Shown in pieces: positions 1 to 64,000 of a DNA stretch of 64,000 bases. Within the stretch, counting starts at the first letter, position 1; the number at the start of each line of letters is the position of its first letter. The DNA is taken from contig JAEOTZ010000018.1 of the NCBI GenBank assembly GCA_016839585.1, positions 1 through 64,000 of the forward strand, written 5' to 3'. The notes under the pieces are model-generated. The model saw only the letters and a list, made by a program, of their open reading frames with translations, ran no database searches and had not been told where the DNA came from. The stretch comes from Promethearchaeota archaeon. GTDB lineage: Archaea > Asgardarchaeota > Lokiarchaeia > Sigyniarchaeales > SOKP01. The position numbers and the translations under genes are program-made.

Positions 1-533
1 GCAATTTTTGCTTGATTCACACTTTTAGCAATAGGACCTCCTTCCAGTAAGAAATACGGATTATTAAAAGAACTTATATTATATTGATTTAGGAAAAAAT
101 TCTGGAAATATCCAACTTCAGAAGAAGAAAATAACGCTTCTTGAATTACAATACCTCTTTTAAAATTCTTACTTCTTCTTAAATAAGTATTATTATAGGA
201 TTGTAAGGAACTTAAAAATGAGTCTGGATCTGCTCCCTTAATAACATTATCAGGTCTTGGAGGTGTCTGCGAGAATTGCCCTACGCTTAATTTTTCCTGT
301 TTGTTAAGTAAATAACTACATACACACGCTCTCGTTTCATTTAAAGGAATTAAACGAACTGGCCAAAAACAAGTAGCTATTTTTGATATTTTTCCCATTT
401 TTTTGAGAGTTTTACTATATATTCCAATGCATTCATTTAAAGCTAATGCTAATTCATTTAATAGCGTGGCTTGGGAGCGAGCGGGGATTACTTCGCCCAT
501 ATTAATTAAATAAGGTATAACTTTTTGGACCAT
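1..533 (-). CDS. Hypothetical protein (partial; runs off window start)
   Basis: ATG at 533-531, open frame MVQKVIPYLINMGEV...KSVNQAKI with no stop to position 1; absent from ORF track because truncated. Confidence 0.75.
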   Translation of the reverse strand, partial: MVQKVIPYLINMGEVIPARSQATLLNELALALNECIGIYSKTLKKMGKISKIATCFWPVRLIPLNETRACVCSYLLNKQEKLSVGQFSQTPPRPDNVIKGADPDSFLSSLQSYNNTYLRRSKNFKRGIVIQEALFSSSEVGYFQNFFLNQYNISSFNNPYFLLEGGPIAKSVNQAKI

Positions 534-700
534 ATTTGATTCACTTTAATTTCTATAATATTTTTTAATACCAATTAAATAATTAAATTTTTGGTTTTAA
601 GTTGTTTTCATCATTTTGATATTATTTTTTTCAATTAAAAGCTATAAATATCTTACTATCAAATTAATTATAATAAGTATGTAAAATCAACGTTGAATTA

Positions 701-1516
701 TTGATGGTTGAGAAATTTCTTGAGGGAAGAGGAGCTCTAATTACAGGTGGAGCTTCTGGTTTTGGAAGAGATGTAGGATTTGCATTTGCAGAAAGGGGTG
801 CGGATTTAGTCCTAGTTGATATCAATGAAGAACTCTTAGAAGAAACAAGTAAGAAAATTGCACAAAGAACTGGACAAATAGTGATACCGATTATATGTGA
901 TGTTTCAGATTCTAAATGTATAAAGAAAATGGGAGAACAAGCATTTAAAGAACTTGATAATATATATGTTTTATTTAACAATGCCGGAATAGCGACTGGA
1001 TATGGAGTTGATATTTTACACGTTGGAGAACAAGCATGGGACAAAACCATGAATATTAATCTTAAGGGTCAATGGTTAGTAGATAAATTTTTATGTCGAA
1101 AAATGAATAGGCAAAAATTTGAACCATTGAGAGGGAAAGTTATTCATAATTCTTCCCACTATGGATTTTGTCTTAGTCCATTTGTACCTGTATATAGTAT
1201 AAGCAAAGCCGGTATAATAGCTCTTAATAAACTTATAGCAAAAACACTAGCTCCACATATGACTTCAAATGCAATTGCACCCGGTTATCATACTACAGGA
1301 TTTTATGGGAATAGAGAAGATATTACGCTACAAGTTGTCAGTGATTCAAATGAGAAAACTCCATTAAACAGAATAGGAACTATTGAAGATGTTGTAGATG
1401 TAGTATTATTCTTAGCATCAAGTAAAAGTGACTTCATTACTGGTCATTGTTTCACAATTGATGGAGGAATAACTGAGGTGGGTGTTCACGCTCATAAATT
1501 AGATGAAAATTTATAG
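701..1516 (+). CDS. SDR-family oxidoreductase (FabG-like); likely ATG start 704
   Basis: TGGASGFG, NNAG, YSISK (YxxxK), NAIAPG motifs. Confidence 0.92.
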   Translation: MMVEKFLEGRGALITGGASGFGRDVGFAFAERGADLVLVDINEELLEETSKKIAQRTGQIVIPIICDVSDSKCIKKMGEQAFKELDNIYVLFNNAGIATGYGVDILHVGEQAWDKTMNINLKGQWLVDKFLCRKMNRQKFEPLRGKVIHNSSHYGFCLSPFVPVYSISKAGIIALNKLIAKTLAPHMTSNAIAPGYHTTGFYGNREDITLQVVSDSNEKTPLNRIGTIEDVVDVVLFLASSKSDFITGHCFTIDGGITEVGVHAHKLDENL

Positions 1517-1543
1517 ATTAATGAAAAAAAGGAGGGAACTATT

Positions 1544-2353
1544 ATGGTTGAAAAATTTTTAGAAGGGAAAGGAGCTCTTATAACCGGTGGAGCTTCTGGA
1601 TTTGGAAGAGGATTTGCTTTTGCTTATGCGCAAAGAGGAGCGAATTTGGTGTTAGTTGATATTAATGAAGAATTATTAGAAGAAACTTCTAAAAAAGTAA
1701 GGGAACAGACTGGTCAAAAAGTAATACCTATTGTATGTGACGTAACAAAATCAGATCAAGTAGAAACTACGGCAAAACAAGCATTTTCTGAATTAGATAA
1801 TGTATATATATTAAATAATAATGCTGGTGGAGGATTTGGTTTTTTTGATTTAACAAGAGTTAAAGAAAATATTTTTGACAAAACTATAGCCCTTAATCTA
1901 AAGGGACAATGGTTAATAGCAAAAGAAATAGGTAAAAGAATGAAGAAGCAAAGATTTGAACCGCTGGCAGGAAAAGTTATTCACACAGCTTCAATAGCAG
2001 GTGTAAAAGTAGATGGCGGAACTCCAGTATATTCTATATGTAAAGCGGGTGTAATTGCCATGATGCAATTACTTGCTCAAAGCCTAGCCCCAAAAATAAC
2101 TGTTAATGCTATTTCACCTGGATACCATTTGACAGGAGCATATAAAAACAATTTAGATGTAATGAAAATGACAATGGATGAAGGACATGTAAAAACTCCA
2201 TTAAACAGATATGGAACTGTAGAAGACGTCGTAAATGTTTCAGTTTTCCTAGCATCATCTGCTTCTAATTTTATCACTGGACACAATTTTATTGTTGATG
2301 GAGGAATAGTCGAGGTAGGAGTTCCAGCGTATTTCTTTAAATCGGATGTTTAA
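1544..2353 (+). CDS. SDR-family oxidoreductase, tandem paralog of 701..1516
   Basis: TGGASGFG, NNAG, YSICK; near-identical N-terminus to upstream gene; GGAGG SD. Confidence 0.92.
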   Translation: MVEKFLEGKGALITGGASGFGRGFAFAYAQRGANLVLVDINEELLEETSKKVREQTGQKVIPIVCDVTKSDQVETTAKQAFSELDNVYILNNNAGGGFGFFDLTRVKENIFDKTIALNLKGQWLIAKEIGKRMKKQRFEPLAGKVIHTASIAGVKVDGGTPVYSICKAGVIAMMQLLAQSLAPKITVNAISPGYHLTGAYKNNLDVMKMTMDEGHVKTPLNRYGTVEDVVNVSVFLASSASNFITGHNFIVDGGIVEVGVPAYFFKSDV

Positions 2354-2444
2354 GGAATTTATAAAAAATTAAAGATTTATTAGTCATTTGAAATAAATAT
2401 ATTCATAAATCTAAAGAATTAAGAATAAAAAACTATGAATTGAG

Positions 2445-2846
2445 ATGAATTTAATAAACATAATCATAGTAATCTTCCAAATTATTTTTATAGTTGGCCT
2501 TGTTGCATTTTGGATTTATTTTTTCTTGGTAGAAAATAAGAATCCAGAAAGAACAGAAGTATATCGTGTATTTGAAAAGTCTTTTGTTATAGCAGATTTA
2601 GGTTTTGCTCTACCTTGCTCAATTTTAGCTGTCTATGGGATTCTTACTGAACAAAAATTGGGATTCTTTTTTTCTGTTGTATTAGGTAGTGCGATAATAT
2701 TTCTATTTCTGATGGATTTTTGTTATAATTTACAACAAGGAACTTACAAAAAAAGAGATTTAGATACGATATTAGAAATAGTACTAAATATTTATTGTGC
2801 AATATTTGGTCCACTTTTCATATTATTTGGTTGGTTCAACTTATAG
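2445..2846 (+). CDS. Small 4-TM membrane protein, unknown function
   Basis: Four hydrophobic segments. Confidence 0.7.
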   Translation: MNLINIIIVIFQIIFIVGLVAFWIYFFLVENKNPERTEVYRVFEKSFVIADLGFALPCSILAVYGILTEQKLGFFFSVVLGSAIIFLFLMDFCYNLQQGTYKKRDLDTILEIVLNIYCAIFGPLFILFGWFNL

Positions 2847-2979
2847 ACATGAAAAACCTTTATCTCTAATTTCTTTAAACCTAAATTTTTTTTCCAAAAA
2901 GGTAAACTTATTAAAAAGAATATCAAAATTAGTATCAATGATTTCATTATTAAATGAATATAATTTGGAGGTTAAATAA

Positions 2980-4776
2980 ATGGTTAAAGTTAATGGAGCT
3001 CAATTAATAATTAGGGCTTTAGATAATCAAGGAGTTAATGTAATATTTACTCTTTGTGGAGATAATGATTTGATCTATAACTATTGTACAGATAAATCAT
3101 GTACAGAGTTAGGTATAGATATTATTGATTTTCGGCATGAACAAGCCACTGGGCATGCTGCGATTGGATATTATCTAGCCACAGGTGAAGTAGGAGTATG
3201 CTCAGTCCAATCCGGTCCTGGTATTACGGATTTATATCCAGCCATTCCTATAGCATGGGATGCTAGTATTCCACTGGTTGCTATATGTGCATCAACACCT
3301 ATGATGGAATTTGAAAAATTGGCTATGAATGAAATTGATGTTGTACCTTCATTTAGACCAGTAACCAAATGGAGTGGTTATTGTTATGAAACAGCGAGAT
3401 TACCGGAATATATCAACATGGTATTCAGGGTCGCTTCTACAGGTCGTCCTGGACCTGTTCTTTTATTAGTCCCTTTTGATATTTTAGTTAGTGAATGTGA
3501 TGATGAATTAGATATTGTGCAACGAGCATTTCGCCCTGTTGAAACACTAAGAGCATTTTATGGCCCATATGGGAACGAAAAATTAGTAGCTGAAGCTATA
3601 GAATTATTGTTGAACGCTAAACATCCTTTAATAATAGCGGGTACAGGTGTAAGTTTCTCAGATGGTTCTTCAGAACTCATAGAGTTTGCCGAATTCACAA
3701 AAATTCCTGTAGGAACATGGGGATTTGGTAATGGTTCTATACCAGCAGATCATCCTCTGAATTTTGGATTAGCAAGTCCTTTAGATGGGCCTGGGACAGC
3801 ATTACTTCAAAAAGTTGATGTTGCTTTAATTCTTGGTTCTAGAATTTCCGCAATGTATAATTTTGGTTATATGCCTTGTTTTTCAGATGATGCAAAATTA
3901 ATTCAAGTAGATATTGAAGCAGAAGAAATCGGGAGAAATCGAGGAATTGATATCCCTATAATTGGAGATTGTAAAGGAGTTCTTTCACAGATGATTCAAA
4001 TTGCTAAAAAGAAATTAAATAATAAACCAAGATCGGAAATTCCCTGGATTAAAACTGTTAAAGAACAATTAAACAAATTTTATGAACGAGTCGATAAAGA
4101 AGGTGCTTCTGATAAAATTCCTATTCAACCTCAGCGATTAGTTAAAGAGATAGGTGATTATATGCCAAAAGATAGCATTATAATTTTAGATGGAGGAGAC
4201 ACAACAGTCTGGGGTTTGACAATCTTGAGGTCATATTACCCTAAATCTGTATACTTCTCTGGTGGTATGGGAATTCAGCATTTAGGTGGAGGTGTACCTA
4301 TAGCAATAGCAACGAAATATGCCTATCCTGAGAAGAAAGTTCTTGTTTTAACTGGTGATGGTTCATTCTTATTCAATGGGAAAGAAATAGACACTGCTCG
4401 TAGGCATAATTTTCCCTTTGTAGTTGTCATAAGTAATGATAGACTTTGGGGGATGGTTGCAAGAAGCCAAAAGATTGCCCATGGCAAGAAGTTCTTCGGT
4501 CTGGGTTCTTCATTAAGCGATGAGACTCGTTATGATAAATATGCTGAAGCATTTAATTGTTATGGAGAATTGGTAACAGATCCAAATGAAATAAGCCCAG
4601 CATTGGAACGTGCTTTTGATTCAAACCTACCTGCTGTAATTGATGTAAGGATTAATCCTAAAGTAAATACAGTCATGGATTATCTTGCTCGTGAAGCTTA
4701 CAATCCAGATAGCTGGAAAAGAAAGGTGAAAAAGAAAGCTGAGATTGTTCTTGAAGTACCAGTGACTAAAAGTTAA
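2980..4776 (+). CDS. Thiamine-pyrophosphate-dependent enzyme (acetolactate synthase/2-hydroxyacyl-CoA lyase superfamily)
   Basis: RHEQ, SGPG, GRPGPV, GDGSF...ND TPP motif; GGAGG SD. Confidence 0.9.
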   Translation: MVKVNGAQLIIRALDNQGVNVIFTLCGDNDLIYNYCTDKSCTELGIDIIDFRHEQATGHAAIGYYLATGEVGVCSVQSGPGITDLYPAIPIAWDASIPLVAICASTPMMEFEKLAMNEIDVVPSFRPVTKWSGYCYETARLPEYINMVFRVASTGRPGPVLLLVPFDILVSECDDELDIVQRAFRPVETLRAFYGPYGNEKLVAEAIELLLNAKHPLIIAGTGVSFSDGSSELIEFAEFTKIPVGTWGFGNGSIPADHPLNFGLASPLDGPGTALLQKVDVALILGSRISAMYNFGYMPCFSDDAKLIQVDIEAEEIGRNRGIDIPIIGDCKGVLSQMIQIAKKKLNNKPRSEIPWIKTVKEQLNKFYERVDKEGASDKIPIQPQRLVKEIGDYMPKDSIIILDGGDTTVWGLTILRSYYPKSVYFSGGMGIQHLGGGVPIAIATKYAYPEKKVLVLTGDGSFLFNGKEIDTARRHNFPFVVVISNDRLWGMVARSQKIAHGKKFFGLGSSLSDETRYDKYAEAFNCYGELVTDPNEISPALERAFDSNLPAVIDVRINPKVNTVMDYLAREAYNPDSWKRKVKKKAEIVLEVPVTKS

Positions 4777-4818
4777 TCAAATTAAACTACAATAAGCTAG
4801 TAAAGTAAGATGAATTGA

Positions 4819-5832
4819 ATGAAAGCGGCCAAATACGAAGGGAAAAGAAAAATCACAATTGTAGATATACCTAAACCAATTCCTAAAAATGACGAGGTAT
4901 TAGTTCAAGTTAAGTATGCAGGCATCTGTGGCTCAGATTTAGAAGCATATAAAACAGGATTATATCCATCTAATATCATTATGGGTCATGAAATTATTGG
5001 TTATGTAGCTGAGAAAGGCTCTGATGTAAAGAAATGGAAAGAAGGAGATCGCGTAGCAGTATTTCCAGGTTTAATTTGTGGTAAGTGTCATTTTTGTAGG
5101 ATAGGTCAGGATAATCTATGTGTCCTTGAAGGATCTTTAGGTTTTGGACAAAATGGTGGTTTTTCGGAATATATTCATGTAAAAGAAGATAGTCTTTTTC
5201 CAATTTCAGATACTATTCCGGATAAACATGGGACGGTTTTTGACCAAATTGCTACTGTTTTATTAGCGTTAAGAGTATCTGATTTTATCCCTGAATGCTA
5301 TTCAGTTATATTGGGATGTGGTACAATGGGTCAATTTTTTCTTCAATATTTAAAAATTGCAGGAGCGAAAACTATTGTTGTTGTTGAGAAAAATCCTAAT
5401 AGATTAAATGTGGCTAATATGTTTAATCCTGATTTAGCACTAACTAAAGTAGTTTTGGTAAAGATAAGAAGATTTGCTAAGCGAGAATTTGGAGGCGCGG
5501 ATTTTGTTTTTGAATGCACTGGTTTTCCAACTTTAGTGAACGATGCCATTAATATTGCACGAAAAGGTGGAACTGTTGTACAAATTGGTATTTGGGACAA
5601 ACCACTCGAAATAAATTTACTTAAATATGTTATGAATCAAATTCGAATCCAACCAGTTTGGAGTTATACAAAAGAAGATTTCAAAAATGCAATAGATTTA
5701 GTTGTTAAAAAAATGATTGATCCCGAACCAATCGTCACTAAAATAATTTCTTTAGATGATATCGTTGAAGAAGGATTTGAATGCGCAATAGATCCTGAGA
5801 CAACTGATATCAAAATCCTTGTAGAACCTTAA
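4819..5832 (+). CDS. Zn-dependent medium-chain alcohol dehydrogenase
   Basis: GICGSD, GHE, CGKCHFCRIGQDNLC structural Zn, GCGTMG. Confidence 0.92.
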   Translation: MKAAKYEGKRKITIVDIPKPIPKNDEVLVQVKYAGICGSDLEAYKTGLYPSNIIMGHEIIGYVAEKGSDVKKWKEGDRVAVFPGLICGKCHFCRIGQDNLCVLEGSLGFGQNGGFSEYIHVKEDSLFPISDTIPDKHGTVFDQIATVLLALRVSDFIPECYSVILGCGTMGQFFLQYLKIAGAKTIVVVEKNPNRLNVANMFNPDLALTKVVLVKIRRFAKREFGGADFVFECTGFPTLVNDAINIARKGGTVVQIGIWDKPLEINLLKYVMNQIRIQPVWSYTKEDFKNAIDLVVKKMIDPEPIVTKIISLDDIVEEGFECAIDPETTDIKILVEP

Positions 5833-5866
5833 ATATAAAACCAATATTTAGATATATAATATTAAT

Positions 5867-6973
5867 ATGAAAAAAATAGGACTTATTGTAAATCCAATTG
5901 CTGGCATGGGTGGCAGTGTTGGATTAAAAGGAACAGACGGCAATGTCTACAAAAAAGCAATGAAAATGGGAGCTATACCAGTTATACCTATTAGGGTAAA
6001 TCAATTATTATCTAACATAAAAAATAAAAAAGATATCTTATTTTTTGTCGCACCTGAAAAAATGGGGGAAAATTACGTCAAAACTAGGGTATTTAAATAT
6101 GAAGTTATTGGAAATATTGGTGAAGATACCTCAGCAGAAGATACAAAACGAATTGCTAAGCTTATGATCGAAAGAGAAATCGATCTACTTGTTTTTTGTG
6201 GAGGTGACGGAACTGCAAGAGATATTTTTGATGCAATTGGATTAGAAAAACCTGTAGTTGCCATTCCTTCGGGAGTAAAAATGTTTAGCTCTGTTTTTGC
6301 CCTTAATCCGATTGCTGCTGCTGAAATAATTGATAAATTTTTGAAAGAACCCTTAGAAACATTAGATCAAGAAATTTTAGATATTAATGAAGAATCTTTT
6401 CGAAAAGGTGTTTTAGATTCAAGATTATATGGATATTTAAAAGTACCCAAAGTTCAAAATCTAATTCAACCTGGAAAAGATAGCTCAAAAGTAGGAATAA
6501 CATCTGAAGAAAACAAGTTTGAAATTGCTCAACACATAATTAAAGATATGGAAAATGATACACTTTATTTATTGGGACCAGGAACGACAGTTAGAGCAAT
6601 TAGCGACCAGTTAAAAATATCAAAAACTCTATTAGGAATTGATGCTATTTATAATAATGAATTAGTTGGAAGAGATTTAAATGAACGAGGAATTTTGGAG
6701 CTTTTAAATAAATTCAAAAAAGCAGAAATTATATTAACGCCAATTGGGGGGCAAGGTTTTATATTAGGAAGAGGAAATAAACAATTTACTCCAAAAATTC
6801 TTAAAATCATTGGAAAAAAGAACATAAGGATAATTGCTACGGAAGAGAAAATGAAAGGATTAAAATGCTTAAGGGTGGATACCGGTGATATTGAAATTGA
6901 CAATAATTTTAAGGGTTTTATCAAAGTAATTATTGGATACAAACAAGAATTAGTAATGGAAATTAAAGCTTAA
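5867..6973 (+). CDS. ATP-NAD kinase/AcoX family protein
   Basis: NPIAGMGGSVGLKGTD, GGDGTARD, GGQGFILGRGN. Confidence 0.88.
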   Translation: MKKIGLIVNPIAGMGGSVGLKGTDGNVYKKAMKMGAIPVIPIRVNQLLSNIKNKKDILFFVAPEKMGENYVKTRVFKYEVIGNIGEDTSAEDTKRIAKLMIEREIDLLVFCGGDGTARDIFDAIGLEKPVVAIPSGVKMFSSVFALNPIAAAEIIDKFLKEPLETLDQEILDINEESFRKGVLDSRLYGYLKVPKVQNLIQPGKDSSKVGITSEENKFEIAQHIIKDMENDTLYLLGPGTTVRAISDQLKISKTLLGIDAIYNNELVGRDLNERGILELLNKFKKAEIILTPIGGQGFILGRGNKQFTPKILKIIGKKNIRIIATEEKMKGLKCLRVDTGDIEIDNNFKGFIKVIIGYKQELVMEIKA

Positions 6974-6991
6974 AAAATCAAGGTTTAAGAA

Positions 6992-7960
6992 ATGCTTATT
7001 AGGTTAGATAGAAATGAAATGCCCAGATCTCCTCCAAAGGAGATAATTGAAGTTGTGAAACTAAGTCTAAATAAAATACATCGATATACGCCTCAGTATG
7101 AAGTAGATATATTAGTAAATTTACTTTCAGACTATACTAAAGCTCCACAGGATTCAATTATTTTGAGTTCAGGTTCAGATATATTAATTAAAGAATTTAT
7201 TTACCTGTTTTCACGAGGAAGACAAATTGTTATAGCAGATCCTACTTTTATTTTAATTTCAAACACCGCTCCAAAAACATCTTCTCCAATTTTAAAGGTT
7301 AGATTAAAAGAACCAGAATTTAAATTTTATTTAGAGTCAATAATTGATGAGATTAAAAAACCAACATTAATGATATTGGATAATCCAAATAATCCGACTG
7401 GTAGTTTAATTTTAAATGAAAAGGATGTTAAAATGATATTAGAAAATGAAAAGATAATATTTCTAATTGATGAGGCTTATTTTGAATTTTCCAACATAAC
7501 TTATTCTCATATGATTAAAGACTATCCAAATTTAGCCATTGTAAGAACCTTAAGTAAATCCTTTGGTTTAGCTGGCTCAGGAATCGGATATATAATTGCT
7601 GGAGAAATCATACAACAAAAATTTTTAGGGCTTAATATAATGCTTCCTTATCCAAGTGTAATTGCTGGAATAAATGCTTTAAAAAATCAGGATTATATGT
7701 TAAATTATATCAATGAAGTTGCCCAAGAAAAGTACAGAATAACAAAATATGTTTCAAAACTAGGGATAATTGCTTTTCCAAGTTCTACAAATTTCCTATT
7801 AATGAAAACTAATATCTATAATATTGGAAAAAAACTCGAGGAACAAGGTGTTTTTGTTTTAGATTTATCTAGTCAGATAGGACCAGGTTATATTAGAGTT
7901 TCAATAGGAACTAAAGCGGAAAATGATTATTTTTTAAAGACTATGGAACGAATAAAATAA
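6992..7960 (+). CDS. Class I/II PLP aminotransferase, histidinol-phosphate aminotransferase-like
   Basis: NPNNPTG, DEAY, RTLSKSFGLAG. Confidence 0.85.
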   Translation: MLIRLDRNEMPRSPPKEIIEVVKLSLNKIHRYTPQYEVDILVNLLSDYTKAPQDSIILSSGSDILIKEFIYLFSRGRQIVIADPTFILISNTAPKTSSPILKVRLKEPEFKFYLESIIDEIKKPTLMILDNPNNPTGSLILNEKDVKMILENEKIIFLIDEAYFEFSNITYSHMIKDYPNLAIVRTLSKSFGLAGSGIGYIIAGEIIQQKFLGLNIMLPYPSVIAGINALKNQDYMLNYINEVAQEKYRITKYVSKLGIIAFPSSTNFLLMKTNIYNIGKKLEEQGVFVLDLSSQIGPGYIRVSIGTKAENDYFLKTMERIK

Positions 7961-7984
7961 CTAAAAAATAAAATGATTTAAAAA

Positions 7985-8815
7985 ATGTCTAATGAAATTA
8001 AGGAAATAGCCATAATTGGAGCAGGTTATATGGGAAGACAAATTGCTATTCAAGCAGCACTACATGATTATGATATCCACATTTTCGATGTAAATTCTGA
8101 AGCAATGGAGAAATTAAAAAAGTTTCAAACAGAGAAGATTAAAACAAAAGAAAAGAAAAAAGTAATCAAAAAGATAACATATCATGACAAGATTATAGGA
8201 GCAATAAAAAATGCTGATTTAATTATTGAAGCGGTACCTGAGAAACTTGAATTAAAAAAAGATATTCTTTCCCAAATAGATAAAGCAGCTCCACGACATG
8301 CGATAATAGCAACAAATAGCTCATCATTCCCTATTTCAAAATTCGAAGATGTCGTTGAACGAAAAGATAAACTGCTAAATATTCATTTTTATCATTTAAC
8401 TAAATACCCAATGGCAGATATTATGAAGGGAACTCAAACGAGTGATGAAACATTTAAAAAAGGGAAAGAATGGATTGAGAGCATTAATATTACACCGCTT
8501 ATAGTTAAAAAAGAATGCTATGGTTTTGTATTTAATAGAATATGGCATGCAATAAAAAAGGATTGTTTAAAAATCTGGGCGGGTGGAAATGCAGAAGTGG
8601 AAACCATTGATCAAGCTTGGAAGATTTTTACTGGTATGGACGAAGGACCCTTTCAGATTATGGATAATATTGGTTTAGATGTTATTTACGACATTGAAAT
8701 GTCATATTATCATAAAAGTGGTGATCCCGAAGATAAACCCCCTCAACTCCTCAAAGAGATGGTTGATAAGGGTTTTTTAGGAAGAAAATCTGGAAAAGGT
8801 TTTTATGAATATTAA
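7985..8815 (+). CDS. 3-hydroxyacyl-CoA dehydrogenase
   Basis: [32 protein letters not shown]. Confidence 0.92.
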
Positions 8816-8919
8816 TAATAAATACAAATTTTAAATAAAAGGAAAATTTTTTTTAGATTTATAATTAAAAACAATAAATTCCTATTCTAATTTTTGATTT
8901 ATAAATTTTATAGTCCCTC

Positions 8920-9636
8920 ATGCCCAATAAAAAAGAGAAAGTAATAACTAGAATACAAGAGCTTGAAAGCATAAATTTAGCGAGAGAAGAAGATAGAGAT
9001 CTTGTAGTACAAACGAAGAAAGAGGTTGAGAAAGATAATGAGTTATTAGCTTTGCAAATAAATCAAGAATTAAGAAAAAATAATATTAAATCTATTGATG
9101 TTGTGGGAGCTATTGGCGCGGGTAAAACTGCAATATTAGAAAAAATTGTTGAAATTATCGCTTCTAAATATAGAATCTTAGTAATATGCGGAGATATTAC
9201 TACAAGAGTTGATGCTGATAGAATACAATCTCATAATGCTGAAACGATTCAAATAAATACTGGTCGTGAATGTGCTTTAAATGCTTATCATATTTATCAA
9301 ATAATTAAAAATAAAGATCTTAAGAATTATGATCTAATATTTATAGAAAATGTAGGGAATTTAATTTGCCCTTCAGATTTCATTCTTGGAACAGATAAAA
9401 GAATTATTATTGTCTCTATAACTGAAGGAGAATGGGTTATTGAAAAACATCCCATGCTATTTAAAATGTCTCAAATTGCTGTCATAAACAAAATTGACCT
9501 TGCTAAGAGATTAGGTACAAATGTAGAAAAAATGATAGATGATGCAAAAAAAATTAATCCGAACATTGAAGTTATAACTACAAGTGCTAAAACAGGAGAA
9601 AATATAACGAAATTAATTGAAAAATTAGAATTGTAA
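8920..9636 (+). CDS. hypB: Hydrogenase nickel incorporation GTPase HypB
   Basis: GAGKT, QINTGRECAL, ENVGNLICP, NKIDL, SAKTG. Confidence 0.92.
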   Translation: MPNKKEKVITRIQELESINLAREEDRDLVVQTKKEVEKDNELLALQINQELRKNNIKSIDVVGAIGAGKTAILEKIVEIIASKYRILVICGDITTRVDADRIQSHNAETIQINTGRECALNAYHIYQIIKNKDLKNYDLIFIENVGNLICPSDFILGTDKRIIIVSITEGEWVIEKHPMLFKMSQIAVINKIDLAKRLGTNVEKMIDDAKKINPNIEVITTSAKTGENITKLIEKLEL

Positions 9637-9657
9637 TAAATTATTGACGATAAAAAA

Positions 9658-10080
9658 ATGAAAGAGAAATTAGAAGAAATCGAAGAATTAGTTAATGAAA
9701 TAGAAGTCGATATACTAAAACTCCAAAGTTTATTTTCTAATTTTTTAAAAAAACATTTAAAAGGGCTAATTATTGAAAATTATATAGGTGAATATCCCAC
9801 TTTTATGGAACCCGTAATTCTTGGAGAAAAAGTCAAAATTGGAGATGATGTACTTATAGGTCCTTATGTTTATATTGGAGATAATTCAGAAATTGGAAAT
9901 TATGCAGAGCTATCTAACACAATTATTTTTGATAACGTTAGAGTAGGAACTAATATCAAATTGGATAATTGTATTGTTACAAAGAATTGTAAACTTAATT
10001 TTAATAATTCAAATATAAAAAATTGCATATTAAAAGGAATTGCTAATTCAGAAAAAGAAGTACTAAAAATTTACTTTTAA
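9658..10080 (+). CDS. Left-handed beta-helix (hexapeptide repeat) protein resembling NDP-sugar pyrophosphorylase C-terminal domain
   Basis: PVILGEKVKIGDDVLIGPYVYIGDNSEIG hexapeptide repeats. Confidence 0.75.
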   Translation: MKEKLEEIEELVNEIEVDILKLQSLFSNFLKKHLKGLIIENYIGEYPTFMEPVILGEKVKIGDDVLIGPYVYIGDNSEIGNYAELSNTIIFDNVRVGTNIKLDNCIVTKNCKLNFNNSNIKNCILKGIANSEKEVLKIYF

Positions 10081-10104
10081 ATTTCAGCTTGATGGATTAT
10101 TAAC

Positions 10105-10260
10105 TTGAAGAATAAAAAATATTTTGAAACCAATATAAAAAGATGGAATGAACTAGTAGATATAAATCTTGAATCAGAGTGGTATGATTTCAAAGGATTT
10201 ATGGAAGGTAAAAAATCTCTACTTCCGATAGAAATTAAAGAATATTGATGTAAATTGAAA
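10105..10260 (+). pseudogene. 5' remnant of a class I SAM methyltransferase gene
   Basis: TTG..TGA 10105-10248 reads KNKKYFETNIKRWNELVDINLESEWYDFKGFMEGKKSLLPIEIKEY, resembling the N-terminus (WN..Y D..GF..G..SL.PIE..ELGDV.GK) of a methyltransferase family; DVN*K continues after a frameshift, then thyX starts. Confidence 0.5.
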
Positions 10261-10261
10261 A

Positions 10262-10891
10262 ATGATGAAAATTGAATTATTATTTATTACACCAGATGCA
10301 GAAAGGTTAATTGAATCTGCTGGACGCACATCCTATTTATCTTTCAATAAACAAGGAAAAGATTCTGATAAAAAATTTGTACGTATGCTTATTAAAAGGG
10401 GGCATCTTTCAGTAATAGAACATGCTTATGCTACGTTCAGAATTTCAGGTGTTTCAAGAGCATTAACACATCAATTAGTAAGACACAGGTTCTCATCAAT
10501 TACTCAGCAATCTCAAAGATATGTAAATGAAAATAATTTTAATTATATTGAACCAGAATCCGTTAGAAATAATCCGAAAGCTCATAGCATTTTCGTGAAT
10601 CTTATGGAAAAAATTAGAGACACTTACATCAAACTAAAAGATCAAGGTATTAAAAAGGAGGATGCTCGTTTTATACTTCCAAATGCAACTGAAAGTCAAT
10701 TAGTGTTAACCGCGAATTTGAGAGAATGGAGGCATATTATTGAATTAAGGGGAGATCCTGCCGCTCAGTGGGAAATACGAAAAATGGCATTAGAAATTTT
10801 AAAAATATTCAAGAAATATGTACCAACGATTTTTGAAGATCTTGTAATAAACGAAGAGAAATTAATTATAGAAAAAATTAACATATCTTAA
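10262..10891 (+). CDS. thyX: FAD-dependent thymidylate synthase ThyX
   Basis: GHLSVIEH, RHRFSSITQQSQRY (RHRx7S), EDARFILP, AQWEIR. Confidence 0.95.
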   Translation: MMKIELLFITPDAERLIESAGRTSYLSFNKQGKDSDKKFVRMLIKRGHLSVIEHAYATFRISGVSRALTHQLVRHRFSSITQQSQRYVNENNFNYIEPESVRNNPKAHSIFVNLMEKIRDTYIKLKDQGIKKEDARFILPNATESQLVLTANLREWRHIIELRGDPAAQWEIRKMALEILKIFKKYVPTIFEDLVINEEKLIIEKINIS

Positions 10892-11094
10892 AAATAAAAT
10901 TCTTCTAAATATTAATTTAGATTTTTTTTTAGTAATTGATTAGAATCTTCGTGAAAGCACACTTTTACGAATTTCTATATTATAGAGGTAATCTCACAAT
11001 AATCTCTATATATTATGCAATGAAGTTCATATTCTAATAAGAATTTTTAAATTATAAACCAAAGTATTAATAGATATTGAGATAGGGATATAAT

Positions 11095-11697
11095 ATGGCA
11101 TTTAAGAAAGAAGCAATATATATAATCACTACTACTATTAGTTTATATATTCTCATTTTAGTTTTGATCTTTTTAGAACCAATTGAAGATGGTCTCAACT
11201 TCATTATTCGATTTGCAGCATTAATGGGTTTTACTTCAATGTTTGTAGCAACTATTATGACTCCATTTATGGTCCAATTGTACAAAATTTTTGGAAAACC
11301 GTTTATTAAAATACATCATCTCTATTCTATTGCGGGACTTATATTGATAACACTTCATCCAGTAGCATTTGCTATTTCTAAAGTAGATATTACTGTTTTT
11401 ATGCCAGTGTTTTACCCTTGGTATGATTTTTGGTCTTTAGGAGGGCGTGTTGCTCTGATACTGATATATATTGCAGTTTTAGGGGCTTTAATAAGGAAAA
11501 AGATCACTAAAAATTGGAGATTACTTCATGTACTAAATTACATAGCACTATTTCTAGCTTATATCCATGGAGTTCTCATAGGAACAGATTTTAAAACTAT
11601 TGGTATTTTAATTATATTTACTGCGATGGTAATTTTAAGCTTTAGCGTTTTAATTATTAAGCGATATCTGAACTATAAAAGGAAAAAAAAGGATTAG
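11095..11697 (+). CDS. Ferric-reductase-like transmembrane (heme b) protein
   Basis: 6 TM segments with paired His (IHH..LHP; LHV..IHG). Confidence 0.7.
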   Translation: MAFKKEAIYIITTTISLYILILVLIFLEPIEDGLNFIIRFAALMGFTSMFVATIMTPFMVQLYKIFGKPFIKIHHLYSIAGLILITLHPVAFAISKVDITVFMPVFYPWYDFWSLGGRVALILIYIAVLGALIRKKITKNWRLLHVLNYIALFLAYIHGVLIGTDFKTIGILIIFTAMVILSFSVLIIKRYLNYKRKKKD

Positions 11698-11743
11698 AAT
11701 TTTTTATTTGAAAACTAAAAAAGGTATTGCAATATATTAATTA

Positions 11744-12592
11744 TTATTTATTTTGAATATCTTTTCTTTCAAAGATAAAGACTGAGAGTAAAATAGGCAT
11801 AATCGAGAGTATCAATACAACCATTGAAAAGGAATAGATAAATGCGCCAATATTTGGGTCTTTAGGAATCCCTCCTTTTACAAATATTCCTGCTTCTCCT
11901 CCTGAAATAAACCCTAGAACTATATTAATATGATGGGACAAAGAGATATTATTAAGAACGTCAGCAGTATTTTTTGGTAGATAAATAGTTAGGAAATCGA
12001 GAATCATCCATAAAATAAGAAAGATGATCGTTCCAAGACTAGCCATAGAGGGTCTTTTACTTAAAACAGAAAAAAGTACTGCAATTGAAGTATAAACAAT
12101 AGCATAAAATAATATAACAGTAAGATACCCTATTAAAATGTTTAAATCAGCGATACCAATACCAATAAGAATGAAAGATAACACCATCACGAGGAAATTT
12201 AAAGTTAGGAGTGGTAAAAATATAACCATAAATGAGAATAATTTTCCCATTATTATTTCCCATCGGTGTAAAGGTTTTGAAATTAACAGCGTAAGCATTC
12301 CTCTCTCTTTTTCTCCAGCTATAAAATCACTACTATGTAATACAGCCACCAATGCTATTGGGAAGGTTGTTATATCAATGAAGGACATCATGCAGATCGT
12401 GGGATTAATTTCGGTAAGTGGTTCTGGAAACATTGCAGTCATCTGTTGAAGGATACTTGGATCTTCATACATCATCCAGGAAAACCATATATTTAGTACA
12501 ACAGGTAATAATAACAAAACAAGGTATATTATAAATCTCTTTGATAATATAGTATCTCTTATCTCCCGTTTAATAATTACTTCTAATGCCAT
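11744..12592 (-). CDS. ABC-2 type transporter permease
   Basis: IAGEKERGMLTLLISKP..R..I..GK motif; C-terminal FERKDI. Confidence 0.88.
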   Translation of the reverse strand: MALEVIIKREIRDTILSKRFIIYLVLLLLPVVLNIWFSWMMYEDPSILQQMTAMFPEPLTEINPTICMMSFIDITTFPIALVAVLHSSDFIAGEKERGMLTLLISKPLHRWEIIMGKLFSFMVIFLPLLTLNFLVMVLSFILIGIGIADLNILIGYLTVILFYAIVYTSIAVLFSVLSKRPSMASLGTIIFLILWMILDFLTIYLPKNTADVLNNISLSHHINIVLGFISGGEAGIFVKGGIPKDPNIGAFIYSFSMVVLILSIMPILLSVFIFERKDIQNK

Positions 12593-12593
12593 T

Positions 12594-13322
12594 TTAGTTC
12601 CAATCGCCTTTAATAGTATTTTTATACAATTCTTCTAAACTTTCTGAAATCTCTTCTAAAATTACTTCTGCTTTTATTTTACCTTTCTCGATAATTACGA
12701 CGATATCACTTATTTTTTCAGTTATAGGAAGTATGTGAGTTGTAATTAAAATTGTATTTCCTTTTCTAGCATAATCAGAAATCATTTCTAAGACTTTTTC
12801 ACGGGCTAGTGGGTCTAAATCAGACGTAGGCTCGTCTAAAAATACAACTTCAGGATCCGCAACAAAAGCTTGAGCAATTGCTAATCGTTGCTTCATTCCT
12901 GCTGAATAAGTTTCTATCTTTGAATGACCTCTCTCTGACAACCCAACCTTCTTAAGAAAAGTGCTTGCTTTCTTTTTAGCTTCAGACTTTTCAATACCTC
13001 CAAGTTCTGCCATATATTGCAAGAATCTAAATCCACTCATGCTTTTATAAAAACCAGAGTCTTCAGGCAGATATCCTATCTTTTCACGTGCTTTTAGAGG
13101 GTTTTTTTGGATATCTTTACCTAATATCTTAGCTGATCCTGATGTTGGTTTTAAAGCACAAATTAACATTTCGATCAATGTAGTTTTTCCAGCTCCATTT
13201 GGTCCAACTATGCCACATATTTCTCCTCTCTTAACTTTTAAATTCAATTTATCAACAGCAATAAAATCGTTGAATTTTTTGGTTAAGTTGTTCGTTATTA
13301 TAGCATATTCCATTTTAGACAT
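12594..13322 (-). CDS. ABC transporter ATP-binding protein
   Basis: GPNGAGKTT, YSAGMKQR, FLDEP, TTH. Confidence 0.95.
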   Translation of the reverse strand: MSKMEYAIITNNLTKKFNDFIAVDKLNLKVKRGEICGIVGPNGAGKTTLIEMLICALKPTSGSAKILGKDIQKNPLKAREKIGYLPEDSGFYKSMSGFRFLQYMAELGGIEKSEAKKKASTFLKKVGLSERGHSKIETYSAGMKQRLAIAQAFVADPEVVFLDEPTSDLDPLAREKVLEMISDYARKGNTILITTHILPITEKISDIVVIIEKGKIKAEVILEEISESLEELYKNTIKGDWN

Positions 13323-13396
13323 TTAAATAAAATATGGTATAACCTTTTAAAAATTTTGATAGTTCACTGAGATTTTCTTTAAAAACTGGAAAAGAA

Positions 13397-14266
13397 TTAA
13401 TTTCTATAATGTAGATGTTTTTTCTCTTTTTCAATCTTAATTAGTAATTTTCCAGCTGTTTTATGGCTCATTACTTGTAAATATGATAATAACCACCACC
13501 ATCGTGGCACAAATACTTCTCTTTTATATTTACGTGATGCTTTCATAACACGTTCAGCAACATCCTTAGCTTCAACATATTGATATAAAAAGCCTCTTTT
13601 TTGGTATTTTCTTGCCCATTCCTTCATTTCTGGTGTAGAATCCCAAAATTTTGTTTTAGCAGGAGCGGAACAGATGGTTATTACTTGAATGTTATGATTT
13701 TGCATTCGATATTCTAATCGAACTGAATCTGCTAAACCTACTACAGCATGTTTACTCATGCTATATGCTGCTAAATTGGGAATACCAGTTTTTCCTGCGG
13801 AACTTGCTGAGAAAATCAATTGACCTTCACGTCTTTCAGGGTATTTTTTTGTTGGTGCAGGTCGTCCAATATAAGGAAATGCTGCTTGAAGAACCAACCA
13901 CATTCCATCAGTATTGACAGACATTATTTTACGATACTCTTCAAAAGAGCCTTGATTTGTAATTGAACAGGTACTTCCTATTCCTGCATTGTTGAATAAA
14001 ATATCGATATATTTTTCCTTTATTCCAATTTTTTTAATTTCAGATTCTATTTGTTCTCTATTGGTGACATTAAATGCCATCTTTTCAACGTATTCAGCAC
14101 CTAAATTTTTAATTTCTTCTGTTAGTTCATCTAAGGGTGGACCAGGAAGATCTAATAAATACATCTTCATTCCTAAGGGTGCAAAAAGTCTACATACTTC
14201 ACTGCCAATATCACCACTCGCTCCTGTAATTACGAATACTTTTCCTTTATACCATTTCTTTTTCAT
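13397..14266 (-). CDS. SDR-family oxidoreductase
   Basis: TGASGDIG, NNAG, YSMSK. Confidence 0.9.
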   Translation of the reverse strand: MKKKWYKGKVFVITGASGDIGSEVCRLFAPLGMKMYLLDLPGPPLDELTEEIKNLGAEYVEKMAFNVTNREQIESEIKKIGIKEKYIDILFNNAGIGSTCSITNQGSFEEYRKIMSVNTDGMWLVLQAAFPYIGRPAPTKKYPERREGQLIFSASSAGKTGIPNLAAYSMSKHAVVGLADSVRLEYRMQNHNIQVITICSAPAKTKFWDSTPEMKEWARKYQKRGFLYQYVEAKDVAERVMKASRKYKREVFVPRWWWLLSYLQVMSHKTAGKLLIKIEKEKKHLHYRN

Positions 14267-14284
14267 ATTTAGAATTCTTCCTCG

Positions 14285-14677
14285 TTACTCTCCTTTTTTT
14301 ACAATACCTGAAAATGAAGAGAATTGTTTAAAAACACTTACATTTCCTTCTATTTTAGCAAAAATATTTACAGCAGAGGCTGCTTTTGGTTTATCAGATG
14401 TACTTACTGGGGTTCTTCCAAAGAAAATACAAAAACCAGTTCCACTTGGCCAATATCCAATGTCTCCAATTTCACATTCAACTTGAGAGTTTTCCTCTTC
14501 AAGTTTTACTGGAATAGGACCATATAATTCTTCACCCCATCTTGCCAAATCTAATTCTAAGGGAAGACTATCCCAGATCGCTTTACATGTTTCAGGATTC
14601 TTTTCAAGTAATAACTTAGCTTTAACTCTTCCTATTTTTTCATTTTCAATGATTAAATAATCCATGAAGTAAATCAC
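14285..14677 (-). CDS. Cyclophilin-like fold protein (DUF369 type)
   Basis: PETCKAIWDSLP, WGEELY, GDIGYWP, FCIFFG.TP. Confidence 0.8.
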   Translation of the reverse strand: MIYFMDYLIIENEKIGRVKAKLLLEKNPETCKAIWDSLPLELDLARWGEELYGPIPVKLEEENSQVECEIGDIGYWPSGTGFCIFFGRTPVSTSDKPKAASAVNIFAKIEGNVSVFKQFSSFSGIVKKGE

Positions 14678-14787
14678 ATTTTTTTAATTGAATTATACTA
14701 ACTTTTATTGATTTTAAAGATTTAATTATCAAAGATATAAAAATTTTTATTCTTATGAAAAACATATAAGATTCTTAGCTATCATCA

Positions 14788-15618
14788 ATGATTTTGGAAA
14801 AAACTGTAGAACTAGTAAAAAAAATCTATAAATATCATAAGATTGTTCCACCTAAAATTACAAAAGTGGTTATCGGATTAGGTTATACAGGAGTAGAAGC
14901 AACAGCTTATTCTTATGAACCATTCTTAGGTTTAGCTTATACTTTACCAAGAGTAATTAAAAAAACTGATTGTAATAAAATTAATTTTGCGGGATCTCTT
15001 ACCGATAGATCTTTACTAGAAGTATTACAATGGTCATATGAGCCACCAAGCTTAAAAAAAATTATTGGAATAGCTACATTGAATGCAGTGTCTCAACATA
15101 TATTTCAAATTGCTAAGGATAATGATTGGGGGAATCCATATATTAGAATCAAAGAAAATCTTATAGACTTTCTAAAAATCGAAAAAAATACAAAAATAAC
15201 ATTTATTGGGTTTGTAAAGCCGATGATCCATAAGATAAGGAGAATTACACAAAATATCCTAATTATTGAAGACAATCCTTCTATCTCTACAAGTTTTAAT
15301 AATTGCATTATCAAGAATGATATTAAACAGTTAGATAAAAAGGAATTATCCACGGATATTCTATTTTGTACTGGTACAGCGTTAATAAATGATACATTTG
15401 AGGAGATCTTAGAATTATTTAAAAGAAATGTTCGTTGTATCTCAATTATTGGTCCTAGCGCTAGTATGATTCCAGATATCTTATTTGATTATGGCGTTGA
15501 TATTGTAGGAGGATTGAAGATTATAGAATCAGAGGCTACTATGAAGGTTATCCAAGAAGGTGGGGGAACAAGATTATTTAAGAAATTTGGAATTAAATAT
15601 AACTTAATTCCAGAATAA
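14788..15618 (+). CDS. DUF364 / Rossmann-like putative heavy-metal chelation protein
   Basis: IGIATLNA, TGTALINDT, IGPSASM. Confidence 0.8.
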   Translation: MILEKTVELVKKIYKYHKIVPPKITKVVIGLGYTGVEATAYSYEPFLGLAYTLPRVIKKTDCNKINFAGSLTDRSLLEVLQWSYEPPSLKKIIGIATLNAVSQHIFQIAKDNDWGNPYIRIKENLIDFLKIEKNTKITFIGFVKPMIHKIRRITQNILIIEDNPSISTSFNNCIIKNDIKQLDKKELSTDILFCTGTALINDTFEEILELFKRNVRCISIIGPSASMIPDILFDYGVDIVGGLKIIESEATMKVIQEGGGTRLFKKFGIKYNLIPE

Positions 15619-15748
15619 TGGTTTTCTTTAAATTAAAAGATAGTTTTGCGATACGTAAATTTTAATAATTAGATAACTGAAAACTAATTAATTAAAGAAA
15701 TTTAAAATACATTAATAAAAAATAAGCTATTTAGCTCATTTTATCAAT

Positions 15749-16282
15749 TTGGTTAAAATGTCTGACATAATATATTCATTAAAAGTAATTATAATCGGTC
15801 CTGGAGCTGTAGGAAAAACTAGTATTATAAATAGATTTGTAAAGGATGAATTTATATTAAAATATAAATTGACTATTGGTACAGATTTTCTAACAAAAAC
15901 TTTTGAATACAAACCGAATAAAAAAGCAAAGCTGCAGATTTGGGATATTGGGGGTCAAGAAAGATTTAAATTCTTACGTAGAAGTTTCTATGATGGTGCT
16001 AATGGTGCATTTTTAGTTTTTGATCTTTCAAGAGGACATACATATATAGAAATAAAAAAATGGCTCACTGAAATGTATCAAATTATGGAAAAGAAAATAC
16101 CTTTCATATTAGTAGGGAACAAATCTGATTTAATTGCGGAAATTGGTGAGTTAATAAATCGAAATGAAGTAGAAATGTTTGTCAAAGGAGAAAAAAGTAT
16201 TTACATAGAAACATCAGCAAAGACAGGAGATAATGTTGAACAGGCTTTCATTGAATTAATTCAGAGAATGATTAGAAAATAA
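15749..16282 (+). CDS. Rab-like small GTPase (likely ATG start 15758)
   Basis: G1 GPGAVGKTS, TIGTDF, KLQIWDIGGQERF, FYDGA, GNKSD, ETSAK. Confidence 0.93.
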   Translation: MVKMSDIIYSLKVIIIGPGAVGKTSIINRFVKDEFILKYKLTIGTDFLTKTFEYKPNKKAKLQIWDIGGQERFKFLRRSFYDGANGAFLVFDLSRGHTYIEIKKWLTEMYQIMEKKIPFILVGNKSDLIAEIGELINRNEVEMFVKGEKSIYIETSAKTGDNVEQAFIELIQRMIRK

Positions 16283-16483
16283 TTCTTATCTTTCTGTTGT
16301 AAATGTAATTAAAAAGATTTAAAAACAAAATTTACTGAATTTTTTAGGGTGAAAAAAATGGATCTTATAGAAATCACTTTAGAAAACTTATCAAAAAAAT
16401 AGGAGCAAAAATTATTTAGATGATTATTTAAGTTGATATAAATATTAAGAATTGAGGAATAAAGAAAAAAATTCAAAAGATTT

Positions 16484-16996
16484 ATGTACAAGTATAAAGT
16501 TATCATAATCGGGCCTTCAGCTGTAGGAAAAACGAGTTTATTATATAGATTTGTTAAAAATGAATTCCAGTTGGAGTATAAACTAACTCTCGGAGCAAAT
16601 TTTTTATCGAAAACCTTGGAAATAAAACCAAAAAAGGCAGTCTATCTACAAATATGGGATATTGGGGGTCAAGAGAGATTTAAAATTCTGCATAAAAATT
16701 TCTATGAGGGTGCAAATGGGGCATTATTAGTTTTTGATCTTTCGAGAGAAAGTACCTTTAAAAAGATGAGGACTTGGCTTTTTGAAATGTATTTAATTAT
16801 GGGAACAAAAATACCTTTTATATTAGTTGGTAATAAAGTTGATTTATTTCCAGAAATTGGAAAAATAGTTAATAGAAATGCTGCCGAATGGTTTGCCAAG
16901 CAAGAAAATGCTTCATATATTGAAACTTCAGCAAAAACAGGCGATAATATTGAAGAAGCTTTCCTTGAGTTGGTTAATCAAATGATTAAAGATTAA
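16484..16996 (+). CDS. Rab-like small GTPase, tandem paralog
   Basis: GPSAVGKTS, TLGANF, LQIWDIGGQERF, GNKVD, ETSAK. Confidence 0.93.
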   Translation: MYKYKVIIIGPSAVGKTSLLYRFVKNEFQLEYKLTLGANFLSKTLEIKPKKAVYLQIWDIGGQERFKILHKNFYEGANGALLVFDLSRESTFKKMRTWLFEMYLIMGTKIPFILVGNKVDLFPEIGKIVNRNAAEWFAKQENASYIETSAKTGDNIEEAFLELVNQMIKD

Positions 16997-16998
16997 GG

Positions 16999-19900
16999 TT
17001 AAGTCAATTTAATTACCGCAAATGATAATAAATTTGTGTAGAATTTAGCTAGATTTCTTTTAAGCATTTCTTGTTTGAGATCTTCAAATTCAAAGGATAA
17101 ATCATCTAATTTTTTTTCTACATTTTGCATGTCTTTTTCAATATACCGTATTTCTTCTTCCAATTTTTGAATTTTATCCAACCTTTCTTGCTTTTTAGTT
17201 TCTTCAGACATCTTATTAATATTTTGGAGCTGTCTTTCTGTGGGCCTATTTTTTCTTTTTCTCTCTAATCTTTGTTTTAAAGAATCTAATTTGAAAAATA
17301 AGACATTTCTTTTATGAGCATATATTTTTTCCTTTTTGCTCCTTTCTAAATCAAATAACTTGTCATTTAAAATTTTAATTTCATTTTTCCAGAGTGAAGT
17401 TTTTGATTTTACAATTTTTTTAGCAGTTTTAGAAAGGGCGTCAATATCTTTATAATTTAAATCGACTTCATGATTCATTTCGTTGAAATTAAAGATTTTG
17501 TCAAAATTTTCAATATTTAAAATAAAATCTGTTAACCTCTCAAGCTCATTCCCATTCTGATCAACTAATACTGCAGAAATTTGATTTTCAATTATATATC
17601 CTTGAAATTTAACTGTAAAAATAAAGAGGTAGAGTTCCTTATATTGATGAATGTCTAAATCAAGCCTTTCTGGTAATGAATCTCTTTTTAATAATAGCAC
17701 AGTAAAAGAACCTGGAAATAGACTCCCCATAGTATAATCTAATATTGAATTAATCAATGGATGCCCTAAGGCAAAAAAGTCAATTTCTTCTTTTTTTCGG
17801 GCGTATTCTAAATTAAACGTACCTAAGTAATCTTTTGAAAGGCGATATTTAGCATTTCTGGACAAAATTTCAGTTAGTAAAATTTTTGTTTCAGTAGATG
17901 ATTTAGAACCTTCTTCGCTAATTCTTAAATATCCATATTTACTATTATCAACATTAAAGAAATATTTCATCAATAGAAATAACTCATTATGACTAAGCTT
18001 AACATCGATACATGATGCTAAAGAAGTAATGAGTCCCTCCATTTGAAAAGATTTTTTATCAATCATTAAATCATCTAACTGCATTTCAATTTCTTTTGCT
18101 TTCTGAATCTCTTCGTCAAGAGTTCTATAAAATTCATTTAGTATATTTCGCTTTTTCTTCTCATCTCCAATGAAAATTAAGTTTTTAAAATCTTTTTCAA
18201 TTTTACCTATTATTGGTTCTAAAATTCCTATGGATTCCTCAAATAAGTTAATTCTTTTCAGTAAAGCGGAAATTACATCTGTTTCGATTGTACCTTCCAT
18301 AAATAAATTGTAAATATAAACTTCGCGAGATCCTTGTCCTATTCGATCAAGTCTCCCTATTCTCTGTTCTAGTTTCATAGGATTCCATGGAAGATCATAA
18401 TTTATGAGGATTCTGCAAAATTGGAAATTGCGACCCTCTCCTCCTATTTCCGTTGAAATAAGTATTGAAAAGCTTTTACTTTTACGAAATCGTTCAACAA
18501 CTGCATCTTTTTGATTTTTATCCAACCCTCCGTAGAAAATTTCAACTAAGTAACTTTCATTTTGTTTCTCTATTAGATCCTTTAGATGAAGGAGAGTATC
18601 TACGAATTGAGTAAATATAATAATTTTTTCATTTGGATTTTGAGAATAAATCTCATTGATAATCTCAATTAATTTATCTGCTTTTGAATCATATGGCAAA
18701 TTCTTTAACTTTTCATAAAACTCTTTTAAAATTTTTTCTTGATTTATAATATTAAATGATTCATCTGGTTGTTCTTGGGATAGTGATTCTTTAAATCCAA
18801 TAATTTCAGAATCTAAGGTTTGATCTTCTAGTTCTAATTCATAATATTCAGGATCTTCTTCTTTCATCACGTCAAATTTCAGAAAAATATCCTTAAATCG
18901 ATTTATTTTTTCTAATCTGCGCTCAAGACTTTTTAAGAAAGCATATTTTGAACTAGTTAATAATTTCTGTAAGGTTGTAACTACAAATCCTATTCCGGCA
19001 TTTTCCTTACTTATCGAAGCGTTATAAATTTGAGCAAGATATAATCGGATTTCATTATAAAGGTCTAGTTCTTGCTTAGTTGGGTATACCATTATTGTTT
19101 TTACTATCCTCTTATTCAAAAATTCTTTAAAAAATACATTTTTCTTACGATTTCTAATTAAGAACTTCGATAATGTATGGTCTTTTTCAATTTTATTCGT
19201 TAAGTTTAATTTAAAAGAATCATCTTTAATCTGTTGCAAAACTTGTTCATTATTTTTATTTTTATCAACGTATCGAAGACTTTTAAGAAGTTTAATAGTG
19301 TTTTTTATTTCAAAATTATTTAGTTTTTCAATTTGGTTAAGATTCGAGACTAATAAATTGATGAATGGCATATTTTTTCTAAAATGTTCGAAATCGCTAA
19401 AATTTTCAAATACTTCCGGATGTATTAGCTCAATTAAGGAGTATAATTCGAAAGAATGAAGTTGCAATGGAGTTGCTGTTAATAAAAGTAAACTTTCGGC
19501 ATTTTGACTTAGGTTACGAGCTAATTCATAATTGAGTGTTTCTCTATAATAACCCGTCATAGCATTGAGTAAGTAACGTCTTAAATGATGAGCTTCGTCA
19601 AATATTACGATATCCCATGAAACTTGGGATAACAATTCTATATATTTTCGATTTCTGGCAAATTGCAGTGAACATATAATTAAATTATCATAATAAAAAG
19701 GATTGCTTAAAAGATGAGCTCTCTTATAGCTCCCTTTTTTTTTTAGTTCTTTTATCTTTTTTCCATCATAGATTGTAAAACCTATATTGAACTTATTTTG
19801 CATTTCAAATTGCCACTGATTTAGCAATGATGCTGGAACTATAATTAAAATCCTCTCTGCTAAATTTCTTGCCATCATTTCCTTAATATAAATTCCAGCT

Positions 19901-20586
19901 TCAATTGTTTTCCCTAGACCCACCTCATCAGCTAAAATAACTCTTGGGAAATATTCCTCAGATAAACGGTGAGCCACATTTACTTGATGAGGCATTAATG
20001 AAAGCCTTGAGTTTGTTATGCATTTTATTTGATATGAAGTATAGTAAGAATGAAATAAGTTAGCCCAATATTTAATTAGGAAATTCTGCGGGGGATCAAT
20101 TCTTTTACTTTTAATTAAACCTTCTAATGGCCTTTCATATTTTGAATAAATATCAGGTTCGAATACTTGAGTAATTTTACCATTTGGTAATAAAAATTCA
20201 TACGATACTAAACCATCTCTAATTAAGAAATCATCAGAATTGATAATTCCAATTCCTTGTTTTATAATAACTCTTTCATTTAGTTCAAAGATATAATGGA
20301 CTAGATCAATTGGATGGATAATCTTAATAATATTATCCTTAAATATAACTTTAAATTTCGTGATAAAAAATGTATCCTCATCATCAAGAGATTTTGAAGC
20401 AGGGATATCTAACTTCTTTACAACTCTTCCTATTCCAAATTCAGGATTTAGCTTATATACAACTAAATTCCCCTTATTAAACTTCTGTCCTTGACAATAT
20501 AAATTAAAGCATTTAGAAAATCTTGATTCTAACTCTTTTCCACAGAAAGGGCAATTATACCGATGAGGAATTATCTTAAAAACCAT
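16999..20586 (-). CDS. SNF2-family (RapA/HepA-like) helicase with N-terminal Cys4 Zn finger and C-terminal coiled coil
   Basis: LADEVGLGKT, DEAHH, TATP, STEIGGEGRNFQ, YDLPWNP..EQRIGRLDRIGQ; CPFC...CFNLYC. Confidence 0.92.
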   Translation of the reverse strand: MVFKIIPHRYNCPFCGKELESRFSKCFNLYCQGQKFNKGNLVVYKLNPEFGIGRVVKKLDIPASKSLDDEDTFFITKFKVIFKDNIIKIIHPIDLVHYIFELNERVIIKQGIGIINSDDFLIRDGLVSYEFLLPNGKITQVFEPDIYSKYERPLEGLIKSKRIDPPQNFLIKYWANLFHSYYTSYQIKCITNSRLSLMPHQVNVAHRLSEEYFPRVILADEVGLGKTIEAGIYIKEMMARNLAERILIIVPASLLNQWQFEMQNKFNIGFTIYDGKKIKELKKKGSYKRAHLLSNPFYYDNLIICSLQFARNRKYIELLSQVSWDIVIFDEAHHLRRYLLNAMTGYYRETLNYELARNLSQNAESLLLLTATPLQLHSFELYSLIELIHPEVFENFSDFEHFRKNMPFINLLVSNLNQIEKLNNFEIKNTIKLLKSLRYVDKNKNNEQVLQQIKDDSFKLNLTNKIEKDHTLSKFLIRNRKKNVFFKEFLNKRIVKTIMVYPTKQELDLYNEIRLYLAQIYNASISKENAGIGFVVTTLQKLLTSSKYAFLKSLERRLEKINRFKDIFLKFDVMKEEDPEYYELELEDQTLDSEIIGFKESLSQEQPDESFNIINQEKILKEFYEKLKNLPYDSKADKLIEIINEIYSQNPNEKIIIFTQFVDTLLHLKDLIEKQNESYLVEIFYGGLDKNQKDAVVERFRKSKSFSILISTEIGGEGRNFQFCRILINYDLPWNPMKLEQRIGRLDRIGQGSREVYIYNLFMEGTIETDVISALLKRINLFEESIGILEPIIGKIEKDFKNLIFIGDEKKKRNILNEFYRTLDEEIQKAKEIEMQLDDLMIDKKSFQMEGLITSLASCIDVKLSHNELFLLMKYFFNVDNSKYGYLRISEEGSKSSTETKILLTEILSRNAKYRLSKDYLGTFNLEYARKKEEIDFFALGHPLINSILDYTMGSLFPGSFTVLLLKRDSLPERLDLDIHQYKELYLFIFTVKFQGYIIENQISAVLVDQNGNELERLTDFILNIENFDKIFNFNEMNHEVDLNYKDIDALSKTAKKIVKSKTSLWKNEIKILNDKLFDLERSKKEKIYAHKRNVLFFKLDSLKQRLERKRKNRPTERQLQNINKMSEETKKQERLDKIQKLEEEIRYIEKDMQNVEKKLDDLSFEFEDLKQEMLKRNLAKFYTNLLSFAVIKLT

Positions 20587-20638
20587 TATCTTTTTATTAC
20601 ATTTAATTTAGATAAAAGTAAAAATTTTCGTATTTTAA
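20517..20638. repeat. Direct repeat copy A (SNF2 5' end plus upstream region); degenerate copy at 21590-21710
   Basis: Manual alignment: about 99/122 identical with one 1-nt gap. Confidence 0.85.
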
Positions 20639-20793
20639 ATCAAATTAAGCAGGAATATCTTTAAAAGTGGGATTGAAATCTTAGATTTTCGATACAAGAA
20701 ATATTCCATGATACAAATAACTTTTAATTTAAACACTAATATGTGATTATATCAAAATTCATATATATCGAGCTTTGCTAAGGTAAAAATATA

Positions 20794-21558
20794 ATGAGTG
20801 AAGGGACTCCAGATCTATTAAAACAGAAAAAAAAAGCTAATTTTTGGTACAAACAGAAGAAAAGTCAGTTCATAAGAGATATGTACAAAAAAATTTATGG
20901 CAATGATTATCCAGAAGAAGCAGATCCCGATAGTTTTGTAACAATGACTGATTTGCACAATATCGTCAAGTTTCTCAATGTTAAACCAGGCGAGACTTTC
21001 ATTGATATAGGATGTGGCAGAGCGGGACCAGGAATGTGGATAGCACGTGAAATGAGTGCGAAATATGTAGGTATTGATATCTCAGAAATTGCTATTGAAT
21101 TAGCGTCACAACGAATAGTAGATTTTGGACTGAAAGATAAGGCTAAATTTCTAGTTGCAAATATTTGTGCAACTAATTTCTCTGATAATTATTATGATGG
21201 CGCAATTAGTATTGATACATTAACGTATATACCAGATAAGATGAAGGCTATATGTGAAATTGCAAGAATTTTACAATCGGATGCGTCATTTGTGTTTACT
21301 ACCTGGGAAACACCAGCTACAGCGAGCGATTATCGACCCTTACTTCGCAAAGCAGGGTTTAAAATTATGATTTACAATGAGATTTCAAATTGGGAACAAC
21401 TTCAGCATGATTTTTATGAGAAAGTAATTGAATTTAGAGATATTTTAATCAGAGATATGGGGAAGGATGGATCGCTTCCATGGATTAAAGAAGCAAAAGA
21501 AAATCTGCCCTATTTAAAAGATTGGAGACGAATTTTTGGTGTTGCCAAGAAAAAATGA
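20794..21558 (+). CDS. Class I SAM-dependent methyltransferase
   Basis: IDIGCGRAG motif I, GIDIS. Confidence 0.9.
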   Translation: MSEGTPDLLKQKKKANFWYKQKKSQFIRDMYKKIYGNDYPEEADPDSFVTMTDLHNIVKFLNVKPGETFIDIGCGRAGPGMWIAREMSAKYVGIDISEIAIELASQRIVDFGLKDKAKFLVANICATNFSDNYYDGAISIDTLTYIPDKMKAICEIARILQSDASFVFTTWETPATASDYRPLLRKAGFKIMIYNEISNWEQLQHDFYEKVIEFRDILIRDMGKDGSLPWIKEAKENLPYLKDWRRIFGVAKKK

Positions 21559-21589
21559 TAGTGATTATATATTTATTTAAAATTTTGAC

Positions 21590-21710
21590 AAAATCTTGAT
21601 TCTAATTCATTACCACAGAAATGACAATTATACATAGAAGGATTATTTCTAAAACAATTATCTTTATATTTTTTTTAATATGAATTAAAGTAAAAATTTT
21701 GGTATTTTAA
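21590..21710 (-). pseudogene. Degenerate remnant of the SNF2 gene 5' end and its upstream region (repeat copy B)
   Basis: Minus strand reads YNCHFCGNELESRF vs YNCPFCGKELESRF in the intact gene; ATG changed to ATT, 1-nt deletion, stop shortly after. Confidence 0.8.
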
Positions 21711-21728
21711 CCTAAAAATGAGATAAGC

Positions 21729-22592
21729 ATGTCAGAAGTGGGAATAGAACCTACATATGTAGGAAAAAATGAAAATTTAGTCTTTGAAATTCCTCAAGAA
21801 TTATTTAATATGAGTTTAGGTCCAGCAGATGTATTTGATCGTGAAAGCGCAAAATTATTTAGTAAATATATAAGGGGAACCTTTAAAGGATTTCAAAATT
21901 CAAGAAAAACAAAGTATGGAAATGAGAATAATACGAAGACCAAAGTTTCACCCGATTTTTGGTCTGAATTTGAAAAGAAGGCACAAGAACTTGATGTAGA
22001 TTTTATAGGATACACTCCTGTTAATGAAAATTATATATTTAAAGGTCTTAAGGTGTACGGAAAAAATGCTATAATTCTCGGAATGGAAATGAAATGGGAT
22101 AAAATTAAAACAGCTCCTAGTGGAATATGTCAAATTGAAGTTTTCCGGGTATTTAAAGTATTAGGAGATATTACAATTGAATTAACAGAATACTTAAAAG
22201 AACAAGAATATAAAAGTGAGGCACACCATCCTTTTGGAGGAAAACTTTTAGACGGACCTCATGTTGTAGCAGCAAACTTAGGTGTAATGGGACAAAATGG
22301 TTTAATAATAACTCCAGAATTTGGACCAAGACAGAGATGGAGCATGATTACAACTGATGCTGAGATAATTAAAACTCAAGAAAGAGATTTCGATGAATTG
22401 AAAGAATTTTGTAAAGGATGTGGAGCTTGTGTAAAAAATTGTAAAGGAGAAGCAATATATGTAGAACCAATACAAAAAGATTCAGGTGTAATTACCCATA
22501 TTGATCGCTCAAAATGCATCGAGAGTTTATTAAATAATAATTATTGTAGTTATTGCCTTAAAATATGTCCTGTAGGACTTAATAAAAAATAA
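21729..22592 (+). CDS. QueG/reductive-dehalogenase-like 4Fe-4S (cobalamin-type) protein
   Basis: LGVMGQNGLIITPEFGPR, FCKGCGACVKNC, KC...CSYCLKICP. Confidence 0.8.
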   Translation: MSEVGIEPTYVGKNENLVFEIPQELFNMSLGPADVFDRESAKLFSKYIRGTFKGFQNSRKTKYGNENNTKTKVSPDFWSEFEKKAQELDVDFIGYTPVNENYIFKGLKVYGKNAIILGMEMKWDKIKTAPSGICQIEVFRVFKVLGDITIELTEYLKEQEYKSEAHHPFGGKLLDGPHVVAANLGVMGQNGLIITPEFGPRQRWSMITTDAEIIKTQERDFDELKEFCKGCGACVKNCKGEAIYVEPIQKDSGVITHIDRSKCIESLLNNNYCSYCLKICPVGLNKK

Positions 22593-22694
22593 TTTTTCTT
22601 TTTATAATATAGATTGAAAAGTCTTTAATTAAAGATTTAACATACTCAATTAAGTTAGCTATTATTTCTAAAGATGATATTTAAATATTGGATA

Positions 22695-23345
22695 TCATTT
22701 TTTAAAGAAAAGGAATTTATTCAAATCTTTTTCTTTTCTAATTTGATTGATTCTTAAAATAACAGATCCATGAGTTAGAAATGAAATTGAAATTAAGCAT
22801 ATTGGAATCGCCCAATCCGTAAAGATGGCACAAATTCCTGCTAAAAACACAAGAAATAACCTAGTATCACGTCCTTGAATTGTTCTAGAAAATTTAATAT
22901 CATTTTTTAACTCAACTTTAGCAGCTGTATAACTTATTGAATAGGCACCAGTAATAGTAATTATTCCTAATAAAAATGCGTGTTTAATCAAAAGGACATT
23001 AAGAGAATAAAAAGTAAGACCTACAAATATAAAAACATCAACGTAACGATCAATCACGGAGTCAAAGAAACCTCCAAAAAAAGAAGTTCTACCATTGGCA
23101 CGGGCAACTTCACCATCAGAACCATCAATTATACTTGATATTTGAACAAGGATTCCTCCCAAAAGAGGAAAATTCATAAAAAACAATATTGAACCAATAA
23201 TTCCAGTTAAAGCTGATATAATAGATATTAAATTTGGGTTACAATTTGGCCAAAAATGCAAAATAAATTTAGTTAATGGATGAGAAAAACGTCTATTTAT
23301 ATACTTTGAAACTAAGCCATCTCCTTTTGCCGGCATTTTTATCAA
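22695..23345 (-). CDS. CDP-alcohol phosphotransferase, DIPP synthase-like
   Basis: GDGLVSKYINR, DGSDGEVAR..G..S..GGFFDSVIDR signature; RDTR. Confidence 0.85.
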   Translation of the reverse strand: MIKMPAKGDGLVSKYINRRFSHPLTKFILHFWPNCNPNLISIISALTGIIGSILFFMNFPLLGGILVQISSIIDGSDGEVARANGRTSFFGGFFDSVIDRYVDVFIFVGLTFYSLNVLLIKHAFLLGIITITGAYSISYTAAKVELKNDIKFSRTIQGRDTRLFLVFLAGICAIFTDWAIPICLISISFLTHGSVILRINQIRKEKDLNKFLFFKK

Positions 23346-23415
23346 CTATTTACATATAAAATTATTTACTAATAATCACTAAAATTTTTTAGGATTTAAT
23401 ACCTTTTATGACAAT

Positions 23416-24222
23416 GTGATAGGAATTTCAATTCGTGCTAATTGGGATTTTAAGAAAGTGCTAAATTCAATACTTGATTTAAATCTTGATTTATGTGAAA
23501 TTCAGTTAGAGAATCCCATATTTAAATTTCAAGAGTATCGAAGCAAAGCAATAAAACTTATTAATAAATTATACTCAACAGACTTACTACTATCTTTCCA
23601 CTTATCTTTTATTGATGTAAATATTGCCTCATTAGATAATAGTATACGTGATTATTCAAGTAGATTACTAAGCAAGGAGATAAAGTTTGTAAAGAAATGG
23701 AAACCTCTTTATATTGTTGTACATACAGGAAAAATAAGTGATACTTTTTATAAAATTCCTTCTATAAAGGAAAGGGCTCATAAACAACAATTTAAAACAA
23801 TATCAGAATTAATGCAAACCACTAGCTCTTATTCAATTCCATTGGCTATTGAAAATCGTCAAAAATCTATGACTGCAGGTTTGATTGAAAACATAAACGA
23901 TATTCATTATTATAATCACTTATTCCCTTCTTTATACTTTTTACTTGACTTAGGACATCTTAATACCTTTTATTCTGATTCTAAAACATTAATAGAAGAT
24001 ATTGAATCTATCTGTGATCTTCCTATAATTGCAATTCACTTATCTAACAATTTTGGAAAAGATACACATGGAAGTTTAGAAAAGGGAACAATTCTAATTA
24101 AAGAATTATTTTTAAAAGTACAATGCTTAAAAAAAAAATATCTAATTATTGAAAATAATTCACTAAAAGATACTATGCAAAGTCTAGATTTTTTACAGAA
24201 TAAGGTTATGGGAAAAACTTAA
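23416..24222 (+). CDS. Sugar phosphate isomerase/epimerase TIM-barrel (AP endonuclease 2 family)
   Basis: VVHTG, AIEN, LDLGH, IHLSNN..DTH, IIE. Confidence 0.8.
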   Translation: MIGISIRANWDFKKVLNSILDLNLDLCEIQLENPIFKFQEYRSKAIKLINKLYSTDLLLSFHLSFIDVNIASLDNSIRDYSSRLLSKEIKFVKKWKPLYIVVHTGKISDTFYKIPSIKERAHKQQFKTISELMQTTSSYSIPLAIENRQKSMTAGLIENINDIHYYNHLFPSLYFLLDLGHLNTFYSDSKTLIEDIESICDLPIIAIHLSNNFGKDTHGSLEKGTILIKELFLKVQCLKKKYLIIENNSLKDTMQSLDFLQNKVMGKT

Positions 24223-24688
24223 AATAAACTAAAAATAACAATAAAAACCCTTGGAAATTTTTATTAGAACGATCAAGTATTTTATAAACTTTTTTATCAA
24301 TTTGGTAAAATCTAAATTCTTTTAGAGTTATTGTTAATTAAAACAACTCTTTGTTTAATTAAAAAGATATCTATCTTTTGATTTAAAAGCTAAAACTTTT
24401 ATAAATGTTGATAATATTAATACAGTAGTTGATAAAGGATTTTAATTATTAAAGAAATTCAAAAATTTCTTTGTAGATTTTTTGAAATGAAAAAATTAAC
24501 TTTTTATGGATATATCCAACTATTTACGATTAAGAAAACAATACACGAAAATTAAGTTTTTTAAATTTAGCGATCTTAATCATTTCCCCTATAATATTTA
24601 GGAATTGATAGAGAGTGTAAAAATAATGAAATTAAATTCGAGATCAGAAAATGCGATTTAGAAATAACAATGGAAGAGGTAAATTAAA

Positions 24689-25531
24689 ATAATTGATAGG
24701 AAAGAATTCCAAGGTTTAATTCTAGCTGCAGGTCGTTCCAGTCGATTTGATTTTATGGATAAAAGATTTAAAAAGTATTTTTTAAGTTTAAAGAATTCGA
24801 GTATTTTAGGATATATTATTGCTGGAATGATTAAAGCAGGAATAAGAGAAATAAAGATCGTTACTAGTAAAATTTATGATAAAATGAAATACAAAAGAAA
24901 AATTTTAAAATATATAGATCCATCATGGATAAATTTAAAGAATCTTGAACTAGATATTATTGAAAATAAGATTCCAGATAGAGAAAATGGATATAGCCTT
25001 TTTCTAGGTCTTAATAAAATTTCTTCTAAATATACTTTATTATCTATGGCTGATCATATTTTTTCAAAAAATGTATTTTCTCAGATGATAAAGAACTATA
25101 GAAGAGAAGATATTCTTTTAGCAACGGACCCTATGTATATCAAAGGTTATTATGACAGAAAGGATGCAACAAAAGTATCTGGAAAGAATTGTTTTATTAT
25201 TGATATTGGAAAGGATTTGACATATTATAATCGTTTAGATATGGGAGTATTTATATTAAAAACTAAAATTATCAAAAATATTTGCCAGAACGTTGAATCA
25301 AATTTTGATAAATTTGGCGTTACAAATGTTATTTTATCAGCACTTAATTCAGATTTAAACGTTAGTTATTATGATTTTGCGAATACTATTTGGGTAGATA
25401 TCGATAATTATCAAAAATATTGTCAACTAAAAAGACTTTTTAATAAATCTACTAAGTTTTATCCTTTTGGTCTAACTACAACTGAGTATATAGAATATTC
25501 AAATAATGAGAAAAAAATGAGGATAATATAA
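24689..25531 (+). CDS. Inositol-1-phosphate cytidylyltransferase-like NTP transferase; non-AUG start inferred
   Basis: In-frame GLILAAGRSSRF lies upstream of the track ATG (24755); RENGYSL, MADH, DATKV, DMGVF, WVDID; SD GAGGT at 24676-24680. Confidence 0.8.
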   Translation: MIDRKEFQGLILAAGRSSRFDFMDKRFKKYFLSLKNSSILGYIIAGMIKAGIREIKIVTSKIYDKMKYKRKILKYIDPSWINLKNLELDIIENKIPDRENGYSLFLGLNKISSKYTLLSMADHIFSKNVFSQMIKNYRREDILLATDPMYIKGYYDRKDATKVSGKNCFIIDIGKDLTYYNRLDMGVFILKTKIIKNICQNVESNFDKFGVTNVILSALNSDLNVSYYDFANTIWVDIDNYQKYCQLKRLFNKSTKFYPFGLTTTEYIEYSNNEKKMRII

Positions 25532-25573
25532 AATTTAAAAATTCAAATTCAAAAATCACAAAAGTGAGTAAGT

Positions 25574-26731
25574 ATGAGTAACATAAAAATTGCAATTATA
25601 GGATTAGGTAATTGTGCTAGTGCTTTAATTCAAGGAATCCAATATTATAAAAATAAGACGACCACGGATGCTATTGGTTTAATGCATTGGGATATTGGGG
25701 GCTATAAACCTGGTGATATTAAAGTAGTTGCTGCTTTTGATATAGATTATAGAAAAGTAGGTAAAGATGTTTCAGATGCTATTTTCCAATTACCTAACTG
25801 TACCAAAAAATTCTATAAAAATATACCTAAAACAAATATTATTGTTAAAATGGGCCGTGTGTTAGATAGTTTTCCAACTCATATGCAAGATCATGATGAA
25901 AAATTTTCCTTTGTGTTATCTAATCAAAAAGAATCAACGCAAGGAGAAATAGTACAAGAGATTAAAACTTCAAAAGCAGATATGGTTTTAAATTATCTTC
26001 CAGTAGGGTCTGAAAAAGCAGTAAAATTTTATACAGAGTGTGCTTTAAAAGCAAAAGTAGGTTTCATAAACTGTATGCCTGTTTTTATTGCAAGTAATTC
26101 AGAATGGGCTCGAAAATTTAAAGAAAAAAACATACCATTAATAGGAGACGATATTAAATCTCAATTAGGAGCAACAATCGTGCATCGTATCCTAACAAAT
26201 CTTTTTAAGAAAAGAGGAGTAAGACTTATGCGTACATATCAACTCAATACAGGGGGGAATACAGACTTTCTTAATATGCTAGATAGAACTCGATTAGTTT
26301 CTAAAAAGCAATCAAAAACCGAAGCAGTTCAATCTCAAGCAGCAATCCGATTAGAAAATGAAAATATTCATATTGGACCAAGTGATTGGGTTCCTTGGCA
26401 AAGAGATAATAAAGTATGTTTTATTCGAATGGAAGGAAATATTTTTGGAGATATACCTATTAATTTAGAATTACGCCTTTCAGTAGAGGATTCTCCAAAT
26501 TCTGCTGGAGTTGTAATAGATGCAATAAGATGTTTAAAGTTAGCACTTGATAGAGATCAAGGTGGTGTATTATACCGACCTTCAGCTTACTTTATGAAAC
26601 ATCCTCCAATACAATACACAGATGACAAAGCATATCAATTAACTGAAGATTTTATTAAGAATAAAATAGATGAAATAACATCTATTAGAAAATGGGTAAT
26701 TGGATCAACTGAAGAAACTATGGATCCATAA
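25574..26731 (+). CDS. ino1: myo-inositol-1-phosphate synthase
   Basis: GLGNCAS, NYLPVGS, GDDIKSQLGAT, YQLNTGGNTDF, DSPNSAG. Confidence 0.95.
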   Translation: MSNIKIAIIGLGNCASALIQGIQYYKNKTTTDAIGLMHWDIGGYKPGDIKVVAAFDIDYRKVGKDVSDAIFQLPNCTKKFYKNIPKTNIIVKMGRVLDSFPTHMQDHDEKFSFVLSNQKESTQGEIVQEIKTSKADMVLNYLPVGSEKAVKFYTECALKAKVGFINCMPVFIASNSEWARKFKEKNIPLIGDDIKSQLGATIVHRILTNLFKKRGVRLMRTYQLNTGGNTDFLNMLDRTRLVSKKQSKTEAVQSQAAIRLENENIHIGPSDWVPWQRDNKVCFIRMEGNIFGDIPINLELRLSVEDSPNSAGVVIDAIRCLKLALDRDQGGVLYRPSAYFMKHPPIQYTDDKAYQLTEDFIKNKIDEITSIRKWVIGSTEETMDP

Positions 26732-26810
26732 CTTAATTTTAATCTCTTTTTTATAACGAACAATTGTCTTTATTCTATCTAGTTTTTAAATTAAATTTAT
26801 TATCATACAA

Positions 26811-26882
26811 ATCGATTGCTCAAAATGCATTGAAAGTTTATTAAACAATAATTATTGTAGTTACAGCTTAACAGCATGTCCT
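26811..26882 (+). pseudogene. Degenerate copy of the 3' end of the 21729..22592 gene (22500-22571)
   Basis: 60/72 nt identical; IDCSKCIESLLNNNYCSYSLTACP vs IDRSKCIESLLNNNYCSYCLKICP. Confidence 0.85.
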
Positions 26883-26908
26883 AAAGATGTTCTTATAGGA
26901 AAAAATTA

Positions 26909-27352
26909 TTATTTTTTTAGTTCATAAATAGTGTCACAATAGGGATCTCCTGCAGCGAGAGTTTTTATTATTTTCAATTCAATATGATTGTCTACGGCAG
27001 TACGAAAATATTCATGATCAATTGCCATCGTTGCTTCACATAATTCTCTTGATGTATTTTCCAAACAAAAAGGACACTTAGTTCCTTGAATTTGGAATTT
27101 TTCGTCAGAAATAGAAATCACCTTAACAGATTTTGGATCAAGACTCTTTGAAAATGCCTTAGCTACAGTACTTAATCTGTTGTCAGGTAATTTCTTAGTA
27201 ATTTTTAACCCTAATGCTCGCCCTTGTATTTTACAAACATCTTTAATAACAGATAATGATTTTCTCCCGAATTTATTAAAAATGGCTTTAATTAATAAAC
27301 CTTGAGCTTCAATAGAATTTTTTGGTAATTGATCGTCATTAACTTTAATCAT
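26909..27352 (-). CDS. ATC-hydrolase-like / V4R-like small protein
   Basis: KCPF...LCE...ID, KTLAAGDPYCD. Confidence 0.65.
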   Translation of the reverse strand: MIKVNDDQLPKNSIEAQGLLIKAIFNKFGRKSLSVIKDVCKIQGRALGLKITKKLPDNRLSTVAKAFSKSLDPKSVKVISISDEKFQIQGTKCPFCLENTSRELCEATMAIDHEYFRTAVDNHIELKIIKTLAAGDPYCDTIYELKK

Positions 27353-27497
27353 AGTTTAACTTATTGAGTGTTTAATTAATTAATTTATATTCAAATACAA
27401 TGTTCAATTATCAAAAAATATATCCAAATGAATTATTTAGTGTAATAAATAACCTAATAAATACTAGCATATTTATCAAAATATAAAATAATTTATA

Positions 27498-29444
27498 GTG
27501 AAAAACATGAGTAAAGCTAAAGGAAAACCTTTACCAGATGATGTGAAAGGATATTCACAAGTTAGACTGGATGTCGATCTAACAACTGGGAAAATTGAAA
27601 AAAGTACATTATCTAATGAATTTTGCCGAGATTGGATTGGAGGTTATGGCTTCGGCGCTAAGATCCTCTTCGACGAGCTTAAGTCAGGAGTTGATCCTCT
27701 TAGCCCAGATAATATTTTAGTTTATGCTCAGGGACCCTTCCCTACAACCATCTTACCAACTAGCTCAAAATATGGTTTGTTTGCGAAATCACCTTTAACG
27801 GGAATGTTTGGCATGTCGATTTCCTCTGGAAGTGTAGGAGCTCAAGCTCGTCGTGCTGGAATTAATGCAATTGTATTTAAAGGAAAAGTACCTGAACTCT
27901 CATATTTTGTTGTTGACGATGATGATTATTATTTAGTCCCATGCGAGAAAATGTTAAAAGGAAAAGGAACCTTTGAAACTGAAGATCTTTTAAGAGAGGA
28001 ATTTCAAGACCAACGATTAGCAGTAATGAGTATAGGACCTGCGGGTGAACGCATGAGTAGAATGGGTTGTATTACAAATGATCGAAACAGACAAGCGGGA
28101 AGAACAGGAATGGGCGCTGTTATGGGATCTAAAAACCTCAAAGCAGTTTGTTTTAGAGGTACTAAAGGTATAAAGGTCGCTCATCCAGTTGAATTTTATA
28201 AAATAGCTAAGAAACTCATTAAAGTTGCTAATGGACCTGCAACTGCTAAATATCGTGATCAAGGAACACCGGCAGGACTTACAAGCTATAATAAACTTGG
28301 AATGATGCCTACGTTTAATCATCGCGAAGGTACATGGGATAAAATTACTAATGGTGCCTTCACTGGCGATACTCTAAATGAAGATTGGGTTGTAAAGAAA
28401 GTTGCATGCTCACAATGCTCCATTGCTTGCGATCACCTAGCAAGAGTACCGAAAAATCATCCTGATTGGCCAAATCTTATCGCAAGTGTTGATATTGAAC
28501 TATTGTATGGATTTGGAACTGCTTGTGGTAATGCTGATTGGCCAACTGTCTTCAAGTGCATTAATTTATGTGATAATTTAGGAATTGACGCAATTAGTGG
28601 AGGAGTTACTGCTGCGATGGCTTGTGATCTTTATACGGATGGACTAATCACTAAAGAGGATTTAGGATTCGAACTTCCATTTGGATCAACAACGAATTTA
28701 GTGAGATTTACTGAAGAAATGATCCTTGGAAAAGGATTTGCTGGAGAGATTTTTGGTCATGGAACCAGAGTTGCTGGTGAAAAATTAGAAGAGATGGGAA
28801 AGAAAGGAGCTAGTTCTTATGCCATGCACATTAAGGGTTTAGAAATGCCTGCCTTTGATCTTCATGGAATGTCATCCTTTGCAGTTGGGGAGAGCGTATC
28901 CATTAGAGGTGCTTGTCATTTAAGGAATGGTGCGTATGGACTCGATGCTAAAGGTACTTTTGATCGATTTGGTTATGATAAACCTTTGGAACGAGGAAAA
29001 GCAATTAAAAAACTCGAAGATGTTTACGGCATTATTGATTCATTTATAATCTGTAAATTTACTCGTGGAATTTATGAAAATGATGCTGAAATAGCAAAAG
29101 TTTACGAGTTAGTAACTGGTCTTCCGATGGATGAAGCCTTATTACTTGAAAGGGGAGATGCAATCGTTACCCTTTCAAAGTGTTTTAATATCAGAGAAGG
29201 GTGGACCAGAGCAGATGACCATCCCCCAGAAAGATTCTTTAAAATGGCTCATACAAAAGGTCCTGCTAAAGGAGTAACCCTGAAGGAAGATGGATATCAA
29301 CAATTGTTATCGGGTTATTATGAAGCAAGAGGTTGGTATAAGGAAACAGGCATTCCTACTGATGAAACCTTGAAAAAATTAGGAATGGATTTTGTAATTG
29401 GAAAATTAAAACCAGCACCAGCAAAGAAAGGAGGTAAGAAATAA
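27498..29444 (+). CDS. aor: Tungsten aldehyde:ferredoxin oxidoreductase family protein (likely ATG start 27507)
   Basis: KSPLTG, IGPAGE, AGRTGMGAVMGSKNLKA, CSQCSIAC, GIDAIS, RGACH, YYEARGW. Confidence 0.92.
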   Translation: MKNMSKAKGKPLPDDVKGYSQVRLDVDLTTGKIEKSTLSNEFCRDWIGGYGFGAKILFDELKSGVDPLSPDNILVYAQGPFPTTILPTSSKYGLFAKSPLTGMFGMSISSGSVGAQARRAGINAIVFKGKVPELSYFVVDDDDYYLVPCEKMLKGKGTFETEDLLREEFQDQRLAVMSIGPAGERMSRMGCITNDRNRQAGRTGMGAVMGSKNLKAVCFRGTKGIKVAHPVEFYKIAKKLIKVANGPATAKYRDQGTPAGLTSYNKLGMMPTFNHREGTWDKITNGAFTGDTLNEDWVVKKVACSQCSIACDHLARVPKNHPDWPNLIASVDIELLYGFGTACGNADWPTVFKCINLCDNLGIDAISGGVTAAMACDLYTDGLITKEDLGFELPFGSTTNLVRFTEEMILGKGFAGEIFGHGTRVAGEKLEEMGKKGASSYAMHIKGLEMPAFDLHGMSSFAVGESVSIRGACHLRNGAYGLDAKGTFDRFGYDKPLERGKAIKKLEDVYGIIDSFIICKFTRGIYENDAEIAKVYELVTGLPMDEALLLERGDAIVTLSKCFNIREGWTRADDHPPERFFKMAHTKGPAKGVTLKEDGYQQLLSGYYEARGWYKETGIPTDETLKKLGMDFVIGKLKPAPAKKGGKK

Positions 29445-30001
29445 TGTCAAAAGCTGCAACTAAGAAAAGAGGAGGAAAAATGCATCAATTCATCATCGTA
29501 GATCCAAATTTATGTACGGGATGCGAAACTTGTGAATCTGTATGTTCTTTCGTCCATGATGGTGAGTTTAATCCCATAAACACAAGAATTCATAGAGTAA
29601 GAATTGAACCTGTTTTTAACATCGCCTTAGCATGCCAAAAATGTGAAGATGCTCCATGTGTTCGCAGTTGTCCTGAAAAAGCATTGGAAAAAGACGAAGA
29701 GACAGGATCTATCATTGTTGATAACGATAAGTGTAATGGCTGTGCTTTTTGTATCCGAGCTTGTGATTTTGGAGTGCTCAGTTTGCACATCGAATCTCAA
29801 AAAGCACTTATTTGTGATCTTTGCGAAAACATGAAGGAAGAGTATATTGATGAAGAATCCGGAATTAAGGAACCTCAATGTATATTAGTTTGTCCTAAAG
29901 AGGCAATTTCACTTAAAAATGTAGAACAGATTGGAGAAGAAACTCGTATTGAAGCTGTTAAAAGACTTTTTGGCGATATATTACAAGAATATGAAAGTTA
30001 A
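29444..30001 (+). CDS. 4Fe-4S dicluster electron-transfer subunit of AOR
   Basis: Several CxxCxxCxxxC motifs; TAATG stop/start overlap with aor. Confidence 0.9.
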   Translation: MSKAATKKRGGKMHQFIIVDPNLCTGCETCESVCSFVHDGEFNPINTRIHRVRIEPVFNIALACQKCEDAPCVRSCPEKALEKDEETGSIIVDNDKCNGCAFCIRACDFGVLSLHIESQKALICDLCENMKEEYIDEESGIKEPQCILVCPKEAISLKNVEQIGEETRIEAVKRLFGDILQEYES

Positions 30002-30293
30002 ATAATTTTTTCTATTCTTTTTTTTCCATTAATTTATGAGATTTGTTATTGAATGAAAATCCAATTATTTGACCCACCGGTTTTCTTTGAGGATTTTCCT
30101 CCTAAAATTTCATAAAAGCATCTTAAAATTACGTATTTATTCTCCCGAAGAAAAAATTTTTATCATTTAAGAATTTGTGTCATCTTAGTTAAGATAATTT
30201 AAATAGACTTTAATCATAATATTTATAATTTTTTTAATATATTTGTGATTGTACTTATTATAATTAAAAAATATTTAACTAGAGGGAGAATTA

Positions 30294-30857
30294 ATGGTTA
30301 AAAAACATTTAGAAGTTGAGAATGCTGCAATAAAATTAGGCTTTATGAACTTTCCTTTAACGGTTTTATATGGGAAACCTAAATCATTTAGTCCTAGAAC
30401 GTCGGGCTTAGATAAAACTCTTGAATTTTTTGGGTTATATGGATCCACTTCAGGATTTATTACCGATACTGCAAGGGTTATAATTTGGATGTTAGAAATA
30501 AAGTATCAACTTAAGCCCGAAAAGCTGAAAAATATCAATAAACCTTCTGAAAAACCTCGGTTTTTCTTTGGGTATGGTATTGAGAAGAAAGTACATAAGT
30601 ATTATATTCTTGCTCCTACAAAAAAATTATACATTGAACTCAATAATAGAGCGGGATTAACAATGAAAAAGCACGGATTTCAGTTAAAAATCTATTCTTC
30701 AGAAGAAGAGCATAAGTATAACATTGCGGAATTTATTAATGAAGCATATGGTGGAATTCTTAATCATGTTGATAATTGGGAACATATAGAAGAATATTTT
30801 AACGTGAGCTCTGAGGAATGTATTAGAAATTGGAATTCAATCTTAGAAAAGTCTTAA
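30294..30857 (+). CDS. Hypothetical protein
   Basis: 187-aa ORF with GGAG SD; no motif recognised. Confidence 0.65.
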   Translation: MVKKHLEVENAAIKLGFMNFPLTVLYGKPKSFSPRTSGLDKTLEFFGLYGSTSGFITDTARVIIWMLEIKYQLKPEKLKNINKPSEKPRFFFGYGIEKKVHKYYILAPTKKLYIELNNRAGLTMKKHGFQLKIYSSEEEHKYNIAEFINEAYGGILNHVDNWEHIEEYFNVSSEECIRNWNSILEKS

Positions 30858-31113
30858 AAATAAAATATTTCTTTTTTTAATTTTACCTTATCCTTTTATT
30901 ATTCATAGAGCTATTTTTCATAAGTATTATTATTAAAGTTTTAAATTTTATGAATTATTTGTAGGATAGATAATTGAAATTACATAATAATTGGATTTTA
31001 ATAATATAGACTATTTACAAGATCATAAATATATTTTTTGATTAGCAATTCTTGATATAGGAAAGTAGAAAAGTATAAACCTATGGAGGAAAAAATCAAA
31101 AAAGGTGTATAAT

Positions 31114-33090
31114 TTGTCTGAAAAAACAGACCAAAAGAATAATGACGAAGAAAAGCCAGTTGTTGGCGTATTTGTGTGTCGCTGAGGTATTAATATAGCA
31201 GGGATTTTGGATGTTCCAAAAATCGTGGAAGAAATTAATGAATTACCTAATGTTTATAGTTATGAATATTTAAACTTGTGTACTTCTGGTGGAGCCGAAT
31301 ATATTAAGGAGCAAATTGAAGAAAAGGGATTTAATCGTGTTGTTGTTGCTGCTTGAACTCCTTTAACACATGAACCAGTTTTTCATGGAATCTTAAAAGA
31401 AGCAGGTATACCACAGAGATATTTGGAATTTACTAATATTAGAGAACATTGTAGTTATGTACATCAGGCGAGAGAAATTCGAGATAAAGCAACATTAAAA
31501 GCAATTGAATTAATAAAGGCAGGTATCTCAAGAGCACAATTATTAGAAGATATTCCTACAAAGATCGTTCCAGTAAAACCAACTGCTTTAGTTATTGGAG
31601 GAGGAATTGCGGGATTAAGTGCTGCTATTGATTTAGGTGACGGAGGTTATAAAGTATTTTTAGTTGAAAAGAAAACTACAATTGGTGGAAGAATGTCCCA
31701 ACTTGATCGAACGTTTCCTACAGATGATTGTAGTATATGAATTCTTGGTCCAAAAATGCTTGAAGCCGATAGACATGAAAATATCGAAATTTTATCTTAT
31801 AGTGAAGTAGTTAAGGTCGAGGGATATATTGGTAATTTTAGGGTAAAAGTGAAGAGAAAAGAACGTTTTGTCAATGAGGAAAAGTGTACTGGGTGTGGAG
31901 CGTGTACTGAAGTATGCCCAATATACGTGCCAAATCACTTTGATGAAAGTCTCTCTGCGCGTAAATGTATAGATATAGCATTTGCTCAAGCAGTTCCTGC
32001 AATCTCAAATATTGAGAGAGACTGTTGTGTTGAATGTTTCGCATGTGTAGATGCCTGTGATACTGAAGCAATAGATTTTAGTCAAAAAGAAGAAATCGTG
32101 GAATTAGAAGTAGGAACAATAATAGTGGCTACAGGGTGGGATCTATATCAAGGAGATGATTATGGATATGGAATATACGACAACGTAATTACTCAAATAC
32201 AATTAGAAAGAATTCTTGCACCAAATGGACCTACGTTAGGTCATTTAATGAGACCCTCGGATAGAAAACGCCCTAAAAGAGTCTTATTTATAAATTGTGT
32301 AGGTTCAAGAGATTTAAAGGCGCATGAGTATTGTAGCGTTGTATGTTGTAATTTATCAGTAAAGAATTCTAAGCTAATAATGTCTGAATATCCTGATTCT
32401 GAGATTGTTGTTAGTTATATAGATATGAGATGCGGTGGAAAAATGTATGAGGAATATTACAGAAGAGCTAGAAATGCGGGAATTATCTTTCTTAAAGGTT
32501 TAATAGGGAAAATTGAAGAAGATCCTAAAACAAAGAATCTGAGAGTACAATTTGAGCCAGTAGGTACAGATTCAATTATGGATATGGAATTTGAAATGGT
32601 GGTTCTTTCATCAGCTTCATTACCATCTCAAGGTACAAATGAAATAGCTTCGGTAATGAATATAGAAAAAACATCAGATGGATTTTTAAAAGAAGTACAC
32701 GCACGACTCGATCCAATTAATACAAAAGTCCCAGGTATATATTTAGCAGGTTCTTGTCAAGGACAAAAATCTATAGATTTAACGGTTAGTCAAGCGAAAG
32801 GTGCTGCTTCTACGGCGAGTATACCTATGAAAAATGAGAAATATACTATGGAATTAATCCGTGCCCAACCTATAGATGAACGTTGTGCCAAATGTTATAA
32901 ATGTATTGAGGCATGTCCTTACAGTGCGATTTCAGTTAATGAAAATGGATTAATCCAAGTCGATATTATTAGCTGTAGAGGATGTGGAATTTGTGAATCA
33001 TTATGTCCGTCAAAAGCTATAGAATTAGCACATTATAAAGATAATCAGTATATTGCATATATTGATGAATTATTACCTATTGAAGATTAG
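31114..33090 (+). CDS. hdrA: Heterodisulfide reductase subunit A, selenoprotein with 3 in-frame UGA (about 658 aa)
   Basis: TTG start 31114; single frame through TGA at 31183 (VFVCRUGINIAG), 31354 (VVAAUTPLTHE) and 31738 (DDCSIUILGPKM), each at a conserved Cys position; GGGIAG FAD motif, CVGSR, ferredoxin motifs. Confidence 0.92.
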
Positions 33091-33104
33091 AGAGGTAGAA
33101 AATA

Positions 33105-33557
33105 ATGACAAATAATGATATAAAAATATTAGCATTTTTATGTTTAAAATGAGGTTACGGTGGTGCAGATATGGCGGGAACTATTCGAGCACAGTATCCA
33201 ACGTCATTAAGAACAGTTTTAGTTCCTTGTACAGGAAGAGTTGGAGCAGATTTAGTAATGCGAGCATTTGGAAGAGGTGCTGACGGAGTATTAATTGCAG
33301 GATGATATCCGAAAGAATGTGATTATGAAACAGGCAATTATTTTGCTTATCGTTTAGTAGATTATTTGAAAGAAATTGTTAAAGCTATAGGAATAAATCC
33401 AGAGAGAATAAAAATGACTTTTTGCAGCTCCGCGGAAGGTGCAAAGTTCCAGAAGATAGCGACAGAATTCGATAAATTGATTCGAGAACTAGGTCCAAGT
33501 CCTTTACGTACTAAAAGCGGCACACCAGAAAAAGCTAAAGCGAAAGCTGAAGCTTAA
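33105..33557 (+). CDS. mvhD: MvhD/VhuD 2Fe-2S hydrogenase subunit, selenoprotein with 2 in-frame UGA (150 aa)
   Basis: ATG 33105 with GAGGT SD; AFLCLKUGYGGAD (TGA 33150), VPCTGRV, GADGVLIAGUYPKECDY..GN (TGA 33303), CSSAEG. Confidence 0.92.
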
Positions 33558-33561
33558 GAAT

Positions 33562-33636
33562 TAATGTGTTACCTAATGATTCTGAGTTAGAAAAATGAGA
33601 ACTCAGTTGAAGAAATGGTTGCACCATTAGCACATA
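33562..33636 (+). promoter_or_regulatory. Candidate eukaryote-like SECIS element in the 3' UTR of hdrA-mvhD
   Basis: AUGAU at 33576-33580; stem CUGAGUU (33582-88)/AACUCAG (33600-06); A-rich apical loop; UGAA at 33608-11 giving a tandem GA/AG core; imperfect lower helix. Confidence 0.75.
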
Positions 33637-33747
33637 AAATTGAAATATTAATAAGTATAAAATTGGTAAAAAAAATTATATATAGGAAAATTTTAAAAGA
33701 ATTTTTTTAAGAAAAATTCAAATTTAAGAATATAGAGTTGGAATTTC

Positions 33748-34887
33748 ATGGATGCAATGGCAGATTATCTAATAAAAATAGAAGATTTTCCCAAGATTTT
33801 AGAAACATTATTAAAAGAAAAAGTAGTAGATAAGATAATTGGAGCCGAAACTAGAATAGATAAAAAAACAGAAAAAGAAGATAGGTTTACTGTACAACCG
33901 AAATTATATGAAAAACCAGAAGATATCAAGGGATTCCCATTAACAAACCTGATTTCGTACGGTTATGCTAGAACGGATTCAGCTTCAAAATATTTACATA
34001 AATCAGTAGAAGGGGCAATGAAAGAAAAAGTAGCGCTCATTGCTCGACCTTGCGATACAAGAGCTTTAATCGAATTAGCAAAAATAAGACAAGTCAATTT
34101 AGATAATTTATTTATCATAGCTTTTGAAGATAGAGGAATGGTAATAAATGTATCACGGCAAATGAGAAGTTATAAAGACATCGATCCTACAAAAGTAGTG
34201 AAAGAAAAGATTGGAGATAAAGGATTAATCCTTCAATTTGATGATGGAAAAACCAAAGAAATTGATTTACCTATTGCAGAAAATTGTTCAAGATGTACAA
34301 AAAAAATCCCTGTTGTAGCAGATTTAGGAATTAGTGATTTAGGAATTCCAATAGATTCAGATGAAATTATTTTAAAAGTGTATTCTGACAAAGGGAATGA
34401 AGTATTAGAAAAGTCAAAAATAAAAACAAAAGCCATTCCAGATGATGTTAAAAAGTCCCATATGGATAAGATAAAGGAAATTAAAGAGAATGCAATAGCT
34501 AAAAGAGCAAAAGATTTAGAAGAATGGGGAAATCTTTCACAAGAAGAAAAGATGGCTAAGCTTCAAGGCTGTACTATGTGTAATACATGTATTCGTGGAT
34601 GCCCAGTTTGTTATTGTGTTGATTGTATATTACAAAAGAAACGAAAAGAGAAAATAATTAATAAAGAAACGTATCAATTAACTCGGATTGCTCATGTTGC
34701 AGACCGCTGTATTGAATGTGGTAATTGTGATAATAACTGTCCACAGCACTTACCATTATCTCTATACTTTCAATCATTAAATGAAGTATTTAAAGAAAAA
34801 TTTAAATATTCATCTGGAGAAAGTGTAGATGATATACCTTTCCGTTCTGGAAAGGCAATTGCTGAGATGGAATTAGAAAAAAGTTAA
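33748..34887 (+). CDS. FdhB/FrhB-like (F420 hydrogenase/formate dehydrogenase beta) 4Fe-4S subunit
   Basis: ARPCDTRALIEL..RQVN, CTMCNTCIRGCPVCYC..C, CIECGNCDNNCP. Confidence 0.82.
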   Translation: MDAMADYLIKIEDFPKILETLLKEKVVDKIIGAETRIDKKTEKEDRFTVQPKLYEKPEDIKGFPLTNLISYGYARTDSASKYLHKSVEGAMKEKVALIARPCDTRALIELAKIRQVNLDNLFIIAFEDRGMVINVSRQMRSYKDIDPTKVVKEKIGDKGLILQFDDGKTKEIDLPIAENCSRCTKKIPVVADLGISDLGIPIDSDEIILKVYSDKGNEVLEKSKIKTKAIPDDVKKSHMDKIKEIKENAIAKRAKDLEEWGNLSQEEKMAKLQGCTMCNTCIRGCPVCYCVDCILQKKRKEKIINKETYQLTRIAHVADRCIECGNCDNNCPQHLPLSLYFQSLNEVFKEKFKYSSGESVDDIPFRSGKAIAEMELEKS

Positions 34888-34941
34888 ATGCAATTTTTTT
34901 AAATTTTAATTTTTTAATACTACTTTTTAGTTTAGAGTTTT

Positions 34942-36528
34942 TTATTGACCATTAGTAATTTCTGCTGTTTTTCTTGGTTCTTGAGCTACTATAATATTCG
35001 CTGTTTTCTCTTCAGGTTTTTTATGTTTATTGATTTTTAATTGATCTTCAATTTTAGCTTGGGTCATAATATCATTTAATTCTTCTGAAATCATTGAACT
35101 CGTCATTCCCATATTGTGAAGCATTTCTAATCCACTCACCACTACTGTTTTAGCGAATCTCGGAAGATTTTTAGTCATCCATCCAAATTTTCCAAATGGA
35201 TTCATATATCTTTTTGCTTGAGATTTTATCCACCCTCTAAGGTAGTAAGCAGAATACGCTTCACCAACTAATCGGTACATTTCTTTCGATGTAAGCTGTT
35301 CAGTTCGCATCATTGAATGGAATAAATCGTAATGCTTATAATTATTGCTTGTAATCATGCCTTTTTCTTTCATCTCATCATAGAACGAAGTTCCTGGAAA
35401 GGCGGTTATTGGAGTAAATTGGATACAAGATAAATTAAGTGATTTTGCAAATTGGATGTTTTGCCGAACCATTGTTTTGGTTTCTCCTGGAAAACCTATT
35501 ATTACACCTCCAAAAATCGATATTCCACGATCTTGTAACATCGCGACAACTTTTCTCGCCATCTCAGGAGTAGTATTCTTTTTATTCATGGCGTCAAGAC
35601 TTTGTTGATGAACAGATTCGATTCCAAGGAAGACTTGTCTCATCCCTGCCTTATGCATAAGATCAATTAACCATTGATCTCGATATAAGGTATCTACGCG
35701 AGATTGACATGAGAAATACATTTTATTAGGAACTCCAGATTTAATTAAAGTTTCGAGAATTTTTTTCGTTCTCTTGACTTTAATTGTGAAATTATCTTCA
35801 CAGAAAAAGATGAAATCATTTTTCCAGTCAATATCGTAAACTTCCTGCATTACTCGATTCAAACTCTTGGTCCTATAGCTTATATAGTGATAATGATCTT
35901 TCCACATTTTAGTGATACAACAAAATTTACATGAATGTGGGCAACCACGTGAAGTTTCCATTTGTGCTACTCTTGTTCCTAAATAAATATATTTTTTATC
36001 TTGGAGAAGATCCCTACGTGGTAATGGAAAATTATCCAAATTTGGTTCTAATCTCCGATCCTTGTTATGATTTACTTTACCTTCTTCATTTTTATAAGAA
36101 ACTCCATCTATATCTTTTAATGAAATTTGCTTTCTATTTCCATCAATGAAGTCTATTAATTCTTTAAATGTATGTTCCCCTTCTCCTCTTATTGTATAAT
36201 CAACAGATGGCTGTTTAGCTACATATTCAGGAGCTAATGTTGGATGGTAGCCCCCAAGAACTGTGATACATCCTTGTTTTTTAGCCATTTCGGCTATTTC
36301 TAGAGCGTGAGAGATCTGGGGTGTCATCGAACTTATAGCAACCACATCACTTTTATTCAATTCTCTCCGAAATTGATGTTCAAGATATTTATGAACTTTA
36401 AAGTCAAATAGTTTAGCTCCATGTTCAGGAACCATTGCAGCTATTGAAATCAGGGCTAAAGGAGCACCTTTAATAATAGCATCCAATCCAGATTGGAGAC
36501 GAGCAGGGTTTACATATAAAATTTGCAT
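34942..36528 (-). CDS. B12-binding radical SAM protein
   Basis: GGYHPT, GEGE, SRGCPHSCKFC, GIES, IIGFPGET. Confidence 0.92.
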   Translation of the reverse strand: MQILYVNPARLQSGLDAIIKGAPLALISIAAMVPEHGAKLFDFKVHKYLEHQFRRELNKSDVVAISSMTPQISHALEIAEMAKKQGCITVLGGYHPTLAPEYVAKQPSVDYTIRGEGEHTFKELIDFIDGNRKQISLKDIDGVSYKNEEGKVNHNKDRRLEPNLDNFPLPRRDLLQDKKYIYLGTRVAQMETSRGCPHSCKFCCITKMWKDHYHYISYRTKSLNRVMQEVYDIDWKNDFIFFCEDNFTIKVKRTKKILETLIKSGVPNKMYFSCQSRVDTLYRDQWLIDLMHKAGMRQVFLGIESVHQQSLDAMNKKNTTPEMARKVVAMLQDRGISIFGGVIIGFPGETKTMVRQNIQFAKSLNLSCIQFTPITAFPGTSFYDEMKEKGMITSNNYKHYDLFHSMMRTEQLTSKEMYRLVGEAYSAYYLRGWIKSQAKRYMNPFGKFGWMTKNLPRFAKTVVVSGLEMLHNMGMTSSMISEELNDIMTQAKIEDQLKINKHKKPEEKTANIIVAQEPRKTAEITNGQ

Positions 36529-36753
36529 TATTATTTTTCATCTATTTTCTCCTCAGATTTATGCCTAATTAGAACCATCATCAAAGAATTATTTTACTAA
36601 TTTTACGAAACAGTTTTATAGCATAAATTTAAGGGTTTTGATATTTATTAATATATAAATCTAAATTATTTAAAGTTATTGTTGGATCTACATACATGTT
36701 TGAAAAAGATCTTTATAACAAATCTTGTTGAAAAATAGATAATAGATAAAAAT

Positions 36754-37443
36754 ATGACTCATTATTATAATTATAAACTTTCTGCATTAAGATTGAAAAG
36801 ATGTTATGATATAGCTCCACCTAGAGTTCAAAAATATTTAAAAGCAGAAGTGGATCATGTTTTACAAAAGATAGGATCAAATAATATTGTTTTAGAATTA
36901 GGATGTGGCTATGGACGTGTTCTTTCTCAAATTGCTTCTAAAGCAGCTATAGTATTAGGGATTGATAATGCATATTCTAATTTGATTTTAGCAAAAAAAG
37001 TGCTTAAACGCTTTTCAAATTGTTTTTTATTAACAATAGATGCGGCTAACTTAACATTTCGTAGCCAGATGTTTGATTTAGTGATATGTATTCAAAATGG
37101 AATATCTGCATTTCATATTGATAAAATTAGATTAATAGCAGAAAGTATTCGAGTTACTAAAGCTAATGGATATGTTATTTTTTCTAGTTATTCCGATAAA
37201 TTTTGGGAAGATAGATTAAAATGGTTTCAAATACAATCTAAATATGGTTTAATTGGAGAAATTGATTATGAAAAAACTCAGAATGAGATTATTGTGTGTA
37301 AGGATGGTTTCACAGCAACCACCATAGGTCCAGAAGAATTTTTATCACTAACTTCTAATTTTCATATTGAGCCCAAAATAGTGGAAGTTGATAATTCAAG
37401 CCTGTTTTGTGAAATTAAAATCCCTCAAAACAATAATAACTAA
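36754..37443 (+). CDS. Class I SAM-dependent methyltransferase
   Basis: VLELGCGYGR, GIDN. Confidence 0.88.
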   Translation: MTHYYNYKLSALRLKRCYDIAPPRVQKYLKAEVDHVLQKIGSNNIVLELGCGYGRVLSQIASKAAIVLGIDNAYSNLILAKKVLKRFSNCFLLTIDAANLTFRSQMFDLVICIQNGISAFHIDKIRLIAESIRVTKANGYVIFSSYSDKFWEDRLKWFQIQSKYGLIGEIDYEKTQNEIIVCKDGFTATTIGPEEFLSLTSNFHIEPKIVEVDNSSLFCEIKIPQNNNN

Positions 37444-37536
37444 AATATTCGATGAAAAATTCCAAAGATACTTATAATGTTTTCTTCAAATCTTATAGCT
37501 CAAAAAGTTTATATTTTAAGAGATTAGATTTTATGT

Positions 37537-38730
37537 ATGGTGTTAGATGACTTTGGCAAAAATTATTTACTTCTTGGTCTCCGAATAGGGAAACTAATAG
37601 AGGGGTATATCGATGCTTATTTTGGACCACCAGAATTGAAATATACTGTTGAGAAAGAGAAACCACACTCCCCTAAAGATTTACTTAATAAATGTAAAGC
37701 ACTTCAAAAGGAATTACCTAATCAAGATTTTATTAAAGAACGTATCAGATTCCTAGGAAAAATGCTTGGAGCCATGGAAACTTCATTAGAGATACTTAAT
37801 GGACATGAAATTCCATATTTAGAGAAAGTTAATAGATTATACGATATTAAACCAGAGTTAATTGATGATTCTGTATTTTATAATGTAGCTAAAGAGTTAG
37901 ATAGTATATATGAAGGATCTAGTAGTCTAGCTGAACGTATGGATATAGTTCAGAAACGGAGGGCTGTACCTGAAAATAAAATTGAAGGAATTTTTAGAAG
38001 AGCTTGTGAAATTGTGCGTAAACGTACACTAGAATTATTTCCTGGCTTATTACCTAATGAAGAAGAATTTACCATCAAAATAGTCAAAAATGAACCTTGG
38101 GGTGCATATAACTGGTATTTAGGTAACTTTAAATCTAGAATAGATGTAAATACTGATATTCCCAATGCTTGGACTAGAATTTTATTAACTGCTGCTCATG
38201 AGGGATACCCTGGTCATCATACTGAGCATGTTGTTAAAGAAAAATTACTTTATATTGAAGAACAACGGTTTGAACATAGTATATTATTAAACCAAACACC
38301 TGAATGTGTAATTGCAGAGGGTATTGGAAACACAGGACTCGATGTCTTATTTTCTCAACGTGAAAAGGTAAAAATAGGTCTTGAAGAATTATGTCCAGAT
38401 CCCCAAAAGGAATTTTCTTTAGATGTATTGGTAAGTGAAATCGAGGCTAAAAAGAATCGTTGGGCTTTAATGAATAATTTAGCAATTCACGCTCATGTAG
38501 ACGGTTGGTCTGATGATCAATTAATAAAATATGGATTAGATTTTGGTTTTGTTATAGAAGAGCGTCTTAGACAAAACTTACTGTTCATTCGCAATCCTTT
38601 ATGGTCAACCTATGTCTTTAATTATTTTATAGGTGAAATGTTGATTAAAAAGAAATTTGGAGAACGTCCTTCTCCTTCTGATTTTAAAAAACTCCTAGCT
38701 CAGCCAATATTACCCTCGGATCTTATATAA
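37537..38730 (+). CDS. DUF885-like putative metallopeptidase
   Basis: AHEGYPGHH, AEG. Confidence 0.7.
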   Translation: MVLDDFGKNYLLLGLRIGKLIEGYIDAYFGPPELKYTVEKEKPHSPKDLLNKCKALQKELPNQDFIKERIRFLGKMLGAMETSLEILNGHEIPYLEKVNRLYDIKPELIDDSVFYNVAKELDSIYEGSSSLAERMDIVQKRRAVPENKIEGIFRRACEIVRKRTLELFPGLLPNEEEFTIKIVKNEPWGAYNWYLGNFKSRIDVNTDIPNAWTRILLTAAHEGYPGHHTEHVVKEKLLYIEEQRFEHSILLNQTPECVIAEGIGNTGLDVLFSQREKVKIGLEELCPDPQKEFSLDVLVSEIEAKKNRWALMNNLAIHAHVDGWSDDQLIKYGLDFGFVIEERLRQNLLFIRNPLWSTYVFNYFIGEMLIKKKFGERPSPSDFKKLLAQPILPSDLI

Positions 38731-38833
38731 GTTTCATAACATAGATAGAAGGTTTGATTGAAAGATAAACCTTTATTATATTTTTTAAATTATAAACTAT
38801 TAATTACTAAATTTCAAATAAAATTGAAGAATT

Positions 38834-39604
38834 ATGTCGCTACCGGCTAAAAAAGCAATTGAAATTGATGAGAACATCACTCATTATATTCATAAAATGT
38901 TAAACATGGAAATGATTCTTAAATATGACGAATCAAAATGTATTGAATGTGGTTTCTGCCACAGAGTTTGTCCTGTAACCGTATCTATCTATGATGAACC
39001 TCTCAAAAAAACAGCTATCGGCACTCCAGAAGAAATGGGAGTTGAATCCGAGAAAAAGATTGTAGTTGATACTGAGAAATGTATTTGGTGTGGTAGTTGC
39101 TCATGGATATGTCCAGGATATACACTAGAACTTTTAATCAATGGAGAAAATAAGATTTTATTGGTAGAAAATGGCTCTCTTGCTGAATTTGATGAAGAAG
39201 TTCGAACTTTGGAGAATGGAAATAAAGTTCGAAAGGTGGTTGAAGGGAGCATAACGATTACGTGTAATGAAGGGGATACAAAAGTCATAGATCAATTTGC
39301 AGAGGAGTGTTCTGTTGGAGCTATGACCCGAAAAGATAAAGATATTGAGGTAGATAGAGATAAGTGTATTTTATGCTTTAAATGTACAGAAGCATCAAAA
39401 AATTATGAAAACATAAGTGTTGAAGTACATCGAGATAGATTTAAACAAGTCAAAGGAGAACCTTCTTCAGTATGGAATGGTATTATGCTACGTGTTCTAG
39501 GGAAAGAGGGAAAAATAAAAGGTATTATGAGCCGTAGCCAGAATAAACTTGCTGATGCCGTAATGCGATTAATGGGAAAAGAAGAAACTGAAGATGAAGG
39601 TTAA
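38834..39604 (+). CDS. Polyferredoxin-type 4Fe-4S protein (FwdF-like)
   Basis: CIECGFCHRVCP, CIWCGSCSWICP, CILCFKC. Confidence 0.8.
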   Translation: MSLPAKKAIEIDENITHYIHKMLNMEMILKYDESKCIECGFCHRVCPVTVSIYDEPLKKTAIGTPEEMGVESEKKIVVDTEKCIWCGSCSWICPGYTLELLINGENKILLVENGSLAEFDEEVRTLENGNKVRKVVEGSITITCNEGDTKVIDQFAEECSVGAMTRKDKDIEVDRDKCILCFKCTEASKNYENISVEVHRDRFKQVKGEPSSVWNGIMLRVLGKEGKIKGIMSRSQNKLADAVMRLMGKEETEDEG

Positions 39605-39670
39605 TCTAATTAAATTACAATTTTCCTTATTATTAATTAGAATGTATTTTAGCATTCTAGTGATTATTAT

Positions 39671-40549
39671 ATGATCAATCAAAACTCTAAATCGGGCGAT
39701 ATTTCGGGTTTTATAACAGTCGATGGTATTAAACTCAATTACATCATCGAGGGGGAGGGAATTCCTTGCCTAGTTATTGGTATGTTATCAAAATTCTACC
39801 AACCTGTTTTTTCCAGCAAAATAAAGAAGCATTTAAAATTTATTTTCGTGGATTTTAAAATATTTATCCCTGGGGTTTCTATTGATGTAAATAATATATC
39901 AATGGATATAATAGTTGAAGATCTTGAAAAAATACGCATTGCATTAGGCTTTGAAAAAATTGCTGTATTGGGGCACTCAGCATTTGGGATAATTGCTCTC
40001 GAATATGCTTTCAATTATCCACAGAGAACATCCCATATTATTATGATTGCTTCTTTTCCACCAAACATGACTGATGAAAATTTAAAAAGAGGTTCAGAAT
40101 TCTTGGAATATGATGCATCGAAAGAGAGAAAAATGATTCAGAGAAAAAATAATGAACCCCTTACAGAAGAATTTTTGAGCACTGTATCTCCTACAAAAGC
40201 TCTTGCTTTGCAATATGTAGCTAATGCTCCTATTTATTGGTATGATCCTACTTATGATTGTTCATGGATCTGGCGAGGAATTGAACTCAACATGGATGCA
40301 TTTAATTATTTCTATTCTAAAATTATTAGAGGGAAGGATACCACTCAAAAAATCTTGAATATAACAATTCCTAAGTTTTTATCTATGGGTCGCTATGATT
40401 ATAGTGCACCATATATCTTATGGGATAATTTGATAAATGAAATACCAAACTTAACGCATTATTTATTTAAGAAAAGTGGTCATTGGCCAATGCTCGAAGA
40501 GCAAGTCCTATTTGATAAGAGAATAATTGAATGGATTAATAATTTATAA
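39671..40549 (+). CDS. Alpha/beta hydrolase (proline iminopeptidase-like)
   Basis: GHSAFG nucleophile elbow, GRYD, SGHWP. Confidence 0.85.
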   Translation: MINQNSKSGDISGFITVDGIKLNYIIEGEGIPCLVIGMLSKFYQPVFSSKIKKHLKFIFVDFKIFIPGVSIDVNNISMDIIVEDLEKIRIALGFEKIAVLGHSAFGIIALEYAFNYPQRTSHIIMIASFPPNMTDENLKRGSEFLEYDASKERKMIQRKNNEPLTEEFLSTVSPTKALALQYVANAPIYWYDPTYDCSWIWRGIELNMDAFNYFYSKIIRGKDTTQKILNITIPKFLSMGRYDYSAPYILWDNLINEIPNLTHYLFKKSGHWPMLEEQVLFDKRIIEWINNL

Positions 40550-40572
40550 AAAGAGAAAAAAAGTTTTATTAC

Positions 40573-41364
40573 TTAGGGATATTTTTGATGTAAATTCTTT
40601 ATAAAATCATCCAGCTCCTTCATAGATTTCTTTTCTGTAGCATAAGCAGCTTTCCCGCATTCGTCTTCTAAATCGAGGCATGATTTAATATAGACTTTAT
40701 TCATAATCGTTAACATGGATTTTGTAAAGAAGATAAATTCTGTTTGATATTTGACTATTTTTTTAGCAAAATTAAGGGTTTCAGCATCAATTTGATCGAG
40801 TGGAAAAACTCTCGTTGGAAAATTAATATTTTTTAACTGTTCCACACTAACTCTATCTGCAGTAAAAAGTAACTGTTTTGCGTAAGATAATCCAAAAGCC
40901 AGCAATGGTAAAAGGGTTGCTCCAGTCTGCGGGAAGGCAGAAATAGAGAGTTCGGGTAATTGTATATATAACTCATCCTTAGGTCTATCCGCAAAGATCC
41001 TTAAATCAGAAGCAAGTATCAGTAAAACACCAAATCCAACAGCAATGCCTTGAACTTGAGTTATTACTGGTTTCTTCATGAGAAGAATAGTTTCATTGAC
41101 TTTTCTACCCCACTCTGTTACTTTAACTGCTTTTTCAGGAGCCCCTTGTATTTCTTTAAGGTCATACCCCGCAGAAAAGAATCTCTGGCCAACACTTTTA
41201 ATAATAATACATTTAACTTTTTCATGTTTATCTGCTTCTACTAACTTCTCATGTATCAGTTTTAACATCGAAATATTACAGGCATTTGCTTTATCGGGTC
41301 TATTTAATGTAATTATAGCGATACGTCCTCTCACTTCATATATTATATTTTCTTGAATACTCAT
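40573..41364 (-). CDS. Enoyl-CoA hydratase/isomerase family protein
   Basis: ITLNRPDKANA, FSAGYDL, KPVI..VQGIAVGFG. Confidence 0.9.
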   Translation of the reverse strand: MSIQENIIYEVRGRIAIITLNRPDKANACNISMLKLIHEKLVEADKHEKVKCIIIKSVGQRFFSAGYDLKEIQGAPEKAVKVTEWGRKVNETILLMKKPVITQVQGIAVGFGVLLILASDLRIFADRPKDELYIQLPELSISAFPQTGATLLPLLAFGLSYAKQLLFTADRVSVEQLKNINFPTRVFPLDQIDAETLNFAKKIVKYQTEFIFFTKSMLTIMNKVYIKSCLDLEDECGKAAYATEKKSMKELDDFIKNLHQKYP

Positions 41365-41476
41365 AAGATCTTTAACTTAAATTCTAATTTAAAGTATATT
41401 GAACTTAATTAATCTTATTAAATTAGATATATTATTCCACGAAATATCTAAAAATTTCAATAGTAAATGAATTATC

Positions 41477-42403
41477 ATGAAAATTAGACCTTTTGAATCA
41501 AATGACAAGACTAGAGTTGTAGAGGTACTGGATCGAGTACTTAAGTATGATAATCCTGCTTTGGGGATGGATGAAGACCTGTTTAATGCAGCATTAGCAT
41601 TCGAGGGTGAGCAGACTATTCTTTCCCGTGATTTTTTGGTTGCAGAAGATAATGAAGGAAAAATAATTGATTTTAGTGGTCTTCTTAAATCTTCTAAGCG
41701 AGATTCTTGGCGGTTAGCATTTGAGGTAATACCAGAATATTTTACATCAACTATTTTTGTAGAATTATTTGAATCGATATTAAACATCAAAAATGAACAA
41801 AATGGCCCAGAGATTAGATTTTCCTTAAAAAAATATAAATTAACAGATTCACCACTTCAAAGAAAGCTCAATGAAATGGGATTAAAACCAGTTCATTATA
41901 ATTGGGAGATATTTTTAGAGGATACTGACCCACCTCCCAAAATAAACGTTCCACCTGGCATTAATATTCATTCAGGTAAGGATGTAACTGATATAGCGAG
42001 TTATATTAATGTGCATAATGAAGCTTTTAGTGAACATTTTGGATTCAGACCTTATTCAGAAAAAGAATTCAAATTAATCCTTAAGAAAGCATGGAAAGCA
42101 TATGATATTGAACATTGGTTTGCTTATGACAAAGAAAAACTTGTTGGGGTTTGCACCTCTCAAATCAATCCAGAATTTAAAACGATTGGTCTTATACAAA
42201 TATTAGGTGTTCTTCCAAGTTATCAGCACCGGGGAATTGGAAGATGCTTGCTGGCATCTAACATTCAATCACTTATTGAGAAGGGATGTGAAAAGATCGA
42301 GTTAGGTGTTGAGGCTAATAATGAAAAAGCGTTAACTTTGTATAAGAAATTTGGTTTTAAAGAAGATGAATCACGAACAGTAATGATCTATAAAACTAAA
42401 TAA
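41477..42403 (+). CDS. Tandem-GNAT acetyltransferase (MshD-like)
   Basis: LGVLPSYQHRGIG, LGVEANNEKALTLYKKFGF; HNEAFSEH. Confidence 0.85.
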   Translation: MKIRPFESNDKTRVVEVLDRVLKYDNPALGMDEDLFNAALAFEGEQTILSRDFLVAEDNEGKIIDFSGLLKSSKRDSWRLAFEVIPEYFTSTIFVELFESILNIKNEQNGPEIRFSLKKYKLTDSPLQRKLNEMGLKPVHYNWEIFLEDTDPPPKINVPPGINIHSGKDVTDIASYINVHNEAFSEHFGFRPYSEKEFKLILKKAWKAYDIEHWFAYDKEKLVGVCTSQINPEFKTIGLIQILGVLPSYQHRGIGRCLLASNIQSLIEKGCEKIELGVEANNEKALTLYKKFGFKEDESRTVMIYKTK

Positions 42404-42600
42404 CACATACCTCATATTATCTCTCTTTTTAAAAATTACTTCTTCGATTTTCTCTATAAAAATCTCCTTTAAATTATAATAACTATAATCTTTGATGCTG
42501 AAAAATATAAAACTAAAAAATTAAAAAACTATCTACCACATATTTAGATTGTCATTTCTAATATAAAGAATTAAATAAAAAAAAAATAAAGTGATAAAAA

Positions 42601-43638
42601 GTGGCTAAAAGAATATCGATCAATGGATTCGGAAGGATTGGGCGCAATTTTTTTCGCGCGTTATCGGAAAAATATCCCAATGATATCGAAGTTGTTTCCA
42701 TTAATGATTTGTTTGAACCCAAATATCTAGCTTATGTCTTAAAATACGATACAGTATTTGGAAGATTTCAGGGTACTGTCGAGTCTAATGAAAATGCGTT
42801 AGTTGTGAATGGGAAAGAAATTCCAATCACAGCTGAGAGAGATCCAGCAAATTTACCACATTCGAGTAATAATATTGATGTAGCAGTAGAATGTACTGGA
42901 TTCTTTACTAAAAGAGAAGGTGCCGCAAAGCATTTAGAAGCAGGGGCTAAACGAGTCCTTATCAGTGCACCTGCCGTTAATCCAGACTTTACTGTCGTTA
43001 TCGGGTGTAATGATGATAAATTAACTAATGAGCATAAAATTATCAGTATGGCGAGCTGTACTACTAATTGTTTAGGTCCTGTAGTAAAAGTGTTAAATGA
43101 CAATTATAAAATACAAAGCGGTATTATGACCACAATTCACTCATACACCGGTGATCAGAGAACTGTGGATACCGCACGAGCAGGAGATCCTGTAAAGATG
43201 ATTAGAGGAAGAGGCGCCGCTGCAAATATTTTACCAACAAGTACTGGAGCGGCAAAAGCAATTGGTGTAGTCTTTCCAGAGTTGAACGGTAAGCTAGATG
43301 GTATAGCAATGCGTGTCCCAACACCAGATGGATCAGTAGTAGATTTAAAATGTAATGTAGAAAAAAGAGCGACAGCAACAGATATTAATAATAAAATGAA
43401 AGAATATGCAAATGGACAATTAAAAGGAATTTTAGAATATACTGACGATGCGATTGTAAGTAGCGATATAATAGGAAATCCAGCGAGTTCTATTTTCTCT
43501 TCACTATGGACAAAAGTTATAGGGAGTATGGTTGGCGTAGTCTCGTGGTAATCTTGCTACAATTAGTAAAAAGACCATATTGATAATGAATGGGGCTTCT
43601 CGAACCGTATGGCTGATTTGATCGTTCAAAAATTATAG
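42601..43638 (+). CDS. gap: Class I glyceraldehyde-3-phosphate dehydrogenase, split: exon1 42601-43550 plus exon2 43581-43638 (335 aa after splicing)
   Basis: NGFGRIGR, ECTG, ASCTTNCL, STGAAKA, RVPT; joined junction TGG TA|T GAT AAT GAA TGG gives SWYDNEWGFSNRMADLIVQKL*. Confidence 0.9.
43551..43580 (+). other. Candidate archaeal bulge-helix-bulge (BHB) intron in gap mRNA, 30 nt
   Basis: Central 4-bp helix GUGG(43545-48)/CCAU(43575-78); 3-nt bulges UA^A(43549-51) and AU^U(43579-81); intron helix UCUU(43552-55)/AAGA(43571-74); exon pairs C43544-G43582 and U43543-A43583. Confidence 0.82.
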
Positions 43639-43658
43639 ATGATTAATTACTAAATTCT

Positions 43659-43679
43659 CTTATTTTTTTATTTTTTTAT
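43659..43679 (+). terminator. U-tract archaeal terminator of gap
   Basis: TTATTTTTTTATTTTTTTA about 20 nt after the exon-2 stop codon. Confidence 0.55.
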
Positions 43680-43835
43680 CGTTTAATTTTCTTTCTAAAA
43701 TTCAATTGATAAATAAACCAATTTCCAAATTCTTCATCTAATTCAAAATTGTACTTTCTAATTGAGAAAAAGAAAAATTCTTTGTTTATTCCCATAAAAT
43801 ATATTTAATTGAAAGGACATTAGAATTATTATAAA

Positions 43836-44255
43836 ATGAATGTTGAAAAAATAAAGAAAGTATTAACAGAAATTTTATTAGAAAATAAGGAGATTATCGC
43901 ATCCTATCTTTATGGTTCTGTATTATACAGTGATTTATATGAAGATATTGATGTTGGATTATTAATTAGCGATATTTTTAAACCGAAACTAATGTATGAA
44001 GCAAAAATAGCTGGAAAATTAGAAAAAAAGCTTAGAGATACTTTTGGGGAGATTAAACCAGTAGATGTTAGAATTTTAAATGACAAACCTTTAAGATTTC
44101 TTTTTTCAATGCTTAAAAATTCTAAAATTATTTGCTCGAGTGATGAGACCAAAAGAATTAAATTTGAAGCAGAAGTTATGAAAGAATATTTAGATATTAA
44201 GCCACATTTCGAAATTTATGATAAGATGAGAGAGTTAAGATATGCAAATAGATAG
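43836..44255 (+). CDS. MNT (minimal nucleotidyltransferase) antitoxin
   Basis: YLYGS..EDIDVG, VDVRILN; overlaps downstream HEPN gene by 14 nt. Confidence 0.88.
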   Translation: MNVEKIKKVLTEILLENKEIIASYLYGSVLYSDLYEDIDVGLLISDIFKPKLMYEAKIAGKLEKKLRDTFGEIKPVDVRILNDKPLRFLFSMLKNSKIICSSDETKRIKFEAEVMKEYLDIKPHFEIYDKMRELRYANR

Positions 44256-44664
44256 AGAATTAATTCATGGAAAAATAGATATTATTGAACGAAATATTAC
44301 CTTTTTAAATACATATAAAGAAAAGAGTGAAGTTGAAATTTTAAGTAGCTATAAAGATGTTCAAGCTATTAAATATTCACTATTTGAAATAATTGAAGCT
44401 TGCATTGATATTGCGTCGCATATAATTTCTGGTAAAGGCCTTCAAAGAGCCGAAAGTTATGCTGAAATGTTTGAGATTCTTGGAAAAAATGATATTTTAA
44501 AAACTCAATTGAGTAAAGAATTATCCAATATGGCAAGATTCAGAAATGTCCTTGTTCATGGATATGCTAAAATTGATAATTCTAAGATTCTTGTTTTTAC
44601 AAAAGAAAAACTAATAGATGTGGAAAATTTTATTAAAGCAATAATAGAATTAATAAAAGAATAA
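44242..44664 (+). CDS. HEPN/DUF86 RNase toxin
   Basis: RNVLVHGY (Rx4HxY) motif. Confidence 0.9.
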   Translation: MQIDRELIHGKIDIIERNITFLNTYKEKSEVEILSSYKDVQAIKYSLFEIIEACIDIASHIISGKGLQRAESYAEMFEILGKNDILKTQLSKELSNMARFRNVLVHGYAKIDNSKILVFTKEKLIDVENFIKAIIELIKE

Positions 44665-44697
44665 TCTTTTTAAAGTTCTTTAAATAATAAAATAACC

Positions 44698-45627
44698 ATG
44701 GATCTTAGCACGGGAAAACCAATTGAAATAACTCACAAAACACTATTTGATGAGTACTTTCAAAAATATCCACCAGAAATTTCTGAATTTACATTTACAA
44801 ACCTCTTCATGTGGAGGAATTATTATAATTTCTTACTCATGGAGTTTAAGGAGCACCTAATCTTATTTTCTAATGATTATCTGAAAAATAGGAAAAATCC
44901 AATTAATGCAGGCTCTAGCGATTATATTTACTTCTTTCCTCCAATCGGTCCACATCCAGATGAAATCATTATTAAATTATTTGAGGATATTAGTAATATA
45001 GAAATTCATAGAATTCCAGAAGAAATATGCGAAAAAGTAACTCAAAATGAGAAATATAATAAATTAAATCTAGATTATCTTGAAGATCGGAATAATTGGG
45101 ATTATATTTATAACAAAGAAGAGATTTCTAATTTAGCGGGAAATAAGTTCAGACAAAATAGAAGATGGCTACAAAAATTCCTTAACAATTATGATTATGA
45201 TTTCCAATTGATAACAGGAAATCTTATTGAGAAATGTAAAGAACTACAATTGGAATGGTGTGTAATGAGAGCTTGCACTGAAGATGAAAGTTTAGAAGCA
45301 GAACAAGAAGCAATATATGAAGCACTAAACAATTTTAATACGTTAGGTTATATTGGGGCAATACTTTGTGTGGAAGATAAATGTGCTGCTTATACATTTG
45401 GTGAAATGTTAAATGAAAGAACTTTAGTAATTCACATTGAGAAAGCCCATATGGAATACGATGGTGCCTATCAAGCAATCAATAATTTATTTTTAAAAAA
45501 TTGCTGTGTAGATGCGGTTTATGTTAATAGAGAACAAGATTTGGGAATAGAAGGGTTAAGAAGAGCAAAAGAATCTTATAAACCTACTTATATGGTAAAA
45601 AAAAGCATAATTTACCGAAAAGACTAA
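44698..45627 (+). CDS. DUF2156 (aminoacyl-phosphatidylglycerol synthase C-terminal-like) protein
   Basis: SEFTFTNLFMW, DYIY, HIEKA, NREQDLGIEGLRRAKESY.P. Confidence 0.85.
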   Translation: MDLSTGKPIEITHKTLFDEYFQKYPPEISEFTFTNLFMWRNYYNFLLMEFKEHLILFSNDYLKNRKNPINAGSSDYIYFFPPIGPHPDEIIIKLFEDISNIEIHRIPEEICEKVTQNEKYNKLNLDYLEDRNNWDYIYNKEEISNLAGNKFRQNRRWLQKFLNNYDYDFQLITGNLIEKCKELQLEWCVMRACTEDESLEAEQEAIYEALNNFNTLGYIGAILCVEDKCAAYTFGEMLNERTLVIHIEKAHMEYDGAYQAINNLFLKNCCVDAVYVNREQDLGIEGLRRAKESYKPTYMVKKSIIYRKD

Positions 45628-45753
45628 ACAAAATCAGATTAAAATTTCTCAAAAAGAAGAAAAATCGCTTAGATTTAAATTCTTAAAATTTCTAGTATCA
45701 ATATAACTTATATATTTTTTAATTTCCGATGATTCTAGAACATTAAGTTTTGT

Positions 45754-47421
45754 GTGATTATTATGGCAGATGAAGATTTAAAAGAAGAAAAACCCGTAGG
45801 AAGACTGACTGGTAAAACGACAACACATACCGTTACAGTGGTATTTGAAGGTCCTTCAGTTGAAAGGAATAATTATTTAGTTGTTTATGGTCAAAAAGAT
45901 GAAGGAGGGAGCAAGCCATATTATGTACTTTACATTACCGACATGTGGACTGATGAGAAGGGACGTATGGCAAAATTACAAGTATTAGGAGACAGACCAA
46001 CAAAACCTTTTGAAATTGGCTCAGATATCTTCATGGCTAAAGAGGAACAAATTTCAAAAATTTTAGGAATCTTTAATCCACCAGAAGAATCTCTCTCTTT
46101 GGGAAAGCTTATCGGTTATCCTTATGAAGTTTATTTATTAATAAAGAACTTTGGCAGAATCTTTATTACCGGAAAATCTGGTTCGGGGAAATCGTACAGT
46201 ATGGGCGTTCTAATAGAAGAGTTTCTTAAGAAGGGAATTCCTGTTGTAATATTAGATAGACATGGAGAATATGGTAGCTTAAAGGTTGCTGCTGAAGATG
46301 CTGGAGAAGGTGAAAGCGAATTTGTAGATAGCATAATTGAATTTTCTGATTTAAAGAAAAATAAGGGTGGAGATATTGATATAGAATACTTATTCTCATT
46401 AAAACCAACTGATATTGTAGCACCTAATCTTTGTACTGTAGTGAATTTGAATGGTTTAGCTTTAGAAGTTCAAGAGTCTATAGCAGGTAAACTATTAAAA
46501 AAGTTATATGAAGCAAGTACAACAAGAAGTATTCCTCCGTTCTACTTGTTTTTGGATGAAGCTCACTTATTTGCTGGAAAAAAGCAGACAGAAACCTGTG
46601 AAGTTGTTAAATTATTTGCCCAAGAGGGAAGAAAATTTGGAGCTAATATTATTATAGGAACACAACGTCCACAATTATTAGACACTACAATAAGAGCTCA
46701 AGCGGGAACTTGGGTTGTTCACAATCTTTCTGATATAAGAGACATTGGAATTACAATCTCAAGTGCTGAAGATTTAAGTAATGACAATAAATCAGATATT
46801 TCCGGTTTGGATAAAGGACAAGCTATTATCTGCGGGGAAGCAGTTAAAGGTATCCCCCTCTTTGTTAAGATAAGAAAAAGACGTACAAGACATGGAGGTG
46901 TAAGCTTTAATCCTCTAGACTTCCTTTCAGGTCAAACTGTAGAGGAATTGCAGAAAAGGAAGCAGAGACTTTTAGGAGGAAAGTCAGCAGATGAATTAGA
47001 AACAGGAAAATCAATTTATCAAGAGATGATGGAACCTAAAACTTCAGCAGATTATTTAGAAGAGATTGCTGAATTAAAAGTTAGAATAAGAGAATTAGAG
47101 GATGAAGTATCTAGATTAAAACAAAAGGTAGCTGATGTAAAAGAAGGAAAGGAACTACCACTCGAAGCAACCGATGATGTAATACAAGAATTACAAACAG
47201 AAATAGATGTATGGAAAGAGAAATATAATTATCTAAAGGAAATGGCAGAGAAAGGAGAAGGGGAAATTCTTCAATTAACAGAAGATAGTGGAGCACTGTT
47301 AGATTTAAATAATAATATCATTGAATTAGAAGCTCAAGTTAAAAAATTTAAATCACGATACGACGATGCTTTAATCTTGGCAGAGAAATCAATAGCAGAA
47401 TTGAAAAAGAGAAAAAAATAA
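45754..47421 (+). CDS. HerA/DUF87-family ATPase with long C-terminal coiled coil (likely ATG start 45763)
   Basis: GKSGSGKS, DRHGEY, LDEAH, QEGRKFG, TQRP. Confidence 0.85.
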   Translation: MIIMADEDLKEEKPVGRLTGKTTTHTVTVVFEGPSVERNNYLVVYGQKDEGGSKPYYVLYITDMWTDEKGRMAKLQVLGDRPTKPFEIGSDIFMAKEEQISKILGIFNPPEESLSLGKLIGYPYEVYLLIKNFGRIFITGKSGSGKSYSMGVLIEEFLKKGIPVVILDRHGEYGSLKVAAEDAGEGESEFVDSIIEFSDLKKNKGGDIDIEYLFSLKPTDIVAPNLCTVVNLNGLALEVQESIAGKLLKKLYEASTTRSIPPFYLFLDEAHLFAGKKQTETCEVVKLFAQEGRKFGANIIIGTQRPQLLDTTIRAQAGTWVVHNLSDIRDIGITISSAEDLSNDNKSDISGLDKGQAIICGEAVKGIPLFVKIRKRRTRHGGVSFNPLDFLSGQTVEELQKRKQRLLGGKSADELETGKSIYQEMMEPKTSADYLEEIAELKVRIRELEDEVSRLKQKVADVKEGKELPLEATDDVIQELQTEIDVWKEKYNYLKEMAEKGEGEILQLTEDSGALLDLNNNIIELEAQVKKFKSRYDDALILAEKSIAELKKRKK

Positions 47422-47550
47422 ATAGTACTTGAGAAGATCCTCATAATTTAATTTTTTTTAAAAATTTTTTACCTATTTCTAAAATTTGATTAATTAGTTT
47501 TAATTATCTCAAATTATTTAAGTTCTTAATAAACTCAATTTCTTTTAATC

Positions 47551-48639
47551 ATGAAGAGTGAAATATTAAATATTGAAAGTATTAAAGCCTTACAGCGAAA
47601 ATTATCCTCCTTCTTTGGTGTTTCGGGATTTGAAGAAGATGTAAGTAGCTTTATCCTTAGTGAAATTGAGAGTAAAGGATTAGCTGATAAAGCTTGGATT
47701 GATCCATTAGGGAATGTTCTTGCCGTAAAAAAAGGAAATGATGGTCAGAAAAAAATCTTGTTAGATGCTCATACTGATGAAATAGGGTTCATGGTTTCTC
47801 ATATTGAAAAAACTGGTTTCCTAAGATTTGTTCCAATCGGTAGCTGGGATATTAGAATATTATTAGGACAAACAGTTATCATAAGATCTGAATCTGGAAA
47901 AGTTATTCACGGAATCATTGGTTCTAAACCTCCACATCTTACTTCAGTAAATGAACGAAAAAAGATTGTAGAAATTAATAATTTGTATATTGATATAGGA
48001 ATGGGCTCCAAAGATGAGGTATTAAATGGTAATATTAATATTGGTACTGTAGGTACCCTTTATTCTCCCTTTGAAGAATTTCCAAATAATATGGTTCGAG
48101 GAAAAGCATTTGACGATAGAACGGGGTGTAATGTACTTCTACATATAATGATGCTATTAAAAGAGAAATCTGAAATTAAAATTAAAGATACTATACTATT
48201 TAATTTTGCTGTACAAGAAGAAAGAGGAAGAGTTGGAGCTATAACAGGCGCTTTTAATCTTAATCCAACCATGGGACTTGCGATTGAAAATACTACGGCG
48301 GCAGATGTGCCTGGTATCAAAGAATCTGAAATCCCTGTATACATCGGAAAAGGTCCAGCCATTACAGTTGCTGATAAATCAATTATCTCAAGTCCTAAGG
48401 TAAATCGAAGGCTTATTAAAAATGCTGAGCATGAAAAAATTCCATTCCAAATAAAAAAACCGATGTATGGTTATACTGACGCTGGAAGAATTCAAGTTAC
48501 TCGGGAAGGTGTACCAAGTTCAGTAGTTTCTGTACCTTGTCGATATATTCATTCACCTACTTCCTTATTAAAGCTTGAAGATATATATGAAACAATTCGG
48601 TTGATTGATGTATTTATAAGAAACCCAGTGAATTTTTAA
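47551..48639 (+). CDS. M42 (TET) aminopeptidase
   Basis: DAHTDEIG, GSKPPH, KAFDDR, VQEE, RYIHSP. Confidence 0.92.
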   Translation: MKSEILNIESIKALQRKLSSFFGVSGFEEDVSSFILSEIESKGLADKAWIDPLGNVLAVKKGNDGQKKILLDAHTDEIGFMVSHIEKTGFLRFVPIGSWDIRILLGQTVIIRSESGKVIHGIIGSKPPHLTSVNERKKIVEINNLYIDIGMGSKDEVLNGNINIGTVGTLYSPFEEFPNNMVRGKAFDDRTGCNVLLHIMMLLKEKSEIKIKDTILFNFAVQEERGRVGAITGAFNLNPTMGLAIENTTAADVPGIKESEIPVYIGKGPAITVADKSIISSPKVNRRLIKNAEHEKIPFQIKKPMYGYTDAGRIQVTREGVPSSVVSVPCRYIHSPTSLLKLEDIYETIRLIDVFIRNPVNF

Positions 48640-48697
48640 CTATTAAAAAAGGTTTAAGAGAAATAAATAGATAAAATGCAATTTCATTCTTCAAATT

Positions 48698-49933
48698 TTA
48701 CTTGTAGAGATCTTTTTCTAAAGAATAAGTTATTAAGATGAACATTCCTGAAATTCCAAATAATACAACTGAAGTTAATATTAGAAATTCCATTACTACA
48801 AAAGAATAGAGTAAATAGCTTATTGGAACAAATATAATTTTAGCCAAAGAGGTATAGGTCTGAAGAAATTGAAATTTACATGTTTTATACTTTTCATTTT
48901 TAGAAATATCAGTAATAAAAGAAGTATATGAGAAAATAGCCAAGCTTGCTGTAAAAGAAAGCCCAAAATTTATAATCAAAATCAACATGAAATTTGAAAC
49001 TGCTAAGGAGCCCATCAAAAGCATATATGAAATTATACCAATAAACATCAATTTTCTCTTATCATACTCCTTTCCATTATTACCTTTTTTAAGATCTAAT
49101 TTATAGGCAATAATATTGCCTAAAAGTTGCCCTATTGGAAAAATCAATAATAAAAAACTATATACTCTAAATGATGATTCTCCAAATTTATTTAAAATCC
49201 ATGAACTAAAAAGATAAAGGAATAATAAATCGGAACTTCCAAGAAAAAATGCAATATATATAATTAACATAATAGGATTTTTATTATTCAGAGAATTACT
49301 TTTACTAGATTCTTTTATACTAGAAGTAGGGGAGAGTAGTTGTATTTTACTATTTAAAGCAACACTTATTATAATAAAGATAATCATTACTGAAAAACAA
49401 AGAAAAAAGAAAATATGCCATAACGTCAACAATGATATTTTAACTATAATAACTTGAAAAAGTATTGATGTCGTTAGATAAGCTATAATTGTAGTGATTC
49501 TGAGAATTAGGATAATAGTTTGTTTAACAGAGGGAAATTCTTGAGAAATTCGTAAATAAAGATTACTCATTATTGTTCTGATTAAGAAAATTGAAAAAAG
49601 TGAAAGAAAAGTAAATAATCCGAATAAATATAGTGATTCCTTATAAAAAATAAATATTAAAATACTTCCACACAAAATTAGACAACAAATATAGAATAAA
49701 AGTTTACTTTGAACTTCCTTTTTAAAATATCTATCATAAAAATAGCCAAATAAAGGAGACATGAATAAGGGTAAGTATGGGAATATTTGTACTAAAGCTA
49801 ATTCTTTAGGATCTACTTTTAAAACATCTAAATAAAATAAAGGGATAAAATAGAGAAAAATTACTTGAAACATGGTAATAACGAAATATATCAGAAAGAA
49901 GCTGAGATAGATTTTGCTTTTATGGAAATTCAT
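48698..49933 (-). CDS. MFS-like 12-TM transporter (track start TTG 49972; ATG 49933 more likely)
   Basis: About 12 hydrophobic segments; GYFYDRY loop motif. Confidence 0.7.
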   Translation of the reverse strand: MNFHKSKIYLSFFLIYFVITMFQVIFLYFIPLFYLDVLKVDPKELALVQIFPYLPLFMSPLFGYFYDRYFKKEVQSKLLFYICCLILCGSILIFIFYKESLYLFGLFTFLSLFSIFLIRTIMSNLYLRISQEFPSVKQTIILILRITTIIAYLTTSILFQVIIVKISLLTLWHIFFFLCFSVMIIFIIISVALNSKIQLLSPTSSIKESSKSNSLNNKNPIMLIIYIAFFLGSSDLLFLYLFSSWILNKFGESSFRVYSFLLLIFPIGQLLGNIIAYKLDLKKGNNGKEYDKRKLMFIGIISYMLLMGSLAVSNFMLILIINFGLSFTASLAIFSYTSFITDISKNEKYKTCKFQFLQTYTSLAKIIFVPISYLLYSFVVMEFLILTSVVLFGISGMFILITYSLEKDLYK

Positions 49934-50091
49934 ACTTATTCCTTTCCCATTATTATTAATTTTAATTTTCAAATACTCCTTTTAAAGTCCAATTTTTATT
50001 CAGAATTGGATATTGCTTTATATTAAAGAGAATTATAAACGGTATTATAAAATATAAAATGTAAAATTCGAAAACGAATTTTACGGTCAAT

Positions 50092-50121
50092 TTAGGGAAC
50101 TGTCTCTCCACCAAAATACAT
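50092..50121 (-). CDS. Candidate 9-aa micropeptide MYFGGETVP
   Basis: GGGGAGGAGG SD (50140-50131) 9 nt before ATG; bracketed by perfect inverted repeats at 50153-50170 and 50061-50084. Confidence 0.35.
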   Translation of the reverse strand: MYFGGETVP

Positions 50122-50204
50122 TATAATAAACCTCCTCCCCGTTAACCAATACGTAGATAACCTTATCTACAATAACATATTTCTAGATTTATTTTTAAAG
50201 TAAA

Positions 50205-50242
50205 CGAAAAAAAGAAAAATAACTAAGGAAAAGGTGCCTTAG
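50205..50242 (-). terminator. Hairpin plus U-tract after OFA-MFS gene
   Basis: CTAAGG-8nt-CCTTAG (50223-50242) followed on the minus strand by TTATTTTTCTTTTTTT. Confidence 0.5.
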
Positions 50243-50300
50243 GCAAAATATGTTTTTATATAAATGTAAAAAAAGAAAAAATGGATTAGGATATACTTAT

Positions 50301-51593
50301 TTAAATGTTTCTACTTTTAGGGGGTTTAATAAAAAATGCTAAAATTGCTGCGACAATAGACATCGTTCCCATGACAACAAAAAGGATCAAATAACTTCCG
50401 AAAACTGATACAAACGCACTCACCATAGTTGCTCCTATGAATCCAGCAATACCATAGGCAGTAAATACTATTCCATAGTTAGGTCCTAGATTTTTAGTAC
50501 CAAATAAATCAGCAGTCGCTGTTGGAAATAATGAGAAGTTACCTCCAAAACAAAAATAAATAGCACATGTCATAATTAGAAAGTAAATTGCATTCTCGTT
50601 AGTTGTGAAATATAGAAACATCAAAATCGCTTGAGTAGTAAACATAATTAGCATTACTTTCTTATAAGTGATTAAATCAGATAATTGTCCCCAGACTATT
50701 CTTCCAGCTGCGTTAAATAAAGCAGCTAAACTTCCAATTAATGCGAAATCGGCAGCTCCAATGACATATATCAGATCACCTAAATCATTTTCTGATTTTG
50801 CAAAAGCAGAATAAGATCCAATCACCATTAACCCTGATATTGCACTTAATACAAATGTTGCCCATAACATCCAAAATTGAGATAACTTGACAGTTTTACT
50901 TCTTTCAAACTCAATTCCAGAAATCCCACTTTCTTCTGAAGGTGGAGGAGGATTCCATCCATCAGGTTTCCATCCATCTGGAGGATTGCTTAAAGTCATT
51001 GCGCCTCCAATAATTAAAGCAAGATAAACTATTCCTAATACAATAAACATAATTGGCATATTTTTTGAGATTTCAGAAACGAAATTTAGATCAGTTGTTT
51101 CCAAATTCTTAGGGTTTGCCAAAGCTTCTATAACATAATTAAATATAAAGGATCCAGCTCCAAATCCTGCGACTGCGATTCCATTAATTAATCCCTTTTT
51201 ATCAGGAAACCATTTATTTGCTGATGCAATAGGACAAACATAACCAAATCCGATACCTGCTCCAAAGATAATACCATAAGTAATAAATAATCCTATAAAT
51301 GTGTTCATTACTGCTGAAGTAATAACACCAATTCCAATTAAGATACCTCCAAGAATAGCTATTTTTTTGGGACCATATTTCTGTTGTAATTGCCCTGCAA
51401 ATACCATAGTAATCGCAAAAGACAATAAACCAATTCCGAAAATAAAGACCGTCAATTCCTTAACTTCCCCCAAGTAAGGGCTAACGAATATGGTAAGTGT
51501 GCCCCATGAGTAAATCGTCCCAAGAGCTAATTGGATGAGAATAGCGCCTATTACAATTATCCATCGATTTCTAACTTTTTTTTCTGTAATCAT
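50301..51593 (-). CDS. OFA-family (oxalate/formate antiporter-like) MFS transporter
   Basis: KWFPDKKGL..G..VAGFGAG, FNAAGRIVWG..SD, FGTKNLGPNYG. Confidence 0.9.
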   Translation of the reverse strand: MITEKKVRNRWIIVIGAILIQLALGTIYSWGTLTIFVSPYLGEVKELTVFIFGIGLLSFAITMVFAGQLQQKYGPKKIAILGGILIGIGVITSAVMNTFIGLFITYGIIFGAGIGFGYVCPIASANKWFPDKKGLINGIAVAGFGAGSFIFNYVIEALANPKNLETTDLNFVSEISKNMPIMFIVLGIVYLALIIGGAMTLSNPPDGWKPDGWNPPPPSEESGISGIEFERSKTVKLSQFWMLWATFVLSAISGLMVIGSYSAFAKSENDLGDLIYVIGAADFALIGSLAALFNAAGRIVWGQLSDLITYKKVMLIMFTTQAILMFLYFTTNENAIYFLIMTCAIYFCFGGNFSLFPTATADLFGTKNLGPNYGIVFTAYGIAGFIGATMVSAFVSVFGSYLILFVVMGTMSIVAAILAFFIKPPKSRNI

Positions 51594-51754
51594 TGTTTTA
51601 TACTTAATTAATTTACTGTGTGTGAAAATTCTTTGAAGATTAAAAATTTTGTATTAATATTTTATTAATAATCAAACTAAATATTTTTCAAAAACAAAGG
51701 AAATCACTTTATACTTTTTTGTATTATTAATTTGAAAAAAATTAATATTAATTA

Positions 51755-53506
51755 ATGGTTAAATCTAATAATCTAAATACAAATCTATCAAAAATATTTA
51801 TTTATGAAACTATAATGAAGCGGATTGAAATTTCGAAAAAGCATTTAGTTTTGATATCCTTATTTTTATTAATTTTCATTATTGGTACAGTATTAATCTT
51901 AATAACTCCAACGGGTATAAAAATTACTTATGGGCGAACTGTAAAAACATCCGATGGCGAAACAATTTCGTTTAATGTAATTGAGCCAAAAAAAGGCGGA
52001 ACCAACAAAAAAGCTGTGATTATTGGACATGGTGTTATGTCGAATAAAGAAATGATGAAGGGTTATGCGATAGAGTTAGGCGCTGCAGGATTTGTTGCTA
52101 TACCTTTCGATTTCAGGGGACATGGGCAAAGTTCAGGTGAACTTAATAGAGATAGGTTAATATATGATATACAAGCAATCTTATCTTATGTAAATTCTAG
52201 AACAGATATCAATTCAAGTGCTCTTGGATATTTGGGATTCTCTATGGGGGGATTCCCAGGAATAGAGATTGTAAATCAATCAACAAATTTTAAGTGTTTT
52301 GTTGGAGCTGGAACAAGACTTCCAATTAATGTAAGAATCGGAAATTTTTCTGATCCATTAAATATTTTGATGATTGTAGGGCGATATGATGAAGTAATTA
52401 CAGTTGAAGAACTAAAAGAAGGATTAGCAGATCGAGTGGGCTTATCCTCTAATGATATTGATGTAAATAAATTATACGGAAGTTTTCAAGATGGAAATGC
52501 TTCAATGATTTATTTAGATGATACTACTAATCACGTTTTAGGAATTTGGGATCCTGATTTCATTAGAGAAGCAAGAAATTTTGTGATGAATACATTTCCA
52601 GATGTAAAAGCCATTGATGAGAATTTTTTTGTAAACATTAGATTTCTAATCTTTTCTCTACAGATTATAGGAGGAATTGGCTTTTTCTTTCTCATAATTC
52701 CACCTATATCTAAATTTATGCTAAAATCTAAACGTAATGACAAAATGACTATAGAAATAGAAAGTGAATCGGTGAATAGAATCATTATAAAAACGATATC
52801 TTATAGTATTGTCCTTGGTATACCAGGAGTAATGATCTTCATTCCAATCTTAATAATTTTACCTCTAGCTATAGCTGGATTTGTTTCAACACTTTTATTT
52901 GGTCAGATGTTTGGAGTATTAATTTTATTGCTTAGACTTGGAAAAAAAGAGAATTTAACCTTATTAAATATCATAAAAAGACCATTTTATAATTCAAAAG
53001 AAAAACTAGTTAAACAAATAGTATTAGGAATAATTTTTGCAGTTATTTATTATATTATTCTCTATTTATCAATTGGATTAAATTATCTAGGGATGGTTCC
53101 CACTTTAATGAAATGGTTTTGGGTACCAATATATTTTGGGATTTTCTTCTTCATACTCGTTATATTAGGATTGTTATTTCACGGTGTTATCCAAAATAAA
53201 GTAGGACCAGGTCTTCGAAACTTTATTAAAGTATCGCTAATGACTTTTGGATTTCTCTTTTTATACATGTTTAGTTATTTATTTATCCTAGCTATTATTA
53301 TGAATAGTTACTTTTATTTTGGTTCTTTTTTACCAATTGCAATTCCAATATTTCTATTAACTGCATTTAACTCAACCATTATATACCAGAAAACAGGGAA
53401 TGTTATCGCAGGTGCCATTGTAAATTCTCTTTTTATAACGCTAGTGATTTGTACATTATCACCATATCAAAATGGATTAAGCTTTATTTTGGGATTTTTT
53501 CAATAA
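51755..53506 (+). CDS. Membrane-anchored alpha/beta hydrolase with multi-TM C-terminus
   Basis: GHG, DFRGHGQS, GFSMGG; about 8 C-terminal TM helices. Confidence 0.82.
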   Translation: MVKSNNLNTNLSKIFIYETIMKRIEISKKHLVLISLFLLIFIIGTVLILITPTGIKITYGRTVKTSDGETISFNVIEPKKGGTNKKAVIIGHGVMSNKEMMKGYAIELGAAGFVAIPFDFRGHGQSSGELNRDRLIYDIQAILSYVNSRTDINSSALGYLGFSMGGFPGIEIVNQSTNFKCFVGAGTRLPINVRIGNFSDPLNILMIVGRYDEVITVEELKEGLADRVGLSSNDIDVNKLYGSFQDGNASMIYLDDTTNHVLGIWDPDFIREARNFVMNTFPDVKAIDENFFVNIRFLIFSLQIIGGIGFFFLIIPPISKFMLKSKRNDKMTIEIESESVNRIIIKTISYSIVLGIPGVMIFIPILIILPLAIAGFVSTLLFGQMFGVLILLLRLGKKENLTLLNIIKRPFYNSKEKLVKQIVLGIIFAVIYYIILYLSIGLNYLGMVPTLMKWFWVPIYFGIFFFILVILGLLFHGVIQNKVGPGLRNFIKVSLMTFGFLFLYMFSYLFILAIIMNSYFYFGSFLPIAIPIFLLTAFNSTIIYQKTGNVIAGAIVNSLFITLVICTLSPYQNGLSFILGFFQ

Positions 53507-53602
53507 TTAAAATTCTTTTTTTTTCAAAAACATAATTTTTTAGTTTAGGCTTAAAATTATAAAAATAATTATCTTACTAAATCGTGGATCAATAAAATTT
53601 AA

Positions 53603-54670
53603 TTGACAGAAATTGAGAATTTAATAAATATGTCTCAAGATCAAATATTATGTATTTCGTATTTTGACCATGTTATAGGTCCAAATACATTATATTGTAG
53701 CGAACAACAATTAAACTCAATAGAAACCCCTGATTTAGGGAGAATTCTTGAATTTAATGAAGAACCGGGAACATTCATATTTGCTTATCGAAAGTATCAG
53801 ACTGTAAATCATATCTTTTATATTGACTCTAAATTGGCTCGAGGAGGCAAGGATCTTATGATGATCTCATATCTTATTAGGACAGCTATTTTTAAAGATG
53901 AAATAGTAGATGTTTTTAAATATTTAGATTCAAAAGCACCTATATTGGAAGAATTTGCTTCTGAAATCAAAAAACTAAAAGAAATTTCAAGGTTATTACA
54001 TGTTGAGAAAAGTGCAGTTTCAAGTGAGAGTATTCTTGATCTAGCCAATGATACATTGAAAAAAGAATTTTTAAGAATATTTAATAATTATTATAGAAAG
54101 TTAACTCCAAGATTCCAATTTGAACCTCCATTAAAGGGCAAGCAATATATTAAAAAAATCTTTATAATTGGGGCTCCAAAGGCAGGAAAAAGTACTTTTT
54201 TAAAAAATATTGAATTAATTCAATTTTTAAATATAAAAAACAACGATATAACCACACGGTTTCTTGAAGTTTTAATCGAGAATTTAGAAATTTTACATTA
54301 TGATGACGTCAAAAAGGAATTCAAATGTAAATTTTTTGATAATTTTGATGACTGTATTAAAAATGCTCAAGGATTTATTGTACTAGCAAATATTACAGAT
54401 AAAAGATCAATAGATATAACAAAGAAGCTTTTTAATATCATTAAAGATAAATGTACAGAATTAATAAATGAAAAAATACCACCCGTTTTAATAGTTGGTA
54501 ATAAATTTAAGAATAAAGAAAAGTACAATATCGAATATATTTTCCAAATTTTTAAATTAAAAGATTTGCAGCAAAAGGGTGTGAAAGTTAAATATCAGCC
54601 GCTAAATGTAATGACCGACGATGATGAGGTTATGAAAGCACTACGATGGCTAATAAAAAGCTTATTATAA
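53603..54670 (+). CDS. Longin/uDENN-like domain fused to a degenerate small-GTPase domain (likely ATG start 53630)
   Basis: N-terminal LCISYFDHVIGP; C-terminal GAPKAGKST, AQGFIVL, LIVGNK; no DxxG. Confidence 0.65.
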   Translation: MTEIENLINMSQDQILCISYFDHVIGPNTLYCSEQQLNSIETPDLGRILEFNEEPGTFIFAYRKYQTVNHIFYIDSKLARGGKDLMMISYLIRTAIFKDEIVDVFKYLDSKAPILEEFASEIKKLKEISRLLHVEKSAVSSESILDLANDTLKKEFLRIFNNYYRKLTPRFQFEPPLKGKQYIKKIFIIGAPKAGKSTFLKNIELIQFLNIKNNDITTRFLEVLIENLEILHYDDVKKEFKCKFFDNFDDCIKNAQGFIVLANITDKRSIDITKKLFNIIKDKCTELINEKIPPVLIVGNKFKNKEKYNIEYIFQIFKLKDLQQKGVKVKYQPLNVMTDDDEVMKALRWLIKSLL

Positions 54671-54802
54671 AATCTTAATGATTTTTGTTGTTTCAAAATC
54701 CAGAGATATGCCCTAACAAATCTTATAAATCATTAAGAATATAATAAATAAAAATAGATCGTTATTCATAAATTAAATATCAAGTGAATAATAGTTAGAA
54801 AA

Positions 54803-55153
54803 ATGGCACTAAAAGGAATTTTATGGAGTATAGTTTTTTTCCTTACAGCAGCTATATATAGTGCAATCCCTACATACTTAATTGTTAGATATTGGGCATG
54901 GTTAAATACATTTCCAATATATACTCTATCCCTACTGATGTTATTTTTATGGATAGTCAGTTTAATTGTAGTATTAATTTACATTGTTGCTATGATTCGA
55001 GCAATTATTCAGAGAAAGAACGAAGAGGGCCTAGGTATTCCTAAAGGTGTAAAAGGTTTTGGATTAGTTTCTACAGCAATAGCACTGTTGTTTATGTTAG
55101 TTTGGTTTATTATTTTTGATCAAATTGCTTTTTTTGTAATGGCTCCTCCTTAA
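54803..55153 (+). CDS. Small 3-TM membrane protein
   Basis: Hydrophobic segments. Confidence 0.7.
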   Translation: MALKGILWSIVFFLTAAIYSAIPTYLIVRYWAWLNTFPIYTLSLLMLFLWIVSLIVVLIYIVAMIRAIIQRKNEEGLGIPKGVKGFGLVSTAIALLFMLVWFIIFDQIAFFVMAPP

Positions 55154-55190
55154 TTTATTCTTCATATTTAAAATTAGCTTTTTATAAAGT

Positions 55191-56366
55191 TTAAAAATTT
55201 AGAGGATATTGCCCAAATTCGCGAGTAGCTTCGACCATCCATCTTAAATTTTGTACTTTTACAGCAGGATGCATATTGGCAGCAGAAATAATAAACCCCC
55301 CTCCTGGTCCTGCTGTTTTAATGGCATATTTTACAGCATCATAAACCTCATCTTTGGTTCCATATACAAGAACATGTGCTACATCTATATTACCCATAAG
55401 ACAAAGCTTATGACCTACTTTCTTTTTAACCAAAGCTAAATCAACTCCGGCAGTAGGTTCAAGACTTTGAAGACCATCAAAACCACAATCAACTATAAAA
55501 TCTAATAATGGTGTAATTTGACCATCAGTATGAAGAACTATTTTTTGTCCTCTTTCATGAACAGCATCAGTAATAATCCTATAAGCAGGTAATAATACCT
55601 CATAAAATTTCTTTGGACTCATCATTGGACCCGTATGATAAGCCAAGTCACCAGATTCAATAAATAATTCTGTTCCAACCTCTATATAGCTTCTATAACA
55701 AGCAGCAGTGAATTCAGCTATTACTTCATGAACCTCTTTTATGAATCTTGGATTTTTATGAAGCATCTTTGAATAATAAGTCATCCCCATTCCTTGGCTT
55801 GCACTTTCAAAAACACCTGCTAAATCATTTGTAACTGCTACAAATATTTTATCTTTATGTTTTTTATTTATACGGCGATAAAATTTCTTGACCATTTTTG
55901 TGTATTTCTCGGTTATAGGTCCCTCTAAATTTTCTTTTGTTTCTTTCCATTTCTCAAGGGAATTCATAGTACCATATAAATAGTAAGGGTTAAAATTCCC
56001 CTCATTATTACGAGCTTCCCAGACTCGTCCAAATATATCTTTCATTAAGTTTCTTTCATCAGAAGACTCATCAATAAATTCGACAGGTACTATGCCCACT
56101 TGCATACAATCGAGCCCAATCTCGGCTGCAGCTTCCACACATCGAGAAAAAATTGATGTTTCTACGGATTCAACTAATTTACTGATTTCTTCTGCCCAAT
56201 TATCAGGATGATCATGTTTAACTTGATCTAATGTATCAAAATCAGTTATTTGAGGTTTTCCAAGAATTTCATCTACATTATTAGCATCAATGAGAATAGT
56301 ATGGCATGGGACGCAATCTGGTTCATCTAAATTTAAAGCTGTGAGTACTCGTTCTCTACAATTCAT
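55191..56366 (-). CDS. Uroporphyrinogen decarboxylase / MtaA-CmuA methylcobamide methyltransferase family protein
   Basis: RERVLTAL..EPD.VP, DLAYHTGPMMSP, LHTDG, LMGNID, GPGGGFI. Confidence 0.85.
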   Translation of the reverse strand: MNCRERVLTALNLDEPDCVPCHTILIDANNVDEILGKPQITDFDTLDQVKHDHPDNWAEEISKLVESVETSIFSRCVEAAAEIGLDCMQVGIVPVEFIDESSDERNLMKDIFGRVWEARNNEGNFNPYYLYGTMNSLEKWKETKENLEGPITEKYTKMVKKFYRRINKKHKDKIFVAVTNDLAGVFESASQGMGMTYYSKMLHKNPRFIKEVHEVIAEFTAACYRSYIEVGTELFIESGDLAYHTGPMMSPKKFYEVLLPAYRIITDAVHERGQKIVLHTDGQITPLLDFIVDCGFDGLQSLEPTAGVDLALVKKKVGHKLCLMGNIDVAHVLVYGTKDEVYDAVKYAIKTAGPGGGFIISAANMHPAVKVQNLRWMVEATREFGQYPLNF

Positions 56367-56424
56367 ATTTTACAATATTTTTTCTATTTAATTGAAAATT
56401 TATGTTTAAAATTATAAAAAATTT

Positions 56425-57639
56425 TCATTTCGTTAATATTTTTAGAAATCTGACAAAAATGTTAGGTTTTTTTAATATAAATTTTATAAAGAAAGAAAGA
56501 AATAATGGATTTTTTATTAGTTTAGTTAATAAGCCTTTTGGAAAATCCATATCCCCATAAATAGAGATTAAATGTTCAATTTTACTAGTTTTAATCATTT
56601 GGAACATTTTTTCATAATCATAATTTGTAAATAATTCTAATACAGTTCTTATAAGATAATGAATCTTTAGTTGTTTTCCTATAGTAGATCGACTAGGTCT
56701 TTCATAAAACCTTCTAATAAAACTACTTGAAAAATTATTCATGTTAAAACATTTTATAATACAATTTGCTGCATATTTAGCACCGGTTAATAGCATTATA
56801 ATACCTCCTCCCGTCGTTGCTTTAACTTGACAAGCTGAATCTCCTAAGAGCAAGACATTATCGAATGCTGATTTATTCAATATACCATATGGAATAATTC
56901 CTCCTTGATGCTCAATTGCCTTTAAGGAGTCAATTTTTAACTTTTTCAAAAAGATACGAAAATTTCTGGCAACATTTTTAGCAGATGCGAGCCCTATACG
57001 ACAAATATTATTGAAACCCTCAGGGATAATCCATCCAAATAATTCTTTCCATCGAGGGTCAAAATACATTACAACCTCATCATCTCTAAAATTACCTTGA
57101 ATCCGAATTTGAGTAGCATACAGTTTATTGTACTTAATTCCCATCAGTTTTGCAACAGAAGATAGAGGTCCATCACATCCAACTAAAATTTTAGTTGTTA
57201 ATCTTCGTTTTGAAGTTTCTACTGTTATGATCTGCTTCTTTTCTTGGACTAAATATCTATATTTTAATGATTTAAATCTCTCTTCAAGATAGTAAGTAAT
57301 ATTTGGATTATCTTTAACTTTCGAATAAAATAATAGGTCTAAAGCATGGCGATCTATGATATAAGGTTGTTCATTCCCAGACAACCTTATAATTTTTCCA
57401 GAAGGAGCAACTAATTTAACTTTATCTACACGATTTTGTACAATTTCTTGAGGAAGCTCAATTAATTGAGATAATTTTTGAGAAACAATACCAGCGCATT
57501 GGACAGGCAATCCAATTTCTTTATGTTCTTCGATAACAGCTATTTTTAACTTTGTTTTAGATAATAGATAACATAAATAATTACCTGCAATACTTCCTCC
57601 TATAATACAGACATCATAATGCTCGATATTTCTATCCAT
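56425..57639 (-). CDS. Geranylgeranyl reductase family FAD oxidoreductase
   Basis: IGLPVQCAG, GCDG..S, FGWIIP, LLGDSA.QVKATTGGGI. Confidence 0.87.
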   Translation of the reverse strand: MDRNIEHYDVCIIGGSIAGNYLCYLLSKTKLKIAVIEEHKEIGLPVQCAGIVSQKLSQLIELPQEIVQNRVDKVKLVAPSGKIIRLSGNEQPYIIDRHALDLLFYSKVKDNPNITYYLEERFKSLKYRYLVQEKKQIITVETSKRRLTTKILVGCDGPLSSVAKLMGIKYNKLYATQIRIQGNFRDDEVVMYFDPRWKELFGWIIPEGFNNICRIGLASAKNVARNFRIFLKKLKIDSLKAIEHQGGIIPYGILNKSAFDNVLLLGDSACQVKATTGGGIIMLLTGAKYAANCIIKCFNMNNFSSSFIRRFYERPSRSTIGKQLKIHYLIRTVLELFTNYDYEKMFQMIKTSKIEHLISIYGDMDFPKGLLTKLIKNPLFLSFFIKFILKKPNIFVRFLKILTK

Positions 57640-57691
57640 TATGAAAGAATAAAGAAGATTAGTAATTAGAAGTTTTTGGAAAAATAATTAA

Positions 57692-58678
57692 TTACTCTTT
57701 CCTATAACCTAGATCCATCATCATGCCATAAACTATACCTAAAGCAATGCTATTAAAAACAGGGTTATGATCAGCAGTTAGATCTGTTCTTTCAGTTAGA
57801 ATAGGTATTATCTTATTAACAATATATTTAGTATCAGGTTTTTCTTCATAGAATTTTATTATTAATTTTCTAAATTTTTTCATAAAGGATTCATGTTCTA
57901 ATAAAATTTCTTTTATATTTTTTTCTCCATTAACGATTCCAAAATGACCAAAACCTGCTATTAAGGGTTGAAGTTTCTTAAGATTTTCAATTGAATTCAT
58001 ATAGTCTTTATGATTATAATATACTGGCATTGATACTGGCATCGTTACTAATTTCGTAGTGTGATACAACGTCCCTACAGCTTCTCCAAAAAATAGAAAT
58101 TCAATTATATTATTCCTTATTAACATAGAAGATTGGTGGTCAGGAGTATGTCCTGGAGTTTTTAAAATTACTAATTTTATTTCTGATCCATTTTTATAAA
58201 ATGTATCAACAATATCAAAATCGGCATTAAAAATTAGATTTGGTTCTATGATTTTGAAAGCTTTATTTTCGATTGGTTTCATATCACCAACAAGATTTCC
58301 ATAAGTACGTCTTGCTCGATCTAAATGGCTTTCATAGTTATTTAGTAATTCTTTAGTTTGTTGATTTGTAATAATTTTAACGTCTTGATTATGTTTTTTT
58401 ATCTCTTCATATAATTTCCATAAACCACCATTATGATCAAAATGATGATGAGATGTAATAAGATACTTTATTGAAGATAAGGGAATTTTATGATTTTTAA
58501 GGTATCTTAGAGTTTTTTTAACATCTAATGATGAACCACAATCAAATAAGATTGAACAGTCATCGAATACTCCAAGATACAGGGACAGCATTCGAGTTGT
58601 TCCATATGCTCTCACATCAATTTGATGAAGATAATCACTTACCTTTCCGGATGTGGTAGTGATTAATTCTTGAACCAT
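57692..58678 (-). CDS. MBL-fold metallo-hydrolase
   Basis: SHHHFDHNGG, TPGHTPDH, GHFG. Confidence 0.88.
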   Translation of the reverse strand: MVQELITTTSGKVSDYLHQIDVRAYGTTRMLSLYLGVFDDCSILFDCGSSLDVKKTLRYLKNHKIPLSSIKYLITSHHHFDHNGGLWKLYEEIKKHNQDVKIITNQQTKELLNNYESHLDRARRTYGNLVGDMKPIENKAFKIIEPNLIFNADFDIVDTFYKNGSEIKLVILKTPGHTPDHQSSMLIRNNIIEFLFFGEAVGTLYHTTKLVTMPVSMPVYYNHKDYMNSIENLKKLQPLIAGFGHFGIVNGEKNIKEILLEHESFMKKFRKLIIKFYEEKPDTKYIVNKIIPILTERTDLTADHNPVFNSIALGIVYGMMMDLGYRKE

Positions 58679-58773
58679 AGATAGACTAATTAAAAATAGA
58701 ATAAGAATGATTTTGTTATAATATAAAATTGACTAAGATGATAAAAGTAAAAATTTTTTTTAGAAATATAGAT

Positions 58774-60963
58774 TTAAAGACTAAGCTTTTCTTTCCATGA
58801 CTTCATTGATAACTTTAATTCTTCTCTTTCAGGTCGACTGAGTAATTCAATATTTTTTTTGAGTTCAGTACTAACATTGTGGATGCTTTTTAAAATGCTA
58901 TTATATCCTTCTATTTTAACATATTCACTTTGAAATCTTTCTAGAGTAGATGAAATTTCAATTCCTGTCATTTTATCTAAATTATTGATGATATCATTAA
59001 ATTGTTTTGAAATAAAAGATGGTTTTTTCTCTTCTGGTTCTGCTTTTGCTGGAAGAGGAGCCTCTTTAGCTAGTTTAGACATAATTTTAGGTTCATGAAT
59101 AACCGGTTCTAATTGTGTCTCCTCTTTTGAGAGTGAACTTTTAATGGATCGCATAATTTCTTTTCTTGCAGAAACCCACGCATCTTCAAGGACAGGAACA
59201 AAAATTTTAATATGTTCTTCAATTATACTTCCAATTCCTGCAATTTCAGTTATAGTTTCTCCTCGAAACTCAGTTTTAGAAAGTACACATAGGATTACTT
59301 CTTCATAATCCCTGTTTATTCCCCATAAATTTTGTAATGTGCGGTTTCTGTAATCAACGTTATCCATTTTATCGAATTCTCGTAAGATTGCTTCATGTAC
59401 CGGTGATGTTGGGTCAATATAAGAAGCGATTCTAAAATTTATTCTAGAAGGTCGTGCTTTTATAGCATCAATATCAACGTCAGTGATTTGAGGTGCAACT
59501 ATTAAAACTCGCATTTTAGCTTTTGCAATTTCATCATTAATATGAGCTTTAGCACTTTCCATAGACCGGATAAACCAAATATCCTTCATAGTAAACAATG
59601 AACCCCTTTTTGCTTGATCCCAGAACTCCTTGGTAGTTATCTCGCTAATTTCCAATCTTTTTAATATATCCTCTAATGTGTTATTTAAAGTATCTACAAT
59701 TTCTCTTGAAAAAACGTCTTTTATATTACCAAATGATTGAAAAATTCCGCCAGAAATGCCGCTTATTTTTTCTTCTGCCATTTTAACAGCTTTATCGAAA
59801 TTTTCACTCATTTCTGAAAATATCTTATCCGTATCTTCACCAGACTTAGCAGTAATCCCCTTAATATTTTTCACTGCGTCTTCAATTGTTTTTTTTAAGT
59901 TTGAAATAATTTCAGTGTCTAATCCTTGAGTTGCTTTTTTCAATTCATCTACAAAAACAGTTTGACTTACACTTAATTGTATATTAATATTATCTGTTAT
60001 TTCTTTTAATCGATTTGCTATTATTTTTTCAATTACATCAACCACAGTTTGCTGGAGTACACCCAAACGTAATTTTCGCAAATTTTCAGCTATTATTTCT
60101 TTTAGTTCTTCAAATTGATCTTTTAATGCATCAAGTTGATTGTTAATAATTTGAGACGTTTTTGTATTAAGATTTTCAAATTGTTTAGTTAGATCTCCAA
60201 TTTGTTCTTCCGAAATAGTTTTTGCAAAATCACCAAGACTACTTACATCCACTGATATATTTCTAATTTTATCAATTGCCGCAACGGTATCATCAAATTC
60301 TTGTTTTTGAGCATGGATTTGATCTATCATCTTTTGTTTTAAATTACCAATGAGTTCACCAGAGTCTTTAAGTTTCTCCATATCTTTAGCTTCAGACTCT
60401 AGCTGAGTGAAAGCTTTATCCAATTGAGTTGGTAATTTTGATTTTATATTTGAAATGAAGTCATAAAAGCTTCTTAATTGAGCAACTAAAGCAGCATAAG
60501 GTGGTAACGCGGCATAATGTGGTGTAGCACCAATAATTTCTTTAAATAATCCCTTTTCAACAAATTTATCTGCAATTTTTTTACAATCCTCTTTAGGTTT
60601 ACTTATTAAAAGTGCCATTTCACCTAGAGAAACAGCTTCTCTTCCAGTTGTTCGAAAGTATAATTCTATTTCTTCATCATTTAAATCAATCTCACTTAAT
60701 ACTTGTCTTGTTAATTCTTCTGAATATACAACTTCCTCTTCTTTTCTCACAACATCTTTAATTTCGAAGTTTTCTACTTCTAAATATTGATTAATGAAGA
60801 CTATTAATTTATGAGGAGGATCACCATGAACATATTCCTTCTTAATAGGGAATTTTTTGACTTCCTTATACTCATCTTTTGATATTTTGAACTTAATTTC
60901 TTTTAAACATATTTTACAACTAACTGGAATATCAATTTCATCTTTTTCCTTAAACAGATACAT
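58774..60963 (-). CDS. TrmB-like wHTH protein with N-terminal CxxC/His motif, long coiled coil and PLD-like C-terminal domain
   Basis: CKIC...HGDPPH; EIELY...SLGEMA...KFVEKGL...YAALPP; EIAKAKMRVLIVAP. Confidence 0.6.
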   Translation of the reverse strand: MYLFKEKDEIDIPVSCKICLKEIKFKISKDEYKEVKKFPIKKEYVHGDPPHKLIVFINQYLEVENFEIKDVVRKEEEVVYSEELTRQVLSEIDLNDEEIELYFRTTGREAVSLGEMALLISKPKEDCKKIADKFVEKGLFKEIIGATPHYAALPPYAALVAQLRSFYDFISNIKSKLPTQLDKAFTQLESEAKDMEKLKDSGELIGNLKQKMIDQIHAQKQEFDDTVAAIDKIRNISVDVSSLGDFAKTISEEQIGDLTKQFENLNTKTSQIINNQLDALKDQFEELKEIIAENLRKLRLGVLQQTVVDVIEKIIANRLKEITDNINIQLSVSQTVFVDELKKATQGLDTEIISNLKKTIEDAVKNIKGITAKSGEDTDKIFSEMSENFDKAVKMAEEKISGISGGIFQSFGNIKDVFSREIVDTLNNTLEDILKRLEISEITTKEFWDQAKRGSLFTMKDIWFIRSMESAKAHINDEIAKAKMRVLIVAPQITDVDIDAIKARPSRINFRIASYIDPTSPVHEAILREFDKMDNVDYRNRTLQNLWGINRDYEEVILCVLSKTEFRGETITEIAGIGSIIEEHIKIFVPVLEDAWVSARKEIMRSIKSSLSKEETQLEPVIHEPKIMSKLAKEAPLPAKAEPEEKKPSFISKQFNDIINNLDKMTGIEISSTLERFQSEYVKIEGYNSILKSIHNVSTELKKNIELLSRPEREELKLSMKSWKEKLSL

Positions 60964-60994
60964 CTTTTAATATCATCTCTTTTATTAAATTAAT

Positions 60995-62248
60995 CTAAAA
61001 AGTAACCTTCTCTGGATATGTTATCTCTAATAAAGTAAGGGCTTTTTTGGCTATTTCATAGGTAATTGCTCCATCAGTATCTTGGTTTTTAAAAGCTTCT
61101 CTAATTTTTGGTAATAGATATTCTGGGAAAATAATTAATGGTTTAATATCTGTAAGTAACAGTATCCAACTTCGCTTTTTATCATCTTTAATCTCAGTAA
61201 TAATATTCAAATCCTTTAAATCATCAAGGAGAATCTCTGTTACTGCAAATTCGCTAAATATTTTAGGAATTTTGTCAAGAGGATAATGATTATGTCGCAT
61301 GAGCACAAAAAAATCATATACATCAGGATTTAGCATGATAGATGCTAATTTTTTTGTTTCTTCAACTGGTTGCGTATATGGATCGTAATTTGAAAAAAAA
61401 TCAATAACTCTTTGTTTAAATTCTGTTAATAATTCATTTTTTGTTTCTTTGAAATGATTTAATAGATTTTCATTTGGGATTCTTGCCATAAGAATATCTT
61501 TTACTAAAAATAAATATTCTCCTTGGTGTTTAATCTCGCCAGTTTTCTTATCTTTTTCTCCTTTAATCCAGTCACGTCTGATTAAATTTAGTTCTAAGAA
61601 AGGTCTTAGTAAAATATCTACATTTGGGGTAGATTTAAATTTTTCCAATATATCCTTCATTTCTCTTTTAGATATCGGACGATCACGTAAGAGTTCCAAG
61701 ATTTTCATCCTTTCAACACTATTATATATTAAAGAAACTTTCTGAAGTTTATCCAAATTAGATAACCTATCAACTTGAAATATTGTAAACTTTACTTCAT
61801 TTTTTAATCTTATATTTATATTAGAGATTAATGAAACCTGTTTTGAGCTTTTTGCCCGTGTAAGTTTATCAAATATTTTATCCAGTCGATTTCCCATTTC
61901 TTTAATTAGATCCTCAAAAAGCTCAATTTCATCATCTAATTCGAATATTGATATCGCTAAGAATTGTGATCCATCAGCAGATTGCTTAAAATATGAAATA
62001 ATCTGATAAGGAGTTTCTTTTAACCTTCCTGTATAAAAATTGCTGTAGCTATATTTTACGCCGAAGAGTCCAGTTGTATGTTGATAAAATGTAGCAAATA
62101 TATCGTTTTCAGCAATCAATACTGAATAATTATCCTCATTATATGTTTCGTCCCTAAATTCTAATTGTATTGGTTCAAATTCTGGCTCTATTTCGCCTGT
62201 CTCCTTTTGATTTATCTTAAATTGAAATGTTAAAATACCTTGAATCAA
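60995..62248 (-). CDS. Conserved hypothetical protein (possible winged-helix repeats)
   Basis: 417-aa ORF, co-oriented 31 nt upstream of 58774..60963. Confidence 0.7.
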   Translation of the reverse strand: MIQGILTFQFKINQKETGEIEPEFEPIQLEFRDETYNEDNYSVLIAENDIFATFYQHTTGLFGVKYSYSNFYTGRLKETPYQIISYFKQSADGSQFLAISIFELDDEIELFEDLIKEMGNRLDKIFDKLTRAKSSKQVSLISNINIRLKNEVKFTIFQVDRLSNLDKLQKVSLIYNSVERMKILELLRDRPISKREMKDILEKFKSTPNVDILLRPFLELNLIRRDWIKGEKDKKTGEIKHQGEYLFLVKDILMARIPNENLLNHFKETKNELLTEFKQRVIDFFSNYDPYTQPVEETKKLASIMLNPDVYDFFVLMRHNHYPLDKIPKIFSEFAVTEILLDDLKDLNIITEIKDDKKRSWILLLTDIKPLIIFPEYLLPKIREAFKNQDTDGAITYEIAKKALTLLEITYPEKVTF

Positions 62249-62605
62249 TATTATATCCCTCGAAAATTGTTATTATTTAAATTATATATAATTATTTCTT
62301 AAGCAATTTACTTAATTAAAGTTTATCTAATAATGTTTTAAAAATTTAATTTTCTTTGCTTTAATTATTCTGACTTTTAAACAATAATAAATTATAAATA
62401 ATCAATTCCTGAAATTTATATTATACTATCTATATTATACTAGGTAATTTCAGAATATATTTATAGTAAAATAATGTTTTGAAAACAAAATCACAATTCA
62501 ATAAATTAAATTATATATAATGAATTCTTACTAATAATTTATATTTTTTAATTTACTTGTAAATATTAAATTAATACTCTAAGATAGTTAAGGTAAATTG
62601 AGATT

Positions 62606-64000
62606 ATGAAATTCACAATTAAAAAAAAAATTAGTGTAATTTTAACCTTTTTTATATTATTAATTATAATCGTAAATGTACCTGGATTAAACACCCTTAT
62701 TTTCGAAAAAAAGAACGTTAGTAAAATAATGGATAATGATAATATTCATACTTCAGGTGAGATTCGGATCGTTTCTGACTTTTCCTCTCAAGGTTCATGG
62801 TTTTCAGAGTTTGAAGGAGATGAGAGTGATATTAGTACGTCAATAAGTCAAGAACATGCAAATTATGTTATTATAGGAGATTCAGGAAGAACTAATATTG
62901 ATAGTCCTCTCAGTGATACAGATTGGACTGTATTTAATAATCCTGAGTTACCCATATTGCCAGATATATATGAAATTAACTCATCTGGGTGTTATGTTTC
63001 TCATTTATGGCATGAAGATATAAACCAAACTCGAAATAGACCTAGTATACACTGGAAGAGAAATATTACTATGCCTGTTAATATGTCAGATTATATAATT
63101 ACATCTGCGTCTCTTAAAGTTATATTTAATGCAACAGTTACAGTTTCTCCTCATGGTGAACCTACAGGTGGAGAGGGAATAGATAGATTAGGAGATGCAA
63201 ATCTTGATGATTATTCTACAGGGGATTATGCTAGGTTTTATGTTCTCTTGTCTGATATTGAGGAAACTTTTCAACCTATTGAAATAGCAAATAATAATAC
63301 TGCATTGGGGGATCTAGGGCAAGATAGTCCAGCAATAAGTCACTTTTCTGATACTCCGATGGATAAAGTTCCAGAAAATGTCTTAGGTAGTGTTTTAACA
63401 TCTGTTTTAAGAACTGATGGTTATAACTTTACAATTACATTAGGAATAGATATTTATTGTGAAGATAATGAAATTGGTGTAGATATAGATCGATGGAATT
63501 CATTGATAATTCGGTCCTTCAATTTAACCTTTACTTATGAAAAGAAAATTGATCAGTTTACAGCTGCATCTTGGAATCAAATAGGAGAAGAATTAAAGAA
63601 TAGTACAGATATTCAACTTAATGAAGCTACCCTTGAAATTCAAAACTATAAAGTTGATCGCCTGTGGCCTTATCTATCTTCTCCAAACTCTGAAATAAGA
63701 ATTTTAATTAATGACAAACAACATATTGAAACCATAAAATTAAGTTCAGTCGATACCGAGGGTGATGACGACGAATTTGATGTAACTTCATTAATTACAA
63801 AAGGTATAAACATCAGTCTAGCAATTCAAGTTTTTCTCGCAGATACTTTCGAATTAGCTGAGAACATCACAGTTTCAATTAATAAAGTAAGTCTTATAAT
63901 TGATTACACCGACCTTTCTGGCGAAAGTACTGAAGAACCTCTTATATTTGGAATATTATTTATAGTTGTTTTAATAGTTTCTGCTGGATTAGGTGGTTAC
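62606..64000 (+). CDS. Secreted/surface protein with signal peptide and C-terminal TM anchor (partial)
   Basis: MKFTIKKKISVILTFFILLIIIV signal peptide; acidic S/T/D/N-rich body; EEPLIFGILFIVVLIVSAGLGGY at the window edge. Confidence 0.75.
   Translation, partial: MKFTIKKKISVILTFFILLIIIVNVPGLNTLIFEKKNVSKIMDNDNIHTSGEIRIVSDFSSQGSWFSEFEGDESDISTSISQEHANYVIIGDSGRTNIDSPLSDTDWTVFNNPELPILPDIYEINSSGCYVSHLWHEDINQTRNRPSIHWKRNITMPVNMSDYIITSASLKVIFNATVTVSPHGEPTGGEGIDRLGDANLDDYSTGDYARFYVLLSDIEETFQPIEIANNNTALGDLGQDSPAISHFSDTPMDKVPENVLGSVLTSVLRTDGYNFTITLGIDIYCEDNEIGVDIDRWNSLIIRSFNLTFTYEKKIDQFTAASWNQIGEELKNSTDIQLNEATLEIQNYKVDRLWPYLSSPNSEIRILINDKQHIETIKLSSVDTEGDDDEFDVTSLITKGINISLAIQVFLADTFELAENITVSINKVSLIIDYTDLSGESTEEPLIFGILFIVVLIVSAGLGGY

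What the first reader, a model, noticed from the sequence alone, without database searches (positions are those of the whole stretch)
43540..43638. Bulge-helix-bulge intron inside a protein-coding gene (GAPDH) of a probable Asgard archaeon
Seen: gap stops at ...VVSW-TAA, but 33 nt later, in the same frame, the conserved tail DNEWGFSNRMADL follows. The junction folds into a canonical BHB: 4-bp helix GUGG/CCAU flanked by 3-nt bulges UAA and AUU on opposite strands, an intron-side helix UCUU/AAGA, and 2 exon-side pairs. Cutting after the 2nd nt of each bulge removes exactly 43551-43580 and makes TA|T = Tyr, restoring WYDNE. The alternative 30-nt registers give Phe or Ile. Established: BHB motifs are cut by the archaeal tRNA splicing endonuclease EndA and joined by RtcB; the well-characterised archaeal mRNA case is cbf5 in Crenarchaeota. 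Inference: this lineage splices mRNA of a core glycolytic enzyme with tRNA-splicing machinery. That would be a candidate class of hidden micro-introns which annotation reports as truncated genes, conceptually parallel to eukaryotic non-spliceosomal HAC1/XBP1 splicing.
Basis: partly seen in the sequence, partly recalled or inferred. Interest (0 to 1): 0.96.

Follow-up and report, generated by a model that had tools for sequence, protein, structure and literature searches.

The report
tRNA-type mini-intron splitting Asgard GAPDH
The only GAPDH gene of this Asgard archaeon is interrupted by a 30-base hairpin shaped like a tRNA intron, so the tRNA-splicing enzymes very probably have to cut and rejoin its messenger RNA, which papers describe inside the coding region of only one other archaeal gene.

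Summary
The class I GAPDH frame stops at VVSW-TAA. Removing exactly 43551-43580 rebuilds the Tyr codon and the conserved WYDNEWG tail.

New evidence:
- A metagenome contig whose GAPDH is 82% identical carries a 30-nt insert at the same site. Its flanks are identical to this one's. Only 13 of 30 interior bases match, yet four arm pairs changed on both sides and still pair.
- Each insert-bearing allele differs from its nearest insert-free relative in a tight patch around the insert. These changes are synonymous (for example Ser AGC to UCG) and create the exon-side pairs.
- A motif-free comparison with one relative found further exactly-30-nt, stop-bearing inserts. In this genome they lie in PFK, LSm, a CoA-transferase and an acyl-CoA synthetase; the relative has its own. 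All eight have a BHB in the restoring register.
- The genome encodes two EndA paralogues and RtcB, and no second GAPDH.

No RNA data could be obtained, so splicing is inferred. The strict BHB is not the minimum-energy fold.

Earlier notes of this scan describe similar mini-introns in other genes of this genome and in other Asgard genomes.

The parts
42601..43550 (+). GAPDH exon 1: GTG start, 316 codons, plus the first two bases (TA) of the Tyr codon
   Evidence: ORF list and translation. Pfam Gp_dh_N 3e-36 and Gp_dh_C 1e-55. The catalytic SCTTNC motif is present.
43551..43580 (+). 30-nt insert (proposed BHB intron), laid out as 1 nt + 9-nt arm + 5-nt loop + 9-nt arm + 4 nt pairing with exon 1 + 2 nt. 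It holds three in-frame stops.
   Evidence: It is absent from 102 other GAPDH genes of the family and from the 160 other genomes of the class searched. The boundaries are fixed by the orthologue alignment and the Tyr codon.
43581..43638 (+). GAPDH exon 2: third base of the Tyr codon, 18 codons (DNEWGFSNRMADLIVQKL) and the TAG stop
   Evidence: Translation. The tail and the stop position are conserved in relatives.
43545..43548 (+). Central 4-bp helix, 5' strand (GUGG, in exon 1)
   Evidence: It pairs with 43575-78. The G-U pair here becomes G-C in the L144 allele.
43575..43578 (+). Central 4-bp helix, 3' strand (CCAU, at the intron 3' end)
   Evidence: This helix is kept in the minimum-energy fold.
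43549..43551 (+). 5' three-nt bulge UAA; the predicted cut is after 43550
   Evidence: Geometry of the canonical BHB (established knowledge). Joining the two cuts gives UA+U, which is Tyr.
43579..43581 (+). 3' three-nt bulge AUU; the predicted cut is after 43580
   Evidence: These bases are unpaired in both the strict BHB and the minimum-energy fold.
43552..43574 (+). Intron hairpin: arms 43552-60 and 43566-74 (7 of 9 pairs), loop 43561-65
   Evidence: In the same register as L144, four pairs changed on both sides and still pair (UA/CG, UA/GC, UA/CG, AU/GC).
43543..43544 (+). Exon-side helix, 5' strand (UC), made by the Ser codon UCG where relatives have AGC
   Evidence: It pairs with GA 43582-83. 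The AGC to UCG change is seen only in the two insert-bearing alleles.
43582..43583 (+). Exon-side helix, 3' strand (GA of the Asp codon)
43542..43608 (+). Patch of clustered, all-synonymous differences from the nearest insert-free allele (L135/G075): 4 adjacent at 43542-45 and 5 at 43590-43608
   Evidence: Nine of 23 CDS differences lie within 30 nt of the insert (binomial p 3.6e-6). There are no differences in the 173 nt upstream.

Best explanation
The 30 nt at 43551-43580 are an archaeal bulge-helix-bulge (BHB) intron inside the coding sequence of the organism's only GAPDH gene. In the pre-mRNA, exon-1 bases GUGG pair with the intron's CCAU. A 3-nt bulge lies 3' of each strand of this helix. 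An intron hairpin and a short exon-exon helix flank the core. The heteromeric splicing endonuclease EndA would cut after the second base of each bulge, and RtcB would join the exons (UA+U gives Tyr) and circularise the intron. The result is a 335-aa GAPDH with the conserved WYDNEWG tail. Unspliced mRNA would give a protein lacking the last 19 residues. Shown here: the anatomy, the register, the comparative signal and the presence of the enzymes. Inferred: cleavage and ligation in vivo. The element belongs to a family of 30-nt inserts in coding genes of this genus. Its presence or absence goes together with a short patch of flanking exon sequence, as expected if it spreads or is lost by short-patch recombination between related alleles.
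For: 1. Only the deletion 43551-43580 restores Tyr and the orthologous sequence, and that register alone has a 4/4 central helix with two 3-nt bulges. The background rate of such a motif is 1.18e-4 per position.
2. Metagenome contig L144 has a GAPDH 82% identical in protein and 76% identical in DNA to the near-identical allele L135. It carries a 30-nt insert at the same codon phase (L144:2371-2400) and both its exons are intact. Its flanks are identical to this window over 18+16 nt (p about 8e-5 at that divergence). Only 13 of 30 interior bases match, yet four arm pairs are compensatory double changes and one central pair goes G-U to G-C. In total 86.7% of cells pair, against 20-50% when the partners are slid.
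3. Each insert-bearing allele differs from its nearest insert-free relative mainly around the insert: G000 against L135, 9 of 23 differences within 30 nt (p 3.6e-6); L144 against L142, 10 of 22 (p 1.8e-7). The changes are synonymous and create the exon-side pairs (Ser AGC to UCG).
4. Motif-free census: ORFs of relative G006 (2 Mb) were run by tblastn against this genome, and the reverse. This found exactly-30-nt, stop-bearing inserts in PFK, LSm, a family III CoA-transferase and an acyl-CoA synthetase here, and in UppS and another gene in G006. All eight have a BHB in the register that restores the orthologue; the null rate is 1.8e-3 per register. Pfam profile positions run on across the inserts.
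5. The PFK insert is 30/30 identical, with identical flanks, in G000 and G021 although the genes are 77% identical.
6. The genome (99% complete) has two EndA paralogues, one close to the crenarchaeal catalytic alpha subunit, and RtcB. Asgard EndA is reported as the broad-specificity (alpha-beta)2 type (PMC5829648).
7. No second class I GAPDH and no type II GAPDH were found.
8. Only 18 tRNA genes are found by ARAGORN, 11 of them with introns, which fits heavy BHB intron load (bioRxiv 10.64898/2026.10.13.758758).
Against: There is no RNA, protein or enzymatic evidence: neither spliced reads nor the circular intron could be looked for.
The strict BHB is 6-8 kcal/mol above the minimum-energy fold in both alleles, and the fold z-scores are modest (-2.0 and -0.5).
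The intron hairpin of this allele is weak: AU-rich, with 2 mismatches in 9 pairs.
The insert is unique among 103 family genomes and 161 class genomes, and it is young in this lineage, so conservation of the 19-codon tail in G000 alone says little.
The covariation rests on two sequences only.
Archaeal transcription and translation are coupled, so how splicing outruns ribosomes is open, above all this close to the 3' end.
Confidence: 0.85

Rival explanations
1. A recent insertion of a small hairpin element has inactivated the gene. On this reading it is a fresh pseudogene, or it yields a truncated 316-aa enzyme, and the BHB-like fold does nothing.
For: The insert is young in this lineage: the nearest insert-free allele differs by 1.5% in the CDS. 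It is unique among the genomes searched. So an intact tail in G000 is expected even without selection. The strict BHB is not the minimum-energy fold.
Against: It is the only GAPDH found in a 99% complete genome. A second, diverged allele keeps both exons intact around a same-site insert whose arms changed compensatorily. Eight of eight homology-defined 30-nt inserts, several in core genes, have the motif in the restoring register. Synonymous exon changes build the helix.
Confidence: 0.08
2. Translational bypassing: ribosomes hop over the 30 nt, as over the gap in phage T4 gene 60 or the byp elements of yeast mitochondria.
For: A stop codon follows the last sense codon directly, and the gap forms a hairpin.
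Against: No matching take-off and landing codons would restore Tyr: Trp UGG next occurs beyond the DNE codons. The Tyr codon is split between the two sides, which hopping cannot rebuild. The other family members also lack matched codons in general. The conserved geometry is that of a BHB.
Confidence: 0.02
3. Assembly or sequencing artefact.
For: The genome is a 91-contig assembly, and raw reads could not be inspected.
Against: An independent metagenome contig has an insert of different sequence at the same site. Similar inserts occur in a single-contig relative. An identical PFK insert occurs in another genome.
Confidence: 0.01
4. The insert is removed at the RNA level, but not by EndA/RtcB; some other nuclease and ligase recognise the hairpin.
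For: Enzyme specificity was not tested. The minimum-energy fold differs from a strict BHB.
Against: The cut sites implied by homology fall after the second base of two 3-nt bulges, each 3' of a 4-bp helix, in 8 of 8 cases. That is the EndA signature. EndA and RtcB are both present.
Confidence: 0.04

Closest known systems
cbf5 pre-mRNA intron of Crenarchaeota (Watanabe 2002; Yoshinari 2006; Yokobori 2009, PMC2738675)
   Same: A BHB intron inside a protein-coding sequence, in a lineage with a hetero-oligomeric EndA, removed by the tRNA-splicing machinery. It is also patchily gained and lost among relatives.
   Different: A different gene (a core glycolytic enzyme) and a different phylum (Asgard). 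This one belongs to a multi-gene family of uniform 30-nt inserts, and its presence is coupled to a patch of flanking exon changes. The cbf5 intron has experimental proof; this one has none.
Archaeal tRNA and rRNA BHB introns
   Same: The same motif: a 4-bp helix with two 3-nt bulges, each 3' of its helix strand, cut after the second bulge base. The same enzymes are encoded here. This genome's tRNA genes are heavily interrupted.
   Different: The host is an mRNA. The exon side of the motif has to be built from codons, apparently through synonymous changes.
BHB intron in the 5' UTR of Haloferax volcanii HVO_1309 (PMC7714728)
   Same: An mRNA substrate of the archaeal splicing endonuclease.
   Different: That intron lies in an untranslated leader, not in the reading frame.
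HAC1/XBP1 unconventional splicing (Ire1 plus tRNA ligase or RtcB), and SOS splicing of transposons from animal mRNAs (PMC12779559)
   Same: Non-spliceosomal removal of a short structured segment from an mRNA, with ligation by tRNA-ligase-type enzymes. In SOS splicing, paired ends of a mobile insert trigger the excision.
   Different: The endonuclease and the recognition motif differ. No stress regulation is shown here. The likeness is conceptual only.
Co-conversion of flanking exons during homing of group I introns and archaeal rRNA introns
   Same: Intron-bearing alleles of diverged genes share short flanking exon tracts that their insert-free relatives lack.
   Different: These 30-nt inserts encode no endonuclease. 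The shared flanks may equally reflect selection for the exon-side helix.

Membership tests
Archaeal BHB intron (EndA/RtcB substrate) | A 4-bp helix flanked by two 3-nt bulges on opposite strands, each 3' of its helix strand, with flanking helices (hBHBh') | tested here: met
   GUGG/CCAU, bulges UAA and AUU, exon helix UC/GA, intron arms with 7 of 9 pairs. Caveat: this conformer is suboptimal in energy.
Archaeal BHB intron (EndA/RtcB substrate) | Cutting after the second base of each bulge and joining yields the functional product | tested here: met
   It removes 43551-43580, rebuilds TAT and gives SWYDNEWG as in all relatives. This is an in-silico result only.
Archaeal BHB intron (EndA/RtcB substrate) | The structure is maintained in homologues through compensatory change | tested here: met
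   Comparing G000 with L144: 4 double changes in the arms and 1 G-U to G-C change in the core. Only two sequences are available.
Archaeal BHB intron (EndA/RtcB substrate) | Splicing endonuclease and RtcB ligase are encoded by the host | tested here: met
   Two EndA paralogues (103 and 69 bits) and RtcB at 561 bits.
Archaeal BHB intron (EndA/RtcB substrate) | Cleavage and ligation observed (spliced RNA, circular intron, in vitro cut) | not testable with these tools
Class I (bacterial/eukaryotic-type) GAPDH | Gp_dh_N and Gp_dh_C domains, the catalytic Cys motif and the C-terminal WYDNEWGY/F tail | tested here: met
   Pfam; SCTTNC in exon 1 and the tail in exon 2; 97% identity to an intact 335-aa orthologue.
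Homing-type mobile intron | An intron-encoded or associated endonuclease, with co-conversion of flanks | tested here: inconclusive
   Flank patches are shared by insert-bearing alleles, but the insert encodes nothing. LAGLIDADG domains exist in the genome, one next to an insert-bearing gene, with no link shown.

The most novel reading that the evidence does not exclude
These are not isolated accidents. They form a family of mobile, uniform 30-nt BHB micro-introns that colonise conserved sites of core protein genes in Loki-type Asgard archaea. They move between orthologous genes of related species by short-patch, homing-like recombination, carrying co-adapted exon flanks with them. The cell tolerates them because the tRNA-splicing machinery removes them from mRNA. 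That would amount to a protein-only mRNA intron system in the closest prokaryotic relatives of eukaryotes.
Probability: 0.4. Interest if true: 0.92.

Novelty: new variant of a known kind. Interest (0 to 1): 0.85.

Why it matters
Papers in the library describe an archaeal intron inside a coding region for one gene only, cbf5, plus one in a 5' UTR (PMC7714728). If this reading is right, several things follow:
- A central glycolytic enzyme and several other core genes of an Asgard archaeon cannot be made without mRNA splicing by tRNA enzymes.
- Automatic annotation reports such genes as truncated or split.
- Metabolic reconstructions of Asgard genomes would wrongly score them as missing.
- Interrupted protein genes with enzymatic mRNA splicing would exist in the lineage nearest to eukaryotes. 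That bears on how a cell copes with introns before a spliceosome, and with coupled transcription and translation.
- The flank-patch signature gives a testable handle on how such introns spread.

Tried and rejected
2. Copies of the insert elsewhere in the genome: none within 3 mismatches, so it is not a repeated element by sequence.
3. Motif-plus-ORF-fusion scans of the whole genome. I tried the strict motif, long arms, and the 1+9+5+9+4+2 layout against a mirror-image control. All gave no excess over the control, because the AT-rich genome yields about 800 chance motifs per intron length. Structure alone cannot find these inserts, so I replaced the scans with the homology census.
4. The two-HSP census misses short terminal exons and may undercount frameshifting inserts. 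Two weak 20-nt candidates (C9, C2) were not accepted.
5. The genome-contig scan returned only distant bacterial-type GAPDHs and no names for the near relatives.
6. A pattern search for more GAPDH inserts in 161 class genomes gave only spurious in-gene matches.
7. Profilin as an Asgard marker scored below the cut-off; actin was decisive instead.
8. Translational hopping, a changed genetic code and assembly error were considered and rejected (see rivals).

Full report
**What is in the sequence.** The window is contig C90 of a 3.45-Mb, 91-contig genome, 99% complete and about 30% G+C. An ORF from a GTG at 42601 encodes a class I GAPDH: Pfam Gp_dh_N 3e-36 and Gp_dh_C 1e-55, with the catalytic SCTTNC motif. 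The frame stops at TAA 43549-51, directly after ...VVSW. After 33 nt holding three stops, the same frame continues with DNEWGFSNRMADLIVQKL and a TAG at 43636-38.

All intact relatives read SWYDNEWG(F/Y)SNR without interruption. Thirty extra bases therefore sit inside the Tyr codon. Of the possible 30-nt deletions only 43551-43580 gives Tyr; its neighbours give Phe, Ile, Cys or His.

**The motif.**
- Exon bases GUGG (43545-48) pair with CCAU (43575-78).
- UAA (43549-51) and AUU (43579-81) are 3-nt bulges, each lying 3' of its helix strand. This is the handedness of the BHB motif in pre-tRNA (established knowledge).
- UC (43543-44) pairs with GA (43582-83).
- Intron positions 2-10 pair with 24-16 in 7 of 9 places, around a 5-nt loop.
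- Cuts after the second base of each bulge remove exactly the 30 nt that homology demands.
- A motif of this strength at a fixed length of 30 occurs at 1.18e-4 per position in this genome.
- Caveat: the strict conformer is not the minimum-energy fold, at -5.2 against -11.5 kcal/mol (z = -2.0). The minimum-energy fold keeps the central helix and the 3' bulge, opens the 5' site into a 4x4 loop, and uses an outer helix shifted by 2 nt.

**Organism and enzymes.** The genome has two EndA paralogues. One is closest to the catalytic alpha subunit of the Aeropyrum and Pyrobaculum heterotetramers (3p1z_B, 127 bits); the other is more diverged. It also has RtcB (561 bits). Four actin-family genes, the best at 443 bits over the whole Pfam Actin profile, together with the archaeal EndA, place it among Asgard archaea. 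Published work assigns Asgard archaea the (alpha-beta)2 EndA with the loop that gives broad substrate range (PMC5829648). ARAGORN finds only 18 tRNA genes, 11 with introns. That agrees with the heavy interruption of Asgard tRNA genes reported in bioRxiv 10.64898/2026.10.13.758758. No other class I GAPDH and no type II GAPDH was found.

**Distribution.** Among 103 family genomes with a GAPDH match, only this one has stops inside. A pattern search of 161 class genomes found no further case.

The nearest insert-free allele (metagenome contig L135, the same allele as genome G075) is 97% identical in protein. Within the CDS it differs at 23 positions, and 9 of them lie within 30 nt of the insert (p 3.6e-6). 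Four adjacent bases turn GTT AGC into GTC TCG, and five synonymous third positions differ at 43590-43608. The 173 nt upstream are identical. The AGC to UCG change keeps Ser and creates the two exon-side pairs and the first pair of the central helix.

**A second allele with the insert.** Metagenome contig L144 (JABUBP010009100.1) encodes a GAPDH 82% identical to this one, with both exons intact. It carries a 30-nt insert at the same codon phase, at L144:2371-2400.
- Its flanks are identical to this window over 18 nt upstream and 16 nt downstream, including GTC TCG. Its own insert-free relatives read GTT AGC.
- Only 13 of 30 interior bases match.
- In the shared register, four arm pairs changed on both sides and still pair, and the G-U of the central helix becomes G-C.
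- Overall 86.7% of cells pair, against 20-50% when the partners are slid by 1-3 columns.
- Against its nearest insert-free relative L142 (0.75% different in the CDS upstream), 10 of 22 differences again lie within 30 nt of the insert (p 1.8e-7).

A structure kept through many substitutions, inside a gene that stays intact, argues against a dead gene.

**A family of such inserts.** Motif-based scans of the genome were useless: real and mirror-image motifs gave equal counts. I therefore fetched 2 Mb of relative G006, a single-contig genome, and compared ORFs by tblastn in both directions.

Exactly-30-nt, in-frame, stop-bearing inserts appear in this genome in:
- GAPDH;
- an LSm gene (C59:53203-32, minus strand);
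- an acyl-CoA synthetase-like gene (C53:4382-4411, minus strand);
- a family III CoA-transferase (C53:10955-84);
- PFK (C62:43149-78, minus strand).

There are also frameshifting candidates of 31 and 29 nt. G006 has its own 30-nt inserts in UppS and in another gene.

In all eight 30-nt cases the register that restores the orthologue has a central helix with at most one mismatch, two 3-nt bulges and a 7-10-bp hairpin. The null rate of this criterion is 1.8e-3 per register. Pfam profile positions run on across the inserts: CoA_transf_3 12-33 then 35-366, and PFK 11-100 then 103-276.

The PFK insert is identical in all 30 bases, with identical flanks that form a 4-bp exon helix, in G000 and G021, although the two genes are 77% identical. 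G075 and G017 lack it. G075 also lacks both CoA-transferase inserts.

**Reading.** The anatomy, the register, the compensatory changes, the exon changes that build the helix, the family context and the enzymes together make an EndA/RtcB-spliced mRNA intron the best explanation; I put it at about 0.85.

The coupling of insert and flank patch in two genes suggests gain or loss by short-patch recombination between related alleles. Whether this is active homing or simply selection for co-adapted flanks cannot be told from these data.

Splicing itself is inferred.

**Relation to what is known.** In the library searched, BHB introns in archaeal mRNAs are described for cbf5 of Crenarchaeota (inside the coding region) and for the 5' UTR of Haloferax HVO_1309 (PMC7714728, PMC2738675, PMC5829648). 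I found no paper on such introns in Asgard protein genes.

Earlier notes of this scan describe similar mini-introns in other genes of this genome (thioredoxin, uS3, pfk, dnaG, RNase HII, an E2) and in other Asgard genomes (rpoA2, TBP, EF-1alpha, cdhA and others). I re-tested the PFK and C53 cases myself; the rest I did not check. New here are the GAPDH case, its second allele with compensatory changes, the flank-patch signature and the motif-free census.

Noticed in passing
window 43721-44647: A MNT-type nucleotidyltransferase (Polbeta, 43836-44255) and a HepT-like RNase (44242-44664) form a toxin-antitoxin-like pair. They sit in about 930 nt that the near-identical relative L135 lacks; it has about 41 nt there. 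So a cassette was inserted, or lost in the relative, directly downstream of GAPDH.
   Followed up: partly
G000 contig C62:43464-43494 (-) and 43149-43178 (-); locus L308: PFK carries two inserts. A 31-nt frameshifting one is seen only in G000, again with synonymous flank changes (GGC GGC where relatives have GGA GGA). A 30-nt one is identical, flanks included, in G021 but absent from G075 and G017.
   Followed up: yes
G000 contig C53:10855-10886 (+) and 10955-10984 (+); C53:4382-4411 (-); loci L306, L307: A family III CoA-transferase has two inserts (32 and 30 nt) only 68 nt apart, and the neighbouring acyl-CoA synthetase-like gene has a 30-nt one. Two of the three share the loop AUAUC. G075 lacks both CoA-transferase inserts.
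   Followed up: partly
G000 contig C53, match at 5683-5886 (-): A 605-aa open frame with a LAGLIDADG_3 match lies directly upstream of the insert-bearing acyl-CoA synthetase gene. Five more LAGLIDADG matches lie elsewhere in the genome. It could be a trans-acting homing endonuclease or an intein; I did not examine it.
   Followed up: no
G006 (relative) 1505072-1505101 (+), 1621948-1621977 (-), about 1129380-1129409; loci L110, L116, L091: The single-contig relative has its own 30-nt BHB inserts, in UppS (inside GLIVDG|NRRWA) and in another gene, plus a 28-nt frameshifting candidate. All are at sites that are uninterrupted in G000.
   Followed up: partly
G000 contigs C27:~6605-6631 (+) and C26:~65325-65346 (-); loci L309, L310: Two-HSP splits imply 31-nt and 29-nt frameshifting inserts in a 552-aa and a 785-aa protein. 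I did not work out their boundaries or motifs.
   Followed up: no
whole genome G000: All in-frame inserts found by homology are exactly 30 nt long, with no shared sequence beyond a first A/U and a purine-rich end. Why the length is fixed is unexplained.
   Followed up: no
G000 against G075, several genes: Divergence between these two genomes varies greatly by gene: GAPDH 1.5% in DNA, the CoA-transferase region about 14%, PFK about 19%. This suggests frequent recombination between species of this genus.
   Followed up: no

What the first reader, a model, noticed from the sequence alone, without database searches (positions are those of the whole stretch)
43549..43581. The unspliced GAPDH intron acts as a translational off-switch
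Seen: although the insert length (30) preserves the frame, the unspliced message has three in-frame stops: TAA 43549 (formed by the 5' bulge itself), TAG 43564 and TAA 43567. The U-tract terminator lies only after exon 2, so the whole unit is probably transcribed. Established: the lost YDNE segment includes the Asn that contacts the nicotinamide ring in class I GAPDH. Inference: active enzyme depends on splicing, so EndA/RtcB activity or RNA folding could gate glycolytic or gluconeogenic flux. The weak exon-side helix (2 bp, then a C-U mismatch) could make splicing conditional.
Basis: inference. Interest (0 to 1): 0.7.

Follow-up and report, generated by a model that had tools for sequence, protein, structure and literature searches.

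The report
New tRNA-type mini-intron in Asgard GAPDH
The only GAPDH gene of this Loki-type (Promethearchaeota) archaeon carries a very recently gained 30-base insert shaped like a tRNA intron; it almost certainly has to be cut out of the mRNA to give active enzyme, but nothing shows that it is a metabolic switch.

Summary
Observation confirmed. A type I GAPDH frame (42601-43550) is broken by a 30-nt insert (43551-43580). It has in-frame stops at 43549, 43564 and 43567. Removing it restores TGG TA|T GAT = WYDNEWGFSNRMADLIVQKL*.

The insert and its flanks can form a canonical bulge-helix-bulge (BHB) motif. Its two cut sites are exactly the frame-restoring ones (about 8e-4 in shuffles). The genome has alpha- and beta-type EndA, RtcB, and no other GAPDH.

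The insert is very young. It is absent from 101 other GAPDH-bearing genomes of the family and from two relatives 97-98% identical in protein. Nine window-specific substitutions crowd the 37 exon bases around it (P about 1e-9). All are synonymous, and without them the BHB cannot form.

I found the same signature at a 30-nt insert in an Sm gene of this genome. A dnaG insert recurs at one site in six species, so mRNA mini-introns persist in this genus. Earlier notes of this scan list further cases on other DNA of this genome.

Best reading (0.72): a newly gained intron spliced by EndA/RtcB. The off-switch idea is only partly supported. Dependence on splicing is a sound inference. Regulation has no support: the intron is not conserved, three stops are near chance (P about 0.10), and a 2-bp outer helix also occurs at the Sm insert. 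No RNA data could be obtained.

The parts
42601..43550 (+). GAPDH exon 1: GTG start to TGG TA (codons 1-316 plus the first two bases of Tyr317)
   Evidence: ORF; TIGR01534 type I GAPDH, 385 bits against a cut-off of 367; start codon and 5' region identical in L035 and G095
43551..43580 (+). 30-nt insert, the predicted BHB mini-intron
   Evidence: Absent in all relatives; no other copy in the genome; no Rfam family
43581..43638 (+). GAPDH exon 2: T of Tyr317, then DNEWGFSNRMADLIVQKL and stop TAG 43636-38
   Evidence: Identical in protein to L035 and G095 after removal of the insert
43549..43551 (+). 5' bulge UA|A; predicted cut after 43550; also the first in-frame stop (TAA)
43579..43581 (+). 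3' bulge AU|U; predicted cut after 43580
43545..43548 (+). Central 4-bp helix H, exon strand GUGG, pairing with CCAU 43575-43578
   Evidence: pair probabilities 0.55-0.95
43575..43578 (+). Central helix H, intron strand CCAU
43552..43574 (+). Inner helix h' (UCUU 43552-55 with AAGA 43571-74) closing the intron loop; the free-energy fold prefers the hairpin 43554-59/43564-69 instead
43543..43544 (+). Outer helix h, 2 bp with 43582-43583; made possible by the Ser codon switch AGC to TCG
43526..43542 (+). Exon 1 arm of a longer exon-exon clamp helix pairing with 43594-43610
43594..43610 (+). Exon 2 arm of the clamp helix
43542..43608 (+). Recoded patch: window-specific synonymous substitutions at 43542-45, 43590, 43596, 43599, 43602 and 43608
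   Evidence: cluster P about 1e-9
43663..43677 (+). Two T7 runs after exon 2, the likely archaeal terminator

Best explanation
The 30-nt insert is a bulge-helix-bulge (tRNA-type) mini-intron that entered the sole, type I GAPDH gene of this Promethearchaeota (Asgard) archaeon very recently. The whole unit is transcribed to the T runs after exon 2. Exon 1 and exon 2 pair (clamp 43526-42/43594-610 plus h 43543-44/43582-83). The 4-bp helix GUGG/CCAU is flanked by the bulges UAA and AUU. The two-subunit EndA cuts after 43550 and 43580, and RtcB joins the exons to UGG-UAU-GAU, giving the normal 335-aa enzyme. Any message translated before splicing stops at UAA 43549. That is a by-product of an AT-rich insert, not an evolved switch. 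Shown: the anatomy, the recency, the recoded flanks, the enzymes, and persistence of such inserts in other genes of the genus. Inferred: that cutting and joining occur, and that they are constitutive.
For: (1) A canonical hBHBh' motif (h 2 bp, H 4 bp, h' 4 bp, two 3-nt bulges) has cut sites that coincide with the only frame-restoring boundaries. Shuffled inserts reach this in 7.6e-4; the background rate is 2.8e-4 per site and length. (2) The insert is absent from L035 (97% aa), G095 (98% aa) and the 101 other family genomes that hold GAPDH. Yet exon 2 keeps its frame, sequence and stop. (3) Nine window-specific substitutions lie in the 37 exon nt next to the insert, against 11 in the other 940 nt (P about 1e-9). 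All seven changed codons are synonymous, and all five exon-2 changes are at third codon positions, so exon 2 was under coding constraint in the GAPDH frame. (4) With the relatives' exon sequence the canonical BHB cannot form. AGC to TCG, a Ser codon-family switch seen in none of 40+ close relatives, creates both h pairs and the first H pair. Seven of the nine changes create or strengthen pairs. Random synonymous sets do as well in 1.9% of trials. (5) EndA alpha (Tyr/His/Lys present) and a beta-like paralogue without the His are present, as is RtcB. (6) This is the only GAPDH in a 99% complete genome; no class II enzyme was found. (7) The same signature appears at a 30-nt BHB insert in an Sm gene: 15 substitutions in the 37 nt upstream (P 2.5e-10) and codon-family switches that build h and H. 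A 37-40-nt insert sits at one site of dnaG in six species, with exons intact and the Gly codon fitted to the helix. (8) An independent Logan assembly of run SRR14699982 gives the same 316-aa frame.
Against: No RNA evidence was obtained. The BHB is not the minimum-free-energy fold: h and h' have pair probabilities below 0.04, and the BHB-constrained fold is -17.5 against -24.4 kcal/mol. A second register (28 nt, 43552-43579) forms an equally good BHB but would leave the stop in frame. The insert is known from one genome only. With this query, 14 of 53 genomes of the genus gave no GAPDH match, so the gene may be dispensable in some relatives. The whole-fold energy test of the flank changes alone is weak (p = 0.065). 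Outside the patch the terminal branch has about three non-synonymous against two to four synonymous changes, too few to show purifying selection.
Confidence: 0.72

Rival explanations
1. Fresh pseudogene: a 30-nt insertion has just inactivated GAPDH, and the BHB-like shape is fortuitous. The cell gets by without this enzyme.
For: The insert occurs in one genome only. There are three in-frame stops. About a quarter of the genus genomes gave no GAPDH match. The BHB is not the preferred fold. The dN/dS count on the terminal branch is uninformative.
Against: The BHB register coincides with the frame-restoring boundaries (about 1e-3). Nine flanking changes are all synonymous and enable the BHB; a dead gene would not restrict five of five exon-2 changes to third codon positions. 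This is the sole GAPDH in a 99% complete genome. The same pattern appears at the Sm gene, and inserts persist in dnaG.
Confidence: 0.12
2. One reading: the intron is spliced conditionally, so that EndA/RtcB activity or RNA folding gates the amount of active GAPDH (a HAC1/XBP1-like switch).
For: Enzyme output must depend on splicing efficiency (inference). The BHB competes with other folds and with a non-productive 28-nt register. The stop sits directly at the 5' splice site.
Against: There is no conservation: the insert is absent from relatives 97-98% identical in protein and from the whole sampled family. The stop count is near chance. The Sm insert also has a stop at its 5' end and a 2-bp h, and the dnaG insert has no h at all, so these are generic traits of the mini-introns. 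No sensor or regulator is linked to it.
Confidence: 0.08
3. The gap is skipped without RNA splicing (ribosomal bypass as in T4 gene 60, from UGG 43546 to UGG 43591), or it is an assembly artefact.
For: UGG followed by a stop lies at the foot of a hairpin, and a second UGG lies 45 nt downstream.
Against: Bypass would delete YDNEW, which is invariant in all relatives, and cannot rebuild the split Tyr codon TA|T. The change at 43590 is synonymous in the DNE frame. An independent Logan assembly reproduces the 316-aa frame. Inserts of the same kind at other genes have different sequences.
Confidence: 0.04

Closest known systems
BHB intron in the cbf5 pre-mRNA of Crenarchaeota (Watanabe 2002; Yokobori 2009, PMC2738675)
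   Same: A tRNA-type BHB intron lies inside a protein-coding sequence and is removed by the tRNA-splicing endonuclease and ligase. Lineage-specific gain and loss are documented. A 2020 paper still cites cbf5 as the one mRNA in which the BHB motif had been found, and itself adds one further EndA-cut mRNA in Haloferax (PMC7714728).
   Different: The phylum (Asgard), the gene (a central metabolic enzyme of bacterial type) and the age differ: cbf5's intron is ancestral to two orders, whereas this one is missing from a relative 98% identical in protein. Splicing is shown experimentally for cbf5 and only predicted here.
Recently gained tRNA introns of Asgard archaea (bioRxiv 10.64898/2026.10.13.758758)
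   Same: The same host group, the same BHB requirement at the boundaries, two EndA paralogues, and many gains on terminal branches with no known route of arrival.
   Different: Those introns are in tRNA genes, and the preprint does not treat mRNAs. Here the host is a coding sequence, and the gain comes with a synonymous recoding of the exon flanks.
HAC1/XBP1 unconventional splicing (from my own knowledge, not checked here)
   Same: An mRNA is cut by a non-spliceosomal endonuclease at stem-loops and joined by an RtcB-type or tRNA ligase. The unspliced form gives no active product.
   Different: HAC1/XBP1 introns are conserved and are cut by a stress sensor (IRE1). Here there is no conservation, no sensor, and no evidence of conditional cutting.
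Co-conversion of exon flanks in homing of group I and archaeal rRNA introns (from my own knowledge)
   Same: The intron is accompanied by a short tract of diverged flanking exon sequence.
   Different: A 30-nt insert encodes no homing endonuclease. No donor allele was found in 102 family genomes or in the closest 14 metagenome contigs. The changes also build the splice motif, so compensatory evolution is an equal candidate.

Membership tests
Archaeal BHB (tRNA-type) intron | Two 3-nt bulges on opposite strands separated by a 4-bp helix | tested here: met
   UAA 43549-51 and AUU 43579-81 around GUGG/CCAU (G.U, U-A, G-C, G-C)
Archaeal BHB (tRNA-type) intron | Flanking helices h (exon-exon) and h' (intron-intron) | tested here: met
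   h 2 bp, then a C-U mismatch; h' 4 bp; further exon-exon pairing at 43526-42/43594-610
Archaeal BHB (tRNA-type) intron | Cuts after the second bulge base give a functional product | tested here: met
   The join gives TGG TAT GAT = WYD, identical in protein to L035 and G095
Archaeal BHB (tRNA-type) intron | The host encodes the splicing endonuclease and the RtcB ligase | tested here: met
   EndA alpha and a beta-like paralogue, and RtcB
Archaeal BHB (tRNA-type) intron | The motif is the favoured fold of the transcript | tested here: inconclusive
   H forms with probability 0.55-0.95, but h and h' stay below 0.04. A 28-nt out-of-frame register is equally good
Archaeal BHB (tRNA-type) intron | Excision and exon ligation are seen in RNA | not testable with these tools
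Type I (bacterial/eukaryotic) GAPDH | Match to the family model above its curated cut-off; catalytic Cys and His | tested here: met
   TIGR01534 scores 385.2 bits against 367.2. SCTTNC and the IHSYTGDQ motif are present in the ORF. The class II model gives no match
Regulated unconventional-splicing switch (HAC1/XBP1-like) | Intron conserved among relatives that share the regulation | tested here: not met
   Absent in 101 other GAPDH-bearing family genomes and in L035
Regulated unconventional-splicing switch (HAC1/XBP1-like) | Condition-dependent spliced/unspliced ratio | not testable with these tools
   No RNA data could be obtained
Programmed translational bypass (T4 gene 60 type) | Matched take-off and landing codons whose use yields the functional protein | tested here: not met
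   The only matched pair (UGG 43546 / UGG 43591) would delete the invariant YDNEW
Group I / group II intron | Ribozyme core | tested here: not met
   The insert is 30 nt and the window has no Rfam match

The most novel reading that the evidence does not exclude
The GAPDH insert is an mRNA intron gain caught almost in the act. In this Promethearchaeota lineage, BHB mini-introns enter protein-coding genes (GAPDH, Sm, dnaG, and others noted by the scan), and each arrives with, or quickly acquires, a short synonymously recoded exon patch that builds the splice motif. That would point either to an active, homing-like transfer by short-patch gene conversion from intron-bearing alleles, or to very fast compensatory evolution. 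It would give a living model of how introns colonise coding genes in the closest archaeal relatives of eukaryotes.
Probability: 0.45. Interest if true: 0.85.

Novelty: new member of a known kind. Interest (0 to 1): 0.62.

Why it matters
In the papers I could search, cbf5 of Crenarchaeota is the only archaeal gene whose coding sequence is reported to be spliced by the tRNA machinery. A second case in a central metabolic gene of an Asgard archaeon, next to further cases in the same genus, would mean three things. Gene finders truncate real genes there. The EndA/RtcB pathway acts on messages. Intron gain in coding genes is going on now in the lineage nearest to eukaryotes. The presence/absence pair (this window against G095 and L035, 1.2-1.5% divergent in the rest of the gene) with its recoded flanks makes the mechanism of gain directly testable. 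The metabolic-switch idea itself would matter only if conditional splicing were shown.

Tried and rejected

(2) Search for a second copy or donor of the insert. BLAST of the insert and a 70-nt flank against the whole genome gave only chance matches of 15 nt or less. An exact scan of genome contigs with the 3' junction pattern gave nothing. Fourteen close metagenome contigs and 102 family genomes carry no insert.

(3) Genome-wide census of BHB hits that rescue a broken frame: 2,770 hits against 2,464-2,678 in shifted controls, so it does not discriminate. A stricter list of 260 was dominated by adjacent genes and low-complexity tails.

(4) ARAGORN tRNA introns as a positive control for my BHB rule. 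Only 18 tRNAs were found and their intron calls are unreliable. By hand, tRNA-Thr has a relaxed BHB with a G.A mismatch in H.

(5) Whole-fold energy as a test of the flank changes: p = 0.065, partly because random synonymous changes raise G+C. I replaced it with a BHB-specific test.

(6) Quasi-palindrome template switching as the source of the patch: rejected. The changes are spaced at third codon positions and include G.U pairs.

(7) Reassigned stop codons: rejected. The gene and its relatives end in TAG or TAA.

(8) A literature check of the Asn313-nicotinamide contact found no usable paper. That statement rests on my own knowledge.

Full report
WHAT IS THERE

The frame that starts at GTG 42601 encodes a type I GAPDH (TIGR01534, 385 bits, above the curated cut-off). 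It carries the GFGRIGR and SCTTNC motifs and stops at TAA 43549 after 316 codons. In the same frame TAG 43564 and TAA 43567 follow. The frame then continues as I-D-N-E-W-G-F-S-N-R...K-L and ends at TAG 43636-38.

Every relative reads S-W-Y-D-N-E-W-G without interruption and stops at the same place. Only removal of 43551-43580 (30 nt) rebuilds the split Tyr codon (TGG TA|T GAT). After that removal the C-terminus is identical in protein to the two nearest relatives.

THE ORGANISM AND ITS MACHINERY

The nearest GAPDH genes lie in MAGs labelled Promethearchaeota or Promethearchaeia, including Loki_b31 and Loki_b32. The genome is 3.45 Mb and 99% complete.

- It has two EndA paralogues. One carries the Tyr/His/Lys catalytic residues. 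The other lacks the His, as structural beta subunits do.
- It has RtcB.
- It has no class II GAPDH and no second Gp_dh_C match.

A recent preprint reports the same two-paralogue EndA pattern and many recent tRNA-intron gains in Asgard archaea.

THE MOTIF

I used the layout fixed by tRNA numbering: exon 1 ends with H plus two bulge bases, and the intron ends with H' plus two bulge bases.

- Outer helix h: 43543-44 with 43582-83, 2 bp, then a C-U mismatch.
- 5' bulge: UA|A, 43549-51.
- Central helix H: GUGG 43545-48 with CCAU 43575-78.
- Inner helix h': UCUU 43552-55 with AAGA 43571-74.
- 3' bulge: AU|U, 43579-81.

The predicted cuts are exactly the frame-restoring boundaries. Shuffling the insert gives H = 4 bp with h' of at least 4 bp in 7.6e-4 of trials. 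Across the genome the looser motif occurs at 2.8e-4 per site and length.

There are caveats. The free-energy fold keeps H (pair probability 0.55-0.95) but prefers another inner hairpin and a longer exon-exon helix (43526-42 with 43594-610) over h and h'. A 28-nt register shifted by one base is an equally good BHB but would leave the stop in frame.

HOW OLD IT IS

- None of the 101 other GAPDH-bearing genomes of the family (135 searched) has a shortened frame.
- None of 14 close metagenome contigs has the insert.
- The two nearest relatives read TGG TAT GAT straight through. They are the metagenome contig L035 (97% aa) and the species representative G095 (98% aa; MAG 9R3_44).
- Promoter region and GTG start are identical in these two relatives.
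- An independent Logan assembly of run SRR14699982 reproduces the 316-aa frame, so an assembly artefact is unlikely.

THE RECODED FLANKS

Against both near relatives the window has 11 private substitutions in the first 940 nt of the gene. It has 9 in the 37 exon nt next to the insert: 43542-45, 43590, 43596, 43599, 43602 and 43608. Poisson P is about 1e-9.

All seven affected codons are synonymous, and the five in exon 2 are all third positions. One is a Ser codon-family switch, AGC to TCG. The AGY codon is shared by all 40+ closer relatives.

This switch alone creates both h pairs and the G.U pair of H. With the relatives' exon sequence the canonical BHB cannot be drawn at all. Seven of the nine changes create or strengthen pairs in the BHB-compatible fold. 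Random sets of seven synonymous codon changes allow the BHB in 13% of trials and match its stability in 1.9%. A cruder whole-fold test gave p = 0.065.

So exon 2 was read in the GAPDH frame while these changes arose, and the changes serve the splice motif. Two origins fit:

- A short conversion tract from an unsampled intron-bearing allele. Four of the five exon-2 states match a more distant clade of the genus.
- Rapid compensatory evolution in place.

No donor was found.

IS mRNA SPLICING PLAUSIBLE IN THIS LINEAGE?

Earlier notes of this scan list BHB mini-introns in other genes of the same genome. I tested two.

Sm gene (C59:53232-53203, minus strand).
- It carries a 30-nt strict-BHB insert with an in-frame TGA. 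Removing it restores the Sm motif RLFRGR|LEGFDEHLNLYL.
- It is absent from 22 relatives and from G095.
- It has 15 substitutions in the 37 nt upstream against a 4.4% background (P 2.5e-10).
- These include the codon-family switches CGT to AGA and TTA to CTC, which build h and H. This is the GAPDH signature again.

dnaG.
- It is split between FGQ and TEGLL by a 40-nt insert.
- Of the 25 related loci where the site could be read, five other genomes of the genus carry a 37-40-nt insert at the same site, making six with this one. The ends are conserved, the interior differs, and the exons are intact.
- The Gly codon before the insert is GGC or GGT, fitted to the helix. Most intron-less relatives use GGA or GGG there, and a few use GGC or GGT.

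Inserts of this kind therefore persist through speciation in a replication gene, which is hard to explain without splicing.

THE OFF-SWITCH CLAIM

It follows from the anatomy that full-length enzyme depends on excision. It is reasonable, though inferred, that the 316-aa product is inactive. It lacks the C-terminal helix and the YDNE segment; the role of its Asn in nicotinamide binding is from my own knowledge (one search found no paper).

Nothing indicates regulation.
- The insert is not conserved.
- For this base composition and codon phase, P(at least 1 in-frame stop) is 0.77 and P(at least 3) is 0.10.
- The Sm insert also starts with a stop and has a 2-bp h, and the dnaG insert has no h.

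Because archaeal translation can follow transcription closely, some truncated protein may be an unavoidable cost of the insert. That is an inference, not a finding.

COMPARISON WITH WHAT IS KNOWN

The closest precedent is the cbf5 pre-mRNA intron of Crenarchaeota (PMC2738675). A 2020 paper still cites it as the one mRNA in which the BHB motif had been found, and itself adds one further EndA-cut mRNA in Haloferax (PMC7714728). My literature searches found no report of BHB introns in Asgard coding genes.

I file the insert as a new member of a known kind. It is predicted, not proven, to be spliced.

- Spliced, with no evolved switch: 0.72.
- Fresh pseudogene: 0.12.
- Regulated switch: 0.08.
- Bypass or artefact: 0.04.

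Noticed in passing
G000 contig C59:53203-53232 (minus strand; L118/L201): An Sm/LSm gene is split by a 30-nt strict-BHB insert with an in-frame TGA. Removing it restores RLFRGR|LEGFDEHLNLYL. The insert is absent in 22 relatives and in G095. There are 15 substitutions in the 37 nt upstream, including Arg and Leu codon-family switches that build the motif.
   Followed up: yes
G000 contig C61, L120:2095-2134 (minus strand): dnaG is split between FGQ and TEGLL by a 40-nt insert with H of 4 bp, h' of 3 bp and no h. Five other genomes of the genus carry a 37-40-nt insert at the same site with conserved ends (AGATA...ATCGGCTAA) and a variable interior. The other sampled relatives have none.
   Followed up: partly
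window 43836-44664: Two overlapping ORFs of 139 and 140 aa look by eye like a nucleotidyltransferase/HEPN toxin-antitoxin pair; no family search was run on them. They lie just downstream of GAPDH and are missing at this place in L035. G095 has a different, shorter stretch there.
   Followed up: partly
window 39613-40575 and 41425-42302: Two gene-sized stretches (ORFs 39671-40549 and 41477-42403) have no counterpart at this place in G095, so the neighbourhood of GAPDH is a mosaic of gene-level indels. Flanking genes are 91-96% identical in DNA.
   Followed up: partly
window 43552-43579: An alternative BHB register (28 nt; H = UGGU/ACCA, h 3 bp, h' 3 bp) is as good as the productive one but would leave UAA in frame. 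If it is used, it would be a source of mis-spliced, dead messages.
   Followed up: partly
whole genome G000: ARAGORN finds only 18 tRNA genes in 3.45 Mb and none in this 64-kb window. Twelve of the 18 are called with introns, and one call (tRNA-Gln, C50:48710-50179) has a 1,376-nt 'intron'. The tRNA set is evidently heavily interrupted and poorly detected.
   Followed up: no
family-wide, search: 33 of 135 family genomes, 14 of them among the 53 of the genus and several 92-95% complete, gave no match to this GAPDH. The gene may be dispensable or replaced in part of the group.
   Followed up: no
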